Shown: piece by piece, positions 1-64,000 of the stretch
How the letters are laid out: each line of letters starts with the position of its first letter
How positions within the stretch are numbered: position 1 is the stretch's first letter
Sequence record: OR427838.1
Direction: 5' to 3' (one strand)
DNA from: Escherichia phage fDHCT2
Length of the DNA stretch: 64,000 bases
Translations under genes and position numbers: made by a program
The notes under the pieces: model-generated
Seen by the model: the letters and a program-made list of their open reading frames with translations, nothing else
Told to the model about the DNA's origin: nothing
The model's database searches: none

Positions 1-415
1 CATCAAATACCTTAGATGGGTCTGTATAGAGGTTACGCATGATATGGGTATATGAACGAGAGTGAATGGTTTCACTAAATGTCCATGTTGCCACCCAAGT
101 ATCAAGGCTAGGGTCGGAAATCAAGGCTTGAAGAGCAGCAGAAGGAGCACGACCCTGGATACTATCCAGAAGTGATTGATACTTCAGGTTATTGGTAAAA
201 ATATTTTGTTGGAATTGCGGAAGCTTATTAAACTGGGCTGCATCCATCATCAAGTTGACTTCTTCTGGACGCCAGAAAAAACTCAACTGCTTCTCACAAA
301 GCTCTTCGAACACTTTATGACGTTGGATATCATATCGAGCAATACCCAAACCTGAACCAAAGAACATCGGTTCGGCTAAAACATCAACCGGAGTGGTATT
401 AAAAACTGTAGACAT
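1..415 (-). CDS. nrdB: Ribonucleotide reductase beta subunit, N-terminal part (gene runs off window start)
   Basis: Minus-strand translation from ATG at 415-413 reads [33 protein letters not shown]..., matching my memory of T4 NrdB N-terminus; sits downstream of nrdA as in T4. Confidence 0.85.
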
Positions 416-450
416 GTTATTCTCATTTGTTATGGGTTTAAATTATTTTA

Positions 451-1254
451 TCACATATTATGTATAAGCACTTCAGTCTGGAATGACACACCTTTTGATA
501 CTTTTTGATATCTAGTTTCAAAATATTCAATTTTGAAATTGTTAGAAAGGGCCCAATCTTTTAGAATGTTATTATCAATATCATCTGATAGATTATTAGT
601 GATAATAAATTTAGACTTTGATCGTTTAATTTTATCTAATAATTCTAATTCATCCTTTTCTTCCCACCCCGAATATTTAAATTTAGTAGAAAGATATGGT
701 GGATCGATAAATAAGTTCCTGTTTTCAAAATCTAAATCTCTGAATGATTTATTTGAAAAACTTAGCAGATGTTGTCGATTTTTAAAAGCGGCGAATTTAT
801 CCTGTTGCGATTTATTAAAAGAAGTTCTAGAGTATTTAGCCCTATCCGCAAAAGAAGCTATATACTTATCATCTTTAGAAAATTTTAGCATTGAGCTGAA
901 TGCAAATAAATGTAGAACATACAAATACAACCCGTTTTTGGTTTTATCGTATTCCTTTGCCAGAGAGTAAAACGGTTTAGGGTCCACATCATTTAAACCG
1001 AAATCATCAATAATTTGGACAACGTCATTCATTGTTGAAGTTTTCATCGCGTTGTACATATTGATGACATGATAATTAATATCATTACACTCAACTCGCC
1101 GCCCACAATTCATAGAAAATCCAAGCCCACCACAAAAGGCATCTAAAACTATGGAGTCATCAAACCCCGTCACGAATTTATTAATAAAATCCATATATTT
1201 GTATTTTGAACCCGGGTAGGTTATCGCTGAATAATATTTCATCATATTTGCCAT
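451..1254 (-). CDS. dam: Dam-like N6-adenine DNA methyltransferase
   Basis: 267 aa; FCGGLGF SAM-binding motif and DPPY catalytic motif; blocks resemble T4 Dam (LYLYVLH, IDPPYL, WEEKDELELL). Confidence 0.8.
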   Translation of the reverse strand: MANMMKYYSAITYPGSKYKYMDFINKFVTGFDDSIVLDAFCGGLGFSMNCGRRVECNDINYHVINMYNAMKTSTMNDVVQIIDDFGLNDVDPKPFYSLAKEYDKTKNGLYLYVLHLFAFSSMLKFSKDDKYIASFADRAKYSRTSFNKSQQDKFAAFKNRQHLLSFSNKSFRDLDFENRNLFIDPPYLSTKFKYSGWEEKDELELLDKIKRSKSKFIITNNLSDDIDNNILKDWALSNNFKIEYFETRYQKVSKGVSFQTEVLIHNM

Positions 1255-1297
1255 TTTGTTAGTGACTCATCCATGAGTCAATTATAATCAGATTTTA

Positions 1298-3553
1298 TTA
1301 AAGCTTACAAGCTGCACAATCGTCGGCTTTAGGAGTTTCGATTTCATAATCGTCAGTACCAGAGCCATCACGGGTATTATGATAATAAAGGTTCTTACCA
1401 CCAAAGTACCAGAAATATAACAGGTCATCAAGCATTACCGACATAGGAACTTTTCCTTTCTCATAATTCTGAGGGTCGTAATACGTATTCGCTGATGCTG
1501 ATTGGCAAACCCATTTCAACATAATTGCTACTTGGGTAAGATAAGGTTTATTACCTTTCTTAGCGAGGCTCCAAGCATAATCATAGAGGCCTTGGTTATG
1601 TTCTACATTAGGAACTACCTGACGGAAGTTACCTTCTTTAGATTCTTTAATACTTACCGGACCACGCGGAGGTTCGATACCGTTGGTAGAGTTGGAAACC
1701 TGGCTGCTTGACTCGCATGGCATAAGTGCTGATAATGTGCTATTACGGATGCCATGTTTAACCAAGTCTTCCCGCAACGACGACCAGTCACAAACATAGT
1801 TTGGGGCTGCGATTTGGTCAATCTTTTTACTGTACCAGTCGATAGGAAGCTCGCCTCGAGACCATTTAGTGTCTGAATAATACTCGCAAGGTCCTTTTTC
1901 TTCGGCCAGCTTGATTGATGCTCGGATAAGTCCATACTGTAATCTCTCAAACAGTTCATGAGTTAAATCGTTTGCGTCTTCATAAGAAGCAAAGTTGCTT
2001 GCCAGCCATGCTGCGTAGTTAGTAACACCGACACCCAGGTTACGACGTTTCTTAGCCTTCAAAGCTTCAGGAACAGGATAGCTTTGATAATCTAATAGGT
2101 TATCAAGTGCACGTACCTGTACTTCAGCGAGTTCGTTGATTTTGTCTTGGTCTTGCCAATCAAAGTTATCCAACACGAATGCAGACAGCGTACACAACCC
2201 GATTTCAGCGTCCGGACTATTCACATCGGTAGTTGGGATAGCAATTTCACAGCATAGGTTACTTTGGCGAATAGGAGCCTTTTCACGAATAAATGGTGTG
2301 AAGTTATTAGTGTTATCAACGAACTGAGGATAAATTCGTGCAGTGCCTGAACGTTCAGTCATGAACAATTCAAAGAGGTCACGTGCTTTAATACGTTTCT
2401 TACGAATACTAGAGTCTTTTTCAGCCGCTTCATACAATTCACGGAAACGTTCTTGGTCTTCAAAATAAGAATAATAAAGCTCACCACCCATTTCATGAGG
2501 ACTGAACAGCGTGATGTAATCATTTTTACCGAAACGTTCCATCATAAGGTCGTTCAACTGGATTCCGTAGTCCATATGGCGAATACGGTTCTCATCGACC
2601 CCTTTGTTGTTTTTCAGAACGAGCAGATTTTCAACTTCCAAATGCCAAATAGGATAATAAGCAGTAGCAGCGCCGCCACGGATTCCACCTTGTGAACATG
2701 ATTTAACAGCAGTCTGGAAATGTTTCCAGAATGGAATAACGCCTGTATGTTTGACTTCACCCATGCCAATACGAGAACCTTCAGCACGAATCATACCAAC
2801 GTTGATACCAATACCTGCACGTTTAGAAATGTATTCAATTATTGAGTTAGCAGTTTTGTTAATAGATTTCAGTGAGTCGCCTGCTTCAATAACCACACAA
2901 GAACTAAATTGACGGGTTGGTGTACGTGCCCCAGCCATAATAGGAGTTGGTAATGAAACCTGACGGGTACTTACAGCATCATAAAAACGAATAATATGGG
3001 CTAAACGGTTCCCTGGCTCGTCTTGGTGTAAGGCCATGCCAATACACATGATAGCGAACTGAGGGGTTTCGTAGATTTTACCGGTTGTTTTATCTTTAAC
3101 CAGATATTTCTCTTTAAGCTGCATCGCCCCAGCATAAGTCAATTCGAAATCGCGTTCATGCTTAATATGAGATTCTAAGAAAGTAATTTCTTCTGCAGAG
3201 TAACGAGATAACAACTCAGGGTCATATTTACCTTCGTTAACACAATAGGAAATATGGTCAATAAAACTACGCGGTTCAAACTGGCCATAAACTTCTTTAC
3301 GCAGGGCAAACATCAATTGCTTTGCAGCAACATACTGATAATCAGGTTCTTCAACCGAAATAAGGTTAGCTGCTACCTTAACAGTCAGATTCTGGATATC
3401 TTTGGTAGTCATACCATCACGAAGGTGGGTTTTGATTTCTTCGTATAATTCATATGGGTCGATTTGGGTTCCTTCACAGCCCCAAGTCAGAACTTTAATA
3501 ATTTTTTGTGCGTCAAAATCTTGGGATACACCACTACTCTTTTGTACTTGCAT
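1298..3553 (-). CDS. nrdA: Ribonucleotide reductase alpha subunit
   Basis: 751 aa (T4 NrdA about 754); class I RNR large-subunit blocks incl. C-terminal redox cysteine tail CAACKL. Confidence 0.95.
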   Translation of the reverse strand: MQVQKSSGVSQDFDAQKIIKVLTWGCEGTQIDPYELYEEIKTHLRDGMTTKDIQNLTVKVAANLISVEEPDYQYVAAKQLMFALRKEVYGQFEPRSFIDHISYCVNEGKYDPELLSRYSAEEITFLESHIKHERDFELTYAGAMQLKEKYLVKDKTTGKIYETPQFAIMCIGMALHQDEPGNRLAHIIRFYDAVSTRQVSLPTPIMAGARTPTRQFSSCVVIEAGDSLKSINKTANSIIEYISKRAGIGINVGMIRAEGSRIGMGEVKHTGVIPFWKHFQTAVKSCSQGGIRGGAATAYYPIWHLEVENLLVLKNNKGVDENRIRHMDYGIQLNDLMMERFGKNDYITLFSPHEMGGELYYSYFEDQERFRELYEAAEKDSSIRKKRIKARDLFELFMTERSGTARIYPQFVDNTNNFTPFIREKAPIRQSNLCCEIAIPTTDVNSPDAEIGLCTLSAFVLDNFDWQDQDKINELAEVQVRALDNLLDYQSYPVPEALKAKKRRNLGVGVTNYAAWLASNFASYEDANDLTHELFERLQYGLIRASIKLAEEKGPCEYYSDTKWSRGELPIDWYSKKIDQIAAPNYVCDWSSLREDLVKHGIRNSTLSALMPCESSSQVSNSTNGIEPPRGPVSIKESKEGNFRQVVPNVEHNQGLYDYAWSLAKKGNKPYLTQVAIMLKWVCQSASANTYYDPQNYEKGKVPMSVMLDDLLYFWYFGGKNLYYHNTRDGSGTDDYEIETPKADDCAACKL

Positions 3554-3616
3554 AATTTCCTCAATATGTTAGGTTCTACATCTATAATAACATAGAACCT
3601 GTTAAGCATGGACTGA

Positions 3617-3624
3617 TATTTATA
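3617..3624 (-). promoter_or_regulatory. Late-promoter-like TATAAATA motif upstream of nrdA
   Basis: Exact TATAAATA on minus strand, about 60 nt upstream of nrdA ATG. Confidence 0.3.
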
Positions 3625-3974
3625 GGTCTTCTAATGAGAACGTATCTTTGAAAAGTTTGTTAACAACCAGGGCTATCACATCCCCATGACAGTCCTTAGG
3701 TTTACAGGTACACGCTATTCGCATACCTCTAAGGGTTTCAAGGTGTTCTCTTTTAATTTCACCTGATTTTATTTTAGCAATAAAGTATTCTTTAAAGTTC
3801 TTGATGTTTTCCTCACGAGTCCCATCTTTAAATGGATTACCCCACATAGTTCCACGTTGGATGTTTACATCAAAATCTTCTTTATACTTGTTAACAACTC
3901 TACAGACTCTCATTATAGCACCAAATTCAGTCCGACCATAATAACCAAAAACAGAGTACAGATTATTTGAATTT

Positions 3975-5658
<1,684 letters not shown>

Positions 5659-5668
5659 TATATTTTCC

Positions 5669-5908
5669 TCACGCTTTCTTAGCGATTTTCCAGTCAGCTT
5701 TAAATTGGTCAACATCAGAATGGTGAATCCAGAAACCGGATGAGCTACCATCTTCATAAAGAGGACATCCATCACACTCATCTTTCCACCCCATCGCGCA
5801 TAAAGCTTGTTCAGCTTTTTCCAGAGCTTCCGGGTTATTACCTTGGATTGTGAAGTACCATTTGCCTTTAACTTCAGAATCGTTGATTGATTCACGTTGT
5901 AATTTCAT
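5669..5908 (-). CDS. Hypothetical small protein (start refined to ATG 5908, AGGAGA SD 5 nt upstream)
   Basis: Track ORF 5669..5929 begins at TTG; in-frame ATG with strong SD; downstream of early promoter element. Confidence 0.45.
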   Translation of the reverse strand: MKLQRESINDSEVKGKWYFTIQGNNPEALEKAEQALCAMGWKDECDGCPLYEDGSSSGFWIHHSDVDQFKADWKIAKKA

Positions 5909-5920
5909 TTTATTCTCCTT

Positions 5921-5963
5921 AGTTGACAAGGCTATAGTATCACTACCATAGCCTGATGTAAAC
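5921..5963 (-). promoter_or_regulatory. Early-type promoter element (GTTTAC -35, extended -10, conserved downstream box)
   Basis: Member of repeated element family. Confidence 0.5.
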
Positions 5964-6191
5964 TTATTTTTGAATTAAGCCCATATAAAATTTAGCGTCT
6001 TCCGGGTGCATACCGTCACAATACTCATCAGCCATAAAGCGGGTAAGGTCTTCAAGAGGACCTTGGACTTCAATTTGCATACTACAGAATTGAGTATCTT
6101 TAATATGGGTCATAACTAAAGAAGGATAACGATTACGGATAACTTCGTAAGTGTATTCAAAATCAACGATATCAATATTAACCTTAGCCAT
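5964..6191 (-). CDS. Hypothetical small protein (start refined to ATG 6191, GAGGA SD)
   Basis: Track ORF 5964..6209; SD position supports internal Met. Confidence 0.45.
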
Positions 6192-6210
6192 TTTATTTTC
6201 CTCACTCATT

Positions 6211-6253
6211 AGTTGATAGATCTATAGTATCACGTTTAAAGGCGTTATAAACA
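6211..6253 (-). promoter_or_regulatory. Early-type promoter element (GTTTAT -35 variant)
   Basis: GTTTAT-N17-TACTAT plus conserved downstream box. Confidence 0.5.
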
Positions 6254-6514
6254 TTTATTTTGAATTTTATCAAGCCACTTACCAAGTTTAATCATTTCTT
6301 TAGTAGCTTTTTCCATACTTCTGAATTTAACCAGTAAAGGTTGTGCATCAACACCCATAACTAAAGTGGTTACAAGACTATGTTCACCTACAAGCCATAA
6401 TGAATAAGTTTGGATATCGAGCCCGTAATTTCGGTCTTTATGAACTCGTACGCCCATAACTTCAAACTGTTCGCTGGCTTTTTCTACGGCATCCAGGAAA
6501 TCATCTTTAGTCAT
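6245..6514 (-). CDS. Hypothetical small protein (ATG 6514 immediately follows stop of upstream gene)
   Basis: Track ORF 6245..6526 starts at TTG; ATG 4 codons in. Confidence 0.45.
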   Translation of the reverse strand: MTKDDFLDAVEKASEQFEVMGVRVHKDRNYGLDIQTYSLWLVGEHSLVTTLVMGVDAQPLLVKFRSMEKATKEMIKLGKWLDKIQNKCL

Positions 6515-6515
6515 G

Positions 6516-6878
6516 TTAAATTCCAAAGGTAGCTTTAATCAAGGCAACAACTTCCGCCGCATTTTTATGATTGACTTGTACATGAATGGTTTGGGTATCT
6601 ATTACAGGGGTATCATCTACTTCTATGAAGTGTTTGAATTCCCATTCAGCGAGTTCAAAATATTCATCAGCATTATCTAGGCTATCTAAGATAGTACCGT
6701 CTTTCATTTCAACTTTTTCAACAAAATAATCACCGTCGATATAACACATATCCAGGACTTTAAAGGAACCACCGTGTTGTTCCATCAGTTTGACCATACG
6801 TGAGTTATCGTCAGGACTACCCTCAATGAATTTTCTTTTAGAAGAAGGGTCTAATGCGTAAGTTTTACCAGTTTCCAT
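6516..6878 (-). CDS. Hypothetical protein
   Basis: 120-aa ORF; GAGGAAAT SD before ATG; downstream of early promoter element at 6894-6937. Confidence 0.5.
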   Translation of the reverse strand: METGKTYALDPSSKRKFIEGSPDDNSRMVKLMEQHGGSFKVLDMCYIDGDYFVEKVEMKDGTILDSLDNADEYFELAEWEFKHFIEVDDTPVIDTQTIHVQVNHKNAAEVVALIKATFGI

Positions 6879-6893
6879 TTTTATTTCCTCATG

Positions 6894-6937
6894 TAGTTGA
6901 TAAGTCTATAGTATCATGTTTAAAGGCATTGTAAACC
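6894..6937 (-). promoter_or_regulatory. Early-type promoter element
   Basis: Minus-strand GTTTAC-N17-TGA-TACTAT-AGACTTATCAACTA then SD and ATG. Confidence 0.55.
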
Positions 6938-6947
6938 ATTAAATGCC

Positions 6948-6972
6948 AAAAAGGGAAGACCGAAGTCTTCCC
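6948..6972 (-). terminator. Rho-independent terminator downstream of gene 32
   Basis: GGGAAGAC-UUCG-GUCUUCCC hairpin followed by U run on minus strand. Confidence 0.6.
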
Positions 6973-6988
6973 ATTATAAATCAATAAC

Positions 6989-7894
6989 TTATAGACCAGC
7001 TAACAAATCGTCCAGACCGTCGTCATCAGAAGGACTTACTGACGGCTCAGGAGTAGTGGAACGAGCAGGTGTAGACGGTTTGGAATCATACGCATCAAGG
7101 TCTGCACTGAATGCGTCCAGGTCATCACCAATCTTATCAGCGGCTGCAGAAGCTTTAGCGGCAGCACCACCAAGAGCAGCTGTACCAACAACTTTCTTAA
7201 ACTTGGCTTCGTTAGTTTCGAATGATTTGAAATCGAGCAGTTTAGAAAGGTCGTGCATTTCTTCCATCAATTTAGCTTGGTAAGCTTCGTCATTGATGTT
7301 AGGAATTTCAGACTGACCCATGAATTTGGAATCGTCGTAGTTTTTGAAGTCGCCAACTTTCTTAGATTTCAGTACGAAGTTCGCACCATCAAATGGACAT
7401 GTTACGTCAACCGGCACTTCACCAATATCAGTATCAACTTCAACCATCTGGTTGATTTTATCCATAATTTTCTGACCGAAACGGAATTTAAACACTTTAC
7501 CTTCGTTAGCAGGCACTGCACTATCCTTAATAACAAGGATGTTAGCCCAGAAGGAAGTTTTACGTTTCATCAGTTTGTATTCGGCATTATTAGTATTATA
7601 CGTATCGTTCTGGTTCATGTATTTACATACAGGACATGAATCGAAATCACCGTGTGTAGACGTACAGTTTTCAATGTACCATTGACCATTTTTCTTGAAG
7701 CCGTGGTTAACGAGCTTAATGAATGGAGATGGATTTTCTTCGTTTTTCGAAGGTAGGAAACGAATTACCGCAGTACCAACACCGTTGTCATCTTTCAATT
7801 TCCATTCAGCTTTATCATCGGAAGAGAAAGAAGAACCACCTTTCATTGCAGACAGTTGAGCAGCCAGTTGAGCAGGGTCACGACGTTTAAACAT
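6989..7894 (-). CDS. 32: Single-stranded DNA-binding protein gp32
   Basis: 301 aa as T4 gp32; blocks [20 protein letters not shown], acidic C-terminal tail. Confidence 0.95.
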
Positions 7895-7958
7895 ATTATT
7901 TACCTTAGCAGATTTATCAGTTGTATTTTATTGACAGTTTTTAACAGATTGAGTTAGT

Positions 7959-7983
7959 ATATTAACACAGTTGATTTGAAGCA
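7959..7983 (-). promoter_or_regulatory. Candidate MotA-dependent middle promoter for gene 32
   Basis: AATGCTTCA (MotA-box-like) then 12 nt then TAATAT on minus strand. Confidence 0.4.
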
Positions 7984-8637
7984 TTAAAACTTGCAAGATT
8001 TGATAGTTTCAATGAACAATTTACGAGCTTCTAAATTATCGATTATAAGAATTTTCTTATAAGCATTTAATTTAGTCGAATACTTAGACCACACTAAATC
8101 GTTGGTCTGTTCATCATGTTTATTTATTATATCCATAAATGAATCAAGCAAAATAAACGTTTCGAACGAAATAACATTCGATTGAAGGAGCTTAAAAATA
8201 TAGCTCGAGTTAACTTTTTTATTATACTCAAAAATTTCAGAAAGCGCTTGAACTTCCACTTTCTTACTAAAATAATAAATGTTTTTGATATCATCCTCAA
8301 AAACTTGTTTTATTCTTTTAAGTCTACCGATATATTCTCGGTAAAAGACTAAGGCGTCAGCATCACTGATGTCGCCAATCCATGCGTCTTGGTTAGCCAC
8401 CAAGTTACTCATGAAGATAAGAGCAAGCTCTTTCAAAGTGTATTTATCACTCAATTTCTCGAAGAAATATTTGTCACGACGTTTTTGGTAAGCCGTATCA
8501 GAGATTCGCATGACCCAGTTATATTTTATAACGTCGTATTTGGCGTTGAAGTGATGTTTGAGCATTAAGTATAGTGAATATACGCTCTTACCATTCACCA
8601 TACGATTATTGTTTGGTGGCATGCGAATCTTAATCAT
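7984..8637 (-). CDS. 59: Helicase loader gp59
   Basis: 217 aa; near-colinear with my memory of T4 gp59 (YDVIKYNW, ALIFMSNLVANQDAWIGDISDADALVFYREYIGRL). Confidence 0.9.
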   Translation of the reverse strand: MIKIRMPPNNNRMVNGKSVYSLYLMLKHHFNAKYDVIKYNWVMRISDTAYQKRRDKYFFEKLSDKYTLKELALIFMSNLVANQDAWIGDISDADALVFYREYIGRLKRIKQVFEDDIKNIYYFSKKVEVQALSEIFEYNKKVNSSYIFKLLQSNVISFETFILLDSFMDIINKHDEQTNDLVWSKYSTKLNAYKKILIIDNLEARKLFIETIKSCKF

Positions 8638-8936
8638 AACAAGAAATCCAAGGTATTAGTTTTTTGCGTTCGTGCCATTGAAGGACGAAGCAAGTTATCA
8701 TCAATGGCTTCGTTCATAATTTTATCAATAATTCCTGCAGGCAAATAACGAGCAAAGTTACCTTCAGGGATGCTGTTCTCTTCCAACCATGCGGTAGCCG
8801 CTTCGAGGTAACTACAACCTTCAGCCTCAACAAAGGCCTCAATATCAAGGCCATTCTGTTGTTTATTTACCAATACATGGACAGGTTCAGAAGCGGTATT
8901 AACCGCTCCATCAAAATCATTCAAAGATTGTGTCAT
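8634..8936 (-). CDS. 33: Late transcription co-activator gp33
   Basis: 100 aa; position between 59 and dsbA as in T4. Confidence 0.8.
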   Translation of the reverse strand: MTQSLNDFDGAVNTASEPVHVLVNKQQNGLDIEAFVEAEGCSYLEAATAWLEENSIPEGNFARYLPAGIIDKIMNEAIDDNLLRPSMARTQKTNTLDFLL

Positions 8937-9186
8937 ACAGTTCTACCACTTCAGTTTTTTCGTCTTCGAAACGTTCACGAGTGCCTTTATGATACAGTGA
9001 GAACAGCTGGTTAAACATTTTACCGTCGACACCAAGTTCAGTCTTAGCACGGTCTTTGATATCTTTAATTTCATCGCCATAGGCTTCCATTTTTAATTTA
9101 GTATCGGAAGCAGACTTAATCAGTTGTGCCAATGTGTTACCATGTTCTTCTTGATTGAATTCAACTTTCACTTTTTCTTTAGCCAT
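8917..9186 (-). CDS. dsbA: dsDNA-binding protein DsbA
   Basis: Start refined to ATG 9186 (MAKEKVKV...); synteny with T4 dsbA upstream of rnh. Confidence 0.75.
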   Translation of the reverse strand: MAKEKVKVEFNQEEHGNTLAQLIKSASDTKLKMEAYGDEIKDIKDRAKTELGVDGKMFNQLFSLYHKGTRERFEDEKTEVVELYDTIFE

Positions 9187-9196
9187 TATATTCACC

Positions 9197-10144
9197 TTAA
9201 TAAAAATCAGCTACCGTAGCAGTTAGTTTAGACAAACCAGATTTAACGAAATAAGGATAGACTTTAGATTTCGAAGGTTTGTTATACGTATTATATCTTT
9301 CGGTAATTAAAGCAACAATATCATCTGGAATAAAGTCCATATCAATTAAGATTTGGTTTTCACAGAAACGTTCATATTGTTCCTCAGTAAGAAGTGTTTT
9401 AATTATATCATGGTCATAATAATTCAGAGCAATCGCTTCAAGTTCCTTGGCACGGGTGCTAGGAGTACGTTCGCCTTCAACCATTGTCAACCAGTAGTCA
9501 CCACGAACTTTAATACTTGCAACGTTATCCTTGCGGTCACCTTTAATAACCTTAGTCACACAATCAAGCAGAGCATCACCAGATTTTGTTTTGACGAATT
9601 TTTTCTGCATTGGAGACCATTGTTTTACACCAGGGAATTTATGAAGTTGGGTAAAGTCGCCATCAGAAGAACCAATCATAACAGGATGGCCTAAAGCCGT
9701 AAGGATGCGAGTCAATACAGCAATATGGTCATCGGCCTCTATTGTATCGATATTCATAACAATATAAGGCATGTTTTGTTCCAGTTCATCCACAATAATA
9801 TGCATTGCAGTGAATAAGCCTTCCCAATCAAATGGTGATTCGTCACGAGCCTTAGCACGGTTTTTCTTATAATAAGAAGAATAACGACGACGCCAATAAC
9901 CCGATTTAGAGTTATCAACACAAATGATTAGTTGGTTGTAACCTTGTTTACGGAAGTCTTTAATATTTTTCTTAATTGAATTCAAGACGAGGTGTCGAAG
10001 CATTGCTGTAGTTACTTTAGGAAATCCAGCGTTTTCACCAAATTCTTGGAAGGCCGCCGCCATAATGATTTGGCTGAAATCTAGGAGTAAAAATCCATCT
10101 TTTTGTTGGTCTTCTTCAGGAAGTAAAAAATCTAAATCGTTCAT
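9197..10144 (-). CDS. rnh: RNase H (5-prime to 3-prime exonuclease)
   Basis: Start refined to ATG 10144 by alignment to T4 RNase H; FEN-family acidic-residue blocks (IDNAKSGYWRR-like, YEADD, SSDGDFTQL). Confidence 0.9.
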   Translation of the reverse strand: MNDLDFLLPEEDQQKDGFLLLDFSQIIMAAAFQEFGENAGFPKVTTAMLRHLVLNSIKKNIKDFRKQGYNQLIICVDNSKSGYWRRRYSSYYKKNRAKARDESPFDWEGLFTAMHIIVDELEQNMPYIVMNIDTIEADDHIAVLTRILTALGHPVMIGSSDGDFTQLHKFPGVKQWSPMQKKFVKTKSGDALLDCVTKVIKGDRKDNVASIKVRGDYWLTMVEGERTPSTRAKELEAIALNYYDHDIIKTLLTEEQYERFCENQILIDMDFIPDDIVALITERYNTYNKPSKSKVYPYFVKSGLSKLTATVADFY

Positions 10145-10175
10145 ATGAACCTCTGTCCAAGTAGTTGAGAGGTTC

Positions 10176-10204
10176 ATTATATCATGACCCTAGAAGAAGT
10201 AAAC
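10176..10204 (-). promoter_or_regulatory. Sigma-70-type promoter for rnh
   Basis: GTTTAC-N17-TATAAT on minus strand. Confidence 0.55.
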
Positions 10205-10211
10205 ACTTTGC

Positions 10212-10219
10212 TATAAATA
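10212..10219 (+). promoter_or_regulatory. Late promoter TATAAATA for gene 34
   Basis: Exact TATAAATA about 30 nt upstream of gene 34 ATG. Confidence 0.6.
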
Positions 10220-10251
10220 GTTCTATACCCTGAAAACGAAAAGGAAATAAA

Positions 10252-13200
10252 ATGGCCGATATTTTAAAACCTGCATTCCGTGCTACATCCGGACTCGATG
10301 CTGCGGGCGAGAAAGTTATCAATGTTGCCAAAGCCGATTACAATGTATTAGATGATGGCGTCAACGTTGAATTCTTTATAGATGAGAACACCATCCAGGC
10401 GTACGACGAGACGCGCGGATATAAGAAAGGGTTTGCAGTAATCCATGACCAACGTATCTGGGTTGCTCAACGTGATATCGCTGCACCAGCCGGAACTTTT
10501 GTGCCTGGTTATTGGACCGCTACCCGTACTGACCCTAAATGGATTACCGTAGCGTCTCCTACACGCCAGCTGGCTTCCGGTGAATATATTGCGGTGGATT
10601 CTGCTGCTAGCTTTACTACATTTACCCTGCCTCCGAACCCTACTGACGGTGATACAATCGTAATCAAGGATATTGGTGGTCGTGTAGGTTATAATGAAAT
10701 TAAGCTCCAGTCTAGTTCTGCTCCAGGCGGCGGTAATCAGAAAATTGTTCGTTTTGGTAATCAGTTCACTGAGACCTTAATTACGAAGCCTTTTTCTTAT
10801 AATATGATTATCTTTGCCAACCGTTTATGGCATTTCTGGGAAGCAGCTAATGAAGAACGTGGTATTCGTGTAGAACCGAACACCGCTCAGTTCCAATCAC
10901 AAGCGGGTGATAACGTTTTGCGCCGTTATACTTCAGGTGCAGTAATTAAGTTTACTCTTCCTAAGTATGCGAACCAAGGCGATATGATTAAAACCGTTGA
11001 TATTGATGGTTTAGGAAGTAAGTTCCATTTAATCGTTGAAACGTTTGATGCTTCATCTTCATTAGGTAAGCTCGGCCAACATAGCATGGAATTCCGTACT
11101 TCCGGTGATGGATTCTTTGTTTATAACTCTACTGAAAAATTATGGTATGTTTGGGACGGTGATCGTCAAACTCGTTTACGCGTAATTCGTGACGATGTTG
11201 AACTCTTGGCTAACGAAAGCGTTATTGTTTTTGGCCCTAATAATACAACACCGCAGACGATTAATATCACTTTACCTACAGGCGTAGCCCAGGGTGATGT
11301 AGTTAAGATTGCTCTGAACTATCTCCGTAAAGCTCAGACGGTAAATATTAAGGCCGCTGTAGGAGATAAAATAGCTTCTTCGGTTCAATTGCTCCAGTTC
11401 CCTAAACGTTCTGAATATCCGCCAGATACTGAATGGGTATTGAATGATGTATTGACCTTCAATGGTAACTTAAGTTATACTCCGGTTATTGAACTGAGTT
11501 ATATTGAAGACTCCACTACAGGTGGCAAATATTGGGTTGTTGCTCAGAACGTTCCTACTGTAGAACGTGTAGATTCTAAAGATGATTTAACCCGTGCTCG
11601 TCTTGGTGTTATTGCTCTGGCGTCTCAGACCCAAGCAAACGTCGACCATGAAAATAATCCTGAAAAAGAACTGGCTATCACCCCACAGACTTTAGCCAAT
11701 CGTGTAGCTACCGAATCACGTCGTGGTATTGCTCGTATTGCTACTACTGCTCAGGTAAACCAGAACACAACTTTCGCGTTCCAGGACGATTTGATTATTT
11801 CTCCTAAGAAATTAAACGAACGTACTGCAACCGAAACTCGTCGTGGTGTTGCTGAAATTGCTACGCAAGTTGAAACTGATGCCGGTGTTGATGATACAAC
11901 CATTATCACTCCTAAGAAGCTACAGACGCGCCAGGGAACTGAAAGCCTGTCTGGTATAGTAAAATATGTATCTACCACAGGAACCACTCCTGCGGACTCC
12001 AGAGCAACTGTAGGTACTAACGTTTATAATAAGAATACAACTACTTTAGTTATTTCTCCTAAAGCTTTAGACCAGTATAAAGCCGACCAAAATAACCAAG
12101 GTGCTGTATATCTTGCTACGCAAGCCGAAGTTAATGCGGGTGCTACTAACCCAGGTTTTAGTAACTCGGTTGTCACACCTGAAACATTAGGTGCTCGTCG
12201 TTCTACTGATACTAATCATGGTTTAATTGAAATTGCTACGCAAGCAGAGACTGATACTGGAACTGATTATACTCGTGCGGTAACGCCTAAGACGTTAAAT
12301 GACAGGAATGCTACTCAAACACTTACTGGTATTGCTCGTATTGGTACTCAAGTAGAATTTGATGCAGGTGTATTAGATAATGTTATTTCAACTCCGTTGA
12401 AAGTTAAAACAAGATTTAATGATACTGCTAGAACTTCTGTCTCAGCAGCCAGTGGTTTGATTGAATCAGGAACCTTATGGAACCATTATACACTAGATAT
12501 CCGTGAAGCAAGTAATACTCAACGTGGTACAGCTCGTTTGGCGACCCAAACTGAAGTTAATACTGGTACCGATGATAAAACAATCATCACTCCGCTTAAG
12601 CTTCAAGCTAAAAAGGCTACCGAAAACGCTGAAGGTATTATCCAACTCGCTACTCAGGCCGAAGTTATTGCGGGTACGATAAGTAATAAAGCGTTTAGTC
12701 CCAAGCATTACAAATATGTCGTCCAACAGGAAAAATCCTGGGAAGCTACTTCTGCTCGTAGAGGATATGTTAAATTAACCACAGGTACCGCCACTTGGGA
12801 AGGCGATGATACTAATGGCTCTGTTGCTAACCTGGCTAAATTTGAAGACGATGGTTTTGCTATTTCACCACTTCAGATGAACACCGCATTAACTCACTAT
12901 CTTCCTATTAAAGGTAAGGCTTTTGACTCCGATAAATTGGACAACCTGGATAGCTCTCAGTTCGTCAGGAGAGATATCGACCAAATAGTTGAAGGAACAT
13001 TAACCCTTCGTAAAAACATCAGAGTGGATGGCCAGTTGGCTACAGGCGGTACCGGTGAATTTGGTGGTTCTTTAGCAGCTAATAGTACATTTACCCTCCG
13101 TAATACAGGAACGGCTACTCGTATAATATTTGAAAAAGGTCCTCAAACAGGAACTAACCCTGTTCAATCTATGAGTATTCGCGTATGGGGTAACCAGTAC

Positions 13201-14151
13201 GGCGGTGGTTCTGATACATCCCGTTCTACGGTATTTGAAGTCGGCGATGAAACATCTAATCACTTTTATTCTCAACGCAATAAAGATGGTAATATAGCAT
13301 TTAGCATTAATGGTACTGTAATGCCAATAAATGTTAATGCTTCAGGCTTGATGAATGTGAACGGCGTTGCAACATTTGGTCGTTCAGTGACTGCACAGGG
13401 CGAATTTATAACCTATAGTGCAAACGCATTTAGAGCTATTAGTGGACAGTACGGGTTCTTTATTCGTAATGATAACTCGAACATCTATTTCATGCTTACA
13501 AATGCAAATGACCAGACTGGTGGCTTTAACGGATTAAGACCATTAGCTATTAGTAATACATCTGGCCAAGTAACGATTGGTGAAAGCTTAATCATTGCCA
13601 AAGGTGCTACTATAAATTTGGGTGGTTTAACAGTTAACTCGAGAATTCGTTCGCAAGGTACTAAACCCGCTGACCTTTATTCGAGAAAACCAAATGCTGA
13701 TAACACCGGGTTTTGGTCTGTTGACGTTAATGATTCAGCCACATATAATCAGTTCCCTGGTTATTTTGAAATGGTCGAAAAAGTTAACGAAGTAACAGGA
13801 TTGCCTTACTTAGAACGTGGTGCAGAGATTAAATCCCCTGGCACATTGACCCAGTTTGGTAATACCCTGAATTCGTTATACCAAGATTGGATTACTTATC
13901 CTGCTAATGCCAACGCACGTACTACTCGTTGGACCCGTACATGGCAGCAAAGTAAAAATGCATGGTCGGGTTTTGTTCAGGTGTTTGATGGCGGTAACCC
14001 TCCTCAACCTTCTGATATCGGCGCCCTTCCGGCGGATAACGCTTCGATGAGTAACTTGACCATTCGTGATTGGTTACGTATTGGTAACGTTCGTATAGTT
14101 CCTGACCCGGTAACTCGTTCTGTTAAATTCGAATGGATTGATACACCATAA
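10252..14151 (+). CDS. 34: Long tail fiber proximal subunit gp34
   Basis: 1299 aa; T4 gp34 about 1289; internal fibre repeats; late promoter motif upstream. Confidence 0.92.
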   Translation: MADILKPAFRATSGLDAAGEKVINVAKADYNVLDDGVNVEFFIDENTIQAYDETRGYKKGFAVIHDQRIWVAQRDIAAPAGTFVPGYWTATRTDPKWITVASPTRQLASGEYIAVDSAASFTTFTLPPNPTDGDTIVIKDIGGRVGYNEIKLQSSSAPGGGNQKIVRFGNQFTETLITKPFSYNMIIFANRLWHFWEAANEERGIRVEPNTAQFQSQAGDNVLRRYTSGAVIKFTLPKYANQGDMIKTVDIDGLGSKFHLIVETFDASSSLGKLGQHSMEFRTSGDGFFVYNSTEKLWYVWDGDRQTRLRVIRDDVELLANESVIVFGPNNTTPQTINITLPTGVAQGDVVKIALNYLRKAQTVNIKAAVGDKIASSVQLLQFPKRSEYPPDTEWVLNDVLTFNGNLSYTPVIELSYIEDSTTGGKYWVVAQNVPTVERVDSKDDLTRARLGVIALASQTQANVDHENNPEKELAITPQTLANRVATESRRGIARIATTAQVNQNTTFAFQDDLIISPKKLNERTATETRRGVAEIATQVETDAGVDDTTIITPKKLQTRQGTESLSGIVKYVSTTGTTPADSRATVGTNVYNKNTTTLVISPKALDQYKADQNNQGAVYLATQAEVNAGATNPGFSNSVVTPETLGARRSTDTNHGLIEIATQAETDTGTDYTRAVTPKTLNDRNATQTLTGIARIGTQVEFDAGVLDNVISTPLKVKTRFNDTARTSVSAASGLIESGTLWNHYTLDIREASNTQRGTARLATQTEVNTGTDDKTIITPLKLQAKKATENAEGIIQLATQAEVIAGTISNKAFSPKHYKYVVQQEKSWEATSARRGYVKLTTGTATWEGDDTNGSVANLAKFEDDGFAISPLQMNTALTHYLPIKGKAFDSDKLDNLDSSQFVRRDIDQIVEGTLTLRKNIRVDGQLATGGTGEFGGSLAANSTFTLRNTGTATRIIFEKGPQTGTNPVQSMSIRVWGNQYGGGSDTSRSTVFEVGDETSNHFYSQRNKDGNIAFSINGTVMPINVNASGLMNVNGVATFGRSVTAQGEFITYSANAFRAISGQYGFFIRNDNSNIYFMLTNANDQTGGFNGLRPLAISNTSGQVTIGESLIIAKGATINLGGLTVNSRIRSQGTKPADLYSRKPNADNTGFWSVDVNDSATYNQFPGYFEMVEKVNEVTGLPYLERGAEIKSPGTLTQFGNTLNSLYQDWITYPANANARTTRWTRTWQQSKNAWSGFVQVFDGGNPPQPSDIGALPADNASMSNLTIRDWLRIGNVRIVPDPVTRSVKFEWIDTP
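11650..12740 (+). repeat. Intragenic tandem protein repeats within gp34 (about 40-aa units, pattern RRG.A.IAT....V..G.D....ITP..L)
   Basis: At least 7 repeat units visible in translation and as recurring DNA strings (cgtcgtggt..attgctac). Confidence 0.7.
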
Positions 14152-14159
14152 GAGGTAAT

Positions 14160-15284
14160 ATGGAAAGATTTATGGCTGAATTTGGACAAGATTACGTTCA
14201 AATTCCTGTACTATCTGAAAATAATGCCGTTAGTTATAAACTTAGTATAGCAGGGAGCTGTACTAAGTCTACTAAAAAGGCTTATATCAAATTTCAAGAT
14301 GAGGACTTCGGTCCTCAGAATTTCCAATCTGGCCTAAATTTGGTTGAAATAGACCCAACAAATAACACAATAGTAACTACAAAATCATACGCATTTACCA
14401 AAGACCATGATGTTATTTCCCAAGCGTTTATAACTTATATTTCATCTATACCCGCTGGTAGAATTGTTTGCTTTATTTCTTCTGGTAAATTAAACGCCTC
14501 ACAGATATTAATTGATTGGTTTAGAGCTTCCGGTTCTACAGCATTTCCGGATAAATGGCTTATTGATAAAGTGGATACTTCTTATTCAGCTTTTTACGTT
14601 TCAGGAAGAAATGCTATTGTAATGGAACATGTGCTTTATAACGACGGCGCTTTGGTAGAAGACGTTTCTACTCCATTAGAAGTCGTTTATGACAATTTTA
14701 ATGATGTAGGAGGAACTGGGTTCCCTGTTAGAGTCATTGAAGATGAAAACACTTACTATAGTGGAGCTACTCAAGAAATTAAAAGGTTTCCTACCAATTC
14801 CGCTATAACTCCTTGTGCCGGTTATAATATGGCCCCTGGAGATTTCTTTTATCTTAAATTCCAAATGACCTATGACCAGGCTTTAAAAGATTTAGGGACG
14901 ACCCAGATGTCCATACGATTTTTTAATGGCCAAGAAATGCTTCAATCCACTGATATCAATATTCCTGTAGGAGCAGGCTCTCCACCGGCAGGCGCATGGA
15001 TGACTTTTGAGCGCGTAATAGAAGTTCCGCCAAATGCCAATGGTTTTACATTATATTGTAGAAAAACTGTCTCAGGCGGAGTAGGAGGTGTTAGGAATGT
15101 TATGTTTGGTGAAATAGCTAGACCTGAAGATACCCCTAAATCCGCTGAAATCGGTGTTAATGGTATTCGTATGAGCTATGGTACCGAAACCCGTTCAATG
15201 GGTAATGTTATTGCACAATTGAATGACAAATCATCTGGTAACGCAGGTAAAGTATTTGTTCAAGAATTTAAAGAAAAATATTAA
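14160..15284 (+). CDS. 35: Long tail fiber hinge/connector gp35
   Basis: 374 aa (T4 gp35 about 372); position after 34. Confidence 0.85.
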   Translation: MERFMAEFGQDYVQIPVLSENNAVSYKLSIAGSCTKSTKKAYIKFQDEDFGPQNFQSGLNLVEIDPTNNTIVTTKSYAFTKDHDVISQAFITYISSIPAGRIVCFISSGKLNASQILIDWFRASGSTAFPDKWLIDKVDTSYSAFYVSGRNAIVMEHVLYNDGALVEDVSTPLEVVYDNFNDVGGTGFPVRVIEDENTYYSGATQEIKRFPTNSAITPCAGYNMAPGDFFYLKFQMTYDQALKDLGTTQMSIRFFNGQEMLQSTDINIPVGAGSPPAGAWMTFERVIEVPPNANGFTLYCRKTVSGGVGGVRNVMFGEIARPEDTPKSAEIGVNGIRMSYGTETRSMGNVIAQLNDKSSGNAGKVFVQEFKEKY

Positions 15285-15305
15285 GGGACCGTAAGGTCCC
15301 TTTTT
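15285..15305 (+). terminator. Rho-independent terminator after gene 35
   Basis: GGGACC-GUAA-GGUCCC hairpin followed by UUUUU. Confidence 0.65.
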
Positions 15306-15307
15306 GC

Positions 15308-15315
15308 TATAAATA
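15308..15315 (+). promoter_or_regulatory. Late promoter TATAAATA for gene 36
   Basis: Exact TATAAATA immediately after terminator, 25 nt before gene 36. Confidence 0.6.
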
Positions 15316-15340
15316 CGTTATCTAATAAAGAGGAATAACT

Positions 15341-15988
15341 ATGGCTGATTTAAAATTAGGCTCAACCGCCGGAGGTTCCGTTATATGGCACCAAGGCAAC
15401 TTTCCGCTGACGCCGGTATCAAATGATATTTTATATAAAACCTACAAAATCTATACCGAATTTAATAAGCCCCAAGCTACAGATAACGACTTTGTTTCTA
15501 AGGCAGCCGGAGGTACATATAAAGGTACTGTTAATTTTGAAAAAGGTATAACTTTTAACGACTCTGCCGGGTATGCTATTAAATTGGGTGCCAGAGAAGG
15601 CGGGCAACCTTTTACCGCTTCATTTAAGATTAAAGGGTCTTTTGGCCTTGAAACTGAAACGGGGACCCCATTTGTAATCTTCAACCCGAGCACTACAGTA
15701 GGAGCTAACCGTCTTACAGTAATGGGTGATATCCTTGGTCGTCAAATTAAAGACGAATCAGGTCGAGTGTTTTCTCCAGGGAATGCTCCGACAAAAGCCC
15801 AGGTAGGATTAAGTGATGTGGATAACGCAAAACAGGTCCAAATAAATAATAGTAACATACAATCTATGGCTGGCGTTCTTTCAGCCCCGAATTTCATATC
15901 TAGGAGCCCAGGTACATTGAACGAACACGTTCCTCGTATTGACCAGGTTGTTCTTAGAGGTACATCTGAAGATTTTGGATATTATTAA
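15341..15988 (+). CDS. 36: Long tail fiber distal connector gp36
   Basis: 215 aa (T4 gp36 about 221); late promoter and terminator upstream. Confidence 0.85.
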
Positions 15989-15996
15989 GAGGCATT

Positions 15997-18900
15997 ATGG
16001 CTACTTTAAAATCGATACAATTTAAAAGAAGTAAAACACCAGGAGCCAAGCCTACTGCAGCTCAGTTAGATGAAGGCGAACTGGCTATTAACTTGCGTGA
16101 CCGCACTATTTTTACCAAGTCAGACCAAGGACAGATTATTGATTTAGGTTTTGCTAAAGGTGGTACTGTCGACGGCGATGTGACTATTAATGGAACTTTA
16201 CGCATTAACGGTCCATTAAACAATTTTGGAAACTTTTCTACAAGCGGGTCGATTACAGCGGGCACTAGTATTTCGGGCCAAACTTTTAGAGCGTTGCAAG
16301 GCTCGTTTTATGCAAGGGCACCAAACGACGCATCGAATGCCCATTTATGGCTTGAAAATGCCGATGGTGTTGAACGGGGTGTTATATATGCTCGGCCTCA
16401 AACTACAACCGCTGGTGAAATACGTCTTAGAGTTAGACAAGGAACCGGAAGCACTATTAATAGTGAATTCTATTTCCGTTCTATAAACGGCGGTGAATTT
16501 CAAGCCAACCGTATTTTAGCATCAGATTCGTTAGTAACTAAACGCATTGCAGCTGATACAGTTATCCACGGTGGCAAAGCCTTTGGTGTATATGATACGG
16601 ATTCATTAGTTAATTATGTATATCCAGGCACCGGCGAAACAAATGGTGTAAACTATCTTCGTAAAGTTCGTGCTAAATCCGGCGGCACTATGTGGCATGA
16701 ACTTTGCACTGCCCAACTAGGCCAAGCCGATGAAATGTCTTGGTGGACAGGTAATACCCCACAGTCAAAACAGTATGGTATTCGTAACGATGGCCGAATG
16801 GCTGGCCGTAATAGCCTTGCATTAGGTACATTCACTACAGATTTCCCGTCTAGCGATTATGGTAACGTCGGTGTAATGGGTGATAAGTATCTTGTTCTCG
16901 GTGACACTGTAACTGGTCTGAAATATATTAAACAATATGTTTATGATTTAGTTGGTGGGGGTTATTCAGTTGCTTCTATTACTCCTGATAGTTTCCGTAG
17001 TACTCGTAAAGGTTTATTTGGACGTTCAGAAGACCAAGGCGCTACATGGATTATGCCAGGCACGAATGCTGCATTTTTATCAGCCCAAACTCAGGCTGAC
17101 GGGAATACAGCTGGTGATGGTCAGACACATATTGGTTATAACTCTGGTGGAAAAATGTCACACTATTTCCGCGGTAGAGGTCAAACCAATATTAACACCC
17201 AAGAAGGTATGGAACTTAACCCAGGTATTCTTAAACTAGTAACCGGTGCAAATAATGTAATGTTTTATGCTGATGGTGGTATTACATCCACTAAGCAGCT
17301 TTCAATTTATAATGGTGTTTATCTTGCAGCTAATAACTCAACCGCAGGTTTGACTTTTTCGGCAACTACCACTATTGATGGCACCAAACAAATTCTTTGG
17401 GAAGGTGGTACTCGAGCAGGCCAGAATAAGAGTTATGTAACTGTTAAAGCATGGGGTAATTCATTTAACGCCACTGGCGATAAATATCGTGAAACTGTAT
17501 TTGAAGTTAGTGACGGACAAGGATACCATTTTTATTCTCAACGTGGTGCGCCTACAGGTGACGAAACTATCGGCCCTGTATTAATGCAAGTTTCAGGTTC
17601 TTTAAATGCAAGAGGAACATTAAACGCCGGTGCCAATCTTTATGTGGGAGGATTGAGTACACATGAAGGTGCTGTGACCATGAATAATGGGCTTAATTTA
17701 ACTGGTGGGGCTTCAATTAACGGACAAGTTAAAATGGGTGGTACCGCTGATGCATTAAGAATTTGGAATGCCGAATATGGTATGATTTTCCGACGTTCGG
17801 AATCCGGTTCTTCTTCTTCATTCCATCTTATTCCTACCCTCCAGAATGCTGGCGAAAACGGTGGAATAAGTGACCTTCGCCCGCTTTCCATTAATTTGGC
17901 TAATGGCACGGTTCTAATGGGTAATAAAAGTGCTGGGTATGGTCCACTTTTCACAGTCGACAACGTAAGTAAATTTGTTCGGACCGACTGTAGACTGCGC
18001 GTTAATATGGATTCCGATGCCATTGTAATAAATGCTTCATCCCAGGCGTCATCTAACTTTATCCAGGGACGTAAAGCAGATGTTACAAAATGGTATCTCG
18101 GTATTGGCGACGGCGGCAACGTTGTTCGTTTACATAACTATACCTACTCCCACGGTATTGCATTAAACTCTGACACTGTTGATATAACCAAGGCACTTAA
18201 AATTGGTTCCGATGTTCGTATTGGTCCTGACGGTAATATTACAGGCAGCACTGCATTAGAAAACTTTAAAAACCTGAACACAACGTTAGACCGTAAAGTT
18301 AACACAGGCGGGTGGTCGGGTGGTGCTACTACAGGTTGGTATAAATTTGCTACTGTAGAAATGCCACAATCGACAGGTACAGCATCCTTTAAAATATCAG
18401 GTGGGTCTGGGTTTAATTTTAAAAGTTATGGTCAGGCTTCAATAGCCGAAATAGTCCTTAGAACCGGCAATAATAACCCTAAAGGCCTTAATGCTACGCT
18501 GTGGAATAGAACTTATGAAGCCATTTCCCAGATTGCTTCGGTTAATACAAGCGAAGATATCTATGATATTTACGTTTACATTGGTGGGTATTCTAATTCT
18601 TTGGTGGTAGAATATACCTGCAGCAGCAATAGTAAAGTAACCGTAGTGGGTATTAATAGCGGTGTCCAGCCTTTGGTAGAAACATTACCTGAAGGTCATG
18701 TTGTAGGTAAATCTGTAAGAATGCTGAACAACCTTGACGGAATGTTTGCTGCCGGCGAATCAGATATTGTTACACGTGGTGAATACGTCGCTAATAACAA
18801 AAAAGGTATGCGTATTAAATCTAGTGGTAATGATATAGATTCTAATGCCGCTTTAATTAGAAACGATGGCGGAAGTTTTTATATTTTATTTACGGATAAA

Positions 18901-19899
18901 AATACCGCAGAAAACCCAAATGCAACCGATGGTGATTGGAATGGCTTAAGACCTTTCTCTATCAACATAGCTGATGGCCGCGTTGGTATGAACCATGGGT
19001 TAAATATTACTGGCGGTGGTCTGAACGTGGCAGGTGGCCTTAATGTTACCAGTGGTAATACTAGTTTAGGTAATATCTCATCTCGTGTGGTTGCAGGTTG
19101 GCGCGGTGCCTCTGGTTGGGGTGATAACTCAGACGCAATGAAATCTAAAATCACCTTTATGGCAGACCACGGTGATTTATCTAATTCAGGTAGTTATTAT
19201 CCTATTGTCGGTGCATACAGTAACTATGGTTCGGCGGGTTATCGTCAAACCTTTGAATTTGGTTGGGTCGGTTCCGGTACCACCGCTGGATGGCGTGACG
19301 GTATTATTCGTATACGTGGCGACAATGCCAACGGCCAACAGGCAAGATGGCGCTTTACAATGGACGGTCTTTTAGATTGCCCTGGTAAAGTACAGATGCC
19401 ACAAACAAGTGCCTTTGGCGTCAACACAACTAACTCACTCGGTGGAAGTAGTATAACATTTGGCGATAGTGATACCGGTATTAAGCAAAACGGTGATGGT
19501 TTACTTGATGTTTATGCGAACAGTGTACAAGTATTCCGTTTCCAAAACGGCGATTTGTACTCGTATAAAAATATAAATGCTCCTAACGTTTATATTCGCT
19601 CTGATATTCGTTTGAAATCTAACTTCAAACCAATTGAAAACGCTCTCGAAAAGGTTGAACAGCTTGATGGTTTAATCTATGATAAAGCTGATTATATTGG
19701 TGGTGAGGTTGTTCACACTGAAGCAGGTGTTATTGCACAGAGCCTGGAAAAAGTATTACCTGAAGCTATTCGTGAAGTTGAAGATATCAAAGGTAATAAA
19801 GTTCTGACCGTTTCGACTCAGGCCCAAGTGGCGCTGTTACTTGAAGCGGTTAAAACCCTGTCGGCTAAAGTAAAAGAACTTGAAGCTAAATTAAATTAA
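15997..19899 (+). CDS. 37: Long tail fiber distal subunit gp37 with C-terminal intramolecular chaperone (peptidase S74-like) domain
   Basis: 1300 aa; C-terminal SDIRLKSNF...[13 protein letters not shown]...[15 protein letters not shown]... matches self-cleaving chaperone domains of endosialidase and T5 L-shaped fibre. Confidence 0.88.
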
Positions 19900-19908
19900 A
19901 TTAAGAAA

Positions 19909-19924
19909 AGGGCCTTCGGGCCCT
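19909..19924 (+). terminator. Stem-loop after gene 37 (weak terminator or RNA stability element)
   Basis: AGGGCC-UUCG-GGCCCU hairpin; no strong U run. Confidence 0.35.
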
Positions 19925-19935
19925 AAGGATTTATT

Positions 19936-20724
19936 ATGGCAATCGTAGGATTACCCGGTTGGGTCGGCCAATCTGCAGTTGACGAAACAGGTCAACGTTG
20001 GATGGATGCAGCAATGCGTGATGTTCGTGTAGCTGTTCCAGGTTGGATGGGTTCGATGGCTAACCAATCAAAAGAAATTTACTTATCTATAGGGGCTAAT
20101 CATAACTATGATAGGAATACCCTTATAAACTGGATGAGAGCCCAAGGCAGTGCGCCTGTAGTTATCACAATTACCGGCAACATAGTATCAAATAGCCGCG
20201 GAAACCCGTGTCTGGAATTCCCTAGCAACTTACCTAATGCATATATTCAACTTACTATTAATAGCGGTGTAACTGTTTATGGGCGAGGAGGTAACGGTTC
20301 TACTAATGGTTCTGCAGGCCAAGCAGGCGGTACAGCAATCCATAACGCTGCCGGAACCAAATTGCGTATTCGAAACAATGGTGCTATCGCTGGCGGTGGT
20401 GGTGGCGGTGGTGCTGTATCGTTACAGAACAGCTATCCAACTAACGGTACCTGTGGTGGTGGCGGTGGTAGACCATTCGGCGTCGGTGGGAAAATAGGGT
20501 CTGATGCCATATTGTCCGGTGCAAACGCATCTCTAACTGCCGCCGGTTCAGGTGGTACCACGGTCCAATACGGTGCAGGTAACGGCGGTAATGTTGGTGC
20601 TGGCGGTGGACGAGGATGGGGCAAAAACGTTTATACCTCTGCAGGTGGTTCTGCTGGAGCTGCCGTTACAGGCAATGCTCCTTCTTGGCAGAACGTAGGA
20701 ACCATCTACGGAAGCCGTGTTTAA
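19936..20724 (+). CDS. 38: Tail fiber adhesin gp38 (T2-type, glycine-rich motifs)
   Basis: 262 aa; conserved N-terminal part then multiple poly-Gly segments (GGGGGGGAV, CGGGGG) separating short variable segments. Confidence 0.8.
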   Translation: MAIVGLPGWVGQSAVDETGQRWMDAAMRDVRVAVPGWMGSMANQSKEIYLSIGANHNYDRNTLINWMRAQGSAPVVITITGNIVSNSRGNPCLEFPSNLPNAYIQLTINSGVTVYGRGGNGSTNGSAGQAGGTAIHNAAGTKLRIRNNGAIAGGGGGGGAVSLQNSYPTNGTCGGGGGRPFGVGGKIGSDAILSGANASLTAAGSGGTTVQYGAGNGGNVGAGGGRGWGKNVYTSAGGSAGAAVTGNAPSWQNVGTIYGSRV

Positions 20725-20735
20725 TACTTCTGTAT

Positions 20736-20743
20736 TATAAATA
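20736..20743 (+). promoter_or_regulatory. Late promoter TATAAATA for holin t
   Basis: Exact TATAAATA about 20 nt upstream of t start. Confidence 0.6.
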
Positions 20744-20761
20744 TCTTTAAAGGAGAAAAGT

Positions 20762-21415
20762 ATGGAACCAAAAGTAGGATTTTCATTATCAGACCTACTT
20801 TTTGGACTTCTTGATAGAATTTTTAAAGATACTTCTTCCGGGAAAGTAGTTTTTTCCCGGGTCCTAGTCGTAATATTATTGTTCTTTATGGCACTGGTTT
20901 GGTATAAAGGCGAGTATATTCTAAACTTTTACAAAGAGACAACTTATGCCTCTTATACTGAAATGATTAGACAAGACCAGGACAATAGATTTAAAATTGC
21001 GGCTATCGAGCAGCTCCGAATAGTGCATTCTTCTTCAGGCGCGGACTTCACAGCAATATATTCTTTTAGACCGACCAACATGAATTATTTTGTGGATATG
21101 GTTGCTTACGAGGGTAAATTACCGGAAACGGTAGACGCAAAAAATACGGGAGGGTTTCCGATTGACAAAACGTCAGTAGAGTATATGGCGGGAGTTAACG
21201 GGAATTACTTTGAATCAAGTACCGAAACTGTATTCCTTCCTACAAAGAAGAAAACACAATTCACGTATATGTTTTCATGCCCGTTTTTTAATTTGGATAA
21301 CGTCTACGCCGGCTCGATATCGTTGTACTGGTATGATATCAAACCGGATTTAGGATTTCCTAGACTTTCGTCTATGTGTGGTCAAGCCGGGAGGACATTA
21401 GGTCGAACACGTTAG
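20762..21415 (+). CDS. t: Holin T
   Basis: 217 aa (T4 T is 218); N-terminal TM segment; late promoter motif upstream; position after 38. Confidence 0.88.
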   Translation: MEPKVGFSLSDLLFGLLDRIFKDTSSGKVVFSRVLVVILLFFMALVWYKGEYILNFYKETTYASYTEMIRQDQDNRFKIAAIEQLRIVHSSSGADFTAIYSFRPTNMNYFVDMVAYEGKLPETVDAKNTGGFPIDKTSVEYMAGVNGNYFESSTETVFLPTKKKTQFTYMFSCPFFNLDNVYAGSISLYWYDIKPDLGFPRLSSMCGQAGRTLGRTR

Positions 21416-21687
21416 AAATTGGAGGTATACATCATTAAATAACGGTGTATATCTTCATATCCTTCATTAAATTGCTCTATAAGAGTATCACGTTCATCTT
21501 CAGTTAAAGACTTAAATAATTTGTTATAAGACAAACCATTAAGTTCCTTTCCATGTTCATTACGAATACCTAATTCATTCAAAAAGGCAATAAACTCATC
21601 ACGACGTTGCATGATGTCTTCACAATCCGTTTTAATCAAAATGGAAACAATAGTAGCAATTTCGGAAACGATTTCAATTTTAGTCAT
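21412..21687 (-). CDS. asiA: Anti-sigma-70 factor AsiA
   Basis: 91 aa; strong match to remembered T4 AsiA (VSILIK, FIAFLNE, DTLIEQFNEGYE..YRYL). Confidence 0.85.
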   Translation of the reverse strand: MTKIEIVSEIATIVSILIKTDCEDIMQRRDEFIAFLNELGIRNEHGKELNGLSYNKLFKSLTEDERDTLIEQFNEGYEDIHRYLMMYTSNF

Positions 21688-21727
21688 AATATTCTCTTCA
21701 ATTCAGTACGACATCATCTGATAGGGC

Positions 21728-21767
21728 TATACTAACATATCCTTAGGGATTGTAAACATGTTCTTCG
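21728..21767 (-). promoter_or_regulatory. Early-type promoter element upstream of asiA
   Basis: GTTTAC-N17-TAGTAT-AGCCCTATCAG. Confidence 0.5.
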
Positions 21768-21990
21768 TTCTTTTTAACATATTCCTGATACATCTCTTCT
21801 ATTGGTTCCTGGAACTTAAAATCAGCTCCCAGGAATTCCTCAAAGCACTCCTGCTCACGTGTACGCATGCCTGTTACGGTATTCTCTAAGTTATGACTCA
21901 TAGCCTTTACCCTTATGTTTCTGCTTACGCTTGGACTCTTTAAAATTTTTCTTCTTATCTTTATGGACAGAAGCCTTATTGAAATCGTGC

Positions 21991-22275
21991 TTAGCTACCA
22001 GATTGTTCATCACGTAATTTCCTTAATTGATATTCAAGAGAGCTAATAATTTCTTTATTAGTCGCAATATACATATCACGTAGGAACGGCTTCAACCCTT
22101 CCATATTCCCATGAATTGTCTTGGAACTAATATTCTTTATATATTCATGGTCTAATGCATCCCAAGCCGGTTGGTTGACATAAGTTCCCCAATTGTCTTC
22201 CACCGTGACATTCAGTCGTTTAACATGGTTAATATAGGCTTCGATTGCATCAATCTGGAGTTGTTTAAGATTCAT
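21991..22275 (-). CDS. Hypothetical protein
   Basis: 94-aa ORF in asiA-motA interval. Confidence 0.45.
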   Translation of the reverse strand: MNLKQLQIDAIEAYINHVKRLNVTVEDNWGTYVNQPAWDALDHEYIKNISSKTIHGNMEGLKPFLRDMYIATNKEIISSLEYQLRKLRDEQSGS

Positions 22276-22772
22276 TAGTAAAGGTCCTCAGAGTAAAGTT
22301 CTTTTTCACTACCACCACGTTCAATACGAACCTGATTAGCATACGTTGCAATAATCATTGCTTCTTCGCGAGTCCAATAATTTGAGTATTGGTCGATAAA
22401 TCCTTGGTCATCACCGCAGACGTGCTCGGATACAAGTTTATCACTTACCTGGTCAAGCACTTCTGCCATATCTTTAGAATAATGACGAGCTCCTGGAATA
22501 ACCAATGTCCCACCGTCTTTTAACTTAAAACGGTTGGCCGCGCATACAATTCGACGTTGGTATTTTTCATTGTTGTTCCAATAGGCAATCTGCCAACAGA
22601 TTTCTGGGACTTCATTCAAAACATCCTCTTCTGTATATTCGGTGTAATCGCCATAGGCCTGTAATTTAGCTGCTAGACTTTCAGGCGTCTCGCGAGAAAG
22701 AGCTTTATCTAACAAGGCCATTCGGTCTTTGAAGGATAATTCTTTACCTTTTAATGGATTCATTTGAACCAT
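22275..22772 (-). CDS. Hypothetical protein
   Basis: 165-aa ORF; start/stop overlap with neighbours. Confidence 0.5.
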
Positions 22773-23089
22773 CCTTTAACACGTTGCCAGAGGCTTTTCT
22801 GTTGGGCTTTATTAACACCAATTGAACGAATAACCGGCTGTGATTCCTGGTATTCTTTGTAGTCGGCTTTATAGACTTCATAAGCGGCTGGAACAAAGGT
22901 GCTGATTGCTGCCATAAAGTTCTTACGAATTCCCATAGAAGCTTCAGAACCGCCACGGATGATTAAGTATTTACCCGCTTTAATCTTAACAATAGTGCCG
23001 AGATAAGCGCCATGGTACCAAATATCCCAACCTTCTTGAGTAGGTTCTGCACAACGACGAAGTTCATTAACAATATTCAGCTTGTTCAT
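22760..23089 (-). CDS. Hypothetical protein
   Basis: 109-aa ORF. Confidence 0.5.
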
Positions 23090-23107
23090 AATAATTTCCT
23101 CAGTCAG

Positions 23108-23740
23108 TTAAATTGCGTTGGTTACGGTTTTGATAACTTCAGATGATACGTTTTGGAAGTCGATATAAGTATTCTTACCACCGGTCTTAATCTTAACATC
23201 AAGGTTCAAGGAAGTAAACACTTGTTTTTCTTTATCAGTCATATTATAACCGAAGATACGCATCATTCCATCACGACGGACTTCGATTTGACGAATACCG
23301 TTGGTACGTTTAGCGAATCGAACTTCAAGATTGCTACGGTTTTCAGCGATTTCACGAATCTCTATACGGTCTTCTAACAAAGATTTAACTTCATCCGCCA
23401 ATACCACCATTTCAGGAGTAACACCACGTGAACTACGCGTTTTACGTTTTTCCAACATCTCTGGAGCATTTTCAGAAGCGAACAGGTCAGCAGCTTTTTG
23501 AACTAGGTCCATTGCTTCACCTGTAGCCACCAGACCATCACCAGATTTTTCGATAAATCCTTTCTTAATCAATACACCGATATTAGAGTTAACTACAGCA
23601 GCACTAAATTGCTCACTCAGGGCTTCACGGACTTCGCCTGAAGTGATGAAGTTATGCTTGATGATATGTACTAAGATTGAAGCCGTTTTTTCATTCAGGG
23701 CGTCTTCAGAAGCTTTGATGATATAAGTAATTTTAGACAT
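23108..23740 (-). CDS. motA: Middle transcription activator MotA
   Basis: Start refined to ATG 23740 (MSKITYIIKAS...); colinear with remembered T4 MotA (NSNIGVLIKKG, EKSGDGL, KRTNGIR). Confidence 0.85.
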   Translation of the reverse strand: MSKITYIIKASEDALNEKTASILVHIIKHNFITSGEVREALSEQFSAAVVNSNIGVLIKKGFIEKSGDGLVATGEAMDLVQKAADLFASENAPEMLEKRKTRSSRGVTPEMVVLADEVKSLLEDRIEIREIAENRSNLEVRFAKRTNGIRQIEVRRDGMMRIFGYNMTDKEKQVFTSLNLDVKIKTGGKNTYIDFQNVSSEVIKTVTNAI

Positions 23741-23763
23741 TTTAATCTCCGATAACCATTTAT

Positions 23764-23803
23764 TTGATAGGTCTATAGTATCATGTTTAAAGCAGAAGTA
23801 AAC
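23764..23803 (-). promoter_or_regulatory. Early-type promoter element upstream of motA
   Basis: GTTTAC-N17-TGA-TACTAT-AGACCTATCAAAT; spacer contains TGCTTTA. Confidence 0.55.
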
Positions 23804-23822
23804 ACTTTTTTGCACTAAACCC

Positions 23823-23846
23823 AAAAAAGGAACCCGAAGGTTCCTT
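23823..23846 (-). terminator. Rho-independent terminator downstream of gene 52
   Basis: GGAACC-UUCG-GGUUCC hairpin plus U6 on minus strand. Confidence 0.6.
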
Positions 23847-23949
23847 ACTTTTTAAAGTGGGCTGCTATTAAACCTATAGCTAAGCCTGTTGCCAGGCCTA
23901 GGATAACAGCAAAGATACAGAGTAACAAGAACTCGACTCCAAGGCTCAT
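23845..23949 (-). CDS. Putative 34-aa membrane peptide (not in ORF track)
   Basis: ATG overlaps gene 52 stop (ATGA); fully hydrophobic MSLGVEFLLLCIFAVILGLATGLAIGLIAAHFKK. Confidence 0.3.
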   Translation of the reverse strand: MSLGVEFLLLCIFAVILGLATGLAIGLIAAHFKK

Positions 23950-25325
23950 AGAGCCTCCAAATCTTTAACATACTCAGTTACAACATCAGTGGTTTTCCAG
24001 TATTGATGCTCTTCTTTCTTGGCCTTGGCTTCCAAAGCCAGTTTCTTAGCTTCATCAGACGTGATATGGAAAATGTTCATTGCTACGAGTTTATCAGCAT
24101 ATTCGCCATAGACTTTATTGCCGGCCAATTCTTCGGTTAAAACCTTACGGGTCTTACCTTGGATAACCACTACACCATCAATAACATCTTTAATGAATGT
24201 AGCTTTAGCTAGGGCCAGTTTGAAAGCTTCTTCGGTTTCGATGATTTTACCATCAATACGTTTTTGTACAAAGGTCTTACGGACCTCAACGAAATCACGA
24301 ATCAGTTCAACTGCATCTTCGTAAACCTTAAGTTTACCTTTCTCATTAATGACAGTCAGGTTTTGTGAACGGCGTTCGATTAACCCGAAGTCCTTCATGA
24401 TTTTTTCATGCTTCTTGTTTTCTTCGGTAGGCAATTCATATTCTTTACGAATCTTAACCTTGAAGCCGAAACCGTTCTCGTCACAGTCATCGTCATACGT
24501 GATATACCCTTTGTCTTCCAGAGGGTCCAAGACCTTGGCCACATATGTTTCACGGTCGTATTTGTACGGGATTTCCGTGATATGCATTTGGGTTCGGGAT
24601 GTGAACTTATATGTTCCACGAATCTCATAACTTCCAGGTTCAATCTCAACAACATCACCACGGAATTCAGGATAAGCCACTTTAGGTTTGGTTACGCGTT
24701 TTTCCTGAAGAACTTGCAATACAGCTTTCTTAACAGAATCAAAACTATGAGGAAGAATATTAGTTGCATAACCAGTTGCAATACCGGAAACGCCATTAAG
24801 AAGAACAGTAGGAATAATAGGCAGATAAAAAGCCGGTGGCTTATGTTCGACATCCGCATGAACCGGAGCATATTCTGTGTCCTTATAAACTTTTGCAAAG
24901 TTACTTCCAATACGAGCAAAAATATAACGAGAGGCTGCCGCCTTTTGAACCAAACGAGAACCAAAGTTACCCTGGCCATCCAACAGTGGGAAGTTGTTGT
25001 TCCATGTGTTAGCCATCAAAGCCCCTGCTTCCTGAGCAGAACCTTCACCATGGTGATATCCAAGGTCGGCTACGCCACCAGCGATAGAAGCCAGTTTGTG
25101 GAATTTTTCTTTATTACCACGAGCCATATCAAGACAACGAGCAACTACAAAACGTTGTACAGGTTTAAAGCCGTCAATCATATTTGGAATGGCACGGTTT
25201 TCGACAGTATACATTGCATAAGCCAATGCTTCGTTGTCGATAATACTTTTTAAGTCGCGAGGAGTAAAAGTATCGTCGTAAACATCTAAAGCCTGTTTAA
25301 AAAGGGTATCAATTACATCAGCCAT
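23946..25325 (-). CDS. 52: DNA topoisomerase II medium subunit gp52 (GyrA-like)
   Basis: 459 aa; GyrA N-terminal blocks incl. AAMRYTE-like ASRYIFARI and active-site region. Confidence 0.9.
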   Translation of the reverse strand: MADVIDTLFKQALDVYDDTFTPRDLKSIIDNEALAYAMYTVENRAIPNMIDGFKPVQRFVVARCLDMARGNKEKFHKLASIAGGVADLGYHHGEGSAQEAGALMANTWNNNFPLLDGQGNFGSRLVQKAAASRYIFARIGSNFAKVYKDTEYAPVHADVEHKPPAFYLPIIPTVLLNGVSGIATGYATNILPHSFDSVKKAVLQVLQEKRVTKPKVAYPEFRGDVVEIEPGSYEIRGTYKFTSRTQMHITEIPYKYDRETYVAKVLDPLEDKGYITYDDDCDENGFGFKVKIRKEYELPTEENKKHEKIMKDFGLIERRSQNLTVINEKGKLKVYEDAVELIRDFVEVRKTFVQKRIDGKIIETEEAFKLALAKATFIKDVIDGVVVIQGKTRKVLTEELAGNKVYGEYADKLVAMNIFHITSDEAKKLALEAKAKKEEHQYWKTTDVVTEYVKDLEAL

Positions 25326-25329
25326 AATT

Positions 25330-25470
25330 TTACCATACTAGTGAATGAATAGCCATAATAACATCGGAAATAAAAAGCACAACTTGGATAAGTCCGAACA
25401 TTACTCCATAATACAGCGCTACTAATAAAGCAGCAAGGGCTAACGAGTAGCCCAAGATTTTCTTAATCAT
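25330..25470 (-). CDS. Small membrane protein (start refined to internal ATG)
   Basis: Hydrophobic 46 aa; ATG overlaps stop of upstream peptide gene. Confidence 0.4.
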   Translation of the reverse strand: MIKKILGYSLALAALLVALYYGVMFGLIQVVLFISDVIMAIHSLVW

Positions 25471-25624
25471 TTTTAATCGTCTTAAGTAAACCGACGGAAG
25501 TAGAAAGAATCCAGCCAATAAACAGAAAACTTAAGAATAGCGTACCCGGGGTCCACACGCCTAAAAAGAAGCAAACCGAACAGACTATAGCCATAATAAG
25601 TTCAATAAAAACTAGGATAACCAT
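25463..25624 (-). CDS. Small membrane protein (53 aa, not in ORF track)
   Basis: GAGGA SD 5 nt upstream of ATG; two predicted TM helices. Confidence 0.35.
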   Translation of the reverse strand: MVILVFIELIMAIVCSVCFFLGVWTPGTLFLSFLFIGWILSTSVGLLKTIKND

Positions 25625-25711
25625 ATTTTCCTCATTAGCGTCCGAAGACGCCTTTAGTTTTAAGATTGTTACGATAGAACTGCATCACATGTTCGTTATG
25701 GAAATTACTCA

Positions 25712-26161
25712 TTAGTAAGCCTGCAGAACGAATTTGAAGTTATCAGCCAACATACGGTTCATTTCTTCCAGTGTCTGGAAGTCGGAACTATGATTGCGAG
25801 TGAAAGCCATTGCAATTTGACCCTTACCAAAACCTGTAGTCAGAGGTTTCATTTTAGAAGCTGGTACATAAAGAACTTCATACACAACACCATTCACTGC
25901 CATAGTACGAGCTGATTGGGAACGTTTCTTACGAATGTTAGCCACGATACCATCAAGACCTTGAGCAGAACGTTGATTACCGACATAAAAACGAGCAGCT
26001 ACGACACGAGAATCAGCGCCACCTTTAACAAAGAAGTAGAAGCCTGGCTGAGCAGAGATTTCTTTAGAAGGTTTACCATTTTGGTATTCACCATTCTTAA
26101 CATAAGCAACAGTGGTAGCACCAGCAGACAGAACGTTACGGCGAGTCATATAAGTATTCAT
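25712..26161 (-). CDS. Hypothetical protein (identity not resolved; could correspond to a T4 ndd-region gene)
   Basis: 149-aa ORF. Confidence 0.5.
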
Positions 26162-26238
26162 ATCAATTTCCTCAGTAGATTAATGTTTTGTTATCCAGTC
26201 AACGAGAACCATTATAACACGATTCTCGAGGTTGTAAA

Positions 26239-26583
26239 CTATTTTTGTAGCTGTTCTAAAATAAATCCGCTCGTATAAAAGGAAGCATTATAAACCTTAT
26301 TCAGTGGGTGCAAAGCACGTCCGTATGTATCACGCAATTCTTTGATAACATTTTCATAGCTCACATAGTAAGCACTACGATAGTCCGGGTCCATGCTCAT
26401 ACGGAATTTGATGAACCGATAAAAGCCTGTTTCCGGATCTTGAACGAAAACGAAATCCGCGCTTGCCATAGTTTTTGGATTTACGCCTGGAATCATACTT
26501 TGATTGAATGATACCGTTGCCTCCTGAAGGCTGAGTTGTTTAAAGAACATAACTTTAGAGTTACCAAAAAATACTTTAGACAT
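26239..26583 (-). CDS. Hypothetical protein (start refined to ATG 26583 with AAGGAAA SD)
   Basis: Track ORF 26239..26607. Confidence 0.5.
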   Translation of the reverse strand: MSKVFFGNSKVMFFKQLSLQEATVSFNQSMIPGVNPKTMASADFVFVQDPETGFYRFIKFRMSMDPDYRSAYYVSYENVIKELRDTYGRALHPLNKVYNASFYTSGFILEQLQK

Positions 26584-26593
26584 GATATTTTCC

Positions 26594-26806
26594 TTATTCA
26601 GCGTCAACAGAAATAGCCATCAGTTCATCAACGGTAAGACATTGTACACTTGGCCCTACACAAAAGCGCTTAGTTGAATCATAGAGGTCTGTAGCATTTA
26701 CAGGCTGCAATTCAGTACCAACTTGCAAAGGAGAAATGCGAATCAATTGTTGCCCATTATGTAATACAAAGCTCTCACCAACTGCGACATCTTTAAAAAG
26801 TTTCAT
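26594..26806 (-). CDS. Hypothetical protein (start refined to ATG 26806 with GAGGA SD)
   Basis: Track ORF 26594..26848. Confidence 0.45.
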   Translation of the reverse strand: MKLFKDVAVGESFVLHNGQQLIRISPLQVGTELQPVNATDLYDSTKRFCVGPSVQCLTVDELMAISVDAE

Positions 26807-26816
26807 AATATTTTCC

Positions 26817-26927
26817 TCAGAAGTTAAAGAATACACGTACATGGTCAATCATAAAAACTATTGGGAAAATGCTCAATACTACTAACAACACAAACATGTT
26901 CCAAATTGCTTTAAGTAAGTTTTTCAT
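26817..26927 (-). CDS. Putative 36-aa membrane peptide (not in ORF track)
   Basis: GGAG SD; hydrophobic MKNLLKAIWNMFVLLVVLSIFPIVFMIDH...; directly downstream of early promoter element. Confidence 0.3.
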   Translation of the reverse strand: MKNLLKAIWNMFVLLVVLSIFPIVFMIDHVRVFFNF

Positions 26928-26941
26928 AATCATCTCCATTA

Positions 26942-26982
26942 GTTGATAGGTCTATAATATCATGTCTAATGGAGATGTAAAC
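26942..26982 (-). promoter_or_regulatory. Early-type promoter element
   Basis: GTTTAC-N17-TGA-TATTAT-AGACCTATCAACTA. Confidence 0.5.
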
Positions 26983-27072
26983 TGATTTATGCCAATTTCC
27001 ACAACAATAAACTAAAACATACACAAATCACCGGGATACAGGTCAACCAAATAAGGCACCACATTTTGCTGC

Positions 27073-27333
27073 TCAAAACACCACCTCTTTAATTTCCATA
27101 AACCCATCATTCAGTGCATGGCGGAGTTCATAATGGATATCTATACCATCGACATTATCTAATTTACCGTCGATAAGTTTTTGTAAATCTTTTTTTGACG
27201 CTATCAAAGGACGAAGAAATCTACAATTAGAAAGGGATAATTCCGTAATAACATCTTCACCTGAGGCATCGTACATTGCGGCAACAACTTTACCTGTAAC
27301 TTTGTGTTTAGCGTAATATAATTTGATATTCAC
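27073..27333 (-). CDS. Hypothetical protein, tandem paralog A
   Basis: 86 aa; N-terminus M.IKLYYAKHKVTG shared with adjacent gene. Confidence 0.5.
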   Translation of the reverse strand: MNIKLYYAKHKVTGKVVAAMYDASGEDVITELSLSNCRFLRPLIASKKDLQKLIDGKLDNVDGIDIHYELRHALNDGFMEIKEVVF

Positions 27334-27593
27334 AATTCCACCTCAATGATTTCAAGTTGATTTTCTTTGATAGCTTTCTTGATACAATTATTCACAATAT
27401 TATCCCAAGAATCGTTTAGCTCGCCCTTCGCCATACGTTGAAGATGCTCTTTTGTGGACAAATAAGGCTGGTCTGAATCCCATCTAGATAAGAACAATGA
27501 AGTAAAAGTATCACCTTGGTTATTGGATGAAGTTGTAAATGCAATAAACTCCCCAGTAACTTTATGCTTAATATAATAAAATTTAAATTTCAT
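27330..27593 (-). CDS. Hypothetical protein, tandem paralog B
   Basis: 87 aa; MKFKFYYIKHKVTG; ATGA overlap with paralog A. Confidence 0.5.
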   Translation of the reverse strand: MKFKFYYIKHKVTGEFIAFTTSSNNQGDTFTSLFLSRWDSDQPYLSTKEHLQRMAKGELNDSWDNIVNNCIKKAIKENQLEIIEVEL

Positions 27594-27616
27594 TTTGTTT
27601 CTCCAGTTTGGTAACT

Positions 27617-27660
27617 CAGTATGGAATCATTATACATAGACTCCATACTGATGTACACTA
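27617..27660 (-). promoter_or_regulatory. Candidate promoter with -10 embedded in a 9-bp inverted repeat
   Basis: cagtatgga...tccatactg flanking TGTATAAT on minus strand. Confidence 0.3.
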
Positions 27661-27668
27661 CTTTTTAA

Positions 27669-27928
27669 TTAATTGTGCATTTGTTCTTTAACTTCTTTAT
27701 ATGCACCAACTGCATTCACGACCCCAGTAAAATCTGCTGTTCCGCGATAGAGATAGAAAGCAATTTCAGTCAGGTGATAGACTTCAAATTCTGAAAGATA
27801 AACGATAACGTCATAATATGCAACTTGACCCTGGACTTCGTTGAATGCTACATCAAAAATTTCATGGGTCGGAAAATTGATGCTTGAATAAGAATTTGTT
27901 TGATGTTTTGAGTAGTAACTTGTTCCAT
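27669..27928 (-). pseudogene. Small gene apparently split by a frameshift near a 5-nt homopolymer (27855-27859)
   Basis: ATG 27928 with GAGGA SD opens a 26-codon frame ending 27848; adjacent frame is open for about 90 codons to stop at 27669 but has no start codon. Confidence 0.35.
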
Positions 27929-27975
27929 GATAATGTCCTCATTTGTTGGTGTAAGGACATTATTACATGGTTGGT

Positions 27976-28569
27976 TCAGCTTGTAAACCGGTGATAGGGA
28001 AATTTTTCTTCTGAACAAGAACGGAGGTACCAACCATCCCCTTGTGACTTCTGCACAAAACCAGACTCAGGAACGAAAGCCCCAGGTCCAGCAAGGAATT
28101 TTGGTTTAAATCTATAGCCTTTGAGAGTCTCTTTTACATCGAACATAATCATAAGGTCAGCAAGCTTGTGTTGCATAAAAGGACCAAGATTGACCCCGTA
28201 ACCATGCGGATAATCACCCTGGTGACCAGTATGCACGGATATCCATTTGGAACCAGACTGATGAGTCTTGACTTCAATTCTTACGCCTTCCTTCGAAACT
28301 ACATCAAATGCAAAGGAATAAGGATTATCGTAATCTTCATCGCCACCACATAAAAAACCGGAGGTCCATTTAGCAATAGCTTGTTCAGCCATTGTAGCCA
28401 CCATACATCTTTGCATGACTTGCTCACGGTCCTGACCAGGGTCTTTACGCAATGAATACCTGGCAGTGTCTACAATCTTTTGCAGGGATTCGGGTGTTAA
28501 GTCTTCCTTTGTATAAAGAAAGGAGGGCATCTTTTTCAGATGCTCCCATGTTTTACTCTTCTGAATCAT
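27976..28569 (-). CDS. Hypothetical protein
   Basis: 197-aa ORF downstream of rIIB region. Confidence 0.5.
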   Translation of the reverse strand: MIQKSKTWEHLKKMPSFLYTKEDLTPESLQKIVDTARYSLRKDPGQDREQVMQRCMVATMAEQAIAKWTSGFLCGGDEDYDNPYSFAFDVVSKEGVRIEVKTHQSGSKWISVHTGHQGDYPHGYGVNLGPFMQHKLADLMIMFDVKETLKGYRFKPKFLAGPGAFVPESGFVQKSQGDGWYLRSCSEEKFPYHRFTS

Positions 28570-28822
28570 CTTTTACCTCATCGATACCGACGATTCCCCG
28601 GATATGAAGCTCGCCATAGTACAAACGGTCATTATCATCAAATGTATCAGAATCCGGGTCAGGGAATTCCCCAACAACTACTTCATCACATTCCAACCAG
28701 CCATAGTGAACATCACCTTCATGCTTGATGAGCTTACCGCAGTAAACTATTCCTGCATAATGGTGACCCCGGAGATTTGAAACTTTGATGCCACGGTCTG
28801 ACACATTGAAATGCTTAATCAT
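28553..28822 (-). CDS. Hypothetical protein
   Basis: 89-aa ORF. Confidence 0.45.
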   Translation of the reverse strand: MIKHFNVSDRGIKVSNLRGHHYAGIVYCGKLIKHEGDVHYGWLECDEVVVGEFPDPDSDTFDDNDRLYYGELHIRGIVGIDEVKDDSEE

Positions 28823-28825
28823 AAT

Positions 28826-29023
28826 TTATTCACCAAAATAAGAGATACGAGTTGCCAGTACATGAGCATAAGCGCCCATCGCATCCAACTGGGCAATCAG
28901 TAACCCTTGTTGACGGATATCAAGAGTTTCAAAAACACCACCTTTAATAAACTCTTCAAGAGCATTAATTTTCAGGACCAGTTGGTCGTATTCTTCAATT
29001 ACACGTGCTTGGAAACCTAACAT
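28826..29023 (-). CDS. Hypothetical protein
   Basis: 65-aa ORF; GAGGAA SD; hairpin just upstream. Confidence 0.45.
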   Translation of the reverse strand: MLGFQARVIEEYDQLVLKINALEEFIKGGVFETLDIRQQGLLIAQLDAMGAYAHVLATRISYFGE

Positions 29024-29061
29024 AATTCCTCATTAGGAGGCCGAAGCCTCCGTTTATTGAT

Positions 29062-30030
29062 TTAGTATTTGTATTCGTTTGCGAACTGTTCAGTGACGTC
29101 TTCTAGAACTTCATAATAACATACACGCATTTTAGCATCACCGTAATCGACCGGAATACTAACAACATCACGTGGGTTAACTTTACACGAAACTACTTTA
29201 CAGCTTGAGTTACCAAAATGCCTGATATAGCTACGAGAGCAAACATGCAGACCTGTTGAACAAGTTACTTCGTCGTCATCATTTACACGCGAACGAGGCA
29301 TTTTAACTGGCTTACCTGGCGAGTTATCAAACGTGCCGGTACGGCAGTCGGTGTAATCGGAGTTAACTACCTTCCACGTAATAAAGTGGCCATCTTCAGT
29401 GATTTTGATATCGTTTGCAACCAGGAAGTCGAACAGACGCTGTACAGCTTTTTCGCTTGGGTTTTCTAACAGATTCTCAAGGAACGGCAGGTAGAATTCG
29501 AAGTCTTCACCATTTTCCATTGAGGTGATAATACGGTCAATCAACCCTGAACGCAATTCGATACCTTGATAAACCAGACGTCCACCTTCAATACGAACGT
29601 TACCTTTAACGAAAGCCTTAACAGCTTCTTTAATGGAAATCAGTTTAATCGCATCATCGAAACGAGATTCTTTAAGAGCCTGTACGATGGCATCAAAATG
29701 TTTGTTCTTATTAGTGGTATTCCATACTGTACGACCTTCAGTGATGGATACGAATTTAGAACTCGCATTCCAAATAATTTCAGGACGAGAACCACCAATA
29801 GTAGCTTCAACAGGAACTACACGAGGCTCGTTAGGAACTGTTACTTTGATATTTCCGGTAATAACCACTTGCGAACGTTTAGCTTCTTCAGCATTTTTCA
29901 GGACTTTACGAATGGTATCAACCGAAACACCATACCAGTCAGCTAGTTCTTGCTGGGTATAATTACCAGATTTATAGAGGGAAACTACTTTCTCTTGTTC
30001 AGATTTAGCCAGGCACTTAATATTGTACAT
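29062..30030 (-). CDS. rIIB: rIIB membrane-associated protein
   Basis: 322 aa; near-colinear with remembered T4 rIIB (MYNIKCL, GNYTQQELADW, FEFY.PFLENLLENPS). Confidence 0.88.
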   Translation of the reverse strand: MYNIKCLAKSEQEKVVSLYKSGNYTQQELADWYGVSVDTIRKVLKNAEEAKRSQVVITGNIKVTVPNEPRVVPVEATIGGSRPEIIWNASSKFVSITEGRTVWNTTNKNKHFDAIVQALKESRFDDAIKLISIKEAVKAFVKGNVRIEGGRLVYQGIELRSGLIDRIITSMENGEDFEFYLPFLENLLENPSEKAVQRLFDFLVANDIKITEDGHFITWKVVNSDYTDCRTGTFDNSPGKPVKMPRSRVNDDDEVTCSTGLHVCSRSYIRHFGNSSCKVVSCKVNPRDVVSIPVDYGDAKMRVCYYEVLEDVTEQFANEYKY

Positions 30031-30044
30031 AATATTTCCTTAGA

Positions 30045-32255
30045 TTAAGCCGCTTCCACGGCTTTCATGAATTTAACGATTTGAGCTACAGAAGCCTCGG
30101 TAATGGATGTTCCACGACGATACATGTAGTCCGAAACTAAATGGTAATCAGATTCAAACTGTACAGTCATTTTATCATTGTTACTTGAAGCATTATTGGT
30201 TAGCGTATTGAACGTCGTGTTACAGATTTTCTTGATAACGGAAAGCTTATCATCAGTGATATAACCATGGAAATTCATATAACGGAATATATCATAGAAA
30301 TTACTCAGACGAGTATATGCTTCAGACACCGGCTTGTCACTGAAATACTTAGTCATGAAACCAAGCTCAGGGAACTTAGCAATGATTTCAAGGTAATACC
30401 TTGCACGGGTATTACTACCAATGTAGTCATCAATATCTACCGCATCCAATGCTTCGGCATAAGCTTCTAATGTAGCTTCCATCAGGCATTCACATTGGCC
30501 TAACTTTTTAATCTTTTTGGCAATCTGAGGGCGAATGATATGGAATTCGGTAGCACCAATCAAATTAGCCATACGACACATGGTAGTGGTGTTGATGTCA
30601 AAGATACCATAAGCTTCATCCATTCCCATGATATCAGAACGACTACCAAACAATACGTACCCTGTAATTTCTTCTGCTTCGGCCGCAGTTAAGTACAGGG
30701 TTTCATTAGCCCAACGCCCGTCTTTAATGAACCAACGATAAGCACTTGGTGTTTTAGGACGAGGTTCGGATGAACGAACAGTAACCGGAATCCACGGCTT
30801 AACAATTTTATTCAGTTCAGAGACTTTATAAAAATGAATTGTGTCACCTTTAAAAAGTTCTTTAACCTTTTCGAGTTGTTGCATTTGCAGCATTGAATTC
30901 GGGTCGACAAAAATAAGGTCAGTTCCGTATTTAGGAACATTGTTCTCTTTAACAATTTTCTTAGCCGAAGCACTGCTGTCCATTGCCAGAGCCCAAAGTC
31001 CTCGAACTAGCGGTACGCGACCCTTTTCATCATCATAAACAACATGGATTTCTTTCTTATTAATGCCTAATAAACCACTAAGTCCTGCCACCGAAGAAGT
31101 ATTACCACTCGGCTTAATTCGTTTCAAACGTGGGTCTGAAACGATTTCATAAACAACGCCCAAATTAAGAAGGTCGTTTTGAAGTGTATATTTTTGATAC
31201 AGTTTTTCAAAGGTTAATTTTTCTGTAGTAAACAGGCTAGTTCCACCTTTTTTGGTAAGATAGTCACGAGCACTGTAACCAAGGTTAGAAAGGTCACGAT
31301 AAACATGGCGTGGATTATCAGATTCAACCCATTCCTTCGTATCATTTTTAAAGACCACCGCATCCAGTGCTTCGATACGGGTTGCGATATTTTCCATCGT
31401 ACGTTTATCAAGAGACAGCACTTCACGAGACGGAGCAATATCCAGTGAACCCATAGGGAACTTAATATAAACTACATCATGGCGAGTACGCATCCATGTG
31501 CCTTTATTATAAGCAGAATCCAATGGATAGACAATACCACCATAAACTGCATAAAGTCCTGAACGTTCGAAGTTGCCATAATTTGTAGTGGTTACAGGAT
31601 AGTAATCGTCAAATTCAGGGAAATAATCAACTTCAACACCGTCTACATCGCCAAGACCAATGAAAGGCCTCATGATATAACGAACTTCAGTTTCAAACTT
31701 ACGGAAATCCTCTTCGTCAACAGGAACTGTGATTTCGATACCCGTTTTATCACCAGGCTGCATAGGTTCTACGAAAGTAGGTTTAATCTGCGGTCCATCA
31801 CCGTCCATATACGCTACATATCCACGAACTTCGCCATTGTGCCATGAGGTGATATTAAACGTTTCGGTATAACTGAACGGAGATTTTGAACCAAGGCCAA
31901 AACCACCGATGAAATCGTTAGAAGCGGTTTTGGACGACGCGAAATAAGAGTTATACAAACCTGTTTCGTTTTCATCACCACGAATTTGGAAATCACTCAT
32001 GCCTGGCCCGAAGTCACGGCATACAAAACGAGGGTCCAGTTTACCAGGAACCTGTACTTTCCAACGTTCTTTATTACCATTCAGAATATGAGCATCAATC
32101 ATGTTGGTAATTAGTTCACGAACTACAGCACGCACCTTATTACTATAAAGGTCTGATGAAAGAATTTTAAAGACCTTAGGCGAGGCCTGGATAGTAAAGC
32201 CTGTGGACTTAGCGCCGTTACCAATGATTTGTTCTTTTTCGGTTTCAATAATCAT
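30045..32255 (-). CDS. rIIA: rIIA protein
   Basis: 736 aa (T4 rIIA about 725); GHKL-type ATPase-like N-terminal blocks; adjacent to rIIB. Confidence 0.9.
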   Translation of the reverse strand: MIIETEKEQIIGNGAKSTGFTIQASPKVFKILSSDLYSNKVRAVVRELITNMIDAHILNGNKERWKVQVPGKLDPRFVCRDFGPGMSDFQIRGDENETGLYNSYFASSKTASNDFIGGFGLGSKSPFSYTETFNITSWHNGEVRGYVAYMDGDGPQIKPTFVEPMQPGDKTGIEITVPVDEEDFRKFETEVRYIMRPFIGLGDVDGVEVDYFPEFDDYYPVTTTNYGNFERSGLYAVYGGIVYPLDSAYNKGTWMRTRHDVVYIKFPMGSLDIAPSREVLSLDKRTMENIATRIEALDAVVFKNDTKEWVESDNPRHVYRDLSNLGYSARDYLTKKGGTSLFTTEKLTFEKLYQKYTLQNDLLNLGVVYEIVSDPRLKRIKPSGNTSSVAGLSGLLGINKKEIHVVYDDEKGRVPLVRGLWALAMDSSASAKKIVKENNVPKYGTDLIFVDPNSMLQMQQLEKVKELFKGDTIHFYKVSELNKIVKPWIPVTVRSSEPRPKTPSAYRWFIKDGRWANETLYLTAAEAEEITGYVLFGSRSDIMGMDEAYGIFDINTTTMCRMANLIGATEFHIIRPQIAKKIKKLGQCECLMEATLEAYAEALDAVDIDDYIGSNTRARYYLEIIAKFPELGFMTKYFSDKPVSEAYTRLSNFYDIFRYMNFHGYITDDKLSVIKKICNTTFNTLTNNASSNNDKMTVQFESDYHLVSDYMYRRGTSITEASVAQIVKFMKAVEAA

Positions 32256-32262
32256 ATTTTTC

Positions 32263-32466
32263 TCAATTCAGGTTACGTTTAAAAAGGTCTGCTACTTCAA
32301 GGAGCTCGTCCTTAGTAGCGATGTCGTTGAGTATTTTATATCTGATTTCTTTAAAGCGTTCTTTAAAATCCTCAGCTGCATTGATATCAAAAAATCGTTG
32401 GATTAACCGGAATTCTTTATGGACGGCTTTATCGAACAAATCAATATTCACTTTAAAGTTTGTCAT
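32263..32466 (-). CDS. Hypothetical small protein
   Basis: 67-aa ORF upstream of rIIA. Confidence 0.45.
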   Translation of the reverse strand: MTNFKVNIDLFDKAVHKEFRLIQRFFDINAAEDFKERFKEIRYKILNDIATKDELLEVADLFKRNLN

Positions 32467-32803
32467 TTTTAACTACCTCATGTTGAACATATTCTCTGGT
32501 AGAACCGAGTTCAGCCAGAATTCTTCTCATAGAACCCATTGTACTTTTGTGCTCTCTGTGGCGATACAATATCTCCAGAACCTTTTCCTGGACAACAGGA
32601 GAGAGCGCCTGGTTATCTTTAATCTTTAAGGCAATAGATTTTACAGCCTTAAGATATTCTAGCCCCTTACCGCTTGTAATCACTACTCCTTCATCTTTAC
32701 AGTTACGAATAGCGGTTTCCATAAAGGATAAAGCCAGGTTGTCAGTGTTCACTATACTGTTATCTTGCATAATCATATTCTCACCTCTAGATAATCCTAT
32801 CAC
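32453..32803 (-). CDS. Hypothetical protein
   Basis: 116-aa ORF. Confidence 0.45.
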   Translation of the reverse strand: MIGLSRGENMIMQDNSIVNTDNLALSFMETAIRNCKDEGVVITSGKGLEYLKAVKSIALKIKDNQALSPVVQEKVLEILYRHREHKSTMGSMRRILAELGSTREYVQHEVVKNDKL

Positions 32804-32829
32804 AGTTTTGTTATGTTGTAAACCCCGAA

Positions 32830-32847
32830 AAGGGCCTTGCGGCCCTT
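32830..32847 (-). terminator. Stem-loop/terminator downstream of gene 39 region
   Basis: AAGGGCC-GCAA-GGCCCUU hairpin. Confidence 0.45.
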
Positions 32848-32852
32848 AATTA

Positions 32853-33002
32853 TTCAATTTTGTAGACTTGTCCTCGAACTTGATAAAATTCGCCTTCCCA
32901 GGTTTCTACCATAATGGTCACATACTCTGCGAACAAAGGTCTCTTCTCGGCCCAGAGATATCCAAATTCACCGGTGGCTAGCGTTATCCAGTACTTTCTC
33001 AT
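32853..33002 (-). CDS. Putative 49-aa protein (not in ORF track)
   Basis: Perfect AGGAGA SD 5 nt before ATG at 33002; between gene 39 and a hairpin terminator. Confidence 0.3.
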
Positions 33003-33045
33003 AAAGTCTCCTAATTGTATGGCACTCATGTACCATACATATTTA

Positions 33046-34863
33046 TTACGACATCCAGGCCTTACGGAGTTGAGGGTCGTTCCCGAGGAGCATTTCGAAC
33101 TGTTCTTTCCAATCTTCAGGCAATTGAACTACATCAAATTTAGGGTCTTGAATCATTCGACGGTATTCAGCCTTCTCAAGAGAACCTAGTCCTTTGATAT
33201 AACGAATAGAATGTTTTGGTAGAGAGTCCTTAGCTTTGGTATAACTAGGGACATCATAGAACCATTCTTGTTCTTTACCAATCTGAGCAATAATTACAGG
33301 AGTTTTACAGAATCGTACTCGGCCTTGTTCGAATAATTCAGGCCATTGACTAAAGAAGGCTAACAATGACGGATAAATCGAGCCTGTACCATCCACATCG
33401 GCATCAGTCATAATAGCGATATTACGATAGTTAGTTTTATCTGCAGGTTCGCCAATAACCAGTCCAGTGATTGCACAGATATCAAACAATTCTTTGTTCT
33501 TCATGATATCAACTGCAGGCATACCCCAGGTATTCATAACCTTACCACGTAATGGATAACCGCCTTGAAGGTCTTTATTACGTACTTCAATGAAAGGACC
33601 CATTGCTGAATCACCTTCAGTCAAGAACAGAGTTGTATCGGCATCTTTACCATACATATTGGCTTTAATATGCTTATGGACTTTAGCTTTCAAAGCTTTC
33701 TTAGCGGCTTTTGTTTCTGCTGCTTTTTCGGCTGCTAATTTACGTGCTAAAGCAGCTTCGACGATAGGCATAATCAACCCATCGACCTTAAGAATCATCG
33801 ATGCAATTTTCTTAGCATCAATTTGGATATGGCTACGAATCTCGCCAAACGGGGAGGTCAAACGCTCTTTAGTCTGGGAATCAAAACGCATATTACTCAT
33901 ATCACGAATGAACATTACCATCGTAAGGCATTCTTTAACACGAGCCTTAGTTACTTCAATTCCACGATATTTCTTTTTAATACCAGGCAGAAGGTGCTCA
34001 CAAATGTCATCGAATACACATTCAACGTGGTGTCCACCATTCTTGGTATGGATATTATTTACATACGTCAGTTGACGGAACCCATCCGGAGAAGGAGTAA
34101 ATGCCATCGAAACATTATCAGTTTCTTGGATTACAAAGTCATCACCAAATTGCTTAGCATACTTTTTAAAGTTGCCATCTACTTTTTTACCATTAAAAGT
34201 AAATTGGATATCAGGATAAATTACAGCTAGGGTTTTAAGACGATCTAAAGTAATATCCAGATAAATTTGGGTCAAACTATTTTCTTCGAAATGGTTAAAG
34301 TCTGGAGTGAATATAACCGAAGTGCCTTTATCTTTGGATTTCTTAGTAGTCCAACCTTTGTTTTCCATTCCGTTAGAACAGTTAACAGTAATCTCATTCT
34401 CGCCATCAGAGGTGATGCCTGTGAACAAAACAGAGAAGATATTAGTTAAACTACTACCGACACCATTCATGCCGCCTGTCTTACGCTCAGCGTCATCTCC
34501 AAAGTTACCACCAGCCTTTGGAATAGTCCATGCAGCTACAGGACCCGGAATTTGTTCCCTGTTTTGGTCAGTAACCATTGCTTGTGGAATACCACGGCCA
34601 TTATCGGAAACTGAAACCTGATTATTCTTAATTCGGACATCAATTTTGTTTGCGAATTTAAAATTAGTACGAATAGCTTCATCGACAGAGTTATCAATGA
34701 TTTCGTCAATTAATTTAACTAGCCCTGGAACATAGTTCACCTGGGTAAAATTACCAAACAGGAATCGACCGTGAGCTTCATTAGCACTTGAGCCAATATA
34801 CATCCCACTACGTTTTTTGATATGTTCAATGTCGGACAGTACTTTAATTTCATTCTTAATCAT
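33046..34863 (-). CDS. 39: DNA topoisomerase II large subunit (GyrB-like), continuous 605-aa form
   Basis: ATPase N-terminus; TOPRIM block DADVDG; the C-terminal region that T4 encodes as separate gene 60 is fused here. Confidence 0.9.
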   Translation of the reverse strand: MIKNEIKVLSDIEHIKKRSGMYIGSSANEAHGRFLFGNFTQVNYVPGLVKLIDEIIDNSVDEAIRTNFKFANKIDVRIKNNQVSVSDNGRGIPQAMVTDQNREQIPGPVAAWTIPKAGGNFGDDAERKTGGMNGVGSSLTNIFSVLFTGITSDGENEITVNCSNGMENKGWTTKKSKDKGTSVIFTPDFNHFEENSLTQIYLDITLDRLKTLAVIYPDIQFTFNGKKVDGNFKKYAKQFGDDFVIQETDNVSMAFTPSPDGFRQLTYVNNIHTKNGGHHVECVFDDICEHLLPGIKKKYRGIEVTKARVKECLTMVMFIRDMSNMRFDSQTKERLTSPFGEIRSHIQIDAKKIASMILKVDGLIMPIVEAALARKLAAEKAAETKAAKKALKAKVHKHIKANMYGKDADTTLFLTEGDSAMGPFIEVRNKDLQGGYPLRGKVMNTWGMPAVDIMKNKELFDICAITGLVIGEPADKTNYRNIAIMTDADVDGTGSIYPSLLAFFSQWPELFEQGRVRFCKTPVIIAQIGKEQEWFYDVPSYTKAKDSLPKHSIRYIKGLGSLEKAEYRRMIQDPKFDVVQLPEDWKEQFEMLLGNDPQLRKAWMS

Positions 34864-34915
34864 GTTATTTCCTCATGTAGTAGGAGAATATTATCCCATT
34901 TCACTTAAAGCATAA

Positions 34916-34931
34916 AAGGGCCGAGGCCCTT
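34916..34931 (-). terminator. Rho-independent terminator
   Basis: GGGCC-UCG-GCCC hairpin followed by UUUUAUG on minus strand. Confidence 0.5.
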
Positions 34932-35190
34932 AATCAAATCGAATGGTCGACTTTTTAAAGAATAACCCAGAACAAACTGTTCCTTCAACCCTTTTACCTG
35001 TCGGCCCTACAGCAATAAAGCCTGTACGCTGGAAATCATCTTCAGAACAGCCGAATAAGTTGTATCCTGTGATTTGGATTTGTTCGTAGCCATTTGCATC
35101 CAATACACGGGTAGCATTATCGGCATCAGTACAACCAACCAACGAAACTGCTAGTACAAGAGCCGCAATAGAACGATTAACATATTTCAT
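34930..35190 (-). CDS. Putative lipoprotein
   Basis: Signal peptide with lipobox LVGC. Confidence 0.55.
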   Translation of the reverse strand: MKYVNRSIAALVLAVSLVGCTDADNATRVLDANGYEQIQITGYNLFGCSEDDFQRTGFIAVGPTGKRVEGTVCSGLFFKKSTIRFD

Positions 35191-35196
35191 AATTTC

Positions 35197-35373
35197 TCAC
35201 TTAGTTAGCAGGTCATAGAACCCGCCGTTAACATGTTTAGGAGCTGAAACTAACCGAACAGCCAGCCGATGGCAATCAGGGCAAACATCATTATCTCTTT
35301 CAGAGATTTTCTTGATTTTTTCGTATTCTTTTGCACAGTCTTCGGATTGGCATTTGTAATCATAAAGTGGCAT
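35197..35373 (-). CDS. Zinc-ribbon protein, FmdB-like (58 aa, not in ORF track)
   Basis: MPLYDYKCQSEDCAKEYE...CPDCH; ATG one nt after upstream stop. Confidence 0.45.
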   Translation of the reverse strand: MPLYDYKCQSEDCAKEYEKIKKISERDNDVCPDCHRLAVRLVSAPKHVNGGFYDLLTK

Positions 35374-35374
35374 A

Positions 35375-35761
35375 TTATTCCTTAAAGTGGGCTTTCAACA
35401 TCTGGTAAACGGTCCAGGCTTCAGAATTATTGGAGATAGTGATTTTGGTCAAAGGGAATTCGCTTGGCTCAGATGGAGCTGCGTCTTCAGACTGGTCTTC
35501 GTCTTCACTGTCAACTTCAACCATTTCTGTAAAGAATTTACGCTCACTAGCGTATATAACCATATCTTTATTATCGCCGTAAACCAGGTCGAAGTTGATT
35601 ACGCATCCGTTTGAAATTTTAACCGGGGAAAAACCTTCACCTTCAATAATAACATCGGCTACAATATTATTGATATCTCTACGACGGAATTCAGCTTCTG
35701 CCGCATCATCTTTAAAATAGTACCATTTACCTTTTTCAAATTCGAGTTCTTGATTAAGCAT
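35375..35761 (-). CDS. Hypothetical acidic protein (start refined to ATG 35761)
   Basis: Track ORF 35375..35854; 8-nt ATGCTTAA overlap with upstream gene. Confidence 0.45.
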   Translation of the reverse strand: MLNQELEFEKGKWYYFKDDAAEAEFRRRDINNIVADVIIEGEGFSPVKISNGCVINFDLVYGDNKDMVIYASERKFFTEMVEVDSEDEDQSEDAAPSEPSEFPLTKITISNNSEAWTVYQMLKAHFKE

Positions 35762-35972
35762 TGTAAGTTTCCTTCCAGAAGTCAGTACCTTCAGCAGTGA
35801 TTTCACGGAACACTGCATAGATAGGGTTTTTATCACCTTGATTTTCGTATACATAAACCGACGTTAAATGAGAAAACGTATCAGAATGTTCCTTTTGAAC
35901 CACGATTAAATCAGGGTTGAACAGAACATCTTCAAATTCTTCACGAGTAGAGTTCACAGTAACTTTAGCCAT
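35754..35972 (-). CDS. Hypothetical small protein
   Basis: 72 aa; GAGGA SD; early promoter element upstream. Confidence 0.45.
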   Translation of the reverse strand: MAKVTVNSTREEFEDVLFNPDLIVVQKEHSDTFSHLTSVYVYENQGDKNPIYAVFREITAEGTDFWKETYNA

Positions 35973-35990
35973 TTTATTTTCCTCTCGTTT

Positions 35991-36032
35991 GTTGATAGGG
36001 CAATAATATCACTACCCTACCATAGTGTATAC
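35991..36032 (-). promoter_or_regulatory. Early-type promoter element (variant -35 GTATAC)
   Basis: Conserved downstream box TGATATTATTGCCCTATCAAC. Confidence 0.45.
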
Positions 36033-36046
36033 TGTTTTTTTAAACT

Positions 36047-36613
36047 TTATGCAAAATGAATATCAGCGTACTCAACGATAAAGCTCTCAGGAACAACCTT
36101 AAAAGTTCCAAGGAACACGATATTATACAATTTGACACCTTCTTCAACCCACTGGTCGGTGATGTAACCGGACATACTAGTGGTTTCATAAGTCGGACCG
36201 TACTTGCATTTGTATTCAAACGGTTTAGGTGAAACGAAAAAGACACCTTTACCTAATTTCCATTTGAAATCAACGCCGACATGAGATTGGTCAATAGTTT
36301 CAACGTCTTGAGCTACTACGCCACGGATATCATTGCTTTCACATACATACCCATCATGGGATTCAACTTCTTCAACTACAGGAGCGATGTATCCGGTAAA
36401 TTCAGTCGATTCCAAGAATTTAGCACGCACATAACCGAATTGAGTTTCAGTCTGGGGATTTTTAGGAATGATACGAACTTTTACTTCATAATTTTCTTCA
36501 CTGACACCTTCTTTAAGTTGGATGCTAACAACTTCAACTAAACTGCCCGCAGCTTTTGAACGAGACTTTTTGGATACACGAACGATACTGCCGATATCGG
36601 AAATAGTAATCAT
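36047..36613 (-). CDS. Hypothetical protein, paralog pair member 1
   Basis: 188 aa; C-terminal block GYITDQWVEEGVKLYNIVFLGTFKVVPESF shared with next gene. Confidence 0.5.
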   Translation of the reverse strand: MITISDIGSIVRVSKKSRSKAAGSLVEVVSIQLKEGVSEENYEVKVRIIPKNPQTETQFGYVRAKFLESTEFTGYIAPVVEEVESHDGYVCESNDIRGVVAQDVETIDQSHVGVDFKWKLGKGVFFVSPKPFEYKCKYGPTYETTSMSGYITDQWVEEGVKLYNIVFLGTFKVVPESFIVEYADIHFA

Positions 36614-36655
36614 AATTTTTCTCTCTTGGTTAAAGGTTTATAATCCATGAGAGCC

Positions 36656-36684
36656 ATTATAACATGGCTCTCGATAAAGTAAAC
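36656..36684 (-). promoter_or_regulatory. Sigma-70 promoter GTTTAC-N17-TGT-TATAAT with palindrome around -10
   Basis: Inverted repeat gagagccat / atggctctc flanks the -10. Confidence 0.5.
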
Positions 36685-36686
36685 TA

Positions 36687-37238
36687 TTAATTCAATACAT
36701 TAACCACTGCACTACGAGGTACTACGCTAAAATCACCAGCATGTACAACGTTCAGGAGTTCAACACCATCTTCAATCCACTGGTCTGTTACCCAACCACA
36801 GATAGGATTATCAAAAGGACGACGGATAGCCACTGCAGCACACAGAAGGTCGGTAGGGTCTTGTTCGACTTCGACTTCACGGAAAAGCCCAAATTCAGCT
36901 TCATAGACTAGGATTTTCTCTACTTTGTTATTATCTAACCGGCGGCCATGTATTACGTAAGATTTAGTAAACCAGTCACTTTTGGCGAATTCTTCAACAA
37001 TAAATTCGCCTTCGCCAAAAACATCAGTCAGAGTTTTATAACCGGAAATCAAGGCCTTAGTTTTAATTTCAGGTTCAACCAGTTTGTAGGTTTTGCCGAT
37101 TTCGATAGTCTGAGTAGTCATAGCGGTTTCCTTAATTTCCAGTGGTTTAACAGGGCATACATAAGTGCTTAAAACATCAAAATCAATCAGTTTAGCTGCC
37201 GGATTCGGGGTGTATTTAGGGTTGTAATTAAATTTCAT
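36687..37238 (-). CDS. Hypothetical protein, paralog pair member 2
   Basis: 183 aa; C-terminal block GWVTDQWIEDGVELLNVVHAGDFSVVPRSA. Confidence 0.5.
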   Translation of the reverse strand: MKFNYNPKYTPNPAAKLIDFDVLSTYVCPVKPLEIKETAMTTQTIEIGKTYKLVEPEIKTKALISGYKTLTDVFGEGEFIVEEFAKSDWFTKSYVIHGRRLDNNKVEKILVYEAEFGLFREVEVEQDPTDLLCAAVAIRRPFDNPICGWVTDQWIEDGVELLNVVHAGDFSVVPRSAVVNVLN

Positions 37239-37744
37239 ATTGTTCTCAATTCAATAAAATCTACGAGTTCGGCATAGGATTTGCGGAACATTACTTGGCG
37301 GTCACCAATGACAACCTCATCTTCAGGTATTTCGTAAACAGCAAGATAGAATCCTTTAGAAGATAATTCTTCACGCTCTTCACGAGTGAACCAGCGCATC
37401 ATATCATACTCGCTGGCAAAAGCAAAATGGTAGAGATTAACAAACCAACCTGGAATATAATCATCACAGCCTTCATAATCAGGCTGGTTCCACTTAGTTC
37501 TAATGCTTTTATTAGAATTTTCCACCAACAAATTGTCTTGACCGGGTAGCGGAATATTTTTATTATTGGTATGGTGGTGCCTAAAATTGGGTCTGTCGAA
37601 ACCTACTTCCAATAACCAGCCTTCACTCCATTCGTCAAATGAGCCTCTATACGGTGTTAATTGGCGGCACTGTAGGTGGGTGATTGCTATGACATCGCTG
37701 TTATCTAAGATACTAAACGATGACTCAACTCGATAAATTTTCAT
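37235..37744 (-). CDS. Hypothetical protein
   Basis: 169-aa ORF; ATGA overlap; early promoter element upstream. Confidence 0.5.
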   Translation of the reverse strand: MKIYRVESSFSILDNSDVIAITHLQCRQLTPYRGSFDEWSEGWLLEVGFDRPNFRHHHTNNKNIPLPGQDNLLVENSNKSIRTKWNQPDYEGCDDYIPGWFVNLYHFAFASEYDMMRWFTREEREELSSKGFYLAVYEIPEDEVVIGDRQVMFRKSYAELVDFIELRTI

Positions 37745-37759
37745 TTTGTTCTCCTCATG

Positions 37760-37800
37760 TTGATAGGGTAGATAATATCATGTCATGAGGAGAAGTAAAC
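37760..37800 (-). promoter_or_regulatory. Early-type promoter element
   Basis: GTTTAC-N17-TGA-TATTAT-CTACCCTATCAAC. Confidence 0.5.
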
Positions 37801-37804
37801 ACTT

Positions 37805-38479
37805 TTATCGATTTTTTACACTTAACGGGTCAGGATTCTCAGGGACATCTTCCAGGCCCAAGGCATAACGTTGAGCATATTTCAGCATCAAGATGTCCTT
37901 GGCACAGTCATGGATAGAGTCATGAGCAACAAAGCCATTCAATGTTCCGTTAGGCAGAGGACACATGCTCAATCCGCGAGTCAGTGAATAGGCTTCGATA
38001 GCCGTACGGATATCACGTTGGTTCCAGAATTTAACCGGTTCTAATTTACTGGTATCAATTTCATTCTCAGGAACACCTTCAGAACGATAAGCATCGCGAA
38101 TAAGGTCGACTAAGATAGGAAAGTCAAATGACATTCCACGACACCACATCTGTGATTTCCACTGGTCTACATCATTTTTACGGCAATATTCTAAGAAGTT
38201 GCCGATGCCGATAGAAGTGCTCACATCCATTTCGGACGGCGCCAGGTTTTTACGTGCTTCGGGCCCTTGTTCTTTCCACCACTGTAAAGTGCTTTTAGAA
38301 AACAGTCGTTTATCACGTTGAGAAGCTAGGTCAAATTTAATACGAAGGCCTCGTTGAGTAAGCTCTTCAAACGTTTCTACTACCTCTGGATTTGGGTCGT
38401 AAGCAATTACGGCTAGGTCAATAACCGCCGCATTTTGGGTAGTGGCAAAGGTTTCGAAGTCAATAATTACATCTTTCAT
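37805..38479 (-). CDS. dexA: Exonuclease A (DnaQ-like 3-prime to 5-prime exonuclease)
   Basis: 224 aa; colinear with remembered T4 DexA (IIDFET, CRGMSFDFPILVDLIRD, GFVAHDSIHDCAKDILM). Confidence 0.8.
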   Translation of the reverse strand: MKDVIIDFETFATTQNAAVIDLAVIAYDPNPEVVETFEELTQRGLRIKFDLASQRDKRLFSKSTLQWWKEQGPEARKNLAPSEMDVSTSIGIGNFLEYCRKNDVDQWKSQMWCRGMSFDFPILVDLIRDAYRSEGVPENEIDTSKLEPVKFWNQRDIRTAIEAYSLTRGLSMCPLPNGTLNGFVAHDSIHDCAKDILMLKYAQRYALGLEDVPENPDPLSVKNR

Positions 38480-38715
38480 TTAACGTACCTCATAAGGTCA
38501 CGGATTTGACCAACGGTGTAGTCTTCAATATAAACTGAAGAGATATTGTCGTCCATTAGACGCTGTATTGCGATAAAATCACTTTCAATCTCTTTAAGAG
38601 AATGCAAGACCTTATGAGCCTTGCCACGGATATTTGTATCGTCTTGGTTGACCTTAATAATATATTCTGTTTCAAATTTCAACTTATAAAATTGGTCTTT
38701 AGTTACTTTAATCAT
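38476..38715 (-). CDS. Hypothetical small protein (start refined to ATG 38715 with GAGGA SD)
   Basis: Track ORF 38476..38766. Confidence 0.45.
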   Translation of the reverse strand: MIKVTKDQFYKLKFETEYIIKVNQDDTNIRGKAHKVLHSLKEIESDFIAIQRLMDDNISSVYIEDYTVGQIRDLMRYVK

Positions 38716-38722
38716 ATTTTCC

Positions 38723-40054
38723 TCAAACATAGTAGGCATCAGTACGAGCACGAGTAATACTAACATAAGCTAGCTGTGAAGCTAAATTCGCATCAGCCAT
38801 GTGCATACATGGGGTATAGATGAAACTGTTCTGGACAGTAAGACCCTGTGATTTATGGACGGTACTCACCGGAAGAGCCCGAACCTTAGTGAACATTCGC
38901 TTGGCTTTCCAGAAATCAGCCCACTTAGGTTTCTTACCTGTTCCACGCATAGCTTTGTACTCTGTAGCAACCTTAGCCAAGAAATAATGGAACTTCTCAA
39001 CTGAAGCCTCATCGATAACCTTTAAATGCTCTACATAGTACTCGTCGTCTTCATCAACAGATTCTACTTGTAGGTCCCAGTAATTAATCATTTGACGAGT
39101 GCCTACGTCCTTAGCAGACAAGAACAATGAGGTATGATTCACATCCAGAATACGAACCATTTGCCCGTTATTAAAAATGGTTTCAGAGAATTTCTTACCG
39201 TCGTATTCGAGCTCCTTCATAAAAGGCTCTTGCATCACGAGGATTTCACCCTTGATATAAGGTGCATCAGTTTCATAAAGCTTTTTACGAATAATGCTAT
39301 TCAGCTTTTCAACCGATTTATTTGTATAAGCAAACATCCTATTTTCAAATAAGGCATCCGCGTCTTTTACGATGGAAAAATAATTCATCATAAAATCTTT
39401 TAAAGCCGTTTGAGATTTAAAACCATGGACCCCGTGACCTTCGAATATACAATCTCGGAACCATCCACCATTACGGATTTCAGTAGCAACCTCAATGATA
39501 GGGGCATTACTACGCATTACTTCAGTAAGGTGCAGCTGTTTAATTTTAGGATGGGTAAAGAATGGAGACAACTGAGGACTACCATCACTTCCTGGTTCTA
39601 CAGGTTGTAACTGTGCTCGGTCGCCAATCCCTAGTACAGTGCACCATGGTGGAACCGACGCTTCGATAATCTTAAACAACTTGCCGTCAATCATCGAGCC
39701 TTCGTCGACCACAAGAACATTACATTTGCTCAAATCAGGAGCTTCACGCTGTTCAAAAATATCCTGGTCTTCGTATGTAGTCGGGTTAATCTTTAAGATT
39801 CGGTGGATTGTTGATGCTTCTTGGCCTGCGAGTTTCGACAATACCTTCTTGGCCGCGTGTGTAGGTGCGGTCAAAATAACTCCGAGTTCGCCATTCTTGA
39901 CTAAGTGGTCAAGAATAAATTTAGTAAGGGTCGTTTTACCTGTACCCGCAGGACCATTCAATGTAATCCATTCACCCTTACGTCGTTTAATAGCTTCAAT
40001 GATTTCTTTAAAGGCCGTCCGTTGCCCAATATTCAAGTCTTCAAATGTAATCAT
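38723..40054 (-). CDS. dda: Dda DNA helicase (SF1B)
   Basis: 443 aa; Walker A GPAGTGKTT; near-colinear with remembered T4 Dda. Confidence 0.9.
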   Translation of the reverse strand: MITFEDLNIGQRTAFKEIIEAIKRRKGEWITLNGPAGTGKTTLTKFILDHLVKNGELGVILTAPTHAAKKVLSKLAGQEASTIHRILKINPTTYEDQDIFEQREAPDLSKCNVLVVDEGSMIDGKLFKIIEASVPPWCTVLGIGDRAQLQPVEPGSDGSPQLSPFFTHPKIKQLHLTEVMRSNAPIIEVATEIRNGGWFRDCIFEGHGVHGFKSQTALKDFMMNYFSIVKDADALFENRMFAYTNKSVEKLNSIIRKKLYETDAPYIKGEILVMQEPFMKELEYDGKKFSETIFNNGQMVRILDVNHTSLFLSAKDVGTRQMINYWDLQVESVDEDDEYYVEHLKVIDEASVEKFHYFLAKVATEYKAMRGTGKKPKWADFWKAKRMFTKVRALPVSTVHKSQGLTVQNSFIYTPCMHMADANLASQLAYVSITRARTDAYYV

Positions 40055-40350
40055 GCCAATTTTACTCGCTTAACATATAAAGTGTCTAAAACTAATTTCA
40101 ATTCTCGAGCTCGTTCTTCGGTAGGATATACTGTTTTAGTTTCCCACTTATCAAACCACCATTTTCTAGGTGTGCACACCGTTTCAAGGCGTCCAAGCCG
40201 AAGATACCTTTTTGTTGCCATTTCATAAACGGATAGAGCGGTGTCGGCTCCAATCTTTGTCGAATACAAAGTCACTTCACCGGCCTCTTCCAATGGAATT
40301 TCGTACCCGTCTTTGTCCTTGTGAACTAATACGTATGCATAGTACATCAC
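40051..40350 (-). CDS. Hypothetical protein (dda.1 position)
   Basis: 99-aa ORF. Confidence 0.45.
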   Translation of the reverse strand: MMYYAYVLVHKDKDGYEIPLEEAGEVTLYSTKIGADTALSVYEMATKRYLRLGRLETVCTPRKWWFDKWETKTVYPTEERARELKLVLDTLYVKRVKLA

Positions 40351-40351
40351 G

Positions 40352-41086
40352 TTAACCTCTAATCAGTGAAAAAATTGAAGCATTCAGCGGAAGACCTTTT
40401 TTCAACTTCATTTTGTCAATAAAAGAAAGGTGTTCTAAACGCTCCAGACCTTGGATAATTTTATCATACATATCGTAACGCGTTTCTGCTTCAGACAATT
40501 TAAACTTGACGCGCCAATCGGGCCCACCAATTAAAGATTTAAGGCCTTTTTCCATAGTACCGATTGAAGCGTTAGAACCGTGGATACGAGCCTTAACCGC
40601 GATGACAGAAGGGGTCTTATCAGTAGCTCCTGATTTAATAAGGTCCTTAAGACGTTTTTCACGCTTTTTAAGGCCTCTTTGAGTATCTTTAATATTTTTA
40701 ACTATTTTACGAATTTTATAATAGTTATCGGGGGTGACTTTAAAACTATTAGGCATTTTAGAACTACCTGAAATACGGACCGCTAAACGGGTTTGTGCAC
40801 GTTTCAATTCGTCTAGAGACAAATCAGCACGTAAGCTGTTGTACTTAACTTTAACCGGGATTACATTACCTTCAATATAACCGATATCATTATTAAAACG
40901 TTCAAATGAAATCTTATCACTAACTGAATTCTCATCAAAGCGCTCGCCTGAATAAGCACACACCTTTTGTTCGAGAAGTCTACGAACATACTTACTAGAC
41001 AGGTTGAAGTCCTTACCACGTTTTTTGGCGGAAGCTTTAGTGTGTTCGCGACGTTTATAAACCTTTAATTCAAATTCAGGGGTCAT
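40352..41086 (-). CDS. Hypothetical protein at the T4 srd position; contains an HNH-like segment
   Basis: 244 aa; segment CAYSGERFDE...SFERFNNDIGYIEGNV resembles HNH/His-Me finger cores; identity unresolved. Confidence 0.45.
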   Translation of the reverse strand: MTPEFELKVYKRREHTKASAKKRGKDFNLSSKYVRRLLEQKVCAYSGERFDENSVSDKISFERFNNDIGYIEGNVIPVKVKYNSLRADLSLDELKRAQTRLAVRISGSSKMPNSFKVTPDNYYKIRKIVKNIKDTQRGLKKREKRLKDLIKSGATDKTPSVIAVKARIHGSNASIGTMEKGLKSLIGGPDWRVKFKLSEAETRYDMYDKIIQGLERLEHLSFIDKMKLKKGLPLNASIFSLIRG

Positions 41087-41113
41087 GATATTTTTCTCAT
41101 CTTACGGACGATT

Positions 41114-41155
41114 AGTTGATATGTCTATAGTATCACGGTACTCGATAAAGTAAAC
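41114..41155 (-). promoter_or_regulatory. Early-type promoter element
   Basis: GTTTAC-N17-TGA-TACTAT-AGACATATCAACTA. Confidence 0.5.
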
Positions 41156-41224
41156 ACTTTTTTGCTTTAAATTTTCGACGGTATAATGAATCAAGGACTT
41201 TGCCTTTCAATTAAACCGGGTGGT

Positions 41225-41839
41225 TCAGTAAGAAAGAACGGAAAGATTCCAAATGGTGTAATTATTCCATTTAGGATTTCTCTCAATAGAGTCTACGCGC
41301 AGCGTAGTTCCCGCAGGGAACATCATCTCATCTTCATCATTGATTAATTGTAAGTTTGCTACACGGGTAGATTCAGGAAATGCGCCTGGGAACTCTTCAG
41401 GGGGCGCAGCACATAACATTTTAAAGATTTCTTCCTGATAATTGTATACAAATGGTGCATCATTAATACAAAAGATATTAAATGTTCCATAGAAGTTATA
41501 AGATGCAAAATTCCTTGCCACGTTGAAGTCTTTAGAGAAGCTCATTACTCGGTCGAATTCAATTACGGCACCTACACACATTGTGGACTCTAGATACTTC
41601 ATAGTCTTTTTAGATATGCCGCGATAGAGCTTATCAGGCACTACAGAAGTCAGGTTCTTACGGATAATTTTGTTCAGGGTTTCTTGGATGCAATCCGGTT
41701 TATTTTCCATACACTGCCAGAGGGTACTCTGTTCTAAATCAGAATACACCTCATCAATTTCTATCTGAGTATTCTCACGGAAATCATCGCATTTAGCGTT
41801 GTTGATAAATTCTGCTAATTTATGGCTTGGATATAACAT
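41225..41839 (-). CDS. modA: ADP-ribosyltransferase (ModA-like)
   Basis: 204 aa; R-S-E triad context (LYRGI, SFSKDF, EDE); paralog of next gene. Confidence 0.65.
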   Translation of the reverse strand: MLYPSHKLAEFINNAKCDDFRENTQIEIDEVYSDLEQSTLWQCMENKPDCIQETLNKIIRKNLTSVVPDKLYRGISKKTMKYLESTMCVGAVIEFDRVMSFSKDFNVARNFASYNFYGTFNIFCINDAPFVYNYQEEIFKMLCAAPPEEFPGAFPESTRVANLQLINDEDEMMFPAGTTLRVDSIERNPKWNNYTIWNLSVLSY

Positions 41840-41893
41840 ATTATTCTCCTCAGTCGATAGAAAGATAGTACCACAAGCTTCCTTGCCTGTAAA

Positions 41894-42463
41894 CTAAAAA
41901 TCCAACATTTTTAAATGAATTGTTTTATACTCGATTTCATACGGGTCTCTTTTGACGGTTTCGATTGCAACAATCTCAAATCGCGATTGGCTGGAGACCA
42001 TGAACTCACATTCAGTTTCAACCATATCATAGAGGTCAATACGAGTTTCATCAATTTCAAGTTCATCTACATTCCCTGCAAGAACAAGGTCGATAGCATG
42101 ATTGTAGTAGTCGAAAATGAACGGTGCATTCCTGAGACTTAAAATGGTTTTGGTTCCATATTCCCATGCCCCTGCGAACTGACGAGCCTGAGAGTATTGT
42201 GTACTAAAAGAAGTAACGCGACCAGGAGACCATTGACAACCTACTGAAAGGAGCTCTAATTGCTCAAGTTCTCTGGTGGTAATCCCGCGATAAAGCTCTA
42301 CAGGAACGGCCGAAGTAACATGCTTACGAACCAGTTTATCGAGGTCGTAATGAAAGTTAGGGTCCTTTTTAGCATCCAGACATTTCTCTAACAAGGCTTG
42401 TTCAGATTTTGAAAATTTGGAATTGATTCGGTCTTGATAAAGACATTTTCGTTCGATATTCAT
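41894..42463 (-). CDS. modB: ADP-ribosyltransferase (ModB-like)
   Basis: 189 aa; LYRGI, SFSTQY, ECE motifs. Confidence 0.65.
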   Translation of the reverse strand: MNIERKCLYQDRINSKFSKSEQALLEKCLDAKKDPNFHYDLDKLVRKHVTSAVPVELYRGITTRELEQLELLSVGCQWSPGRVTSFSTQYSQARQFAGAWEYGTKTILSLRNAPFIFDYYNHAIDLVLAGNVDELEIDETRIDLYDMVETECEFMVSSQSRFEIVAIETVKRDPYEIEYKTIHLKMLDF

Positions 42464-42487
42464 ATGACCTCCAGTGATTTAGAGGTC

Positions 42488-42516
42488 ATTATAACATGAA
42501 GGGAGGAGGTGTAAAA
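42488..42516 (-). promoter_or_regulatory. Sigma-70 promoter TTTTAC-N17-TGT-TATAAT upstream of modB-like gene
   Basis: Followed by GACCTC...GAGGTC inverted repeat spanning the SD. Confidence 0.5.
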
Positions 42517-42518
42517 CT

Positions 42519-42707
42519 TTATTTTACCCAAGGAGCCCAAGGTGGAGGGTCTAAGTAATAAGAAGCTAGGTCACTAAGGACCTCTTTAGGCAACTTAAAA
42601 CCATGCTTCTGTATAATCATATCAAGCTCATTGACGAGGTCAACAGGCGGCTCCTGAGTTGTTTCAGGCTCAGGATCCGGAATGACGAACATATCAAATA
42701 AGTCCAT
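42519..42707 (-). CDS. Hypothetical small protein
   Basis: 62-aa ORF. Confidence 0.4.
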   Translation of the reverse strand: MDLFDMFVIPDPEPETTQEPPVDLVNELDMIIQKHGFKLPKEVLSDLASYYLDPPPWAPWVK

Positions 42708-43198
42708 TAGTAACCACCGATAGGGCCGTACTCGTACATACGAGCTCGCACCTTAGCATCACGAATAGCGTCTTCAGTCATGGTAAAGCGCAATCCAATA
42801 TCAAAGTGCTTCCAAATCTGACGTTCAACTTCAGTAAGGTCTTCGATAGTAGAAATCAAATACGTACGGCCTTTAAGACGTTCATTGGACATTCTATCAG
42901 TATCTTTATAGAAAATATCCATGGTTCCTTCGGCATACGGGTCTGCCGGATAACGATAACCCTTGATATGCAATGCTTCAGCCAGGCTAAAAGGACAATC
43001 TTCAGCAACATCAACATTTTTGTTATGGTAAGCCTTCATCATAATATTTTCAGGCAGCTTAATATCTTTTAATCGTGTTTCTAACTGGGTTATAGAATTC
43101 ATACCATTGTCAACAAAGATAAGACACACTGTAGCATCATAAGGACGCGTTTGTCCGGCAGAATCACGAACAAAGAATTCTAGTTCATAAACTTTCAT
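42707..43198 (-). CDS. Hypothetical protein
   Basis: 163-aa ORF. Confidence 0.5.
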
Positions 43199-43352
43199 TA
43201 TGTTTTCCTCTTCTTAGTTTACCTACTAAAGGACCATCCGGAATATTATTTTCTCGGATGTATTTCTCGTTTTCTTCCATCATTTTACTACCAATTTTAA
43301 GAAGCAAATCCAATGCCTCTTTAGCTTGTTTTTCGGCCTCTTCAGTAGTCAT
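43185..43352 (-). CDS. Putative 55-aa protein (not in ORF track)
   Basis: ATGA start/stop overlap with upstream gene; GGGGA SD. Confidence 0.3.
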
Positions 43353-43549
43353 GATTTATCCCCATAGATGTCACGCATAATTCTAAGAGCTTCGCGTTCT
43401 AATTTCTTTTCGCGTTCTTCACGGATACCTTTAAGAATCCATTCTTCGGAGTCGCGTTTCATTTCTGCATTGGCTTGGTCTAACCACCCGTCATCAAGAT
43501 AATCGCCAGGACGGTCTAGCCAATCTTTAAGCCATGATAAAGGTTTCAT
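43349..43549 (-). CDS. Hypothetical small protein
   Basis: 66-aa ORF. Confidence 0.4.
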
Positions 43550-43884
43550 TAATCACACGAGCCGGACGATGAGTCACAGCTTCCTGAGTCATAAGACGAA
43601 TAAGAAGAATCACCAGTCCAAGAACTGACAGCCGCCGCAACCATAATAGGAGTGGTATCAATATGGCTTGTGCGACGAGCTTCTAGATGTTCTTTTAACT
43701 TTTTAGAATTCAATGGAAGAGCGCCAGGCCCCACATTACCTGCTTTTTCAGGTTGACGGATAACTTCTTCCATCATACCATCGCCCACATAAACATATTC
43801 CCTTAACTTAACGTCTGATGGACTAATAGGAACCGGACCTTCGCCTGGGGTAATTTTGAATAAATTCTTAAGCCACTGAATCAT
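43549..43884 (-). CDS. Hypothetical protein with Ser/Cys-rich C-terminal tail
   Basis: 111 aa ending DSSYSSYDSGSCDSSSGSCD. Confidence 0.45.
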   Translation of the reverse strand: MIQWLKNLFKITPGEGPVPISPSDVKLREYVYVGDGMMEEVIRQPEKAGNVGPGALPLNSKKLKEHLEARRTSHIDTTPIMVAAAVSSWTGDSSYSSYDSGSCDSSSGSCD

Positions 43885-44147
43885 AGGAAACCTCTCACAA
43901 ATTTTACATCGCCATTGTCTAAGCGGATTTCTGCATTAAATTCTACAGAATTATCTTCATACATCATAAAAGAATGCGTAATAACATCGTCATGATACCC
44001 TAACCCGTATTTAAGCGAAACTTCTTGAGCAATCAAAGCACCTACTGCATTATTAGGTTTAATCCAACGATTTAACATAGTGTTCTCCTCTATAAGATAA
44101 GACCATCTTAACACGGCCTTCCTAGAAAGTAAACCCTTAAAAACCAA
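43881..44147 (-). CDS. Hypothetical protein
   Basis: 88-aa ORF. Confidence 0.45.
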   Translation of the reverse strand: MVFKGLLSRKAVLRWSYLIEENTMLNRWIKPNNAVGALIAQEVSLKYGLGYHDDVITHSFMMYEDNSVEFNAEIRLDNGDVKFVRGFL

Positions 44148-44168
44148 AAAAGGAACCCGAAGGTTCCT
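44145..44168 (-). terminator. Rho-independent terminator downstream of soc
   Basis: GGAACC-UUCG-GGUUCC hairpin plus U6 (same hairpin sequence as at 23823-23846). Confidence 0.6.
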
Positions 44169-44173
44169 TATAA

Positions 44174-44407
44174 TTAAACTACTGGGGTCGGTGTGAACAT
44201 TGCTGCGTTCTTGGTCTTCCAGTCAGCAGCATCAGTCACTACAGTAGTATAGGCTGCAACGGCCGAAGGGAAAGTCTGATAATGAGAATCTGCAATACGG
44301 TGCTCGTTTGAATAAATCTCAAACGGGACAGACACTTCAACACCTTTAACTTCTTTACCTTCACCAGCTGGATGCGTAAAGGTTTTGATATTAACGAAAC
44401 CACCCAT
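44174..44407 (-). CDS. soc: Small outer capsid protein Soc
   Basis: 77 aa; VNIKTF...AHYQTFPS..AAY-type blocks as in T4 Soc; late promoter motif upstream; terminator downstream. Confidence 0.75.
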   Translation of the reverse strand: MGGFVNIKTFTHPAGEGKEVKGVEVSVPFEIYSNEHRIADSHYQTFPSAVAAYTTVVTDAADWKTKNAAMFTPTPVV

Positions 44408-44438
44408 AATAAACTCCTTTGTTGTTTAATTACAGGTG

Positions 44439-44446
44439 TATTTATA
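44439..44446 (-). promoter_or_regulatory. Late promoter TATAAATA for soc
   Basis: Exact TATAAATA on minus strand about 35 nt upstream of soc ATG. Confidence 0.55.
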
Positions 44447-44448
44447 AC

Positions 44449-44970
44449 TTAATAACCTCGGTCTTGACGAGCAAAGTTCTCGGCATTTTTCAGATAATAC
44501 AGTTTAAAGATTTCTTCAGCAGTCAGACCAAGACCTTGGAACATATTCAGAACAAAGTGCAGAATATCAATCATTTCGAATTTAATTTCGAGCTGGTCTT
44601 CAGGAGAGAGTTCGTCAATACGACGATTACGGAATTCGGCATGTTGTGCCTTCCACGGCTTCCACACACTGGATGCGGCTTTCTCACCATTACTCATACC
44701 GCCAAGAGAAGTCAGAAGTTCACGGAATTCATCATCAATATAATCTTTCTGGTTGCGAAGCCAATCAACAACTTGACCTGCTGTAGCTAGTTCATCAGGA
44801 TTGGTGTTGAATTCTGATTTTTCAGTAGCCAAACGAACCTGTAATGATTTCTGCATATCAAGCATAACCTGCAGAGGGTCTTTATCTTCGTGAATCAGAG
44901 CATTAAAATAAGCTTCTTCAGCTTTATCAACACCTGCAATAAGTTGTGAGCATTCGTTAAAGTGTGCCAT
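44449..44970 (-). CDS. 56: dCTP pyrophosphatase gp56 (MazG-like)
   Basis: Start refined to ATG 44970; size and position as T4 gene 56. Confidence 0.7.
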   Translation of the reverse strand: MAHFNECSQLIAGVDKAEEAYFNALIHEDKDPLQVMLDMQKSLQVRLATEKSEFNTNPDELATAGQVVDWLRNQKDYIDDEFRELLTSLGGMSNGEKAASSVWKPWKAQHAEFRNRRIDELSPEDQLEIKFEMIDILHFVLNMFQGLGLTAEEIFKLYYLKNAENFARQDRGY

Positions 44971-45060
44971 TATATTTTTCCTTTTCAATTCATTAGTAAG
45001 TTAGATAATTATAAACTGTTAGATTAAAGCGAATAAATATTAATTTAACAGGAGGATAAC

Positions 45061-45261
45061 ATGGGTAGTATTTTTTACCAAATCTGGAAATTGTCCGAAA
45101 AGAAAGACAAGAAAATGATGTTAGGTTTTCTTGCGCTAGACGTGTTCCTTTGGAATCTTCTAGTAGTCCCTGTAGCCGCTAGCCAAGGGATAATTTTACC
45201 AGCGGTTACAATGGAACACGTATTAAGCATAATTGGATTCTTTAGCGGAGTTCCTGCCTAA
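45061..45261 (+). CDS. Small hydrophobic protein on opposite strand
   Basis: 66 aa; strong AGGAGG SD 7 nt upstream; lies in the 56-61 intergenic gap. Confidence 0.4.
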   Translation: MGSIFYQIWKLSEKKDKKMMLGFLALDVFLWNLLVVPVAASQGIILPAVTMEHVLSIIGFFSGVPA

Positions 45262-46286
45262 ATTTTGGAATATTTAGAAAGTCTCATTTTGGCCATTAGA
45301 CCTTGGGCTATATTAGCTTTCATATATGTCAGTACATCATTTATATCAGCTTTATCTTTCATAATCATATCATTTATATCTTTAGAAGGCCATGGAGCCT
45401 TGTCCCAGAATAGAACCCTTTCGCCAGCATCAACTAATCGTTGCATACGCTTAATTGTGTCAGGATGGCGGGGTTCATTGTCCATTACCCAGGCACGAGT
45501 TTCTTTACATGGAACTATAGCCAAATCTAACGACCCACCAGTAATTGCTATTGCATTCGGTACGAATAATGAATCGATAGGACCTTCCATTACCCAGACC
45601 AATTGACGTTCGTCGACTGTATCCATTCCATATATTTTTGTAGCTTGGTCATGAGCTTTTATTGTAATATATTTTTGTGGAGCATCTTTACGCAAGGCTC
45701 GACCCTGAAAACTTTCTATTTGTTTATCCTTATTGAAAATAGGAATAACCAAACGAGGCTCAGGCATTTCTTTAGAATAGGTCCCTGGATTCACAGAGTT
45801 CACCAATGCCGGCCATTCTTTAGTAAACCACAGCCGGTTCCATTTGTTTTCAGGAATGCAACGTAGTGTTACATATTTGATAATAGGATGGTCCTTCGGC
45901 ATTCTATCTAATCGTTCACAGAAATTAAGCTTTTCGATGACAGGCATCTTAGCTTTAATTTTTTCAGATATCTCCACCTTAGGTGCAGCTTGTCTCCCGA
46001 ACGATTGCTCTTTATGTTTCTCAAGAATATATTCTCGATATAAATCCGGCTCATATTCGTATAGATACTTCTTAATTCCTGCTGAATAGTCGCAGTTAAA
46101 ACAGTGCAGCATTACGGAGCCATCATTAGCCGGATAGGCCCAAAAACGAGCTTTGTTCTCATCTTTTTGGGAGTCGCCACATACACGACAACGACAGTTT
46201 AATTTAAAATCACTACCAGTTACTTGTCTGAATTTAGGTTGGTAATTCAAGGCACGTACAGCAAATTCTCTATCGACATATGACAT
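45258..46286 (-). CDS. 61: DNA primase gp61
   Basis: 342 aa as T4 gp61; N-terminal zinc finger CRCRVC...CFNC; TOPRIM-like core. Confidence 0.9.
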   Translation of the reverse strand: MSYVDREFAVRALNYQPKFRQVTGSDFKLNCRCRVCGDSQKDENKARFWAYPANDGSVMLHCFNCDYSAGIKKYLYEYEPDLYREYILEKHKEQSFGRQAAPKVEISEKIKAKMPVIEKLNFCERLDRMPKDHPIIKYVTLRCIPENKWNRLWFTKEWPALVNSVNPGTYSKEMPEPRLVIPIFNKDKQIESFQGRALRKDAPQKYITIKAHDQATKIYGMDTVDERQLVWVMEGPIDSLFVPNAIAITGGSLDLAIVPCKETRAWVMDNEPRHPDTIKRMQRLVDAGERVLFWDKAPWPSKDINDMIMKDKADINDVLTYMKANIAQGLMAKMRLSKYSKI

Positions 46287-46324
46287 TATTTTTCCTTGGG
46301 CTCTAAATTAATAGAGCCATTATA

Positions 46325-46486
46325 TCATTCGTTTTCGGATTTTTCTTTACGCTTTTTAGATGGGATTTGTTCAGGCCCTTTATTGACGACTGCGCCTGAG
46401 GTAGTTCCGGAGGCAATAGCAGTAGGATTACCACCTGCATCGCCTGCGACCATATCTTCGTTCATAACTTCTTTAAAAGATTTCAT
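46325..46486 (-). CDS. Putative 53-aa protein (not in ORF track)
   Basis: AGGAG SD; hydrophilic. Confidence 0.3.
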   Translation of the reverse strand: MKSFKEVMNEDMVAGDAGGNPTAIASGTTSGAVVNKGPEQIPSKKRKEKSENE

Positions 46487-46502
46487 AGGCTCCTGGCCTT
46501 AT

Positions 46503-46694
46503 TTATATTACGAAAATAGCTTTATCACCATTTGCATCAGTGACTTCATAGGTATCTTCGTGGTAAAGTGGAATAATCCAAGTCACACCATCATCAGCAA
46601 TAATATGGATAGCTTCTTGGTCTTTTGATATGATTTCATATTCTTCGAATAACTCGAATACAGAAATCTTAGAGCCCGTACACATTGCACTCAT
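46503..46694 (-). CDS. Hypothetical small protein (start refined to ATG 46694)
   Basis: Track ORF 46503..46712 starts at TTG. Confidence 0.4.
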   Translation of the reverse strand: MSAMCTGSKISVFELFEEYEIISKDQEAIHIIADDGVTWIIPLYHEDTYEVTDANGDKAIFVI

Positions 46695-46890
46695 ATTGTT
46701 CCCTTCTTTCAATCAGTTGGCGATGGGCCTTTTTAAGTTTACGAAGCTGGCGCTTAGTCGGCCGTGCAACATAAGCTTGAGTAGTTACTCGCCCAAAAAC
46801 ACCGTACTTAGGTGAAGGAGAATCGATAAAGACTTCCCACTGGCAGGAGTAACCATATACCGCTTTAGAGAATTGAGTTAAAACAAACAT
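46669..46890 (-). CDS. Hypothetical small basic protein, dispersed paralog 1
   Basis: 73 aa; C-terminal block ARPTKRQLRKLKK. Confidence 0.45.
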   Translation of the reverse strand: MFVLTQFSKAVYGYSCQWEVFIDSPSPKYGVFGRVTTQAYVARPTKRQLRKLKKAHRQLIERREQYECNVYGL

Positions 46891-46891
46891 A

Positions 46892-47326
46892 TTAACCTCG
46901 ATTCATAAAGGCATTAAAAATCTGGTCGTCAATTGAATAAACCGGAGCTTCCAGAATTTTCAACAGACTGTTTTTGATATACTTGCTAGGGATATCCATA
47001 TTAACGCGGCCGTTCAATTCGTTGTCCGGGTGGATATCTTTAAATTCAAACCCATCAAACTCAACCTTGTCCGGAAACCCGTCAGCGAAAAAATAAACCA
47101 ATTGGTGCATTGCATTGAGCGAAAATAATTTAGACTTAACAGCAATAAGTTCTTGCCAATGGTTTAATTCTCTGTTAAGAAGTTTATGAGCCATTGTAAT
47201 TCGATCATCGCTATCAACAAGAAAATAACCTAGGTATTGGTGGTCGTCGCTCCAAAACATCCTGTATGCTTGTGCATTCGGATTTTTACAACGAAGCTTT
47301 TTAATAACCAAAGTTCTGTTAATCAT
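46892..47326 (-). CDS. Hypothetical protein (start refined to ATG 47326)
   Basis: Track ORF 46892..47410. Confidence 0.5.
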   Translation of the reverse strand: MINRTLVIKKLRCKNPNAQAYRMFWSDDHQYLGYFLVDSDDRITMAHKLLNRELNHWQELIAVKSKLFSLNAMHQLVYFFADGFPDKVEFDGFEFKDIHPDNELNGRVNMDIPSKYIKNSLLKILEAPVYSIDDQIFNAFMNRG

Positions 47327-47327
47327 T

Positions 47328-47621
47328 TTACTCACCTGTAACCTCTTTAACGATGTTTTTGTTATCGAAATTAGCGTCACAATACAAAACATAGTTGTAC
47401 TGCATAACACCTGTTGAAGCTAATTGGTCGGACACTTCTTTAACCATGTCAGGACGGTCACGTTTAGTGATGTTCATGATATCGGCATAAATCTGATGTT
47501 CAACATCAGTTTGGTCGGCAGTCATAGACCACTCACAAAGGTCTTTATCCAATCCGGCCGTTACTGGAGCTGTACCACATGATGCTACGGTAAGAATTGC
47601 TGCGATTAATAACTTTTTCAT
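47328..47621 (-). CDS. Exported protein/lipoprotein, 97 aa (size and position like T4 spackle)
   Basis: Signal peptide MKKLLIAAILTVASC; AGGAG SD; early promoter element upstream. Confidence 0.5.
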   Translation of the reverse strand: MKKLLIAAILTVASCGTAPVTAGLDKDLCEWSMTADQTDVEHQIYADIMNITKRDRPDMVKEVSDQLASTGVMQYNYVLYCDANFDNKNIVKEVTGE

Positions 47622-47636
47622 TTCAATCTCCTCGTT

Positions 47637-47679
47637 AGTTGATAGGTCTATAGTATCACCACCATAGACCGTTGTAAAC
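47637..47679 (-). promoter_or_regulatory. Early-type promoter element
   Basis: GTTTAC-N18-TGA-TACTAT-AGACCTATCAACTAACGAGGAG. Confidence 0.5.
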
Positions 47680-47680
47680 T

Positions 47681-47920
47681 TTATTTTAACGAATCTTCCA
47701 AATAAATTTTACGGAATTTACGTTTTGTCTGACGAATCTGACGTTTAGTAGGCTTCACAGGAAATTCGAAGAACTCCACGTATTCCTGTTCATAATCATT
47801 ATGACCTACTGAAAGAACTAGTTCCCAGCTGCTTACGGTGCGTTGGATAAACATATTATGCTTACCAAAAGATTTATTCCAAAAAGAACTAGGAGTTGGC
47901 TTCATTAGTACAATATTCAT
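47681..47920 (-). CDS. Hypothetical small basic protein, dispersed paralog 2
   Basis: 79 aa; C-terminal block VKPTKRQIRQTKRK. Confidence 0.45.
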   Translation of the reverse strand: MNIVLMKPTPSSFWNKSFGKHNMFIQRTVSSWELVLSVGHNDYEQEYVEFFEFPVKPTKRQIRQTKRKFRKIYLEDSLK

Positions 47921-48061
47921 TTATTCCTCGCCTTCATGTTTATGAGCAATTTCTTCGAATTCGTTGTCACAGTCTATACAGGTTGCATTGTCCCAAGCAT
48001 CAAATACTGCTTGGTCTTCGCGGACCGAACAACCACATACTACACATTCTACTTCTTCCAT
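47921..48061 (-). CDS. Zinc-ribbon protein (46 aa, not in ORF track)
   Basis: CVVCGC...CIDCDN; ATG directly follows upstream stop, stop directly precedes downstream ATG. Confidence 0.45.
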   Translation of the reverse strand: MEEVECVVCGCSVREDQAVFDAWDNATCIDCDNEFEEIAHKHEGEE

Positions 48062-48265
48062 TTAGATTTCCTCAATGCGGGCATCATATTCAAAAACTTT
48101 ATTGTCATTAACAAAGGCTTTCACCAGTGCATTATTCACTTCTGCATACTGCACTGTAACCCATTCAATCATTTTTTGGTCACTAACATCCAGCGCAGTT
48201 TCTTTGGTAAACATATTACCGTTTTCAAACCAACCAATAAATACTACGATCTCTAATTTAAACAT
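48062..48265 (-). CDS. Hypothetical small protein, tandem paralog A
   Basis: 67 aa; ends YDARIEEI. Confidence 0.5.
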   Translation of the reverse strand: MFKLEIVVFIGWFENGNMFTKETALDVSDQKMIEWVTVQYAEVNNALVKAFVNDNKVFEYDARIEEI

Positions 48266-48460
48266 TTAGATTTCCTCAATACGTGCATCATGTTCATAAA
48301 CTTCTACGTCATCAACATAGGCCTTAACCAAAATACTATTGACTTCGGCGAATTGGGTAGTCACCCACACAATATCATTTTCACGTACTGAAGCTTCTTT
48401 GGTAGTGGTATCACCGTTATTAAAACAGCATACAAATTTTACCTTAACCAATTTAGACAT
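48266..48460 (-). CDS. Hypothetical small protein, tandem paralog B
   Basis: 64 aa; ends HDARIEEI. Confidence 0.5.
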   Translation of the reverse strand: MSKLVKVKFVCCFNNGDTTTKEASVRENDIVWVTTQFAEVNSILVKAYVDDVEVYEHDARIEEI

Positions 48461-48778
48461 TTAGATTTCCTCGCAGAAGGCCCATTCAGCATGATAAACC
48501 GTAGCGCCTTTAGTATCATTTAAACAAACCACATCCACCGGAGCAATTACACGATAAAGACGAGGTTCTCCTCCCACCGAACGAGCAGCTCGTCCAGCAT
48601 AAATCTTAGCCAAACCAATGTCCTCAGTAAAGAACACACGATTCAAGTTTTTCTTACGACCCGTTTCAGACAGAACTCCTGTTTCCTCAGGAGGACAAAG
48701 CATATTACCAATATTAGCAACACTACAACTTCCATGGTAATACACTTTATATTCCGCTTTACAGTCGATGGTTTTCAT
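48461..48778 (-). CDS. Hypothetical protein (start refined to ATG 48778)
   Basis: Track ORF 48461..48790. Confidence 0.5.
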   Translation of the reverse strand: MKTIDCKAEYKVYYHGSCSVANIGNMLCPPEETGVLSETGRKKNLNRVFFTEDIGLAKIYAGRAARSVGGEPRLYRVIAPVDVVCLNDTKGATVYHAEWAFCEEI

Positions 48779-48790
48779 TTTGTTCTCCAA

Positions 48791-48831
48791 GTTGATAGGT
48801 CCATAGTATCATGCCTACAGGAGAAGTAAAC
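48791..48831 (-). promoter_or_regulatory. Early-type promoter element
   Basis: GTTTAC-N17-TGA-TACTAT-GGACCTATCAAC. Confidence 0.5.
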
Positions 48832-48840
48832 CATTAAAAC

Positions 48841-48863
48841 AAAAAAGGAGCCGAAGCTCCTTA
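48841..48863 (-). terminator. Rho-independent terminator at 3-prime end of gene 41
   Basis: AAGGAGC-UUCG-GCUCCUU hairpin plus U6. Confidence 0.6.
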
Positions 48864-50300
48864 AAATTTGATAGATGCTGCTAAATCATCTAAATCGCTT
48901 CTATTAACACGCGACTGGCGATTGACCTCTGCTTGGCGGTTCATTTCACCTGTGGCCTCACGAACGGTGTTCACTGGGCCTGGGTTGGAATCGTCTTCAA
49001 CTTCGTACCAACGTTGATTTCCTTTCTTAACACCAATCTTAAATTTGTTGTAGTAGCTCTTATCACCATAACGAGATTTAAGCTGCTTAACCATCTGCAT
49101 ACCCATCTGAGCAAATTCTTCTGTCTCGACCACACCCAACATGAAGTCTGCGGTATGTGCAATACCAAAGGATTCAGCAATATCAGCCATATCGATTTCG
49201 GCTGCAACGTTCGCGCCACGAGTAGTCTGGGCTGCAGTCCACAGCAATAATTTCTTCTCTACTGCAAGTCCACGTAGTTCTTCAGCAACCATCTTAATCA
49301 ATCCGTAACTGTTTTCAGAGAAAACTTTCGTACGAGACGATGCACAGATGGCCAAGTAGTCAACGATAACGACCTGTGGGACAAAGTTTTGTTTGAGCTT
49401 GTATTCGTTTAATAATGCACGGAATGTATCGGCATTCGCACCGCCGGTAGGATACTGTTTAATCTTTAAACGACCTAAGGTAGCAGTTGAACGCCATTTA
49501 TCCATCTTAGCTTTATATTCAGGCCACGAGACATGACCATCATCGATATCATCCAGTGATACATCCAGAAGGTTGGCATCGATACGCTTAGCACATACTT
49601 CCTCTGCCATCTCCATGGAGATATAAAGAACATCGTAACCCGATTGAAGGTAATCAGCAGCCAATGAACAAAGACCAAGAGACTTACCTACGTTTGTTCC
49701 TGCTAACAATACGTTTTCAGTACCAAACTCGGCGCCGCCCTTGGTAATCTTATTCAGAATATTAAGACGGAATGGAACCTTACGTGCTTTATCGGAATAA
49801 CTTTTGAATCGTTCTTCATAGTCATCCATCCAGTCATGACCTAATTCAGAATCGAAACAAATCGATAATGCATCACGCATGATATCTGGAATAGCACCAA
49901 TACCTGGAAGTTTTCTATTTTGTTGCTCAACCGGAAGGTCGGCATTAGTTTGGATTTCAATGATTTTTGAAGTTGCATTATACATCGCTGCTTTCTGAAC
50001 GTATTTCTCCGTCTCTTTAACCAACCATTCTTGGTCTTCAGGTCCGGCATTCAGCGAACTTAAAAGCTCTTTAGCGCCTTGGTGTTCAACTTCTGAAAGC
50101 GTACTGTTATCTAATGCAATGCTCAGCGCGTTCTTAGAAGGCACTGCATTATATTCATTGACATGTTTTTTAATTTCTTTGAAAAGGGTCTTTGCAGGAC
50201 CCTGGTCAAAATAAGAATCATTCATATAAGGCCAGACCTTAGTGAAATAATCACTATTGCCTAACAGTTGAGCCAAAATAGTTTCTACCACTTCCACCAC
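48861..50300 (-). CDS. 41: Replicative DNA helicase gp41 (DnaB-like)
   Basis: 479 aa (T4 gp41 475); Walker A GTNVGKS; N-terminus SDYFTKVWPYM. Confidence 0.92.
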   Translation of the reverse strand: MVEVVETILAQLLGNSDYFTKVWPYMNDSYFDQGPAKTLFKEIKKHVNEYNAVPSKNALSIALDNSTLSEVEHQGAKELLSSLNAGPEDQEWLVKETEKYVQKAAMYNATSKIIEIQTNADLPVEQQNRKLPGIGAIPDIMRDALSICFDSELGHDWMDDYEERFKSYSDKARKVPFRLNILNKITKGGAEFGTENVLLAGTNVGKSLGLCSLAADYLQSGYDVLYISMEMAEEVCAKRIDANLLDVSLDDIDDGHVSWPEYKAKMDKWRSTATLGRLKIKQYPTGGANADTFRALLNEYKLKQNFVPQVVIVDYLAICASSRTKVFSENSYGLIKMVAEELRGLAVEKKLLLWTAAQTTRGANVAAEIDMADIAESFGIAHTADFMLGVVETEEFAQMGMQMVKQLKSRYGDKSYYNKFKIGVKKGNQRWYEVEDDSNPGPVNTVREATGEMNRQAEVNRQSRVNRSDLDDLAASIKF

Positions 50301-50614
50301 CTCTTAGATTTAATTTTATCCAGTTCTTCTTGTATTTGCATTGTAACACATTTTTCTACATGAAGCGCTAGCTCTTCTTTTCGGTCTTCGGAAGGTGTTC
50401 CGAAATCAACCGACACTTTTCCATCTTTCTCAATAACAATATTCATCACATAAACGATGTGAGCAGTGCCATCGGGTAAAGTAAGCATAATTTCCTGCTT
50501 AACCGAACCCATTGACTTACGGATTATATCTAATGATTTCTCATAATAACGAGGGTCACTAGGACCCTCTTCGGTATCTTTAACAAAATTATCTAAATCA
50601 GATAAATCAGTCAT
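50285..50614 (-). CDS. 40: Hypothetical protein at gene 40 position (head vertex assembly chaperone in T4)
   Basis: 109 aa between 41 and uvsX. Confidence 0.5.
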   Translation of the reverse strand: MTDLSDLDNFVKDTEEGPSDPRYYEKSLDIIRKSMGSVKQEIMLTLPDGTAHIVYVMNIVIEKDGKVSVDFGTPSEDRKEELALHVEKCVTMQIQEELDKIKSKRWWKW

Positions 50615-51788
50615 GATCGCTCACAAAATTCATATTTTCTAAATCGTTTTCTATATCAGCGGCGCTTTGGGTATTTCCACCTAATTTAACAGCAACGTTC
50701 TTAGAGACACGAGAGTTAATAAGGTCGTTCACCGCATCGTCAACTTCTTTAATAGAATTAATTGCACCGAGCTTATACTTATTCTCGATTGCTTCACGGA
50801 ACGGAGCATGTTTAAACAGCGGTCCCCAGAACTCGACACAATCGGTAGCTTTAGCACGCCATGATTTTTCTTCTTGAACCATTTCACCTGTGGTTTCGTC
50901 AAGGAATGCACGATTATACCAACCAGCTTTAGGTTTCACAACAAAGCCAATATCAGTAGCCATTTCAAGCAATCCACTGAATGGGTCGATACCACCTTCA
51001 AAGTTCACAGTAATTGGGAACGTTGATTTCTCTTTAACAGTACGAGATTTTTCGGCCTTCAGGGTGAAGTCATAACCAGTGAGCTCGGTGCCATCTTTAA
51101 CCTGACGTTTAGAGATAAAGAATACGGTAGAAGCAGAGTACAGAATACCGGTACCGCCACCCATAATCTCTTTAGGATACATTCCACCAATTTCCATAGC
51201 CGTATGGTTAATTGCTACACAAGGGATATCCTTGATGGTCAGATAAGGTGTTACGATACGGAACAGAGATTTCAGTGACTTAGCACGGGTCATATCACCT
51301 ACAACTTTCTCGTTCAAAGCATCTTCGGTTTCTTTCTTAGAAGCGGTGTTACCGATGGAGTCGATAAAGATAATAACCTTTTCACCACGAGTAATTTCTT
51401 CTAATTGGTTGGTCATGTCAACCTTCAGTTGTTCAACTGACTGGATTGGCGTATGAACCACACGTTCCAGGTCAACACCCATTGAACGGAAATAAGATTC
51501 TGAAGCACCGAACTCAGAGTCATAGAACAAGCAAATTGCGTCTGGATATTTCTTCATATATGCTGCAACCATGGTAAGTCCAAACAATGTTTTAAAGTGT
51601 TTAGATGGAGCAGCAAAGATTGTCAAACCTGATTGTAAGCCTGCATTCAACGCACCACCCAATGCAATATTCAGCATAGGGATACGAGTAGGAACTTCGT
51701 CACGACCATTAAACAATTTGGATTTGGTCAGGTCGGCAGTCATTTTAGAAGTAGAAGCTTTAATCAAACGGGATTTTAAATCAGACAT
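50607..51788 (-). CDS. uvsX: UvsX recombinase (RecA-like)
   Basis: 393 aa (T4 UvsX 391); RecA-fold blocks. Confidence 0.92.
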   Translation of the reverse strand: MSDLKSRLIKASTSKMTADLTKSKLFNGRDEVPTRIPMLNIALGGALNAGLQSGLTIFAAPSKHFKTLFGLTMVAAYMKKYPDAICLFYDSEFGASESYFRSMGVDLERVVHTPIQSVEQLKVDMTNQLEEITRGEKVIIFIDSIGNTASKKETEDALNEKVVGDMTRAKSLKSLFRIVTPYLTIKDIPCVAINHTAMEIGGMYPKEIMGGGTGILYSASTVFFISKRQVKDGTELTGYDFTLKAEKSRTVKEKSTFPITVNFEGGIDPFSGLLEMATDIGFVVKPKAGWYNRAFLDETTGEMVQEEKSWRAKATDCVEFWGPLFKHAPFREAIENKYKLGAINSIKEVDDAVNDLINSRVSKNVAVKLGGNTQSAADIENDLENMNFVSDHD

Positions 51789-51840
51789 TATATTTTTCCA
51801 TAGGCATCATTATATTTTACTCACGTTTTAAGATAGGGTA

Positions 51841-51869
51841 ATTATATCACTTCACATTTACAGCGTTAA
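51841..51869 (-). promoter_or_regulatory. Candidate promoter for uvsX (extended -10 TGATATAAT)
   Basis: TTAACG-N17-TATAAT; downstream box resembles the early-element box (TTACCCTATC). Confidence 0.35.
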
Positions 51870-52759
51870 AGGACCACGTCCTCATAACTTGGCATTTCGT
51901 GCTCAGAATGGATATGGGCGCCGAAATAAATGAATTCAGCTAGACCAGGATGGAATACTAAACCTGGGTTCTCATGATAAATGATATGAGGTCTTGATTT
52001 CAGAATCTGATAATATTCAACCTTACTTGGTTTGAATTTAATAATCTCTACATCAGGACGATAGTCTTCACGCTTAAATGAATCATTCGGGTCGGTGATA
52101 TAAAGACGAGCACCTTCAGCCGCAGCTTGGTCTACAACTCTTTCGAATTGATAACACTTATCCGAAATACGGAATGGGTGGAAAATACCATCAATTTTAA
52201 TAGGCGCTAGACCTTCAGAGTAACGCTCAATTACTGCCGGATTAATTACCTTTTGGTCTACAAAAATCTTATCAGAGGACGCACCTCGTGACACCAGGAC
52301 GTCTTTCTGACATTGGTTCAAGACTGTAGTATAAATCGAACGTTCAACTGAAGACACGTCGGTATCAATAAACTCATCGATGTAATAACGAGGAACTTCA
52401 GGGTCCATTGTAATGTTAAAGTTGAATTGTACAGTCTGAGCACCATCATAACCAGTGATATCGGTTACTAATCCCGAGCAGTCATAGTATTCGATTAACG
52501 AATCAACGACAAACTCATTTTCGGACCAAAAATGTTTACGGGTCTCATAAGCATTTTCTTTATACCAAAGCGGCACGAAATTCAGTTCAGGAAATAATTC
52601 AATACATTCTTTGATATCGCTCGAATTTCTAGGATAAGCCAGATAATCACCTGGGCAAGCACGGTTTAAATGGAGTTGGAAATTACCGTCCTTAAGGACG
52701 GCATATTCACCTGTTTCGTAACTACGCATACTGAAAATAGGAACGATAAACAAACTCAT
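51866..52759 (-). CDS. Uncharacterised protein at the locus where T4 encodes beta-glucosyltransferase
   Basis: 297 aa; no motif I can assign; ATGA overlap with gene 42 homolog. Confidence 0.5.
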   Translation of the reverse strand: MSLFIVPIFSMRSYETGEYAVLKDGNFQLHLNRACPGDYLAYPRNSSDIKECIELFPELNFVPLWYKENAYETRKHFWSENEFVVDSLIEYYDCSGLVTDITGYDGAQTVQFNFNITMDPEVPRYYIDEFIDTDVSSVERSIYTTVLNQCQKDVLVSRGASSDKIFVDQKVINPAVIERYSEGLAPIKIDGIFHPFRISDKCYQFERVVDQAAAEGARLYITDPNDSFKREDYRPDVEIIKFKPSKVEYYQILKSRPHIIYHENPGLVFHPGLAEFIYFGAHIHSEHEMPSYEDVVL

Positions 52760-53454
52760 TTCAGGAATCCTCGAACGTAGTCAAAATCACGTTCAAATAC
52801 GTGTGCACTAACCATAGTATGGGAATACGTACCCAGACCAACACCACACTGTTCAGCAATAAAGGCCATCAGTTTACCCTGCAGATAGAAATCCAGCTGC
52901 ATAACGATAGCACAGTTCTGTGAACGCATATGAGTATGTGCATACAGACGTCCATCACGAATATAATATGTTACCGAATCGGTACATGGATATTCTAGGG
53001 ATTCGTCAGAATCAAGGAGGGCTTGGTCTTGTTCTTGGAGAATTTGGAACACAACTCGTCTCGAGTTAGGCTTTTCTTTAAGCTCTTTAAGTAGGGCTGG
53101 GAGTTGGGCCACAATTCGAGGTCCATAGAAAGTGTTGAAGTTTGCAGGCAATACGTCACTTTTCGGCTTATCAATGAACTTAGCAACATTAGGGTATTCC
53201 TTAAATGCTTCGGCAGCGTCAGTACCACCAGAAATCATAAATTTCCAAAAGGATTCGGCATATTCATAACTGATACGATTGATACGTGGGTCGGTGAATT
53301 TATAGGTGCTGGCATCCAGTACTTCTATAGAAGCAGAACCAATTTCATAACAACGTCCGATACGAGAATCAACTGCAAACTGTGGAGCTTCCAGGATTTC
53401 TTCGTTCATTTGTTTAAATGCATTTTCAAAACTAACAGCGGTAATGTGTTTCAT
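52756..53454 (-). CDS. 42: Thymidylate-synthase-fold pyrimidine hydroxymethylase/methylase, divergent gene 42 homolog
   Basis: 232 aa; blocks align to T4 dCMP hydroxymethylase: PNSRR, PCTDSVTYYIRDGRLY...MRSQN (catalytic Cys), SAHVFERDF. Confidence 0.7.
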   Translation of the reverse strand: MKHITAVSFENAFKQMNEEILEAPQFAVDSRIGRCYEIGSASIEVLDASTYKFTDPRINRISYEYAESFWKFMISGGTDAAEAFKEYPNVAKFIDKPKSDVLPANFNTFYGPRIVAQLPALLKELKEKPNSRRVVFQILQEQDQALLDSDESLEYPCTDSVTYYIRDGRLYAHTHMRSQNCAIVMQLDFYLQGKLMAFIAEQCGVGLGTYSHTMVSAHVFERDFDYVRGFLK

Positions 53455-53987
53455 TTATTCACCTTATTTTCAATATATTCGTTCAGACGTTTTAATTCTA
53501 CCATATCAACATTAAGCAAATTATTATGGCCGTCATGATTTAAGATTTTAAACACGTTTTCAAAACATGTTTCGTATTGCTGGATAGTTAGGTTGAACTC
53601 ATCTTTGGTTAATTTAATAAGGTCATCTTCGAAGTCTTCATCTAATGGATTACGGGTTAAAATAACCTCGATAACGTTAAATTCGGATTTAAACCCTTTC
53701 CAATCTTCCAGTTCTACATAAGGGTCCATTTCACCACGAAGGAATCCTGAGTAAACAATATTACTTGGATAACCACGGTCAAGGATGTAAACGAAATTAG
53801 GGTCTAAAAACTTATACAACGTCTCGACTAAAGCCTTATCATTATCAGTTCCTAATGAAATACACTTGCCATTAATCTTTTTAGGAAAATCAATAAGGCG
53901 GTATTTCTTATTGGATAACAGATTTTTAATTAAAGTGGACTTCCCGGAATTATCTGGGCCGTCTATAACAATGATTTTTGGATTCAT
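53451..53987 (-). CDS. P-loop nucleotide/nucleoside kinase (thymidylate-kinase-like)
   Basis: 178 aa; N-terminal IVIDGPDNSGKSTL Walker A. Confidence 0.55.
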   Translation of the reverse strand: MNPKIIVIDGPDNSGKSTLIKNLLSNKKYRLIDFPKKINGKCISLGTDNDKALVETLYKFLDPNFVYILDRGYPSNIVYSGFLRGEMDPYVELEDWKGFKSEFNVIEVILTRNPLDEDFEDDLIKLTKDEFNLTIQQYETCFENVFKILNHDGHNNLLNVDMVELKRLNEYIENKVNK

Positions 53988-54367
53988 GGATGATAGGCCT
54001 TATAACTATCAAGAGTTCCTTCACGAACCAATTCTTTAAAGTGGTCTGGACGGATTGCTCGGTCATCGATGATAAAAGTATAACTCGGCTTGTGTGTAAG
54101 CAAATTGTGATATTTCAATCCAATTTTTTCAAGGTTCTTAACCAATGCAGGAACTACTTCAACCAAGATTCGACCTGGGCCACATGAAGTCATGCCACGG
54201 GCAGTGAATAATGTAATCTCGTACCCTTCATCATAAAGCTTATTAATCATGGACACCATTTCGGTGTCCGGTTTAAAGTTCTCATAATCACGGTCATGGT
54301 TCCAAATCGTGATTGTGTTATCGATATCAAAACATAAATGTGGTTTATTTTCTACTCGATGCGACAT
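53984..54367 (-). CDS. HAD-superfamily phosphatase
   Basis: HAD motif I FDIDNT near N-terminus; start refined to ATG 54367 (TAATG overlap); alternative start 54382. Confidence 0.55.
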   Translation of the reverse strand: MSHRVENKPHLCFDIDNTITIWNHDRDYENFKPDTEMVSMINKLYDEGYEITLFTARGMTSCGPGRILVEVVPALVKNLEKIGLKYHNLLTHKPSYTFIIDDRAIRPDHFKELVREGTLDSYKAYHP

Positions 54368-56040
54368 TAAATTTTCTTCCATTGTTTGTGGAGTTCAGTA
54401 GAACCTGTAGGTTTATATTTTACACCAGTTTCCTGGTCAAGCAAAACCCACTTATCAGGACAACGAGTAATAATTTGAGCCGTGATAGGGTCACGAACTT
54501 CATCGACAAATTCACCAGTAATAAGCTTACGCTTACGAGGATGCCGCTTCAGCAGCACACTCAGTTGGTACAAACCGTTATAATAAGCACCCAGAGCTTT
54601 CAGAGGGTTATTCTTAAAGTAACCTGCCAGCGCCATCCAAATAACAGCAATCCAGAGCTTGTGCTTAAATGTGCACATAGGAATATCGTCTAAAGGCATA
54701 ACCTTTTCAATATCAACGAATACACGAGTTCCATTACGAGTTAATCCACCCCATAGAGGGTCTGAGTTAAATTTGTCATAGCCATCGATAGAATAAAGCA
54801 CCTTAGCTTCATCATAAATCGCAGGGCCTTTAGAACTATTACCGAAATAACCACGTGGGTCGATGATTTTAATATCACCTTCGTCCGACAGCATAATATT
54901 ACTGTAGTGCGGGTCACCATGAATAAGTTGGTACGGTTCTTTATGTTCAGACAGAATTTCTAATGCATGGCGGAGAAGTTTTTCAGGGTCGCCTACTTTG
55001 AAATCGTTGACATGGGTAATGCCCTGTGGAGCAAAGCCTTCAATCAATCCGGCAATAGAAGCATTACGAATAAGGACCTTGTCCAATACTTCTTTCTTAA
55101 CATCGGAATACCATTGTTCATCGGACGGATTATCAATAGTTCCACCAAATGAACGTAATGCACTAATGACCTTATAAACCATGAGGACTTTAGTTTCTTT
55201 GGACATAAACCGGTAGGCATCTGCCATGGTCCGACCAAAGATACGTTCCATTTTAATGAATTCGCCTGGAGAAAAGTCTACAATGCTAGGAACGAATTCA
55301 GAATCAATAGAATTATACCAATTGATTTCTTTAGATTGAATTTCTTTACCTAAATCGTTAGTTGGTACTTTAATAGCCAGATTCTCAGTGAACTCTAATT
55401 TATTAAATTCACGGTTAATTTCAGAATCTTCATGGGCCTTAGCCAGTTTCAATTTGTCACCGACATCAACCACAAAGTCCAGCTTACGTTCAGTCAAATG
55501 GACCATCGAATCCAGGTTGTCTGCAAGGTCTTCGCCATAATTAGAACGGTCGAAACCTGTCCAATTAGCCACCTGATACAAACCAACCACACCACCGCCA
55601 GTACCAATTTCACGCAAGTACGGTTCTTCAAATGTAAAACGACAGTCGGTCCCATAGGTATAACAGTAGTCGTTATCCCACTCAACTTTATGACCTTCAG
55701 GAATAATATCACACCAGTTAAACAAGACATTATGCCCAATGATATCTTCAGCAATGCAATCGATAGCATGAGCTGAACCATTAGCAACATCAACGTTACG
55801 AATAGTGAATTTAGGCTTATCACCAGTAATCATGTTAATGGATTTGATATAGCCTTTAACGAGGTCGTTAAATTTGCTGTGAATAACCAGAATAATTTCA
55901 TCTGATTGGTTACTATACAAATCATACAAATGCTTTAATACCGTATGTTGTTTGTAGTTAACCAATACCTTCGGGATTTCGTTAGTAATTGGATACAACC
56001 GTGAGCCAAGACCCGCGCCTAAAATAACAACCTTTTTCAT
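54367..56040 (-). CDS. Bifunctional sugar-1-phosphate nucleotidyltransferase (N-terminal) / sugar kinase (C-terminal)
   Basis: Start refined to ATG 56040 (GAGGAA SD); N-terminus ILGAGLGSRLYPITNEIPKVLV; C-terminal HGDPHYSNIML...IKIIDPRG Brenner-type kinase motif. Confidence 0.6.
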   Translation of the reverse strand: MKKVVILGAGLGSRLYPITNEIPKVLVNYKQHTVLKHLYDLYSNQSDEIILVIHSKFNDLVKGYIKSINMITGDKPKFTIRNVDVANGSAHAIDCIAEDIIGHNVLFNWCDIIPEGHKVEWDNDYCYTYGTDCRFTFEEPYLREIGTGGGVVGLYQVANWTGFDRSNYGEDLADNLDSMVHLTERKLDFVVDVGDKLKLAKAHEDSEINREFNKLEFTENLAIKVPTNDLGKEIQSKEINWYNSIDSEFVPSIVDFSPGEFIKMERIFGRTMADAYRFMSKETKVLMVYKVISALRSFGGTIDNPSDEQWYSDVKKEVLDKVLIRNASIAGLIEGFAPQGITHVNDFKVGDPEKLLRHALEILSEHKEPYQLIHGDPHYSNIMLSDEGDIKIIDPRGYFGNSSKGPAIYDEAKVLYSIDGYDKFNSDPLWGGLTRNGTRVFVDIEKVMPLDDIPMCTFKHKLWIAVIWMALAGYFKNNPLKALGAYYNGLYQLSVLLKRHPRKRKLITGEFVDEVRDPITAQIITRCPDKWVLLDQETGVKYKPTGSTELHKQWKKI

Positions 56041-56068
56041 TATCTGTTCCTCAAGTGAATGTAGGTAC

Positions 56069-56100
56069 ATTATACACTATTTTTAATAAATTGGTATTGC
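56069..56100 (-). promoter_or_regulatory. Candidate extended -10 promoter upstream of nucleotidyltransferase-kinase gene
   Basis: TGTATAAT on minus strand; weak -35. Confidence 0.3.
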
Positions 56101-56601
56101 TTAAATCTTATCTTTACCGATTTCAATACACTGTTCTATTGCCGCCGGTACTTTGGTCTTGAGCTTATCGATTTGTTTCTTATAATCACGAGCTTTACCG
56201 AAGCTCTCGGTTTCGAGCATTTCGTAATAACGAGCCTCGTGGATGGAAATCTGTAGATTGATATGGTTTACGCACATCGCATACAGTTTCTGCTTTTTGT
56301 ACAAATCATCTTGACGCTTCATTTCTGCCTGGTGTTTGGCTAGTACCGCTTCACGCTTAGACTCTTGTTCACGTTGGAATTCGATTTCCCTTTGAGCATA
56401 TTTTGCACAGTTATTACCGCATTGATTATTAGCTCGGGTATACACAAGTCCGGAACCAGCACGGAATTTCATTTCGCCATCGAATTGTTTCTGTTCAGCT
56501 GCGATACGAGCTTTACCAACTTCATCAGCCGAAACTGCATCGCCATATTGGACCGCGCAACCTGATAGGAGCATACTCATTGCGATAATTAACTTTTTCA
56601 T
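56101..56601 (-). CDS. Putative lipoprotein
   Basis: 166 aa; signal peptide with lipobox LLSGC; GAGGA SD. Confidence 0.55.
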   Translation of the reverse strand: MKKLIIAMSMLLSGCAVQYGDAVSADEVGKARIAAEQKQFDGEMKFRAGSGLVYTRANNQCGNNCAKYAQREIEFQREQESKREAVLAKHQAEMKRQDDLYKKQKLYAMCVNHINLQISIHEARYYEMLETESFGKARDYKKQIDKLKTKVPAAIEQCIEIGKDKI

Positions 56602-56608
56602 AATATCC

Positions 56609-56746
56609 TCAATTAAAACAGTTATACTTAATTTGTGCTATAAGAATAATCCATCCAATGATGAGTGTCGGAATCATTGGTGGAATTGCCACTGCCCAAT
56701 AAACGGTAAAGGCAGCCATTATAAGAAATAAAATAATTATCTTCAT
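56609..56746 (-). CDS. Putative 45-aa membrane peptide (not in ORF track)
   Basis: ATGA overlap with imm-like gene stop; two hydrophobic segments. Confidence 0.3.
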   Translation of the reverse strand: MKIIILFLIMAAFTVYWAVAIPPMIPTLIIGWIILIAQIKYNCFN

Positions 56747-56979
56747 TGTTTAACGATAATGATTTGTGCGTTTGATTTACGTTCAGCGACGATAGCCCAG
56801 ATTAAAGCCACTACCCAACCAATCATCGTCCACCCTAACAGGAGATTAAGGAAGAAAATTCCTACATTACTACGAGTGCCTCGCAGAAGGGCTAAAATCC
56901 ATGGTAAAAAGTAACCGATGAACATAATAACCAGAGAACCAAATCCTAAAACACCAGCACTAACGATTAAAGCTTCCAT
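56743..56979 (-). CDS. imm: Superinfection immunity protein, Imm-like
   Basis: 78 aa, two TM; LRGTRSN...LLGWTMIGWVVALIWA; T4 imm position upstream of 43. Confidence 0.55.
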   Translation of the reverse strand: MEALIVSAGVLGFGSLVIMFIGYFLPWILALLRGTRSNVGIFFLNLLLGWTMIGWVVALIWAIVAERKSNAQIIIVKQ

Positions 56980-56995
56980 TGTAATTTCCTCATGT

Positions 56996-57039
56996 AGTTG
57001 ATAGGAAGGATACTACCACGTTCCTTGTGGTATGTAAAC
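56996..57039 (-). promoter_or_regulatory. Early-type promoter element upstream of imm-like gene
   Basis: GTTTAC-N18-TAGTAT-CCTTCCTATCAACTACATGAGGAA. Confidence 0.5.
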
Positions 57040-57041
57040 AC

Positions 57042-59753
57042 TTAAAAGTCGAACATATCAAATAATGTTGCTTTTTTCTCGTAGTCGATTTTAGCAGACT
57101 CAGTAAAACCAGTCAGAGGCTTGATAAAGGTCTTTTGGAACAGTACGTTGTAGTCCATCCAACGGAGGACTTGGTCACGAATCTGAATCGGAAGTTCAAT
57201 ACCTGACGGCCACGCCATACAAGCTTCACCAAAAGGGTTGCCTTCTTTAAGCGGCAGCACATATACCTTTTCACCATCAACGATACGAGGCATGGTCAAA
57301 TCACCTGCAGAAGCACGCATGTAAGCTAAGCAACCTTTGATGTGATACGGACATTTAGAACCAGGGAAACCGCCTTCATTATATTTCTCGATGTTGTTAG
57401 CACTGGATACTGCAGCAATGCTTACATAGTTTAGTTCGTTAAATTCCTTATTAAACTGTTTGAAATACTCTTGCAAAGAGGCCTCGCCTTCTTGAAGCAT
57501 ACGACGGATACATTCTTTCAGTGCTTTCTGAACTGCTTTAGGTGTACTTGATTTCTGGGTTTCGAGGCCCATGATTTTCAAGTGTGGTTCGGCATAACGA
57601 GTACCTTCCATGTCCCAAACGTTCAGTGCATAACGTTTCTTGCCTGTCCAGAATCCACCAAGACCTTTAGAACCAAGTGGAGGACCAGCGATAGCTTCTC
57701 GGTCCATGAACATCAAGTGCTGTTTATTGTTCATGTATTCGCACATCTCACGGAAGCCTGCATCAATAGCCGGTTCCATACGTTCACGTGCAAATTTATC
57801 TAAGAAATCAACCCAGTGGTTAGTATCACGGAATTTATCTTCGCCTACTTTATTGATGATTGCGTCAGCCTTAACATAAATGGAGTCAGTATCACCATAG
57901 AGCACGAACTTCTGGTTTTCAGTCTTGCACACACCATTCAGATATTCGTTAACCTTACGTTCAATCCATTGGAGGGCCATTTGACCAAACAATGTGATTG
58001 CAGTCGCGTTCCTGAGGTCATAGTAACGGAACCATACGTTACCAAGTGCACCATAAAGGGAGTTGATAAGCAACTTACGGTTAATCTGAGCAGTCATACC
58101 TGCGACTTCAGTACGTTCGGCTTTGAACAACATTTCTTTTAAAGAAGATGCTGACAATTTTTTAATCTGAGCTTTGATTTCGTCAGAGAAGTCGAAACGA
58201 TAATCGATATCCAGTGGGCTATCAACAGACGGATTAGGATTTTCTAATGCTTCCTTAATTAACTCACCATTACGTTGAGCTGCAAGCATATAACCTTTAT
58301 GTTCTTTACGCTGTAAGAACACCTTCGTGATTTCTGTAGGAATCACGCCATCACGGTCTTTATAGTACATCATGCCGTTAGGAGAGCAACTGTAGGTGTC
58401 GCTAGGACGCGGAGCAGTTCCGGCAATATATTCATGTATCGGTGCGTTAGCGAATGTCCCTGCGATGGTCTCTGGGCTTATATTCACTTGTCGAATGATA
58501 CTCGGGTACAGAGATGTAAGGTCGAAACTCATTACATATTTGTACGCGTTAGGAATAGGTTCCTTAACGAAAGCACCTGGATAAGGTTGAACCGCATGCG
58601 ATTTGGCCTGAGGAATAACTTTACCCTGTTCTTTAAGGCTATTAAAGATAATAGCGTCCCAAGTCTTAATTGGACTGAACACCGACTGAATCTGCATCTT
58701 GGCATAGTAACCCATGTCCAGACTAAGAAGAATGAACTGGCGTTTCATATCAATCTGCACAACACGATATACGTCGATAATGTTATAGGAAATATATCGT
58801 TGGTGGTTCGTCTCACGTAACTTGGAGATAGGACCATCATATTTCAACTTACCTACTTTCAATTCATATTCAGAAACATAATCCAGAGAATAAGAAGGCT
58901 GGTTGGTAAAGCTGAATTTTTTATAAAGGTCGATATAATCCAGAACAGAGATACCGAACAGTGTAATAATTTCACGAACACCGTACATATTCTCGATAAC
59001 TTTAACACGAGTCTTACGATGCGGGCTTAATCGCTTAGCAGTGTTCTCACCAAACAGATTTTTCAGACGGTTATAAACGTATGGCACGTCAAATGATTCA
59101 ACGTTCCATCCAGTCAAAATCACAGGAGTTTTCTGTTGCCAGAAATTCAGATACTCAAGCATCATTTCTTCTTCAGAATTAAACGGAAGATAAACGATTT
59201 TGTCAATGATTTCTTGTGGAACTTCGTCACCACCTTCGTCTTGGAGTTTCTCAGCGATTTTAATCGACCACTCTTCGACCGTACCATAAGGTGAAACTAA
59301 AAGGTCAAATACATAGAATTTATCATCAATCGAGTCGTAGTGAGTAATGGCATCGATAGGATGTTTAGCCTGAGCAGGTTCAGGGAATCCATCAGGGGAT
59401 GTTACCTCGATGTCGAAGTTAGCAATACGAATCTTGGAAGAATCATACTTGATTTCTTTACGATAGGTATCAGACAAATAGGCTAATTTATAGTCGTCCA
59501 TACCAAGGGCTTCGAGACCCATATCGTCCATGCGCTTCATCCACTGAGAAGCATCGCGCATTGAATTGAATTCTTTCTTAACACAGCCCTTACCGTAGAT
59601 GTCAATATATTTTACGGCTTGCTCTGGGTTAGCATGCATAAACATTGTAGGCTTGTATGGAACTTCACGACTACGTTCGTTACCATTTTTATCGATGTAA
59701 CGTTCGAGAATATTATCACCGATTTGTTCGACTGTCAAATAGAATTCTTGCAT
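57042..59753 (-). CDS. 43: DNA polymerase gp43 (family B)
   Basis: Start refined to ATG 59753 (MQEFYLTVEQIG); 903 aa; exo motifs FDIEV, polymerase motif YGDTDS; very similar to remembered RB69 gp43. Confidence 0.95.
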   Translation of the reverse strand: MQEFYLTVEQIGDNILERYIDKNGNERSREVPYKPTMFMHANPEQAVKYIDIYGKGCVKKEFNSMRDASQWMKRMDDMGLEALGMDDYKLAYLSDTYRKEIKYDSSKIRIANFDIEVTSPDGFPEPAQAKHPIDAITHYDSIDDKFYVFDLLVSPYGTVEEWSIKIAEKLQDEGGDEVPQEIIDKIVYLPFNSEEEMMLEYLNFWQQKTPVILTGWNVESFDVPYVYNRLKNLFGENTAKRLSPHRKTRVKVIENMYGVREIITLFGISVLDYIDLYKKFSFTNQPSYSLDYVSEYELKVGKLKYDGPISKLRETNHQRYISYNIIDVYRVVQIDMKRQFILLSLDMGYYAKMQIQSVFSPIKTWDAIIFNSLKEQGKVIPQAKSHAVQPYPGAFVKEPIPNAYKYVMSFDLTSLYPSIIRQVNISPETIAGTFANAPIHEYIAGTAPRPSDTYSCSPNGMMYYKDRDGVIPTEITKVFLQRKEHKGYMLAAQRNGELIKEALENPNPSVDSPLDIDYRFDFSDEIKAQIKKLSASSLKEMLFKAERTEVAGMTAQINRKLLINSLYGALGNVWFRYYDLRNATAITLFGQMALQWIERKVNEYLNGVCKTENQKFVLYGDTDSIYVKADAIINKVGEDKFRDTNHWVDFLDKFARERMEPAIDAGFREMCEYMNNKQHLMFMDREAIAGPPLGSKGLGGFWTGKKRYALNVWDMEGTRYAEPHLKIMGLETQKSSTPKAVQKALKECIRRMLQEGEASLQEYFKQFNKEFNELNYVSIAAVSSANNIEKYNEGGFPGSKCPYHIKGCLAYMRASAGDLTMPRIVDGEKVYVLPLKEGNPFGEACMAWPSGIELPIQIRDQVLRWMDYNVLFQKTFIKPLTGFTESAKIDYEKKATLFDMFDF

Positions 59754-59821
59754 TTCATTTCCTTTATAGACGAGTGATTGTCTTTTGTTTGTTGATGAAT
59801 CATTATACTCCAAAAAGGGAC

Positions 59822-59843
59822 CGAAGTCCCTTTGCTTAAATTT
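59822..59843 (-). terminator. Rho-independent terminator between regA region and gene 43
   Basis: GGGAC-UUCG-GUCCC hairpin followed by U5 on minus strand. Confidence 0.55.
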
Positions 59844-60117
59844 CTATTGTTTGACGTTTAATGGTTGAATTACCATCTTCGTCTTTAGTTTTAATCATAG
59901 CCTGGAAGACTTTCTGACCTGGATGTAGCAACTTATGGAGTTCTTTTTGAAATTCTATTTGGAGCTCTTCGGAAAGGTCAAAAACAGTTTGAGTTGGTGA
60001 AAGTCCGTATACCTCTTTAAGACGTTCACACATTTCAATTTCAAGAATCATATTAATTACCGATGGTATACTTAGACAGTAGTTCCCAGTCATTTTTCTG
60101 CTTAAAGGAAATGACAC
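59836..60117 (-). CDS. Hypothetical small protein between regA and 43; 5-prime end overlaps regA, true start may be ATG near 60051
   Basis: 93-aa track ORF in another frame from regA. Confidence 0.3.
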   Translation of the reverse strand: MSFPLSRKMTGNYCLSIPSVINMILEIEMCERLKEVYGLSPTQTVFDLSEELQIEFQKELHKLLHPGQKVFQAMIKTKDEDGNSTIKRQTIEI

Positions 60118-60415
60118 GGAAATTATTAGTGATTTCGAACAGCTCAGAGTCGTCTACGATATCAATCAGTCCCCAGTCCTTAAGAAGCTGGGCGATAGAA
60201 TCACGGCGTTGGTAGTCTTCACCATCGATATCTACCTGGCGACCGTCCATACGCAACATCTCTTTAAAGTGGACAATATAATACCGTCCTTGCTTTTGCA
60301 AAATGTGGCAGGATTGATATAGTTTCTTTTCTTTATTATTAGCGATACCCATACGAGTCAGGGTCTCTTTCACTTTTAGGAAGTCTTCAGGTTGCTTCAG
60401 AGTAATTTCAATCAT
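60053..60415 (-). CDS. regA: Translational repressor RegA
   Basis: 120 aa; almost colinear with remembered T4 RegA (MIEITLK.PEDFLKVKETLTRMGIANNK, SCHILQK, HFKEMLRMDGRQV). Confidence 0.9.
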   Translation of the reverse strand: MIEITLKQPEDFLKVKETLTRMGIANNKEKKLYQSCHILQKQGRYYIVHFKEMLRMDGRQVDIDGEDYQRRDSIAQLLKDWGLIDIVDDSELFEITNNFRVISFKQKNDWELLSKYTIGN

Positions 60416-60421
60416 TTTAAT

Positions 60422-60994
60422 TTACCATTCCAATGCTTTCTTTTTCAAGTCTTTTTGTTCTTTCACATTTTTAGTTACGGATTTCAGGAACTCGTCCGTA
60501 ACCAACCCTTTCATCTTCTTAAGCATCGCCGGAAGATGGCCTTTAATTTTATAAGTCTCGAGATAACGATAAGCGTCATCATTATTAATTGAATGGTATT
60601 TCATCAATAAACGAGTAATAAAAACTACACTAACTTCATCATCATGGGCCTTAGCCCATTTACCAAATCTCTTACCCTTAGGAACAGCATGTAAAAGATA
60701 GTTGAAGTGACTTTGGTCGTCAAGTTTAAGACAGTTAACCATCGCGGCTTGCATAATGCAATCTACGTGTTGGCTCAAACTATTATCTAGCCAAAATTGA
60801 TTATAGTTTTCTGATTGAGCCAAGTTACGTTGGTTCTTACCATACGTGATGTCGTTCATAATGGCAAACAGTTCGTTTTCAGCCTTTTCTTTAAATGAAT
60901 CGGCTAAGGCTTGAATAGCAGCGTCGTTACGTTGTTTCCAAGCAACTTCATGTTCATTCAGTTCAACGTCATCATCAAAAAGACTTATAGCCAT
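60422..60994 (-). CDS. 62: Clamp loader small subunit gp62
   Basis: 190 aa (T4 gp62 187); position between regA and 44. Confidence 0.85.
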   Translation of the reverse strand: MAISLFDDDVELNEHEVAWKQRNDAAIQALADSFKEKAENELFAIMNDITYGKNQRNLAQSENYNQFWLDNSLSQHVDCIMQAAMVNCLKLDDQSHFNYLLHAVPKGKRFGKWAKAHDDEVSVVFITRLLMKYHSINNDDAYRYLETYKIKGHLPAMLKKMKGLVTDEFLKSVTKNVKEQKDLKKKALEW

Positions 60995-61944
60995 TGGAGC
61001 TCCAGAGCAAGTTGGATAAACAGATAAGTCAGGTGAATTTCTGGGTTAGCAGCAATACCGTGGTATTGGTTATTTTCACCGACAATTTCGTACATTCTAA
61101 CAATGCTTGGCCCAGGCAATTTACCATAGAGTTCGTTAGCCAGCGACATAATAAAGTTGGAATAATCATTGACATGACGTGGAGCTAATGCACGGAGTTC
61201 TTTAAAGTTTTTATCTTTCAGTGCGGCCACTACTTCATCAATAGGCGAATTGGTATTCATTACAATACTCAAAATGCCTGTATCGATTTTACCACTTGAG
61301 GAATAACGGTCTAGTTGGTTAATTGTTTTACGGAAGTCAGGGAAGTTTTGTTTAACTAAAGCAGCAATAACTTTAAGGTCTTCGACTTCGATATTTTCGT
61401 TTTTACAAATTGCTACTGCACGATGAATCATTTCTTTCATCATGGCAGTTTGGTCAGCTGGAGTGGCTTCACCAAATTTAATTACACGGCAACGAGATTG
61501 AAGTGGACCGATAATACCATCAATATTGTTTGCTGTAATAATTACAGAACAGTTTGAGGAATAGGCCTCTAAGAATGAACGAAGGTGGCGTTGAGCTTCA
61601 GCAACACCAGCACGGTCGAATTCGTCAATAACAATTACCTTACGTTTACCTTCGATAGATTTAGAAGATGCAAAACGAGTAAGTTCGTTACGAACGAAAT
61701 CAATACGGCAGTCAGAACCGTTAACAAACAACATGTCTGAATTTGTATCAGCACACAATGCTTTAGCTACGGTAGTTTTACCTGTGCCTGGTGAAGCAGA
61801 GACTAGGATAATGTTAGGGATTAGGCCCTTATTAACAATTGCTTGGAGAGTTTCTTTATCATGAGCAGGCAGAATACATTCAGATAAAGTACCTGGACGA
61901 TATTTCTGTTCGAACATGAATTCATTATTATTTACTGTAAGCAT
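60985..61944 (-). CDS. 44: Clamp loader large subunit gp44 (AAA+)
   Basis: 319 aa as T4 gp44; Walker A SPGTGKTT; Walker B VIVIDEFD. Confidence 0.9.
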   Translation of the reverse strand: MLTVNNNEFMFEQKYRPGTLSECILPAHDKETLQAIVNKGLIPNIILVSASPGTGKTTVAKALCADTNSDMLFVNGSDCRIDFVRNELTRFASSKSIEGKRKVIVIDEFDRAGVAEAQRHLRSFLEAYSSNCSVIITANNIDGIIGPLQSRCRVIKFGEATPADQTAMMKEMIHRAVAICKNENIEVEDLKVIAALVKQNFPDFRKTINQLDRYSSSGKIDTGILSIVMNTNSPIDEVVAALKDKNFKELRALAPRHVNDYSNFIMSLANELYGKLPGPSIVRMYEIVGENNQYHGIAANPEIHLTYLFIQLALELQWL

Positions 61945-62005
61945 ATTAATTTCCTCAGGTTTGTTTTTACATTATACTCCAAGGGAGGAATATCCTCCCT
62001 ATGCT

Positions 62006-62704
62006 TTAGAACGAGTGGCTTGAGCCTGCTTCCATGGCCAATACATAAGAAGCTTGTGAACCTTCAAACTTAGCTGCAAAACGAGCATCCTGACCTTCAC
62101 CGCGGGCCCATAACAACACATGATAATCGGCTGGCATCATTTTCATATTGGTTTTGTTAATGATGAACTTAAAGTCAGGACCATCATGGTCAGCTACTAC
62201 CAAAGAATACAGTGGACGAGTTAATTCTTTATCGTCGACTTGTTTATAACCGTTGATAACAATTTTACCATCGTCTACAGTGATTGCAAATGTATCAATA
62301 CTCAGACCAGAGGACACTCGCATCAGCTGCTGGTAATCTTCGGCTTTAAGGTCGAAAATAACTTCAGCCACAGGGAACGGGATAGCTTTGCTTGGGAATG
62401 CGATTGTGCTTGGGTCAGCAATAGGCCACTTAATTGTTGAACGTTGGTCTTTAATAATTAATGTGGTTTGGTCTTCACTTACCGAAACTTCAGCACTTTC
62501 CGATACCAAAGACAGAATACTTAAGAAGCCATTCAAATCATAGATTGCTGCTTCGATATCGAAGGTGTCGCTTACAGTGGCTTCACCATAACTTGCACCG
62601 GTAACAGATCGGGTCAGAATGGTGTTACCTGGTTTAAGCATAATGCCTGGGTTAATACCGGAGAAGTTTTTAAGAATGTTCAGGGTTTCTTTAGAGAATT
62701 TCAT
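62006..62704 (-). CDS. 45: Sliding clamp gp45
   Basis: 232 aa (T4 gp45 228); synteny. Confidence 0.88.
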   Translation of the reverse strand: MKFSKETLNILKNFSGINPGIMLKPGNTILTRSVTGASYGEATVSDTFDIEAAIYDLNGFLSILSLVSESAEVSVSEDQTTLIIKDQRSTIKWPIADPSTIAFPSKAIPFPVAEVIFDLKAEDYQQLMRVSSGLSIDTFAITVDDGKIVINGYKQVDDKELTRPLYSLVVADHDGPDFKFIINKTNMKMMPADYHVLLWARGEGQDARFAAKFEGSQASYVLAMEAGSSHSF

Positions 62705-62728
62705 AATGTTTCCTTATCAAGTCAAAAA

Positions 62729-63142
62729 TTAAGCAATAACGATCATTTGTTTACGGATTGATTCAGGCAGAGATTCAATATACTCTGGAATCTGGGAAGC
62801 AACAATAGCGCCGGCTTCAAGCAACTGCTCATCAGGGTCGACGCAATAATCATCTTCTAAACGTTCAGAACCGTCGCGGTCGATAACAAGTTTAGCACCT
62901 GCAGCCAGTGAATCATTATAATGGCGACGCATAATTTCTACCCACTTATCAGATACGTCGTTATCAATAATACCGTAGAGCATGAACTTAGTTTCTTGTG
63001 GAAGAGACTGCAATCGACGTGCGGAGTTGGTATCAATATTCAGTACCCATGATTTACGGATACGGTTCTGATTATGTGGGTTGGAATCAGTACGGATTGT
63101 TTTAACTTGGATATCTTTAACGGTAATAGCGTTAGCAAACAT
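62729..63142 (-). CDS. Hypothetical protein at rpbA position (start refined to ATG 63142)
   Basis: Track ORF 62729..63184 starts at TTG; lies between 45 and 46. Confidence 0.45.
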   Translation of the reverse strand: MFANAITVKDIQVKTIRTDSNPHNQNRIRKSWVLNIDTNSARRLQSLPQETKFMLYGIIDNDVSDKWVEIMRRHYNDSLAAGAKLVIDRDGSERLEDDYCVDPDEQLLEAGAIVASQIPEYIESLPESIRKQMIVIA

Positions 63143-63202
63143 AATATTTTCTCTCATTTGGTTGGTAGATGTATTATAAATCAATATTTTAAAGCACTTA
63201 AT

Positions 63203-63394
63203 TTAATCAAAGTATTCATAAACGAACCAGGCAGGGTTCCTGTTCGACATGATTCTATCATACTCTGACTTGAAAGCATTTCGGAGATAATCTTCAGTAA
63301 CAAGATGTTCGTCACCAGAGAAGTTATTAACTAAAACATACCGCTTTAGTTCAGGAACGGCCAACAAATGCTGGCCTGTTATAAAATCACTCAT
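63203..63394 (-). CDS. Hypothetical small protein (gene 45.2 position)
   Basis: 63 aa. Confidence 0.4.
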   Translation of the reverse strand: MSDFITGQHLLAVPELKRYVLVNNFSGDEHLVTEDYLRNAFKSEYDRIMSNRNPAWFVYEYFD

Positions 63395-64000
63395 TCCATC
63401 ACCGTGAATCGTCCAACTTTCTTCATTTGAAGATGCTGGCCATAAGCTTGTGGGTCATGGTCTCGGTGAGAGATAATGAACACGTTCGTATCCTCAAGGC
63501 TATTCAAGATGGTTGCAATGGTCTTAACGCCTTCAGCGTCAGTAGCGCTGTCAAAAACTTCATCAAGAATTAACGTGCTGATATTAACACCTGATACCTT
63601 AGAAGCAATATCACGCCATGTAAAAAGTAGTGCGATATCAATACGTGCTTTCTCACCCTGTGAAAATGAAGCATAACTAAAGTCTTCACGTCCACGTGAT
63701 TTAATCGTCTCATTGAACTCTTCGTCTAGGGTAAAGACGTAGTCGGCTTCCATAATCTTCAAATAAGAATTTATTTGCTTATTAAAGATAGGAATGTATT
63801 TCTTAATAATGGAACCTTTAATACCTGTATCCTTCAACATTTCTGTCAGAATTCCACGATGATATTTTTCCATTACCAATGACGATTTAGTAGAGACGAT
63901 TTTATCAAGCTCTGCTTGAAGCGCGGCAATCTCTTCGGCATTACTTACGAACTCAGCAGCGGCTTGGTCGATTAATACTTTAACCTTTTTAGCTTTCTCT
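63391..64000 (-). CDS. 46: Recombination endonuclease subunit gp46 (SbcC/Rad50-like), C-terminal part; gene continues past window end
   Basis: ABC signature FSQGEKARIDIAL and Walker B/D-loop LILDEVFDSATD; frame stays open upstream of the TTG track start through 64000. Confidence 0.85.
   Translation of the reverse strand, partial: EKAKKVKVLIDQAAAEFVSNAEEIAALQAELDKIVSTKSSLVMEKYHRGILTEMLKDTGIKGSIIKKYIPIFNKQINSYLKIMEADYVFTLDEEFNETIKSRGREDFSYASFSQGEKARIDIALLFTWRDIASKVSGVNISTLILDEVFDSATDAEGVKTIATILNSLEDTNVFIISHRDHDPQAYGQHLQMKKVGRFTVME

Follow-up and report, generated by a model that had tools for sequence, protein, structure and literature searches.

The gene that follows denB in the T4-like phage (Straboviridae, Tevenvirinae) analysed here appears to have been disrupted by a single deletion of 16 nt. 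Throughout, the window denotes the whole stretch of DNA that was analysed, which comprises 64,000 nucleotides (Escherichia phage fDHCT2, record OR427838.1). Judging from comparisons with intact relatives, we consider it likely, with a probability of roughly 0.8, that the locus at positions 27669-27928 (minus strand) is an ordinary pseudogene, in which a genuine, isolate-specific deletion has inactivated an accessory gene. The preliminary description of this DNA had offered three options for the apparent frameshift, namely a genuine pseudogene, a sequencing indel at a homopolymer or a programmed frameshift; the first of these is favoured, in the form of the 16-nt deletion, and the other two did not survive the comparison. 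The locus should be annotated as one disrupted gene with a 16-nt deletion; annotation as a pair of ORFs, as an error in a homopolymer or as a site of recoding should be avoided. The gene family concerned (SP18 gp282 / VR7ORF288c) is already known, although uncharacterised, and in this respect the finding is an ordinary one. The features to which we refer below are as follows (positions are those of the window).

29062-30030, minus strand: rIIB
28826-29023, minus strand: denB.1-like gene
28553-28822, minus strand: gene for a DUF7418 protein
27976-28569, minus strand: denB (DNA endonuclease IV), the intact upstream neighbour and synteny anchor (phrog_1360, DenB-like, E 4e-80)
27959-27987, minus strand: promoter-like site, sigma-70/T4-early-like (TTTACA-17-AATAAT plus TG extension), inside the 3' end of denB, with 10 of 12 consensus matches
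27933-27960, minus strand: 9-bp hairpin ATGTCCTTA-N10-TGAGGACAT from the MFE fold, with the GAGGA SD (27940-27936) in its 3' arm
27669-27928, minus strand: focal locus, between denB and the phrog_2390 paralogues
27848-27928, minus strand: truncated reading frame, consisting of 15 native codons (MEQVTTQNIKQILIQ), 11 out-of-frame codons (ASIFRPMKFLM) and TAG
27881-27882, minus strand: deletion junction, from the five-genome alignment and a codon-aware comparison
27669-27881, minus strand: out-of-frame remnant, corresponding to orthologue codons 22-91 (INFPTHEIF...KEQMHN) and TAA, in the -1 frame relative to the ATG
27855-27859, minus strand: T5 run (A5 on the plus strand), identical in DCP80, CJ20, SP18 and VR7, which have intact genes
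27330-27593 and 27073-27333, minus strand: two tandem phrog_2390 paralogues (87 and 86 aa), with the PHROG label function unknown

Two overlapping frames and their intact counterpart

The layout of the locus is as the preliminary description had it. The minus strand reads GAGGACATTATCATG, with the start at ATG 27928 well placed 7 nt behind the GAGGA motif (27940-27936), and the 26-codon frame that opens there translates as MEQVTTQNIKQILIQASIFRPMKFLM, with TAG 27850-27848 as its stop. In the adjacent -1 frame no stop interrupts the 89 codons between TGA 27941 and TAA 27671-27669; this frame is in effect startless, its first canonical start being GTG 27719, a mere 16 codons ahead of the stop. 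An open stretch of 89 codons is expected from base composition alone with P ~0.0024 per position; however, this second frame, which had been called protein-like, displays 96% protein identity to intact orthologues (to P0001 over 69 aa), and it is therefore real coding sequence, beyond chance openness. Downstream of the deletion junction the two frames overlap by 34 nt.

Among Gaprivervirus-type T4-like phages the locus is one gene of ~91 codons directly 3' of denB. It is annotated as one 276-nt CDS (91 codons) right after denB in DCP80, SP18 and VR7, and CJ20, for which an earlier start has been annotated (366-nt / 121-aa CDS), contains the 91-codon frame too; the position immediately 3' of denB, on the same strand, is found in the annotation of DCP80, CJ20, SP18, VR7 and EAWsc9. 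The family (SP18 gp282 / VR7ORF288c / CJ20_051) carries the label hypothetical protein, and the intact orthologue matches phrog_17571 with E 2.6e-61. When the intact orthologue was used as the query in tblastn, one unbroken match to residues 1-91 was obtained in 34 of 34 records, at 93-100% identity. The 16 nt that the window lacks are also present in three IMG/VR loci and one metagenome locus; ORFs extracted from three of these four loci are intact, with 91 or 92 codons, and the fourth locus matches residues 1-91 unbroken. The protein cluster at 90% identity has 69 members, the 15 members listed spanning 89-121 aa, and IQALKNNNINFPTHEIF is kept in every member that was retrieved. A HMMER search of 1.84 billion representative proteins yielded a single further true relative, P0002 (54% identity), which is encoded in the rIIB-denB neighbourhood of another T4-like contig. 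Since both P0002 and the orthologues keep the NNN motif, the polarity of the change is a loss in the window and not a gain elsewhere. The comparison with orthologues that had been proposed as a check thus revealed one continuous 91-codon gene, and neither two separate genes nor a non-coding second frame. The window copy retains the SD, start and stop of the SP18/VR7/CJ20 gene and fails to form the single ~91-codon ORF, breaking after codon 16 and reaching a stop at codon 27. It is probably a pseudogene of the phrog_17571 family.

The 16-nt deletion and its age

Alignment of the window with DCP80, CJ20, SP18 and VR7 contains a single gap, where the window is without 16 nt (ACTCAAAAACAACAAC), and outside this gap the column identity is ~96%. 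The orthologues read CAAGC-ACTCAAAAACAACAAC-ATCAATTTTCC where the window reads CAAGC-ATCAATTTTCC, and the stretch across the deletion measures 217 nt in all 34 matching phage records compared to 201 nt in the window. The first 47 nt of the truncated frame align, as DNA, with orthologue codons 1-16. What has been lost is orthologue codons 17-21 and one further base, which is the conserved ALKNNNI segment, and, because 16 is not a multiple of three, the sequence past codon 16 is shifted to the -1 frame. Two H-to-Q changes upstream of the junction, at codons 3 and 7, are also private to the window copy.

The deleted stretch is A/C-rich and of low complexity. At this point the orthologues read CAAG-CA-CTCAAAAACAACAA-CA-TCAA, where the 2-nt repeat CA bounds the deleted segment on either side and leaves the placement of the junction ambiguous by 1-2 nt in each direction; in addition, CA[C]TCAA on one flank and CATCAA on the other make up an imperfect direct repeat. 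The 16 nt may therefore have been lost via replication slippage or illegitimate recombination between these imperfect short direct repeats in the A/C-rich tract, an event that would have placed the 70 codons that follow in the -1 frame and that was probably specific to this isolate or lineage and very recent. The slippage mechanism is inferred from the repeats. The sequence could also result from two steps, an in-frame deletion of 15 nt between TCAA repeats and then an independent loss of 1 nt. Non-essential regions of T4 are well known for spontaneous deletions between short direct repeats, the classical rII deletion and frameshift mutants being the example. The present locus resembles these in that a small deletion at imperfect short repeats in an A-rich tract creates a frameshift null in the dispensable rII-denB-ndd neighbourhood. 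It differs from them in having no known selection or phenotype and in its limited microhomology, of which only 2 nt (CA) are perfect within an imperfect 6-7-nt repeat.

The remnant itself bears no trace of decay. With the gap restored, the 70 codons past the junction differ from those of CJ20 by 7 synonymous and 0 non-synonymous changes, and each residue of the remnant occurs in some intact orthologue. This pattern suggests that the remnant was under purifying selection essentially until the present, and divergence at synonymous positions only means that the deletion is either very recent or absent from the phage DNA.

Alternatives to a genuine deletion

According to the preliminary description the frames cross near the A5/T5 run. 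The run is indeed there, at 27855-27859, but the change of frame occurs elsewhere, the gap sitting 22-27 nt upstream of it. In favour of a single-base sequencing indel in the run, as that description had envisaged, the run is real and falls within the stretch that both frames share; however, neither its length nor its sequence differs in the four intact relatives, the AAATTTTTGAT segment that contains it is invariant in relatives having the intact gene, and the only length difference is the 16-nt gap. As the lesion is a 16-nt deletion upstream, a sequencing error in the homopolymer loses its chief support, and we give this reading virtually no credence. The proposal that a programmed -1 ribosomal frameshift, or other recoding such as gene-60-style bypassing, joins the frames into a functional protein fares hardly better and is extremely improbable. 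A -1 shift anywhere within 27881-27851 would rejoin the frames, and the overlap carries AAATTTTTG right before the stop codon. Yet this sequence (A3T5) is read straight through in all intact orthologues, there is no X_XXY_YYZ heptamer in the 0 frame among all heptamers between 27884 and 27848, the two-frame layout is found in 0 of 34 related records, and the joined product would still be without the invariant LKNNN segment and would contain up to 9 missense residues. Folding of 27960-27800 in a pseudoknot-free model gave an MFE of -25.4 kcal/mol compared to -23.1 kcal/mol for shuffles (z = -0.79), and the MFE fold from this model contained no distinct hairpin or pseudoknot 5-9 nt past a candidate slip site. 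The locus thus shares with known cases of programmed -1 frameshifting (dnaX and the phage tail chaperone G/GT) the overlapping frames and an upstream frame that ends soon after the overlap, but it differs from them in being without a slippery heptamer, conservation of the layout or, in the pseudoknot-free fold, an evident stimulatory structure. Two related candidates were also set aside. For a gene-60-like bypass from the ATG-TAG at 27853-27848, the next ATG (in GCATATTATGACG) is off the remnant frame, as checked by eye, and the layout is confined to the window genome. Re-initiation in the remnant frame would have to do without an ATG, GTG or TTG until GTG 27719 is reached, and the near-cognate ATC/ATT codons at 27881, 27860 and 27806 are without an SD.

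An assembly, consensus or cloning artefact, with the phage DNA keeping an intact 276-nt gene, is an unlikely explanation that nevertheless deserves some weight. The allele is unique, being found neither among the 34 related genomes nor in viral, metagenome or genome collections, where a junction 27-mer had no match; the absence of any decay in the remnant is what an artefact would also yield; and the missing stretch is of low complexity and A/C-rich. A degenerate junction 21-mer likewise had no match in the viral collection; it did occur three times in the genome collection, but only in unrelated MAGs, and we took these matches to be chance. Exact look-ups of DenB from the window and of the 87-aa neighbouring protein also returned no record, and the phage itself thus has no other representative. 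On the other hand, the usual platform errors are of 1-2 nt in homopolymers and not of 16 nt, and the homopolymer here is intact; the deleted segment contains no long repeat for an assembler to collapse; and none of the ~55 AnYang proteins that map over some 48 kb of the window is split, each mapping in one frame, which makes a poor assembly unlikely. We infer that the deletion is present in the phage DNA rather than in the assembly alone.

If the deletion is genuine, the knockout could be adaptive and not neutral, either because a host defence detects the 91-aa protein, or acts more readily on phage that make it, or because the 26-aa peptide is newly active. The two private H-to-Q changes would fit either idea and are far too few to serve as a test, and we regard an adaptive knockout as quite improbable. 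Were it adaptive via host defence or abortive infection, the isolate would be a natural escape mutant that arose via a 16-nt deletion. Under the reading that we prefer, an ordinary pseudogene, the window supplies a naturally occurring null allele of a conserved gene that lies in the hyperplastic rIIB-denB-ndd region, and the existence of this allele suggests that propagation on the isolation host does not require the gene. The deleted copy and its intact relatives offer a ready comparison for study of the role of the gene.

Genomic setting, expression signals and function

The focal locus lies in a mosaic part of the genome. Over the surrounding 20 kb the window shows ~92% identity to Dhakavirus genomes, AnYang among them, and for most AnYang proteins the identity to the window is 90-100%. 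Within 1.3 kb around the locus the resemblance is instead to Gaprivervirus phages (DCP80, CJ20, SP18, VR7 and others), at 89-94% DNA identity, as it is for the block from denB to 27330; the DenB protein of the window is just 45% identical to that of AnYang, and the focal gene is missing from AnYang altogether. A Gaprivervirus-like block amid Dhakavirus-like genes identifies the denB module as a mosaic block, and the location of the gene in the plastic rIIB-denB-ndd accessory region suggests that its loss is tolerated. The genes that flank the ~27300-28600 block have 95-100% protein identity to those of Dhakavirus AnYang. In the relatives, denB is annotated as endonuclease IV. Downstream of the phrog_2390 pair, in which the stop of the first gene overlaps the start of the second in an ATGA-type junction at 27330-27333, follow an ndd.4-like ORF and ndd.

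The promoter-like sequence at 27959-27987 is conserved in the relatives; it serves as a lead only, as sites found in the promoter consensus scan were overall no more frequent than in shuffles. In the hairpin at 27933-27960, 7 of the 9 pairs of the stem are invariant in the five genomes, and no compensatory change was seen. The promoter-like site ends right at the 5' arm of this hairpin, so that transcripts starting from it would be without the 5' arm and have the SD exposed, whereas in read-through from denB the SD would be occluded, an arrangement that resembles the classic T4 layout for temporal translational control. In the window copy, initiation at the normal SD and ATG is predicted to produce just 26 residues, of which 15 are native and 11 missense, and synthesis of the conserved body of the protein is not expected. 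A separate promoter-like site (27657-27629) and a GGAG SD precede the next gene (27593-27330), for which no polar effect of the lesion is therefore anticipated.

Searches for the function of the intact protein returned little. Both phrog_17571 and the related phrog_18576 are labelled 'unknown function', the intact protein had no match in Pfam, at cut-offs of E 0.1 and of E 10, or in NCBIfam, at a cut-off of E 1, and a profile search of the PDB with it gave 0 matches. Confidence was low for both AlphaFold models, which moreover were discordant (pLDDT 63, alpha/beta, compared to pLDDT 47, all alpha), and the best Foldseek match to the PDB, obtained with a low-confidence model, had E = 2.8, none being significant; nothing on the focal gene was found in the literature on VR7, SP18 and denB. 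The orthologue in EAWsc9 is labelled 'MafI family immunity protein' (PQ341120.1), an assignment that our searches did not reproduce, with no MafI match in Pfam or NCBIfam and no significant fold match; the likeness is one of small size (~90 aa) and nothing more. The labels of this record (1553-1828 and 2074-2340) look over-permissive, an 88-aa ORF there being called 'COesterase domain-containing protein'. Judging from its position, its putative early-type promoter and the plastic block in which it lies, the gene most likely encodes an early accessory protein that the phage can do without; the suggestion that it is dispensable draws on the position of the gene and its patchy distribution.

Several other differences from AnYang are evident in the window. 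A 267-aa D12-class N6-adenine DNA methyltransferase (451-1254, minus strand; Pfam PF02086, E 1e-19, DPPY motif) sits between nrdA (1298-3553) and nrdB (from 433), where the gap in AnYang is 24 nt. At 4832-5929 (minus strand) an apparent split of frd proved to be a difference in annotation: the AnYang frd is annotated as 233 aa with an N-terminal extension, which produces a false 'split' signal in tblastn, and the window has a standard 193-aa frd and separate upstream ORFs, which include a DUF5417 protein at 5669-5929 (minus strand). The distal long-tail-fibre subunit (gp37-like; 15997-19896, plus strand) is 45% identical to that of AnYang, compared to 82-98% for the neighbouring fibre genes, a divergence that suggests a swap of a host-range module.

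What the first reader, a model, noticed from the sequence alone, without database searches (positions are those of the whole stretch)
36047..37238. Adjacent paralogous genes sharing a C-terminal TDQW...VVP domain
The 188-aa and 183-aa proteins share GY(I/V)TDQW(V/I)E(E/D)GV.L.N.V..G.F.VVP.S near their C-termini but differ N-terminally, indicating domain-level duplication with diversified N-terminal modules.
Basis: seen in the sequence. Interest (0 to 1): 0.4.

Follow-up and report, generated by a model that had tools for sequence, protein, structure and literature searches.

The report
Known T4 MotB/MotB.1 paralog pair

Summary
ORFs 36047-36613 (188 aa) and 36687-37238 (183 aa), both on the minus strand, share a C-terminal stretch: BLASTP 18/34 identical, E 3e-11; Smith-Waterman z = 15 against shuffles; family hhalign 37 columns, E 2e-13. 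The window is a Dhakavirus-type T4-like E. coli phage, and the genes are orthologs of T4 motB (Pfam PF17613, 206 bits) and motB.1 (phrog_2333, full length), in T4 gene order (39, 39.1, 39.2, goF, cef, motB, motB.1, motB.2, dexA, dda). Patterson-West et al. 2021 (PMC7827196) already state that MotB and MotB.1 share a CTD, differ in NTD and probably arose by duplication. Kim et al. 2025 (PMC12152347) describe the MotB.1 NTD as LSm-like.

Refinements made here:
- Single-copy proteins from outgroup Tevenvirinae (KOW-type NTD plus MotB.1-type tail) bridge the two families and extend the homology to the whole CTD.
- The duplication is old (third codon positions 38% identical).
- The module is acidic and restricted to 27 clusters among 1.84 billion representatives.
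- AlphaFold2/Foldseek point weakly to tandem SH3/Tudor/KOW-like barrels, not an OB fold.

Function of the shared module remains inferred. Novelty: already known. Interest: low.

The parts
36047..36613 (-). motB ortholog, 188 aa (stop codon included)
   Evidence: Pfam PF17613 motB at 206 bits against a cut-off of 25; phrog_1671 at E 2.7e-70 over the full length. The syntenic gene is annotated motB in IME08.
36404..36613 (-). MotB N-terminal KOW/SH3-like barrel (residues 1-70), basic (pI 9.45)
   Evidence: Matches PF17613 profile positions 2-67. AF2 gives five strands with a short helix before the last strand, pLDDT about 70-88. Charge. The KOW assignment comes from HHpred in PMC7827196.
36287..36403 (-). 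MotB acidic disordered linker (residues 71-109); an insertion relative to T4 MotB
   Evidence: AF2 pLDDT about 30. Net charge -9. Absent from T4 MotB in alignment A1.
36050..36286 (-). MotB C-terminal five-strand beta domain (residues 110-188)
   Evidence: AF2 strands 123-135, 141-157, 160-167, 170-175 and 179-182, pLDDT 76-92. Matches PF17613 profile positions 84-161.
36068..36178 (-). Shared core in MotB (residues 146-182)
   Evidence: hhalign 37 columns, E 2e-13; BLASTP E 3e-11.
36687..37238 (-). motB.1 ortholog, 183 aa (stop codon included)
   Evidence: phrog_2333 at E 4.5e-87, residues 1-183 on profile 1-210/210. The syntenic gene is annotated motB.1 in IME08, JS10 and JS98. 70% identical to T4 MotB.1 over residues 104-183.
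37113..37238 (-). MotB.1 disordered leader (residues 1-42) carrying the conserved peptide LIDFDVLSTYVCPVKPLEIKE
   Evidence: AF2 pLDDT about 35. Conserved across alignment A3. A peptide HMM trained on proteins with the peptide in another position gives this as its top hit in the window, marginally (E 0.011). Near-identical peptide in P0083 and P0241 at different positions.
36864..37112 (-). MotB.1 N-terminal barrel with helix (residues 43-125); candidate LSm/SH3-like domain
   Evidence: AF2 gives strand, helix 61-74, three strands, helix 113-118, strand, pLDDT about 85. phrog_622 (the family of the neighbouring goF-like ORF) at E 1.9e-5. Sequence links to the T4-type NTD and to GoF are not significant.
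36690..36863 (-). MotB.1 C-terminal domain (residues 126-183), DPTDLLC...GWVTDQWIEDGVELLNVVHAGDFSVVPRS, acidic (pI 4.2)
   Evidence: AF2 strands 135-140, 143-156, 159-166, 169-174 and 178-180, pLDDT about 87. hhalign to the bridging proteins gives 56 columns at 71% identity, E 6.5e-29. Nearly invariant in A3 and A4. Charge.
36696..36809 (-). Shared core in MotB.1 (residues 144-181)
   Evidence: hhalign.
36649..36684 (-). Early-type promoter-like site (GTTTAC, 16-nt spacer, then TATAAT preceded by TG as an extended -10) upstream of motB. Its -10 lies in the loop of a 9-bp perfect hairpin (36649-36672).
   Evidence: Consensus scan 10/12 with TG; sequence read. Fold -17.5 kcal/mol, z -5.85. T4 has a different stem at the same place, -19.7 kcal/mol, z -4.66. 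Function not tested.
37235..37744 (-). motB.2 ortholog (context). Its stop overlaps the motB.1 start as ATGA.
   Evidence: phrog_1106 at E 3.4e-52; junction sequence; IME08 annotation.
35375..35854 (-). goF-like ORF (context). Belongs to phrog_622, the family weakly hit by the MotB.1 NTD.
   Evidence: phrog_622 at E 9.6e-27, plus goF phrogs; IME08 annotation goF.

Best explanation
These are the Dhakavirus-type orthologs of the T4 early genes motB and motB.1, a tandem pair of paralogs.

Architecture. Each protein is two small beta-barrels joined by flexible sequence. MotB is a basic KOW-type barrel, an acidic disordered linker, and a C-terminal barrel. MotB.1 is a disordered leader peptide, a helix-containing (LSm/SH3-like) barrel, and the same C-terminal barrel.

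Likely history (inferred). The ancestor was a single gene with a KOW barrel, a linker peptide and the CTD, as still found in outgroup Tevenvirinae. It duplicated in tandem in the lineage leading to the E. coli T-even genera. The downstream copy (motB) kept the KOW barrel while its CTD diverged. The upstream copy (motB.1) kept an ancestral-like CTD but had its N-terminal barrel replaced.

Function. Known from T4 experiments: MotB binds DNA tightly and non-specifically, changes how H-NS sits on DNA, and raises burst size about two-fold. MotB.1 is dispensable in the laboratory and its role is unknown. Inferred here, at about 35-40% confidence: the shared acidic CTD is not the main nucleic-acid-binding surface. 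It is more likely a common interaction or self-association module, and the interchangeable N-terminal barrels supply the DNA or RNA contact.
For: Identity and orthology:
- PF17613 at 206 bits and phrog_1671 for the 188-aa protein; phrog_2333 over the full length for the 183-aa protein.
- About 92% nucleotide identity to Dhakavirus phages.
- T4 gene order, with genes annotated motB, motB.1 and motB.2 in IME08.
- T4 itself has the same adjacent pair.

Published: the shared CTD, different NTDs and a duplication hypothesis are stated in PMC7827196. The LSm-like NTD and the lack of a delta-motB.1 phenotype are in PMC12152347.

Whole-CTD homology: 8 bridging proteins align to MotB over 138 columns (E 7e-26) and to MotB.1 over 56 columns at 71% identity (E 6.5e-29).

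Single copy in outgroups:
- One matching place per record in the listed Klebsiella, Enterobacter, Edwardsiella, Kosakonia and Pectobacterium phage records.
- Loci of PEi20, CIP9 and Potts1 each show one gene.
- The outgroup N-terminus matches a MotB-NTD-only profile; 11 of 11 proteins rank above all 953 decoys.
- The outgroup core is 71-85% identical to the MotB.1 core and 50-53% to the MotB core.

Old duplication: third codon positions are 38% identical and the longest exact DNA run is 9 nt.

Fold:
- AF2 CTD strand patterns are parallel in both proteins, with a short helix between strands 4 and 5.
- Both models retrieve tandem Tudor, Agenet, SAWADEE, KOW6-7 and 'SH3-like tandem' structures.
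- The MotB.1 model matches a true MotB (163 aa) in BFVD over 169 alignment columns at E 3e-6.

Role of the CTD:
- The core has pI 4.1-4.3 and net charge -3/-4, against pI 9.45 for the MotB NTD.
- The CTD is nearly invariant while NTDs are swapped, duplicated or deleted across architectures of 141-251 aa.
Against: - The functional assignment of the CTD is inference only. The published HHpred analysis called MotB residues 69-149 an OB-fold DNA-binding domain (PMC7827196).
- All Foldseek PDB matches are weak (best E 1.9e-3, none at or below 1e-3, rmsd above 11 A), because two-domain models with floppy linkers were searched whole. Domain-only searches could not be run.
- AF2 alignments were shallow (29-35 sequences, Neff about 2).
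- The direction of evolution rests on parsimony over three inspected loci and on identity over 34-56 residues, not on a rooted phylogeny.
- Pfam's MotB model detects only the tail in the outgroup proteins, and BLASTP of the NTDs alone finds nothing. The KOW-type NTD in outgroups therefore rests on profile-level evidence.
- The LSm-family link of this window's MotB.1 NTD is not significant by sequence.
Confidence: 0.85

Rival explanations
1. The shared C-terminal domain is an OB-fold (cold-shock/eIF5A-like) nucleic-acid-binding domain, as proposed from HHpred. Both proteins would bind DNA or RNA through it, with the N-terminal modules modulating specificity or partners.
For: HHpred assignment of T4 MotB residues 69-149 to SCOPe b.40.4.5 (eIF5A 1BKB, 2EIF), reported in PMC7827196. 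MotB is an experimentally tight, non-specific DNA binder (same paper). The domain is a five-stranded all-beta unit, which an OB fold also is.
Against: The core is acidic, with pI 4.1-4.3. The models have no helix between strands 3 and 4; they have a short helix between strands 4 and 5, the usual SH3-like pattern (fold rule from general knowledge). No OB or eIF5A structure appears among the top 50 Foldseek PDB hits of either model, which are Tudor, Agenet, KOW and SH3-like tandems. The MotB.1 CTD is only about 57 residues, which is short for an OB fold.
Confidence: 0.25
2. The two-gene state is ancestral. The single outgroup gene (MotB-type NTD plus MotB.1-type CTD) would be a derived fusion or recombinant of the two.
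For: Recombinant and deletion products do occur at this locus. One example is the 43-aa P0270, which joins the MotB.2 start to the MotB.1 tail. Architectures range from 141 to 251 aa.
Against: Gene order is motB.1 then motB in the direction of transcription. A simple deletion would therefore join a MotB.1 NTD to a MotB CTD, the opposite of what is seen. All listed outgroup phage records have one matching place.
Confidence: 0.1
3. The similarity reflects recent gene conversion or recombination between neighbouring genes rather than an old duplication.
For: The genes are adjacent and co-oriented, and T4-like phages recombine intensively (general knowledge).
Against: DNA identity over the core is 58.8%, third codon positions 38%, and the longest exact run 9 nt. 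Only 9 of 18 conserved residues share a codon. The same level of divergence is seen in the T4 pair.
Confidence: 0.03
4. The similarity is due to chance or composition.
For: The match is short (34-37 residues).
Against: E 3e-11, z = 15, hhalign E 2e-13. The motif sits at a fixed distance from the C-terminus in 205 of 213 family members: 33 residues (occasionally 29 or 34) in MotB.1 and 37 (once 39) in MotB.
Confidence: 0.01

Closest known systems
Bacteriophage T4 MotB (modifier of transcription B; Pfam PF17613)
   Same: The 188-aa protein matches the full Pfam model (206 bits), is 62% identical to T4 MotB in a MAFFT alignment, sits at the same locus position, and has the same KOW-type NTD plus C-terminal beta domain.
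   Different: It carries a 39-residue acidic, predicted-disordered insertion (residues 71-109) between the domains that T4 MotB lacks. DNA binding, H-NS effects and toxicity were not tested for this ortholog.
Bacteriophage T4 MotB.1 (phrog_2333; 'Category 2/4' MotB.1 homologs of Patterson-West et al. 2021)
   Same: Same position (between motB.2 and motB). Same C-terminal tail, 70% identical over residues 104-183. Full-length match to phrog_2333.
   Different: The N-terminal 103 residues do not match T4 MotB.1 by tblastn or by a window-type NTD profile (E 0.25-1). By its position in the paper's Table S4, the Dhakavirus form belongs to 'Category 4: another distinct NTD motif' (inference from list order). 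It also has a 42-residue disordered leader with a conserved peptide.
GoF / Frd.2 / MotB.1 LSm-like NTD family (Kim et al. 2025, PMC12152347)
   Same: The MotB.1 NTD model is a small bent beta-barrel with a helix. Residues 44-127 hit phrog_622, the family of the neighbouring goF-like ORF, at E 1.9e-5.
   Different: Direct tests are not significant: BLASTP E 0.79 and HMM E 0.04-0.5. Membership of this particular NTD type is unproven.
Tandem small-beta-barrel proteins (53BP1/UHRF1 tandem Tudor, Agenet, SAWADEE, Spt5/DSIF KOW6-KOW7, KIN SH3-like tandem)
   Same: These are the best PDB structural matches of both AF2 models, aligned across both domains (probability 0.94-1.0).
   Different: Sequence identity is only 8-16%, E is at best 1.9e-3, and rmsd is large. 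This is a fold-class resemblance only. No evidence of methyl-lysine reading or of common descent.
Single-copy 'MotB' of Kanagawavirus/Marfavirus and related phages (PEi20, CIP9, Potts1)
   Same: Same locus (dexA, motB.2, motB, cef, goF). The NTD is related to the MotB NTD and the CTD is 71-85% identical to the MotB.1 core.
   Different: These phages have one gene where the window has two. The linker peptide sits between NTD and CTD, not at the N-terminus.

Membership tests
MotB (Pfam PF17613) | Full-length match to the family model above the curated threshold | tested here: met
   The 188-aa protein scores 206.1 bits against a cut-off of 25. The isolated NTD (profile 2-67) and CTD (profile 84-161) both match.
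MotB (Pfam PF17613) | Conserved genome position between cef and motB.1/dexA in the gene 39-dda early region | tested here: met
   Window order is 39, 39.1, 39.2, goF, cef, motB, motB.1, motB.2, dexA, dexA.1, dda, identical to IME08; T4 has the same order apart from an extra dexA.2.
MotB (Pfam PF17613) | Tight non-specific DNA binding, altered H-NS footprint, toxicity on overexpression (T4 experiments) | not testable with these tools
   Known only for T4 MotB (PMC6070864, PMC7827196).
MotB.1 (phrog_2333; T4p012 family) | Full-length match to the family profile | tested here: met
   phrog_2333 at E 4.5e-87, residues 1-183 on profile 1-210/210. 120 close homologs of 176-250 aa.
MotB.1 (phrog_2333; T4p012 family) | Invariant C-terminal tail DPTDLLC...GWVTDQWIEDGVELLNVVHAG.F.VVPRS shared with T4 MotB.1 | tested here: met
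   70% identity to T4 MotB.1 over residues 104-183. Invariant columns 127-175 in A4, which includes T4-type members.
MotB.1 (phrog_2333; T4p012 family) | Gene immediately upstream of motB and downstream of motB.2 | tested here: met
   The stop of motB.2 overlaps the motB.1 start as ATGA.
LSm-like NTD family (GoF / MotB.1 / Frd.2) | N-terminal five-stranded bent beta-barrel homologous to the GoF, Frd.2 and T4 MotB.1 NTDs | tested here: inconclusive
   The AF2 barrel with helix is confident (pLDDT about 85), and phrog_622 scores E 1.9e-5. However, the window-type NTD profile gives E 0.25-1 against T4-type NTDs and E 0.044 against the window's GoF, and BLASTP to GoF gives E 0.79.
OB-fold (cold-shock/eIF5A-like) for the shared CTD | Five-stranded barrel with the connecting helix between strands 3 and 4, and structural similarity to OB-fold proteins | tested here: inconclusive
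   The models show no helix between strands 3 and 4 and a short helix between strands 4 and 5. No OB-fold protein appears in the top 50 PDB matches. This leans against OB, but it rests on predicted whole-protein models and weak E-values. A domain-only search was not possible.
SH3-like small beta-barrel (Tudor/KOW/Sm class) for the shared CTD | About 60-residue five-strand barrel with a 3-10 helix between strands 4 and 5, and structural matches to members of the class | tested here: inconclusive
   The secondary-structure pattern fits in both models. The top PDB matches are tandem Tudor, Agenet, SAWADEE, KOW and SH3-like proteins at probability 0.94-1.0, but with E between 1.9e-3 and 1e-1 and high rmsd.

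The most novel reading that the evidence does not exclude
The conserved acidic, Trp-rich C-terminal barrel (GWVTDQW...) might be a Tudor/'Royal-family'-like reader or anchor domain that recognises one specific partner. Candidates are a host nucleoid protein such as H-NS or StpA, or a feature of modified T-even DNA. The MotB/MotB.1 family would then be a phage toolkit in which one constant anchor barrel is combined with interchangeable nucleic-acid-binding barrels (KOW, or one or two LSm-like barrels), so that different activities are delivered to the same target. The conserved, predicted-disordered 'D.D..S.MY..P.KP' peptide that moves around the architectures would be a second, linear interaction motif.
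Probability: 0.15. Interest if true: 0.5.

Novelty: already known. Interest (0 to 1): 0.15.

Why it matters
As a finding it does not change anything. The MotB/MotB.1 relationship is published, and automated annotation already labels both genes with PF17613. The small added value is for T4 specialists:
- The single-copy outgroup gene (KOW NTD plus MotB.1-type CTD) gives a direction to the duplication. It suggests MotB.1, not MotB, preserves the ancestral C-terminal domain.
- The shared domain looks like an acidic SH3/Tudor-like barrel rather than a DNA-binding OB fold. That would redirect mutagenesis of MotB's DNA binding toward the KOW domain.
- The reference T4 motB.1 is frameshifted inside the shared module, which may bear on published negative results for MotB.1.

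Tried and rejected
- Direct BLASTP of MotB.1 against the neighbouring goF-like ORF was not significant (E 0.79).
- HMMs of the MotB.1 NTD against all window ORFs reached GoF only at E 0.04-0.5. I had first read MotB.1 as a 'GoF-NTD plus MotB-CTD chimera', and I downgraded that to inconclusive for this NTD type.
- I also withdrew my assumption, based on alignment A4, that the window-type and T4-type MotB.1 NTDs are demonstrably homologous. A profile built only from window-type NTDs does not detect T4-type NTDs (E 0.25-1).
- BLASTP of the MotB NTD against an outgroup NTD found nothing; only profile methods see that link.
- Sequence searches of both family profiles against PDB chains gave no meaningful hit.
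- A permissive Pfam scan of the isolated domains gave nothing beyond PF17613.
- The linker-peptide HMM gave only a marginal hit (E 0.011, with a decoy at 0.015). I rely more on the near-identical peptides in P0083 and P0241.
- Two long hits in the representative search (P0271 at 1558 aa, P0272 at 842 aa, with 6-7 short stretches each, E 4e-6 to 5e-5) were not examined and may be repeat artefacts.
Full report
**What is there.** The interval holds two minus-strand ORFs exactly as described: 36047-36613 (188 aa) and 36687-37238 (183 aa). The surrounding minus-strand genes are a topoisomerase II large subunit (33046-34863), small ORFs, a goF-like ORF, cef, the two ORFs in question, a 169-aa ORF, a DexA-type exonuclease and a Dda-type helicase. 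The 3.5-kb region is about 92% identical at the DNA level to Dhakavirus coliphages (vB_EcoM_FB, QL01, WG01, IME08). In IME08 the syntenic genes are annotated 39, 39.1, 39.2, goF, cef, motB, motB.1, motB.2, dexA, dexA.1, dda. T4 has the same order, with MotB at 162 aa and MotB.1 at 143 aa.

**Checking the observation.**
- BLASTP of the two window proteins gives one significant segment: 18/34 identical, 26/34 positive, no gaps, E 3e-11.
- A Smith-Waterman shuffle test gives 108 against 31.6 +/- 5.0, z = 15.
- Family profiles (35 MotB and 22 MotB.1 sequences) align over 37 columns at 98% probability, E 2e-13.
- A MotB.1-CTD profile finds only these two ORFs among 953 stop-to-stop fragments of the window.
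- In 205 of 213 family members the T[DE]QW motif lies at a near-constant distance from the C-terminus: 33 residues (occasionally 29 or 34) in MotB.1 and 37 (once 39) in MotB.

The only slip is that MotB.1 reads GW, not GY.

**Identity.** The 188-aa protein is a full-length MotB (PF17613 at 206 bits; phrog_1671 at E 2.7e-70). The 183-aa protein is a full-length member of phrog_2333 (E 4.5e-87) and hits PF17613 only with residues 144-178. By tblastn it is the ortholog of the genes annotated motB.1 in JS10, JS98 and IME08, and it matches T4 MotB.1 only over residues 104-183, at 70% identity.

**What is already published.**
- Patterson-West et al. [quoted passage not shown] They sort 102 homologs into MotB (Category 1) and MotB.1-like groups (Categories 2-4).
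- By its place in their Table S4, the Dhakavirus MotB.1 falls in Category 4, 'another distinct NTD motif' (my inference from list order).
- They predicted by HHpred a KOW NTD and an OB-fold CTD for MotB. They showed experimentally that MotB binds DNA non-specifically, alters H-NS footprints and up-regulates H-NS-regulon genes when overexpressed.
- Kim et al. 2025 (PMC12152347) describe the T4 MotB.1 NTD, together with the GoF and Frd.2 NTDs, as an LSm/SH3-like barrel family. They report no phenotype for delta-motB.1.
- A full-text search for 'MotB.1' returns only these two papers.

**Refinement 1: extent of the shared domain and direction of change.** An exhaustive HMMER search of 1.84 billion representatives with the MotB.1 profile found only 27 clusters, so the module is narrowly restricted. 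Among them, P0262-P0269 combine a MotB-like N-terminus (MKIGSRVYVS.LSRSKVAGE...) with a MotB.1-like tail (DPTDLLC...GWVTDQWIEDGVELLNVVH).
- Their alignment matches the MotB family over 138 columns (E 7e-26), pairing 'DPTDLLCk.V.F' with MotB's 'DFKWKLG.GV.F'.
- It matches the MotB.1 family over 56 columns at 71% identity (E 6.5e-29).
- By transitivity the whole CTD is homologous, differing mainly by a hairpin insertion of about 13 residues or more.
- A profile built from the MotB NTD alone hits all 11 divergent proteins at their N-termini (E 5e-11 to 3e-2), above every decoy. Pfam and BLASTP do not see this.
- These proteins come from Klebsiella, Enterobacter, Edwardsiella, Kosakonia and Pectobacterium phages, with one matching place per listed record.
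- The loci of PEi20, CIP9 and Potts1 each show a single gene between dexA/motB.2 and cef.
- The closest of the outgroup cores (P0262-P0264) are 71-85% identical to the MotB.1 core and 50-53% to the MotB core.
- A simple deletion between the tandem genes would give the opposite chimera.

The most parsimonious reading is a tandem duplication of a gene encoding a KOW barrel, a linker peptide and the CTD. After it, motB kept the KOW barrel while its CTD diverged, and motB.1 kept the CTD while its NTD was replaced. The 2021 paper instead scored these outgroup proteins as 'motB 0, motB.1 1'. The duplication is old: 58.8% DNA identity over the core, 38% at third positions, and a longest exact run of 9 nt.

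**Refinement 2: fold.**
- The AF2 model of MotB (pLDDT 72.5 overall) has an N-terminal barrel at 1-70, a disordered acidic linker at 71-109, and a confident CTD with strands 123-135, 141-157, 160-167, 170-175 and 179-182.
- The AF2 model of MotB.1 (pLDDT 72.7 overall) has a disordered leader at 1-42, a helix-containing barrel at about 45-121, and a CTD with strands 135-140, 143-156, 159-166, 169-174 and 178-180.
- The CTD patterns are parallel. Both show a short helix between strands 4 and 5 and none between strands 3 and 4. From general knowledge, that is the SH3-like pattern rather than the OB pattern.
- Both whole models retrieve the same PDB class: tandem Tudor (53BP1, UHRF1), Agenet, SAWADEE, DSIF KOW6-7 and the KIN SH3-like tandem. 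These matches are weak (best E 1.9e-3).
- Against BFVD, the MotB.1 model matches a genuine 163-aa MotB across 169 alignment columns at E 3e-6.

I regard 'two SH3-like barrels in tandem' as the better-supported fold reading, but it is not proven.

**Refinement 3: properties bearing on mechanism.** The shared core is acidic (pI 4.1-4.3, net -3/-4), whereas the MotB KOW barrel is basic (pI 9.45). The CTD is almost invariant within MotB.1, while the N-terminal parts vary widely. The observed architectures, from 141 to 251 aa, are:
- no leader
- T4-type barrel
- T4-type barrel plus peptide
- leader plus barrel
- an extra N-terminal domain
- tandem barrels, where the second barrel is detected by the first barrel's profile at iE 3e-7

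This pattern of a constant tail with interchangeable heads suggests the CTD performs a common task, such as binding a partner or self-association, while the heads contact DNA (KOW) or possibly RNA (LSm-like). T4 MotB.1 has a single cysteine, inside the CTD (DLLC; sequence). The non-reducing dimer reported in PMC12152347 would therefore have to be linked through the CTD, which is weak support. All of this is inference.

**Surroundings.** motB.2 and motB.1 overlap as ATGA, which suggests translational coupling. The 73-bp motB.1-motB spacer has a promoter-like site with GTTTAC, a 16-nt spacer, and TATAAT preceded by TG as an extended -10. The region's total count of promoter-like sites is not above shuffles (11 against 8.2 +/- 3.1).

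**Verdict.** Interest is low.

Noticed in passing
L004 (T4 NC_000866.4) 692-1051 compared with L002 (T4 MT984581) 2312-2743: The T4 reference genome has one extra G inside the motB.1 codons for TDQW-IED (ATGGATTGGAAGATGG against ATGGATT-GAAGATGG). This frameshifts MotB.1 to 119 aa (13.8 kDa, ending ...TDQWIGRWR) and removes about 24 residues of the conserved shared module. The 143-aa form is seen on 256 contigs. Kim et al. 2025 quote a 13.8-kDa monomer, so their MotB.1 experiments may have used the truncated form (inference).
   Followed up: partly
window 36649-36684, minus strand (motB.1-motB spacer): The -10 hexamer of an early-type promoter-like site lies in the loop of a perfect 9-bp hairpin (GAGAGCCAT/ATGGCTCTC; -17.5 kcal/mol, z -5.9). 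T4 has a hairpin at the same place with a different stem (GGGACCA/TGGTCCC; -19.7 kcal/mol, z -4.7). The structure is therefore conserved while the sequence is not. It has no U-run, so it is not a classic intrinsic terminator.
   Followed up: partly
window 37113-37238 (MotB.1 residues 1-42), and proteins P0083, P0241, P0233, P0263: A short conserved peptide, predicted disordered ((I/F)D(F/M)D(V/I).S.MY..P.KP), occurs N-terminal to the barrel in window-type MotB.1, between barrel and CTD in RB68/Sf25-type MotB.1, and between the KOW barrel and the CTD in single-copy outgroup proteins. P0083 FDMDIASMYGTLVKPLE and P0241 FDMDIACMYGTLVKPIE are nearly identical. It looks like a mobile linear motif. 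The HMM test was only marginal (E 0.011).
   Followed up: partly
proteins P0245, P0250, P0257 (251 aa; VR25/UPEC01-type) and P0064, P0070, P0248 (244-250 aa): Some MotB.1 relatives carry two tandem N-terminal barrels; the second is detected by the first barrel's profile at iE 3e-7. Others carry an additional unrelated N-terminal domain of about 80 residues ahead of the leader peptide.
   Followed up: partly
protein P0270 (43 aa, metagenomic): This protein is the first 14 residues of MotB.2 (MKIYRVESSFSILD, identical to the window's motB.2 start at 37744) fused to the last 28 residues of MotB.1. It is apparently a deletion remnant, and recalls the 29-aa RB69 peptide ('Category 3') of Patterson-West 2021.
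   Followed up: no
window 36287-36403 (MotB residues 71-109): The Dhakavirus MotB carries a 39-residue, strongly acidic (net -9), predicted-disordered insertion between its two barrels. T4 MotB lacks it. By eye it shares an 'SH..DGYV' element with the linkers of the outgroup single-copy proteins, but this was not formally tested.
   Followed up: no
window 35375-35972, minus strand (goF-like ORF and cef): The maximal goF-like ORF (159 aa, 35375-35854) overlaps cef (35754-35972) by 101 nt. The family match starts at residue 38, so the true start is probably Met32 (about 35761), which gives an 8-nt overlap with the end of cef. Annotations of relatives (IME08 goF at 187 aa) may be over-extended.
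   Followed up: no
proteins P0271 (1558 aa) and P0272 (842 aa) from the representative search: Two long proteins matched the MotB.1 profile in 6-7 short stretches each (E 4e-6 and 5e-5; profile positions 43-93 and 115-150). They could be repeat proteins built from similar small barrels, or low-complexity artefacts. They were not examined.
   Followed up: no

Follow-up and report, generated by a model that had tools for sequence, protein, structure and literature searches.

Two-helix holins and pinholins such as S68 of phage 21 are proteins of about 65-70 aa that are very hydrophobic, are made late in infection, and carry polar residues within the membrane. The T4 protein Imm, a small immunity protein of the inner membrane, is expressed early from the minus strand. 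Lambdoid morons such as bor and lom have a patchy distribution, a deviant base composition, and a terminator of their own. Early and middle transcripts of T4-type phages share one direction, counter-clockwise, whereas late transcripts are made in either direction (PMC2988020).

Here we analyzed a small open reading frame (ORF) on the plus strand (45061-45261) that lies between the minus-strand genes 56 and 61 in a 64,000-nt stretch of DNA from Escherichia phage fDHCT2 (hereafter the window). With pinholins of the S68 type its predicted product has in common the size, the hydrophobicity, the expected late timing, and the polar residues in membrane segments. However, no significant sequence or profile match exists between the two, and the small ORF product has only one certain transmembrane helix, no basic C-terminal tail, and no endolysin encoded next to it. 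Compared by description, it resembles Imm as a small, putative inner-membrane protein of a T-even phage encoded among non-structural genes, but it is encoded on the plus strand and is accompanied by late-type signals. As with bor and lom, the gene is small, has its own expression signals, and is oriented independently of its neighbors; unlike these morons, it is not patchily distributed, its GC content is native, and it lacks a terminator of its own. A parallel within the window is soc, which carries a perfect TATAAATA (44439-44446), so that both genes have a gp55-type promoter sequence near the start codon amid early and middle genes. The two differ in that soc is co-oriented with its early neighbors and encodes a capsid decoration protein, whereas the small ORF is convergent with gene 61 and encodes a predicted membrane protein. 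Finally, the members of the protein family PHROG 2024 in RB32, VR7, QL01, VR5, and T4 are like the window ORF in length, architecture, position, and strand beside gene 61.

Locus and gene organization

The source phage belongs to the genus Dhakavirus and is a T4-type phage like JS98; over the 501 bases around the small ORF, its identity to phages LHE83 and QL01 is 98%. Both flanking genes are annotated in relatives and were recognized by their profiles: gene 56 (dCTPase; 44449-44970, minus strand) by phrog_173 (E = 1e-44) and gene 61 (DNA primase; 45258-46286, minus strand) by phrog_47 (E = 4e-97). For gene 56, the mechanical ORF call begins at a TTG (44988, minus strand); relatives use the ATG at 44970 (173 aa).

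Of the ORFs in the 287-nt interval between the two genes, only that on the plus strand (45061-45261) is of notable size and has a start signal. It runs from ATG to TAA, encodes 66 aa (MGSIFYQIWKLSEKKDKKMMLGFLALDVFLWNLLVVPVAASQGIILPAVTMEHVLSIIGFFSGVPA), and belongs to the JS98 type of the PHROG 2024 family. The Shine-Dalgarno sequence AGGAGG (45050-45055, plus strand) is separated from the ATG by a spacer of 5 nt (ATAAC). At the other end, the ORF and gene 61 converge with a stop overlap of 4 nt (45258-45261, both strands), composed of the gene 61 TAG (45258-45260, minus strand) and the ORF TAA (45259-45261, plus strand). An antisense ORF of 51 aa (45075-45230, minus strand) is nested within it. 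An earlier note on this DNA had described a plus-strand ORF inside a minus-strand gene block, a strong ribosome-binding site, and a small hydrophobic protein. All three descriptions were confirmed.

Evidence for a protein-coding gene

The small ORF is a genuine protein gene. An origin by chance is contradicted by the match of its product to phrog_2024 (E = 9.1e-28, residues 1-64 on profile positions 1-64 of 65), by a position that is kept across genera, and by the lowest pN/pS among the reading frames. The protein is 100% identical to the GenBank hypothetical protein WPJ21506.1. Substitution rates were obtained from Nei-Gojobori counts, and the plus frame is under strong purifying selection. 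Between the window and Klebsiella phage kv_tblp5, pS amounts to 0.82 and pN to 0.14 in this frame; dN/dS is 0.06 for Entb_45 versus PEi20 and ranges from 0.10 to 0.26 among the Dhakavirus copies. When all six frames were compared, the +0 frame had the lowest pN/pS in seven of nine pairs, including all pairs with the window. The GC skew is positive across the ORF, which fits plus-strand coding within a minus-strand block.

It could be argued that chance alone keeps the frame open, or that an element of the minus strand does so, namely the 3′ end of gene 61, the promoter or leader of gene 56, or the 51-aa ORF. Three observations agree with such an explanation: the opposite strand is free of stops over 57-65 codons in many relatives, minus-strand transcripts of gene 61 must traverse the interval as there is no terminator, and a MotA-box-like candidate middle promoter lies just upstream of the ORF. 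Yet the frame-specific substitution pattern described above, the persistence of the protein motifs despite saturation of the DNA (pS about 0.8), and the conservation of the plus-strand start codon and Shine-Dalgarno sequence across lineages (AGGAGG, GGAGG, or AGGAG in 13 out of 13) make it extremely improbable. The same direction is indicated by the GC skew and by Rfam, which gave no match across 44300-46400. The 51-aa antisense ORF was also considered as a gene in its own right and was ruled out. Its pN/pS pattern is worse and a Shine-Dalgarno sequence is missing, so we regard the antisense open frame as a by-product.

Distribution and synteny among T4-type phages

PHROG 2024 is a narrow family whose members are 52-74 aa long and fall into a JS98 type and a T4 type; these two are paralogous and share just 18-27% identity. 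Searches with tblastn retrieved the JS98 type from 138 phage records (among them Dhakavirus, Gaprivervirus, Kanagawavirus, Moonvirus, Mosugukvirus, Gelderlandvirus, and Klebsiella T4-like phages) and the T4-type paralog from 716 records, among them the Tequatrovirus phages T2, T4, and T6. All matches with a named host came from phages of Enterobacterales. Among the other ORFs of the 64-kb window, a family profile search detected no second member.

Placement convergent with gene 61, on the same strand as in the window, is found in at least nine genera of Tevenvirinae. The JS98 type is opposite in strand and adjacent to gene 61 in all loci examined and abuts its stop codon in most. The tail-to-tail overlap of 4 nt is also present in T4, QL01, VR5, Merlin, Entb_45, and kv_tblp5. 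The ORF is a core gene, near-universal in enterobacterial T4-type phages and fixed tail-to-tail with the primase gene 61.

In T4 itself, the family member is a 66-aa ORF at 17738-17938 (plus strand, NC_000866) that lies between dam and 61, in a gap of 309 bp. It is preceded by GATAAATA and AGGAGG, ends in the same 4-nt stop overlap with gene 61, and is absent from the annotation in both AF158101 and NC_000866. The small ORF is likewise unannotated in the records of JS98, JS10, and IME08. Annotated members comprise (i) RB32 ORF030w; (ii) VR7 ORF033w, described as "similar to RB32 ORF030w"; (iii) QL01 gp028; and (iv) VR5_029. The members from T4, Merlin, P0072, and P0075 match phrog_2024 as well.

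A variant start was noted for T6 (1975-2010 of extracted locus L015), which differs from T4 by 1 nt in the first codons. Here, the annotation begins with the second Met, at a distance of 19 nt from AGGAGG. A mini-ORF of four codons (TTG TAC AAA AAT TAA) ends as TAATG over the annotated ATG, an arrangement that may permit translational coupling.

In the gapriverviruses VR26 and VR7, both types occur in tandem as a two-gene unit (extracted-locus coordinates L023:995-1401 and L010:2295-2700, respectively; the corresponding region of EAWsc9 is L005:2462-2780). The T4 type comes first, the JS98 type follows 8 nt further on, and the unit has a single late-promoter-like element. The second copy shows an apparent frameshift near the C-terminus in VR7 and is mostly deleted in EAWsc9.

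The earlier note had also suggested that the ORF could be a moron-like insertion, that is, a foreign gene brought into the 56-61 early block together with its own signals. Its strand opposite to that of the neighbors, its own promoter-like element, and its strong Shine-Dalgarno sequence would suit such an origin, and the interval does tolerate insertions. The variable items are mobE, which separates gene 56 from the ORF in IME08 (L003:1810-2466) and VR5 (L004:1842-2498), dam in T4, and small extra ORFs in Merlin and the Kanagawaviruses. These inserted elements, however, flank the ORF, and the junction with gene 61 is retained in most relatives examined. Comparison of the 56-61 interval across T4-like phages revealed the same plus-strand ORF again and again. 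Its distribution over at least nine genera and T2, T4, and T6 is not patchy, its GC content (0.398) does not differ from the window mean (0.396; local range 0.29-0.465), it has no terminator of its own on either strand, and its promoter-like element is of the phage's own late type. The fixed position across genera, the native GC content, and the fact that other elements are the variable ones leave the idea of an insertion unsupported, and we regard it as having next to no probability. The ORF is an ordinary, vertically inherited gene in an ordinary orientation.

With regard to the homing endonuclease gene mobE, we also observed a copy between 61 and 61.1 in PEi20 (L008:3626-4234) and none in the window; in VR7, segF is located beside gene 56.

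Late promoter and transcription of the interval

The late promoter of T4 consists of TATAAATA at positions -13 to -6; out of 50 sites, 32 are perfect and nine have an A at -13, which is the commonest variant (PMC2988020). Across T4-like phages, position -13 is weakly conserved (PMC1524935). Close upstream of the small ORF, the late promoter-like element AATAAATA (45032-45039, plus strand) corresponds to this commonest variant and would occupy positions -13 to -6 relative to a predicted transcription start near 45045, as is typical of T4-type late genes. In the AT-rich 64-kb window, late-promoter octamers are no more frequent than in shuffled sequences, so a single motif match is no evidence and conservation alone counts. 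The lone occurrence of AATAAATA was for this reason discarded as proof of a late promoter.

The core ATAAATA was present 13-21 nt ahead of the start codon in 11 of the 13 lineages (background 0.009 per lineage), the lineages being related by descent, so that a binomial weighing of this count overstates their independence. TTAAATA takes the place of the core in the remaining two (Merlin and CGG4-1), and a perfect TATAAATA precedes the ORF in IME08, kv_tblp5, Entb45, and Q7622. The sequence flanking the motif differs among lineages, and in IME08 the homology to the window starts just ahead of the motif. Judged by these signals, the ORF most likely belongs to the late class. An antisense orientation had been called unusual in the earlier note; it is in fact shared by the Tevenvirinae genera, and with late transcripts of T4 running in both directions, a late gene that faces an early block is to be expected.

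A perfect TATAAATA was also seen at 46500-46507 (minus strand), 13 nt upstream of the start of a 61.1-like ORF (46325-46486, minus strand), so this small gene of the early region may have a late promoter, too.

Other signals were sought around the ORF. Neither a terminator scan nor RNA folds revealed a terminator after its stop codon on either strand, and folds of the leader and of the region downstream of the stop showed no unusual structure. Promoter-like sites in a scan for the sigma-70 type were not above shuffles. With respect to a dedicated antisense RNA of the kind found in type I toxin-antitoxin systems, Rfam again yielded no match, and antisense coverage is expected only from read-through of gene 61.

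On the other strand, a candidate middle promoter of gene 56 (45008-45034, minus strand; low confidence, consensus match only) was noted. Its parts are ATTCGCTTTA, which resembles a MotA box (reverse complement of 45025-45034), and, after a spacer of 11 bp, TATAAT (reverse complement of 45008-45013); it may drive gene 56. The arrangement agrees with the rule for middle promoters, in which the MotA consensus (a/t)(a/t)(a/t)TGCTTtA and the -10 element are 12 +/- 1 bp apart (PMC2988021). The MotA-box-like sequence overlaps the late-promoter element by 3 bp in back-to-back arrangement.

Taken at face value, these signals would have transcription begin near 45045 from the gp55-type late promoter AATAAATA and yield a leader of 16 nt with a strong Shine-Dalgarno sequence. 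As no terminator follows, the late RNA is expected to extend beyond the stop codon, antisense into gene 61. Conversely, early or middle RNA of gene 61 would read antisense through the ORF toward gene 56.

Possibly, then, the late plus-strand transcript itself serves as an antisense shut-off of gene 61 late in infection, with the peptide being secondary. [quoted passage not shown] Against a mainly RNA-level function stand the strong purifying selection on the amino acids together with the conserved motifs, as well as the non-T4 relatives of the gene, which lie in late operons without a primase gene opposite. We therefore rate it as very unlikely; an antisense effect on primase may add to a role of the protein rather than replace it.

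Predicted protein

Hydropathy predicts residues 19-41 as the single clear transmembrane segment of the window protein (MMLGFLALDVFLWNLLVVPVAAS; 45115-45183, plus strand; Kyte-Doolittle values of 1.8-2.05 in 19-residue windows). The AlphaFold2 model, built from a 16-sequence alignment, contains helices at residues 2-11, 14-41, and 51-62, with a mean pLDDT of 72 and block means of about 81-85 over residues 21-50.

W31 and P37 occur in all of the 18 diverse members compared; N32 and P47 are conserved in at least 90%. The motif W-N-x4-P-x-A-x3-G-x2-(L/I)-P is common to both types. The N-terminus is basic, with a net charge of +2 to +7 among members. A conserved G-x-x-L-P turn precedes the C-terminal segment, a hydrophobic helix in which an acidic residue is conserved. 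This segment has a net charge of -2 to 0 and exceeds the transmembrane threshold in some members and not in others. The window protein has the architecture and the motif of PHROG 2024.

In a topology consistent with these features, the basic N-terminus would stay in the cytoplasm and residues 19-41 would span the inner membrane. The G-x-x-L-P turn and the acidic C-terminal helix would then be placed in or at the periplasmic face, or be folded back as a hairpin. At mid-helix, the invariance of Trp and Pro and the near-invariance of the polar Asn point to helix-helix association, through which the protein would act either with further copies of itself or with another membrane protein as its partner.

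Homology searches and distant relatives

Pfam, NCBIfam, and PADLOC yielded no significant match, either to the window protein or to the 18 diverse members. A profile search of PDB sequences produced only chance matches to transmembrane helices (E of at least 0.29), and a Foldseek comparison of the AlphaFold2 model with BFVD found same-family members only. From 1.84 billion representatives, a profile search recovered 14 clusters (33-69 aa), all of them the same small proteins and none an annotated distant relative; an alignment-based homology search recovered 117 proteins, every one hypothetical. In the literature, we found no paper on the ORF, its names, the dam-61 interval, or relevant small or unannotated proteins of T4.

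Three distant members were detected in contigs of uncultured non-T4 phages, where they are co-oriented with structural genes. The module (L019:9260-10749, L020:9272-10159, and L022:7260-8749) contains, in this order, a tail-tip gene and the genes for a 94-aa protein with an N-terminal membrane segment and a coiled coil, endonuclease VII, and the small membrane protein. The family member is thus the third gene past the tail-tip gene and lies where the structural gene block ends, or close to it, and this module was not seen in any cultured phage of the collection. Placement in a structural operon fits late expression and not a lysis cassette. On one of the contigs, a serine recombinase was also noted.

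Possible functions

From the sequence evidence as a whole, we are fairly confident that the ORF is a core gene, most likely late, whose product would be an inner-membrane protein of roughly 65 residues. As to its activity, our low-confidence guess is that it modulates, through contacts of its transmembrane helix, a late envelope event, be it the timing or inhibition of lysis or the protection of the infected cell's membrane. A lysis-related role in the broad sense is possible if somewhat unlikely, a role in exclusion or on a host membrane target is quite unlikely, and the rest of the probability falls to something not yet nameable.

A lysis protein of the holin or antiholin type, in particular, would be small and hydrophobic, as is the product of the ORF, and the late-type promoter and the polar residues within the transmembrane helix would suit it. 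A single GenBank record and a single UniRef entry use the name "holin", and weak model matches were obtained with phrog_3427 (E = 0.002; the distant member P0075) and PF11351 (E = 0.08; two of 18 members). However, no holin model of Pfam or NCBIfam was matched above its family threshold, the charged region is N-terminal and the charged C-terminal tail typical of holins is absent, no endolysin or spanin gene is adjacent, and the non-T4 relatives are found outside lysis cassettes. T4 already has a complete lysis set in t, e, rI, rIII, and pseT.3/pseT.2. A holin-type function therefore appears unlikely. The two database labels are unsupported guesses of annotators.

Alternatively, the protein might be devoted to superinfection exclusion or host targeting by binding an inner-membrane protein common to Enterobacterales. 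All matches with a named host are from phages of this order, and the Asn and Trp in the middle of the helix would suit helix-helix binding. The region after the tail-tip gene is a frequent site of exclusion genes such as cor and llp, and the non-T4 relatives are placed just past that gene. Late expression, on the other hand, would be odd, since Imm and Sp of T4 are early, and the protein has no similarity to PADLOC models or known exclusion proteins. Altogether, such a function, proposed from context, seems rather improbable.

More speculatively, and with a probability that we consider low, the small protein could be an unrecognized player in how lysis and lysis inhibition are timed or signaled, in late exclusion, or in membrane-linked assembly. 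It would then act via transmembrane helix contacts with the holin or a host inner-membrane protein, and its unterminated transcript might double as an antisense switch that shuts off primase late in infection.

Annotation and significance

The ORF as such is already known: it is listed as a hypothetical protein in many GenBank records and forms part of the uncharacterized family PHROG 2024. Several records carry misleading product names, which include (i) "DNA packaging ATPase" in SAKp28, VAC36, and MY02; (ii) "dCTP pyrophosphatase" in CGG4-1 and dhaeg; (iii) "putative head morphogenesis protein" in T6; and (iv) "holin family protein" in EAWsc9. In SHP1 and phage 04086, the feature under the match is "thymidylate synthase".

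Clarifying the status of the plus-strand ORF removes a false lead, as it is no foreign insertion. Beyond this window, the analysis has a modest yet real implication that is worth noting: between dam and 61, the reference annotation of T4 misses a conserved and selected gene for a small, putative membrane protein. With the annotation missing or wrong, gene-level screens built on such annotations skip the small ORF, which is one of the few near-universal genes of T-even phages without an assigned function.

Follow-up and report, generated by a model that had tools for sequence, protein, structure and literature searches.

The accessory region between genes 41 and 61 of Escherichia phage fDHCT2 contains, on the minus strand, a 46-codon open reading frame (ORF) that is almost certainly a genuine, expressed gene. 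It lies between a homolog of Dmd and a homolog of the TifA family (DUF7279) and encodes a small, extremely acidic protein with four invariant cysteines (hereinafter, the Cys4 protein), whose gene, in Mosigvirus, belongs to a cassette that can take the place of tifA. The genomic context tentatively suggests a role in counter-defence. In the sequence analyzed here, 64,000 nucleotides of the phage genome (OR427838.1; hereinafter, the window), the 2-kb surroundings of the gene are 93% identical to Escherichia phages 04086 and JS98, which identifies the window as that of a Dhakavirus (JS98-like, T4-type, Straboviridae).

Coding status and distribution of the gene

The ORF (47921-48061) extends from an ATG (48061-48059) to a TAA (47923-47921) and encodes the product MEEVECVVCGCSVREDQAVFDAWDNATCIDCDNEFEEIAHKHEGEE, which yields the tryptic peptide EDQAVFDAWDNATCIDCDNEFEEIAHK. 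At both ends it is in direct contact with the flanking genes: the TAA of the second dmd paralog (48064-48062) abuts its start codon, and its own stop codon abuts the ATG (47920-47918) of the 61.4/tifA homolog. These contacts were described correctly in the initial annotation, which also gave the right coordinates but left the strand unstated. The same annotation considered the gene unannotated, and this holds for the 60-aa ORF track that it used but not for the databases, where the gene is already known as a PHROGs v4 family (phrog_13952) and as a GenBank hypothetical protein. The product matches the phrog_13952 HMM with an E-value of 4.2e-31 (107.7 bits), its residues 1-46 covering all 46 positions of the profile, and ASJ79447.1 of Salmonella phage SHP1 has the identical sequence (100%). 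With this and other members of phrog_13952, such as AIM50619.1 (Shigella phage Shf125875), QEA10514.1 (Enterobacter phage IME523) and PM2_036, it forms a single family over the full length, encoded at the same position in the gp41-gp61 gap. Annotated orthologs are also present in the Mosigvirus Shf125875, the Kanagawaviruses IME523 and ZX14, and Yersinia phage P8. Among the 60 listed records that bear the ORF, 42 annotate it as a "hypothetical protein", 14 omit it and 4 are unannotated altogether; the records of JS98, JS10, IME08, AnYang, VR5 and others are among those in which it is omitted.

The substitution pattern is that of a protein-coding gene under strong constraint. In the 33-codon core of 13 distinct nucleotide orthologs, which span Dhakavirus, Mosigvirus, Kanagawavirus, Pectobacterium phage PM2 and Yersinia phage P8, the variable columns are distributed among the first, second and third codon positions as 11/8/27, and the pairwise dN is 0.04-0.26 with dS above 1 or saturated (dN/dS of about 0.1-0.2). 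No stop interrupts the sense frame in any of 14 orthologs examined (14 of 14 open), and each of the other frames contains stops in at least a subset of these. Together with the full-length PHROG match, these observations bear out the proposal of a real small gene, and the amino-acid conservation in relatives, on which this proposal had been made to depend, is evident, the protein being retained while synonymous sites are saturated. On the plus strand, the gene is overlapped by two ORFs, 47936-48256 (106 aa) and 47896-48111 (71 aa), which are ruled out because their frames are broken by stops in relatives; they are shadow frames, antisense to the acid-rich coding sequence of the Cys4 gene and dmd. 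A search of Rfam detected no family in 47300-48900, and accordingly an RNA explanation is rejected.

The family is small and confined to phages. Using tblastn, the gene was detected in about 63 of 50,697 phage records, with a coverage that reads 76% because the low-complexity filter masks residues 1-11. Nine loci were identified in IMG/VR and only two in the JGI metagenomes, and a scan of 185,579 bacterial and archaeal species genomes yielded zero homologs. A word-indexed search of 5.8 billion proteins retrieved two close clusters only, and an exhaustive search of 1.84 billion representative proteins retrieved only four true clusters, three of them beyond those already found; clusters P0004, P0006, P0007, P0009 and P0010 of the latter search are low-complexity false positives. 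Neither of these protein searches revealed fusions of the finger to larger domains. The C-terminus of phrog_6361 shows a marginal match to the finger (E = 0.011). A predicted structure of the protein is present in BFVD, and literature searches found no paper on it.

Conserved residues, charge and predicted fold

In an alignment of 17 sequences with identity down to 49%, the invariant residues are M1, E2, E3, C6, C9, E15, A18, V19, F20, D21, A26, C28, C31, E34 and E46, which include an AVFD motif (residues 18-21). The two C-x-x-C pairs noticed in the initial annotation are CVVC (6-9) and CIDC (28-31), and all four of these cysteines are invariant. Of the longer string CVVCGC quoted there, C6 and C9 stand but the conservation of C11 does not extend to distant homologs; C14, which many Dhakaviruses have, is likewise not conserved. 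Because the pattern CxxC-x8-30-CxxC is found in only 1 of the 241 ATG-initiated ORFs of 30-80 aa in the six frames of the window, namely this one, its occurrence exceeds chance expectation; elsewhere in the window, only the gp61 primase has such a pattern, in its zinc site. The protein is very probably a zinc-binding finger.

The C-terminal segment varies in length (totals of 39-47 aa) and is acidic in every member of the family. The net charge of the protein encoded in the window is -13, with 2 Lys/Arg among 46 residues, and ranges from -8 to -17 across the family.

Single-sequence and profile searches against Pfam, NCBIfam and PDB produced zero above-threshold matches. The sub-threshold matches are to generic zinc fingers (zf-LYAR, Zn_ribbon_8, zf-C4_ClpX, TFIIE-alpha, S27e, Gin and HVO_2901) and allow no assignment beyond phrog_13952. 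The best match to Zn_ribbon_8 has an E-value of 0.42 (11 bits vs. a cut-off of 34.4; 5 of the 17 members), and Zn_ribbon_3, with an E-value of 0.011 in 2 of the 17 members, is not above the curated cut-off. The profile of the TifA family (PF23945, DUF7279) has zero match to the Cys4 protein; the match in this locus belongs to the neighboring 79-aa gene.

Two AlphaFold models, built on alignments of 3-6 sequences, agree with each other, and the better one has a pLDDT of about 90 over residues 1-30 and a low-confidence tail. The predicted strands are 3-5, 12-14, 18-20 and 26-28, followed by a helix (29-39). The first cysteine pair is predicted to form a knuckle in hairpin 1, and the second one to span the end of hairpin 2 (strand 26-28) and the initial turn of the helix. 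Judging from these models, the fold resembles a treble clef more closely than it does the two hairpins of a classic zinc ribbon, and the term "zinc ribbon" used in the initial annotation probably needs correction in this respect. Foldseek searches of PDB and BFVD with the two models reached significance for the family itself alone, all other matches having E-values of at least 0.03; the neighbors in PDB, all of them small zinc fingers (the zinc-binding domain (ZBD) of ClpX, HOIP RING1, the FwdE zinc domain and ZZ), have E-values of at least 0.3.

Operon anatomy and exchange of the cassette

The minus-strand gene order is gp41, a terminator-like hairpin, phrog_2110, dmd paralogs A and B, the Cys4 gene, the tifA homolog, spackle, small genes and gp61 (Table 1). 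The five cistrons from phrog_2110 to the tifA homolog, of which the Cys4 gene is the fourth, abut without spacers between two promoter-like modules. A Shine-Dalgarno sequence (SD), GAGG, is located 8 nt 5' of the ATG of the Cys4 gene, within the last codons of the upstream gene (-EEI-stop). Similarly, the end of the Cys4 gene itself, GAGGAATAAATG, serves the tifA homolog, and the C-terminal -EE is retained in almost all orthologs.

Table 1. Coordinates of the features discussed in the text (positions in the window unless a locus is named).
Feature	Coordinates	Strand	Remarks
gp41 helicase	48861-50300	minus	
Terminator-like hairpin after gp41	48862-48845	minus	
Early-promoter-like module GTTTAC-N17-TACTATGGACCTATCAAC	48791-48831	minus	Just past the gp41 hairpin; presumed operon start
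Cistron 1, 105-aa phrog_2110 protein	48461-48778	minus	Weakly similar to Arr-type ADP-ribosyltransferases; 109 aa as a mechanical ORF, with TTG at 48790 as start
Cistron 2, dmd paralog A, 64 aa	48266-48460	minus	Pfam Dmd E 9e-16; phrog_2102
Cistron 3, dmd paralog B, 67 aa	48062-48265	minus	Pfam Dmd E 5e-20; phrog_2102
Upstream coupling junction, GAGGAAATCTAA then ATG	48059-48073	minus	SD in upstream -EEI-stop codons, stop, start
Cistron 4, Cys4 (predicted zinc-finger) gene, phrog_13952	47921-48061	minus	Core residues 1-33; acidic helix and tail 34-46
Downstream junction, GAGGAATAA then ATG	47918-47929	minus	Final two Glu codons are the SD of the tifA homolog
Cistron 5, 61.4/TifA family, 79 aa	47681-47920	minus	Pfam DUF7279 E 9e-20; phrog_2375
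Second early-promoter-like module	47638-47679	minus	Precedes spackle; ends the five-cistron unit
Spackle	47328-47621	minus	
gp61 primase	45258-46286	minus	
Copies of 15-mer GAGGAAATCTAAATG	48458-48472, 48263-48277, 48059-48073	minus	All three upstream proteins end in -EEI-stop
Copies of 20-nt module GATACTATAGACCTATCAAC	5922-5941, 6212-6231, 6896-6915, 23763-23782, 26942-26961, 35991-36010, 41115-41134, 47638-47657, 48791-48810	minus	
Swapped slot, Shf125875 Cys4 cassette	L002 1447-1640		
Swapped slot, APCEc01 tifA homolog	L017 2308-2554		

The upstream junction is part of an exact 15-nt repeat, GAGGAAATCTAAATG, that occurs three times in the window, solely at the consecutive junctions of phrog_2110 with dmd A, dmd A with dmd B, and dmd B with the Cys4 gene. 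The same junction is found 5' of the ATG in nearly all orthologs examined, with slight departures in PM2 and in metagenome contig L019; the dmd genes of phages that lack the Cys4 gene end otherwise (-FRG-stop in APCEc01). The repeated junction could represent microhomology for the insertion, duplication or swap of dmd/zinc-finger cassettes.

The two promoter-like modules that delimit the unit contain a 20-nt sequence, GATACTATAGACCTATCAAC, present in nine copies in the window, all on the minus strand, vs. 0.01 expected. This sequence includes a -10-like TACTAT and conserved downstream bases. The modules, which we take to be of the T4 early type on the basis of the T4 consensus, are probably phage early promoters with transcription start regions. 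The second basis for this reading is that dmd-tifA of T4 is an early operon (PMC9391042). The Cys4 gene is thus the fourth cistron of a translationally coupled unit, for which early transcription is predicted.

The complement of dmd and tifA homologs in this region is variable. Most Dhakaviruses possess one dmd type only, either A (SHP1, QL01, IME341 and vB_EcoM_005) or B (JS98, IME281 and VR5); both types are present in 04086 and ABTNLsp5. Tandem dmd paralogs recall the dmd-tifA amplifications that were selected experimentally in T4 (PMC9391042). The same gp41-gp61 region of the window encodes another TifA-family (DUF7279) paralog of 73 aa (46669-46890, minus strand; Pfam E 9.5e-19), so that, along with the 79-aa homolog, the phage carries two TifA-like genes.

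Upstream flanks were examined for 19 loci (the window, 16 phage or IMG/VR loci and two metagenome contigs), and in all of these the Cys4 gene occupies the gp41-gp61 gap, with phrog_2110 on its 5' side. In the Kanagawavirus loci (L004, L010, L011 and L014), PM2 (L013) and metagenome contigs L019 and L020, phrog_2110 is directly upstream; one or two dmd genes precede the Cys4 gene in Dhakavirus, Mosigvirus and Yersinia phage P8. The 3' neighbor is tifA in Dhakavirus and P8, imm.1 in the Mosigvirus Shf125875, and unrelated genes in Kanagawavirus. Exchange of the gene is apparent from the comparison of two Mosigviruses, Shf125875 and APCEc01, in which the flanks are 94-96% identical and the zinc-finger cassette of the former, which includes the -EEI-stop end of dmd, occupies exactly the tifA slot of the latter. 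The gene is sporadic in Mosigvirus and looks nearly fixed in Dhakavirus (about 47 close matches vs. 54 records that cover the region). In Enterobacter phage ZX14, the ortholog is directly followed by an ORF (L014 1635-1778) for a 47-aa Cys-rich acidic protein (MRQFTCDDCGVKIPENEV...YCQDC...GEEE), which, by profile comparison, is probably a tandem paralog that has diverged (hhalign probability 66%, E = 5.5e-5).

The product names in some records of this region are erroneous: in SHP1 (L001) and Yersinia phage P8 (L003), phrog_2110 is denoted "clamp loader subunit DNA polymerase", dmd "translational repressor protein", and the tifA homolog "DNA polymerase".

Possible functions of the Cys4 protein

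In phage T4, dmd inhibits RnlA, tifA (61.4) inhibits ToxN and adfA (61.2) counters DarT, and the gp41-gp61 region has been proposed to be an anti-TA island in which other genes are "attractive anti-toxin candidates" (Srikant et al., PMC9391042). The Cys4 gene is located between anti-toxin genes, exchangeable, probably early and absent from bacteria, and its product is extremely acidic; these features fit a small inhibitor that would bind a host protein through an acidic surface, possibly one that mimics nucleic acid, on a zinc-stabilized scaffold. On the strength of this context, we tentatively propose that the product may be an early, acidic and zinc-stabilized protein that inhibits a defence protein or a nucleic-acid-binding protein of the host. 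Under this proposal, the gene would be expressed early in infection from the five-cistron unit that starts just after gp41. A single zinc ion would be held by C6 and C9 in the knuckle of hairpin 1 and by C28 and C31 where hairpin 2 ends and the helix begins, and would stabilize a mini-domain that bears the extremely acidic helix and a disordered tail. The protein would then bind and block a host protein, plausibly a defence toxin, a nuclease or another nucleic-acid-binding protein, via a basic surface of the latter, and the gene would be one more interchangeable counter-defence cassette of the anti-TA island.

The rarity of the gene among the phage records, the replacement of tifA, the differences in neighbors between genera, the probable paralog in ZX14 and the acidity maintained throughout the family are all in favor of such a role. 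On the other side, the Pfam, NCBIfam and PDB searches yielded no significant match to a characterized counter-defence family; guilt by association is a weak guide in this region because it also holds non-defence genes (spackle, imm); the near-fixation in Dhakavirus is less typical of a fast-turnover arms-race gene; and the core of the finger is highly conserved rather than diversifying.

The comparison with the known inhibitors encoded in the region is similarly two-sided. The Cys4 gene shares the operon with homologs of Dmd (T4 61.5) and TifA (T4 61.4), the inhibitors of RnlA/LsoA and ToxN, respectively, which are similarly small early cistrons, and with tifA it swaps as a cassette in Mosigvirus. 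However, a relationship in sequence or fold is absent, Dmd and TifA lack a Cys4 site, and TifA is a basic, RNA-binding protein (PMC10853763) whereas the Cys4 protein is extremely acidic. It is conceivable, if somewhat unlikely, that the protein is the founder of a counter-defence family, that is, a zinc-stabilized mini-protein that mimics nucleic acid, neutralizes a host toxin or nuclease and is interchangeable with TifA in the same slot; it would possibly imitate an RNA antitoxin or a substrate. Among phage-encoded inhibitors, Ocr, Arn and ArdA are small, acidic mimics of nucleic acid; Lar is a small zinc-ribbon protein of restriction alleviation. By analogy, the Cys4 protein may be compared with these small, early, strongly acidic or Cys4-containing accessory proteins that bind host defence proteins, but sequence similarity to them is undetectable (Lar_restr_allev matched 1 of the 17 members, with an E-value of 6.8).

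The first cistron of the unit suggests a different function. The phrog_2110 protein is similar to Arr below threshold in both Pfam (Arr-ms, E = 0.029) and NCBIfam (rifampin_ARR, E = 0.07) and is found, at 60-99% identity, in 609 phage records from T4-like phages of Aeromonas, Acinetobacter, Klebsiella and E. coli; this unusually conserved protein could be a putative mini-ART beside gene 41. The Cys4 protein might be a partner, regulator or specificity factor of this Arr-like protein, for example, one that restrains the putative ADP-ribosyltransferase or directs its choice of targets. The presence of phrog_2110 upstream in 19 of the 19 loci with an examined flank is consistent with such a partnership, as are the direct adjacency and shared coupling junction in the Kanagawavirus loci, PM2, L019 and L020, and the fact that phrog_2110 itself ends in the junction GAGGAAATCTAA (-CEEI-stop). 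However, the 609 records with phrog_2110 vs. about 63 with the Cys4 gene indicate that phrog_2110 does not depend on the latter, one or two dmd genes intervene in Dhakavirus and Mosigvirus, and the co-occurrence may reflect position only, given that phrog_2110 adjoins gene 41 in most such phages. Such a partnership is distinctly unlikely.

The predicted structure brings up the host machinery as another potential target, in which case the protein would be a factor of host takeover rather than a defence inhibitor, either a decoy of the N-terminal ZBD of ClpX or a small zinc-binding anti-sigma-like protein. The CxxC-x18-CxxC spacing is identical to that of the ClpX ZBD (a treble-clef C4 domain of about 40 aa; PDB 2ds5, 2ds6 and 1ovx), the two sequences align without gaps, and the predicted knuckle-hairpin-helix topology is the same. 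The ClpX ZBD is also the top or near-top PDB neighbor in Foldseek (TM of about 0.6 over 43 columns), and 1 of the 17 members touches the Pfam family zf-C4_ClpX with an E-value of 0.013, below the cut-off; the anti-sigma variant draws on a weak match to the anti-sigma-G factor Gin. None of these similarities is significant (Foldseek E = 0.32, hhalign probability 17%, Pfam matches below the cut-offs), and, to our knowledge, all small treble-clef fingers look alike at such a size. Furthermore, the Cys4 protein lacks the AAA+ module of ClpX and has an acidic tail instead. Homology with the ClpX ZBD is not supported by the profile comparison, and a takeover function of this kind, retained as an analogy, has a slim chance of being correct.

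Many small zinc ribbons bind DNA or RNA, and the best match of the Cys4 protein among PDB sequences is the zinc domain of TFIIE-alpha (E = 0.24), as could be expected of a nucleic-acid-binding regulator, for example, one that represses the transcription or translation of the neighboring early genes. However, this match is not significant, and the charge contradicts such a function: the strong acidity of the protein (net charge -13, -8 to -17 in the family, and 2 Lys/Arg out of 46 residues) is the reverse of what the binding of nucleic acid requires, which leaves a regulator of this type very improbable. Finally, scarcely any credence is due to an ORF without a protein function of its own, be it a spacer that relays translational coupling between dmd and tifA, a shadow ORF or an ORF that arose by chance, as its shortness and the stop-start junctions at both ends, where the last codons double as the SD of the next gene, might suggest: this reading is largely refuted by the conservation pattern, with strong amino-acid constraint that includes the four invariant cysteines and the AVFD motif, persistence of the gene without tifA in the Mosigvirus Shf125875 and in Kanagawavirus, antisense frames broken in several relatives and the sense frame in none, and the absence of an Rfam RNA from the region.

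With an annotation cut-off of 60 aa, a real gene goes unnoticed, and it is likewise missing from several reference records (JS98, JS10, IME08 and VR5). With regard to the tentatively proposed counter-defence role, a strongly constrained 46-aa cistron that is located between homologs of two experimentally proven anti-toxin genes and swaps with tifA in sister genomes is a concrete, cheap-to-test candidate among the genes flagged by Srikant et al. If the protein is indeed the founder of a counter-defence family, it would be the fourth anti-toxin of the T4-type anti-TA island.

Follow-up and report, generated by a model that had tools for sequence, protein, structure and literature searches.

Two adjacent small genes on the minus strand of the window, which is the whole 64-kb stretch of DNA analysed here, are probably two functional and long-diverged paralogues of dmd (T4 gene 61.5) within the early anti-TA island of a Dhakavirus, which runs from gene 41 to a tifA-like 61.4 gene. 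Two copies of this known counter-defence gene are uncommon, and the locus does not represent a new kind of gene. By its sequence, the window belongs to a JS98-like, T4-type coliphage in the genus Dhakavirus; the ~1.4-kb stretch spanning both dmd genes matched 154 phage records, with best identities of 92%–96%, all of them Dhakavirus. A literature search found no paper on phage fDHCT2 or on dmd duplication in Dhakavirus.

Dmd is a textbook phage-encoded antitoxin; to our knowledge, functional tests have been limited to the T4 protein and structures to those of T4 and RB69. RnlA and LsoA are toxin RNases; T4 Dmd, a protein of 60 residues, attaches to their HEPN (Dmd-binding) domain, and in its absence T4 late mRNAs are degraded (PMC5308261, PMC8266594, PMC9391042). 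Inhibition of RnlA and LsoA by T4 Dmd is direct (PMC5308261, PMC8266594). The equivalent region of T4, which carries dmd and tifA, has been termed an anti-TA island, and T4 61.4 is tifA (PMC9391042).

Layout of the dmd locus

The two genes, termed dmd-S and dmd-L, lie in a cluster with the following features, given from upstream to downstream:

48861..50300, minus strand: gene 41 helicase
48845..48862, minus strand: terminator-like hairpin with a T-run, immediately 3' of gene 41
48803..48831, minus strand: candidate T4-type early promoter, GTTTAC-17 nt-TACTAT, 5' of orf34, read from the sequence
48461..48778, minus strand: orf34, RB69 orf040c-like, 105 aa from ATG (PHROG 2110, E 1.7e-60)
48458..48472, minus strand: junction 1, orf34 to dmd-S, GAGGAAATCTAAATG
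48266..48460, minus strand: dmd-S, divergent 64-aa Dmd paralogue of the 'CC' allele type, protein FVCCFNNGDTTTKE
48263..48277, minus strand: junction 2, dmd-S to dmd-L, GAGGAAATCTAAATG
48062..48265, minus strand: dmd-L, canonical-type 67-aa Dmd paralogue, protein FIGWFENGNMFTKE
48059..48073, minus strand: junction 3, dmd-L to the 46-aa ORF, GAGGAAATCTAAATG
47921..48061, minus strand: Cys-rich, zinc-ribbon-like 46-aa ORF, directly 3' of dmd-L (PHROG 13952, E 4e-31)
47681..47920, minus strand: gp61.4-like gene of 79 aa, homologue of TifA (ToxN inhibitor), DUF7279 (Pfam PF23945, E 8.6e-20)
47328..47621, minus strand: sp (spackle), closing the small-gene cluster (Pfam PF25676, E 1.1e-42)

A preliminary description of this DNA had reported two back-to-back ORFs of 67 and 64 residues, packed start-to-stop. 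Their coordinates and lengths proved exact, both lie on the minus strand, and the TAA stop of dmd-S, the upstream gene, directly abuts the ATG of dmd-L. At all three junctions the same 15-mer comprises the codons E-E-I, the TAA stop and the ATG, with a GAGG Shine–Dalgarno sequence 8 nt before the ATG. It is found exactly three times in the 64-kb window, against 0.02 expected from shuffles. This layout of Shine–Dalgarno sequence, stop and start would be compatible with translational coupling, and orf34 is predicted to be the first gene of the operon, coupled in this way to dmd-S. The element at 48803..48831, which we take to be a T4-type early promoter from its likeness to the T4 early-promoter consensus, was not called by a generic sigma-70 scan. 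A search of Rfam found no family at gathering score anywhere within the 64-kb window.

The neighbouring genes have counterparts in related phages. An orf34-like gene is annotated at the equivalent position in JS98, Bp7 and KIT01, the 46-aa ORF keeps its position in relatives, and the counterpart of the gp61.4/TifA-like gene is annotated as 61.4 in JS98. The product of orf34 is extremely conserved, with at most one amino acid change between any pair of nine phages at dS up to 0.31. It gave sub-threshold matches to the rifampin ADP-ribosyltransferase Arr (Pfam Arr-ms, E 0.029; NCBIfam rifampin_ARR, E 0.07) and no match to PDB sequences; it may be a minimal ART-like protein within the anti-TA island. 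A second pair of paralogues is found nearby: the 79-aa gp61.4/TifA-like protein and a 73-aa ORF (46669-46890, minus strand) both belong to DUF7279 (PF23945) and have in common the basic motif PTKRQ(I/L)R..K.

Family assignment and divergence of the two copies

Searches of Pfam assigned both proteins to PF17587 (Dmd, discriminator of mRNA degradation), dmd-L with an E-value of 5.1e-20 (72 bits) and dmd-S with 9.4e-16 (58.3 bits), the gathering cutoff being 27, and both also matched PHROG 2102 (E 5.3e-32 for dmd-L and 8.6e-29 for dmd-S). Among PDB sequences, dmd-L matched 5i8j (E 2e-21) and 5hy3_B (E 1.4e-16), dmd-S matched 5hy3_B (E 4e-13) and 5i8j (E 1e-11), and nothing else was found below E 0.09 for either copy; 5hy3_B is T4 Dmd in complex with LsoA, and 5i8j is RB69 Dmd. 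The AlphaFold2 models (pLDDT 92.9 for dmd-L and 93.6 for dmd-S) both have a ββ-α-ββ fold. At E ≤ 1e-3, Foldseek returned from the PDB only these two structures, with TM of 0.80–0.96 and rmsd of 0.7–1.8 Å; dmd-S gave TM of 0.86/0.96 to 5hy3_B, and dmd-L 0.84–0.94. Both are small single-domain proteins, encoded in a syntenic early cluster from gene 41 to 61.4/tifA and sp as in T4-type genomes. Given that the Pfam scores are far above threshold and that the models match only Dmd crystal structures, the two genes are, contrary to what had been stated, not of unknown function; both are, by sequence and predicted fold, clear members of the Dmd family, which would act as phage antitoxins against RnlA/LsoA.

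In the sequence alignment, neither copy departs from the family at any of the invariant columns. These include a Trp and an Asn of the helix, W35 and N44 in L and W32 and N41 in S, which correspond to W31 and N40 of T4 Dmd. Wan and colleagues reportedly found in 2016 that W31 and N40 of Dmd are needed for LsoA binding; an open literature search did not find the residues of the LsoA–Dmd interface. PADLOC and NCBIfam gave no match for either dmd copy.

The Dmd family has very few members. Searched with its profile, 1.84 billion representatives gave 11 matches, of which seven are small proteins and the other four, long and repetitive, are probably spurious. A word-indexed protein search found four close relatives with dmd-S as query and 17 with dmd-L, and a scan of IMG/VR yielded only genomes already present in GenBank. 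In Escherichia phage fDHCT2, the protein named 'Antitoxin' matches dmd-S with 100% identity; dmd-L has 100% identity with the only Dmd of Esco_phi_B-01 and 97% with those of JS10 and JS98.

The paralogy of the tandem genes was borne out by pairwise alignment, in which 36 of 67 positions are identical (54%) and 72% positive (BLASTP, E 2e-21); the Smith–Waterman score is 161, whereas shuffles (n=2000) score 25 ± 5 with a maximum of 56. The internal blocks described earlier (TKE, W.T.Q.AEVN..LVKA and DARIEEI) are all present in both copies. The differences of S from the aligned T-even-type Dmd proteins are mainly in the N-terminal β-hairpin, where GW is changed to CC or GH and MF to TT or TA; in the window, the hairpin reads GW..MF in L and CC..TT in S. 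Thereby S replaces W12, M18 and F19 (L numbering), which are conserved in all T-even-type Dmd proteins aligned, and its loop before the helix is three residues shorter than theirs. In S numbering, the residues specific to S include C11, C12, T18, T19, I43 and Y48. Given the replacement of three conserved residues, the target of S could be lost or changed.

The preliminary description had taken the pair as recently duplicated. By the Nei–Gojobori method, dmd-S and dmd-L differ over the whole gene by a dS of 1.07 and a dN of 0.30, and their nucleotide identity is 69% (132 of 192, aligned codons); S or L orthologues among dhakaviruses differ by dS of 0.05–0.98. In the identity matrix, dmd-L is closer to the Dmd proteins of VR7 (72%) and RB69 (68%) than to S (55%), the latter value being the same as that to T4 Dmd (55%), and dmd-S has 45%–55% identity with the remaining T-even-type Dmd proteins in the comparison (48% with that of T4). 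In a neighbour-joining tree, the S clade (100% bootstrap) lies outside the group formed by L and the Dmd proteins of VR7, HY01, T4 and RB69, this placement being weak (bootstrap 31%–43%). The synonymous divergence is near saturation and, with the tree and the identity matrix, shows the duplication to be old, not recent. The dS is 1.35 in codons 1–55 and 0.38 in the last 12 codons, and the shared DARIEEI tail is largely explained by the overlap of the last codons with the ribosome-binding site of the next gene and the junction, not by recency.

Both copies are under purifying selection. The ORFs are intact in all 12 loci that carry S and L, save two L copies cut by contig ends. Pairwise dN/dS is mostly 0.04–0.65 for S and 0.09–0.53 for L, and below 1 in all but one pair, the S copies of 04086 and ABTNLsp5 (1.35); the genes are of ~200 nt and the values noisy. 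The flanking genes have lower dN/dS than the dmd copies (orf34 about 0, tifA-like about 0.05, sp about 0.05).

The same data bear on the idea that one gene of unknown function was recently duplicated in situ, with one copy possibly decaying. The tandem abutting layout and the identical C-terminal tails and junctions would agree with such an event. Nevertheless, it is highly improbable in view of the above dS and nucleotide identity, the confident assignment of both copies to Dmd, the single-copy orthologues that each copy has in other phages, and the intact reading frames with dN/dS below 1 bar the one S-copy pair. A recent neutral duplicate is refuted by the divergence and the family assignments. 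A pseudogene reading was likewise rejected, given the intact ORFs, the dN/dS values below 1 in all pairs but one and the high-confidence predicted fold. Of the earlier interpretation, the tandem paralogy thus stands, and the recency and the unknown function do not.

Haplotypes among related phages

The comparison of copy number across related phages, which the preliminary description had proposed, showed that dhakaviruses occur as L-only, S-only and S+L. About 795 phage records encode Dmd, and only four have two matching places. The 399-bp tandem was found whole by blastn in three of 50,697 phage records, ABTNLsp5, 04086 and KIT01; the fourth record, in which Dmd also matches at two places, may be one more genome with both copies or an assembly with terminal redundancy. 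Both tandem genes are already annotated as dmd in KIT01. ABTNLsp5 and SHP1 wrongly call the S copy a 'translational repressor protein', and 04086 has no annotation for it. In single-copy dhakaviruses, either the L or the S allele occupies the identical position between orf34 and the 46-aa ORF. The L-only phages include JS98, JS10 and Esco_phi_B-01, and the S-only phages Bp7, IME08, WG01, QL01, IME341 and vB_EcoM_005; an S-type gene is the sole dmd in about 19 sequenced dhakaviruses.

We classified 38 loci by allele, from phage records and contigs of public assemblies:

S with FVCCFNN ('CC'): L always next; 12 loci, L cut by the contig end in 2
S with FVGHFAN ('GH'): always alone; 16 loci
L only: alone; 11 loci

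The allele type of S is thus perfectly associated with the presence of L in 28 loci. The CC and GH types form sister clades (bootstrap 87% and 98%), and at least three different L alleles occur next to one and the same CC protein. An exact match to the dmd-S protein of the window was not found in the contig index of public assemblies, and its cluster mate P0034 was used in its place for the look-up. The 24 metagenome contigs examined carry this S protein, with L following it in all seven of the places listed. Few sequenced phages have the S+L state, which recurs in metagenome contigs.

Comparison of the window with the L-only phage Esco_phi_B-01, whose L protein is identical, revealed a single clean indel of 195 bp, corresponding to one S cassette, between flanks of 95%–99% identity. 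The 15-mer GAGGAAATCTAAATG is invariant in all haplotypes examined. In T4, recombination at microhomologies of 6–10 bp gives rise to tandem dmd-tifA amplifications (PMC9391042). As such short microhomologies suffice in T4, unequal recombination at the 15-nt junction would, by analogy, be a sufficient mechanism to gain, lose and stack cassettes. The S+L state could be either ancestral, with reciprocal losses, or derived from an unequal crossover between S-only and L-only phages. In one metagenomic locus (L012, SRR36547139), the L copy at about 1696-1899 has the S-type tail VYEHDAR in place of VFEYDAR, a sign that the tandem copies may have undergone gene conversion.

Some further variation was seen around the pair. 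A haplotype without the 46-aa ORF and the tifA-like gene is found in KIT01 (L004, 1696-1959) and in the loci L011 and L028-L037; in it, CDYRSNEK takes the place of YDARIEEI at the end of the L copy, and spackle comes next after a gap of ~60 nt. In ABTNLsp5 (L002, 2737-3114 of the fetched locus), gene 41 and orf34 are separated by an additional 125-aa ORF, which the window and JS98 are without. Several phages with S-type dmd, single or stacked, come from poultry-related sources or avian E. coli (chicken-farm soil or manure, duck faeces, O78 hosts), and the L-only Esco_phi_B-01 comes from a gut sample. The link of the S type to poultry may reflect a toxin repertoire specific to the host population, or sampling bias only.

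Putative function of the tandem pair

In our putative model, orf34, dmd-S, dmd-L, the 46-aa ORF and the tifA-like gene would be transcribed as an operon soon after infection, each being translated from a GAGG ribosome-binding site inside the last E-E-I codons of the preceding gene. As the labile antitoxins of the host decay, RnlA/LsoA-type toxin RNases would be freed. Carrying over the role of T4 Dmd, each ββ-α-ββ protein of ~7.5 kDa would bind to the groove of the HEPN (Dmd-binding) domain of these RNases, and this binding would protect the late mRNAs of the phage from degradation. Over evolution, unequal recombination at the junction would interconvert the L-only, S-only and S+L states.

What the phage may gain from keeping both copies can be proposed with less confidence. 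S and L differ mainly in the N-terminal hairpin and keep the invariant residues, which argues for a wider range of RnlA/LsoA-family toxins; a reasonable, if tentative, proposal is that the two copies cover different toxin variants, which would give the S+L phages a broader anti-toxin range. More speculatively, S might neutralise an RnlA/LsoA-family toxin or another HEPN toxin that escapes canonical Dmd. The S+L pair would then be a stacked broad-spectrum module, and the 15-nt junction a built-in site for swapping or stacking cassettes between co-infecting phages.

Two other explanations of the pair accept both genes as functional. If the second copy only raised the total output of Dmd, S and L would be interchangeable; tandem amplification at the same locus of T4 was indeed selected under toxin-antitoxin pressure (PMC9391042), and every family-invariant residue is kept in both copies. 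However, dosage amplifications are identical and unstable repeats, whereas the two copies here are merely 54% identical with a dS of about 1. Furthermore, the tandem S allele (CC) and the lone S allele (GH) are distinct clades, and their perfect association with the presence or absence of L across 28 loci suggests co-adaptation rather than simple redundancy. We thus consider a pure dosage effect improbable. Alternatively, S might have left the RnlA/LsoA-type toxins altogether for another target in the host, for instance a different HEPN RNase or a defence protein unrelated to them. Being the most divergent T-even-type Dmd lineage, at 45%–55% identity to the others compared, and having the otherwise conserved GW and MF of its N-terminal hairpin replaced, S would suit such a new function. 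Yet S retains the fold and all invariant residues, and the about 19 S-only dhakaviruses would be without any anti-RnlA function, which makes a complete change of target unlikely as well. Two functional dmd paralogues that both act on RnlA/LsoA-type toxins remain the preferred reading.

Comparison with known systems places the pair close to T4 Dmd (gp61.5; 5HY3 chain B; PF17587). Family, size and ββ-α-ββ fold are those of S and L (TM 0.80–0.96), and the neighbourhood is alike, an early operon 3' of gene 41 and 5' of 61.4/tifA. In contrast to the two copies of the window, T4 has a single dmd. Unlike T4 Dmd, both S and L have a C-terminal extension, I-E-E-I, which holds the ribosome-binding site of the next gene, and the conserved GW and MF are in addition missing from S. 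RB69 Dmd (5I8J) is the closest solved structure to L, at 67%–68% identity; as in the window, an orf040c-like gene precedes dmd in RB69, which has one dmd copy and no S-type paralogue.

The dmd-tifA amplifications of laboratory-evolved T4 (Srikant, Guegler and Laub 2022, PMC9391042) share with the window the locus, recombination at short repeats and selection by toxin-antitoxin systems. There, tifA dosage was what selection acted on, and the repeats are numerous, identical and unstable, whereas the window has two diverged copies of dmd alone, kept in natural phages. The 'genomic accordion' of poxvirus K3L (Elde et al. 2012, cited in PMC9391042) follows a similar concept, in which a gene that counters host defence first expands in copy number and then diverges; it differs from the dmd pair in concerning a eukaryotic virus, an unrelated protein and a transient expansion.

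The locus thus reveals natural allelic diversity at dmd, with the L, S-GH and S-CC forms and a rare stacked S+L haplotype. This diversity provides a natural experiment on how phage antitoxins may track diversifying RnlA/LsoA-type toxins, and the locus illustrates how cassettes may be gained and lost at a putative translational-coupling junction. Of practical use, the annotation of the S copy can be corrected in ABTNLsp5, SHP1 and 04086.
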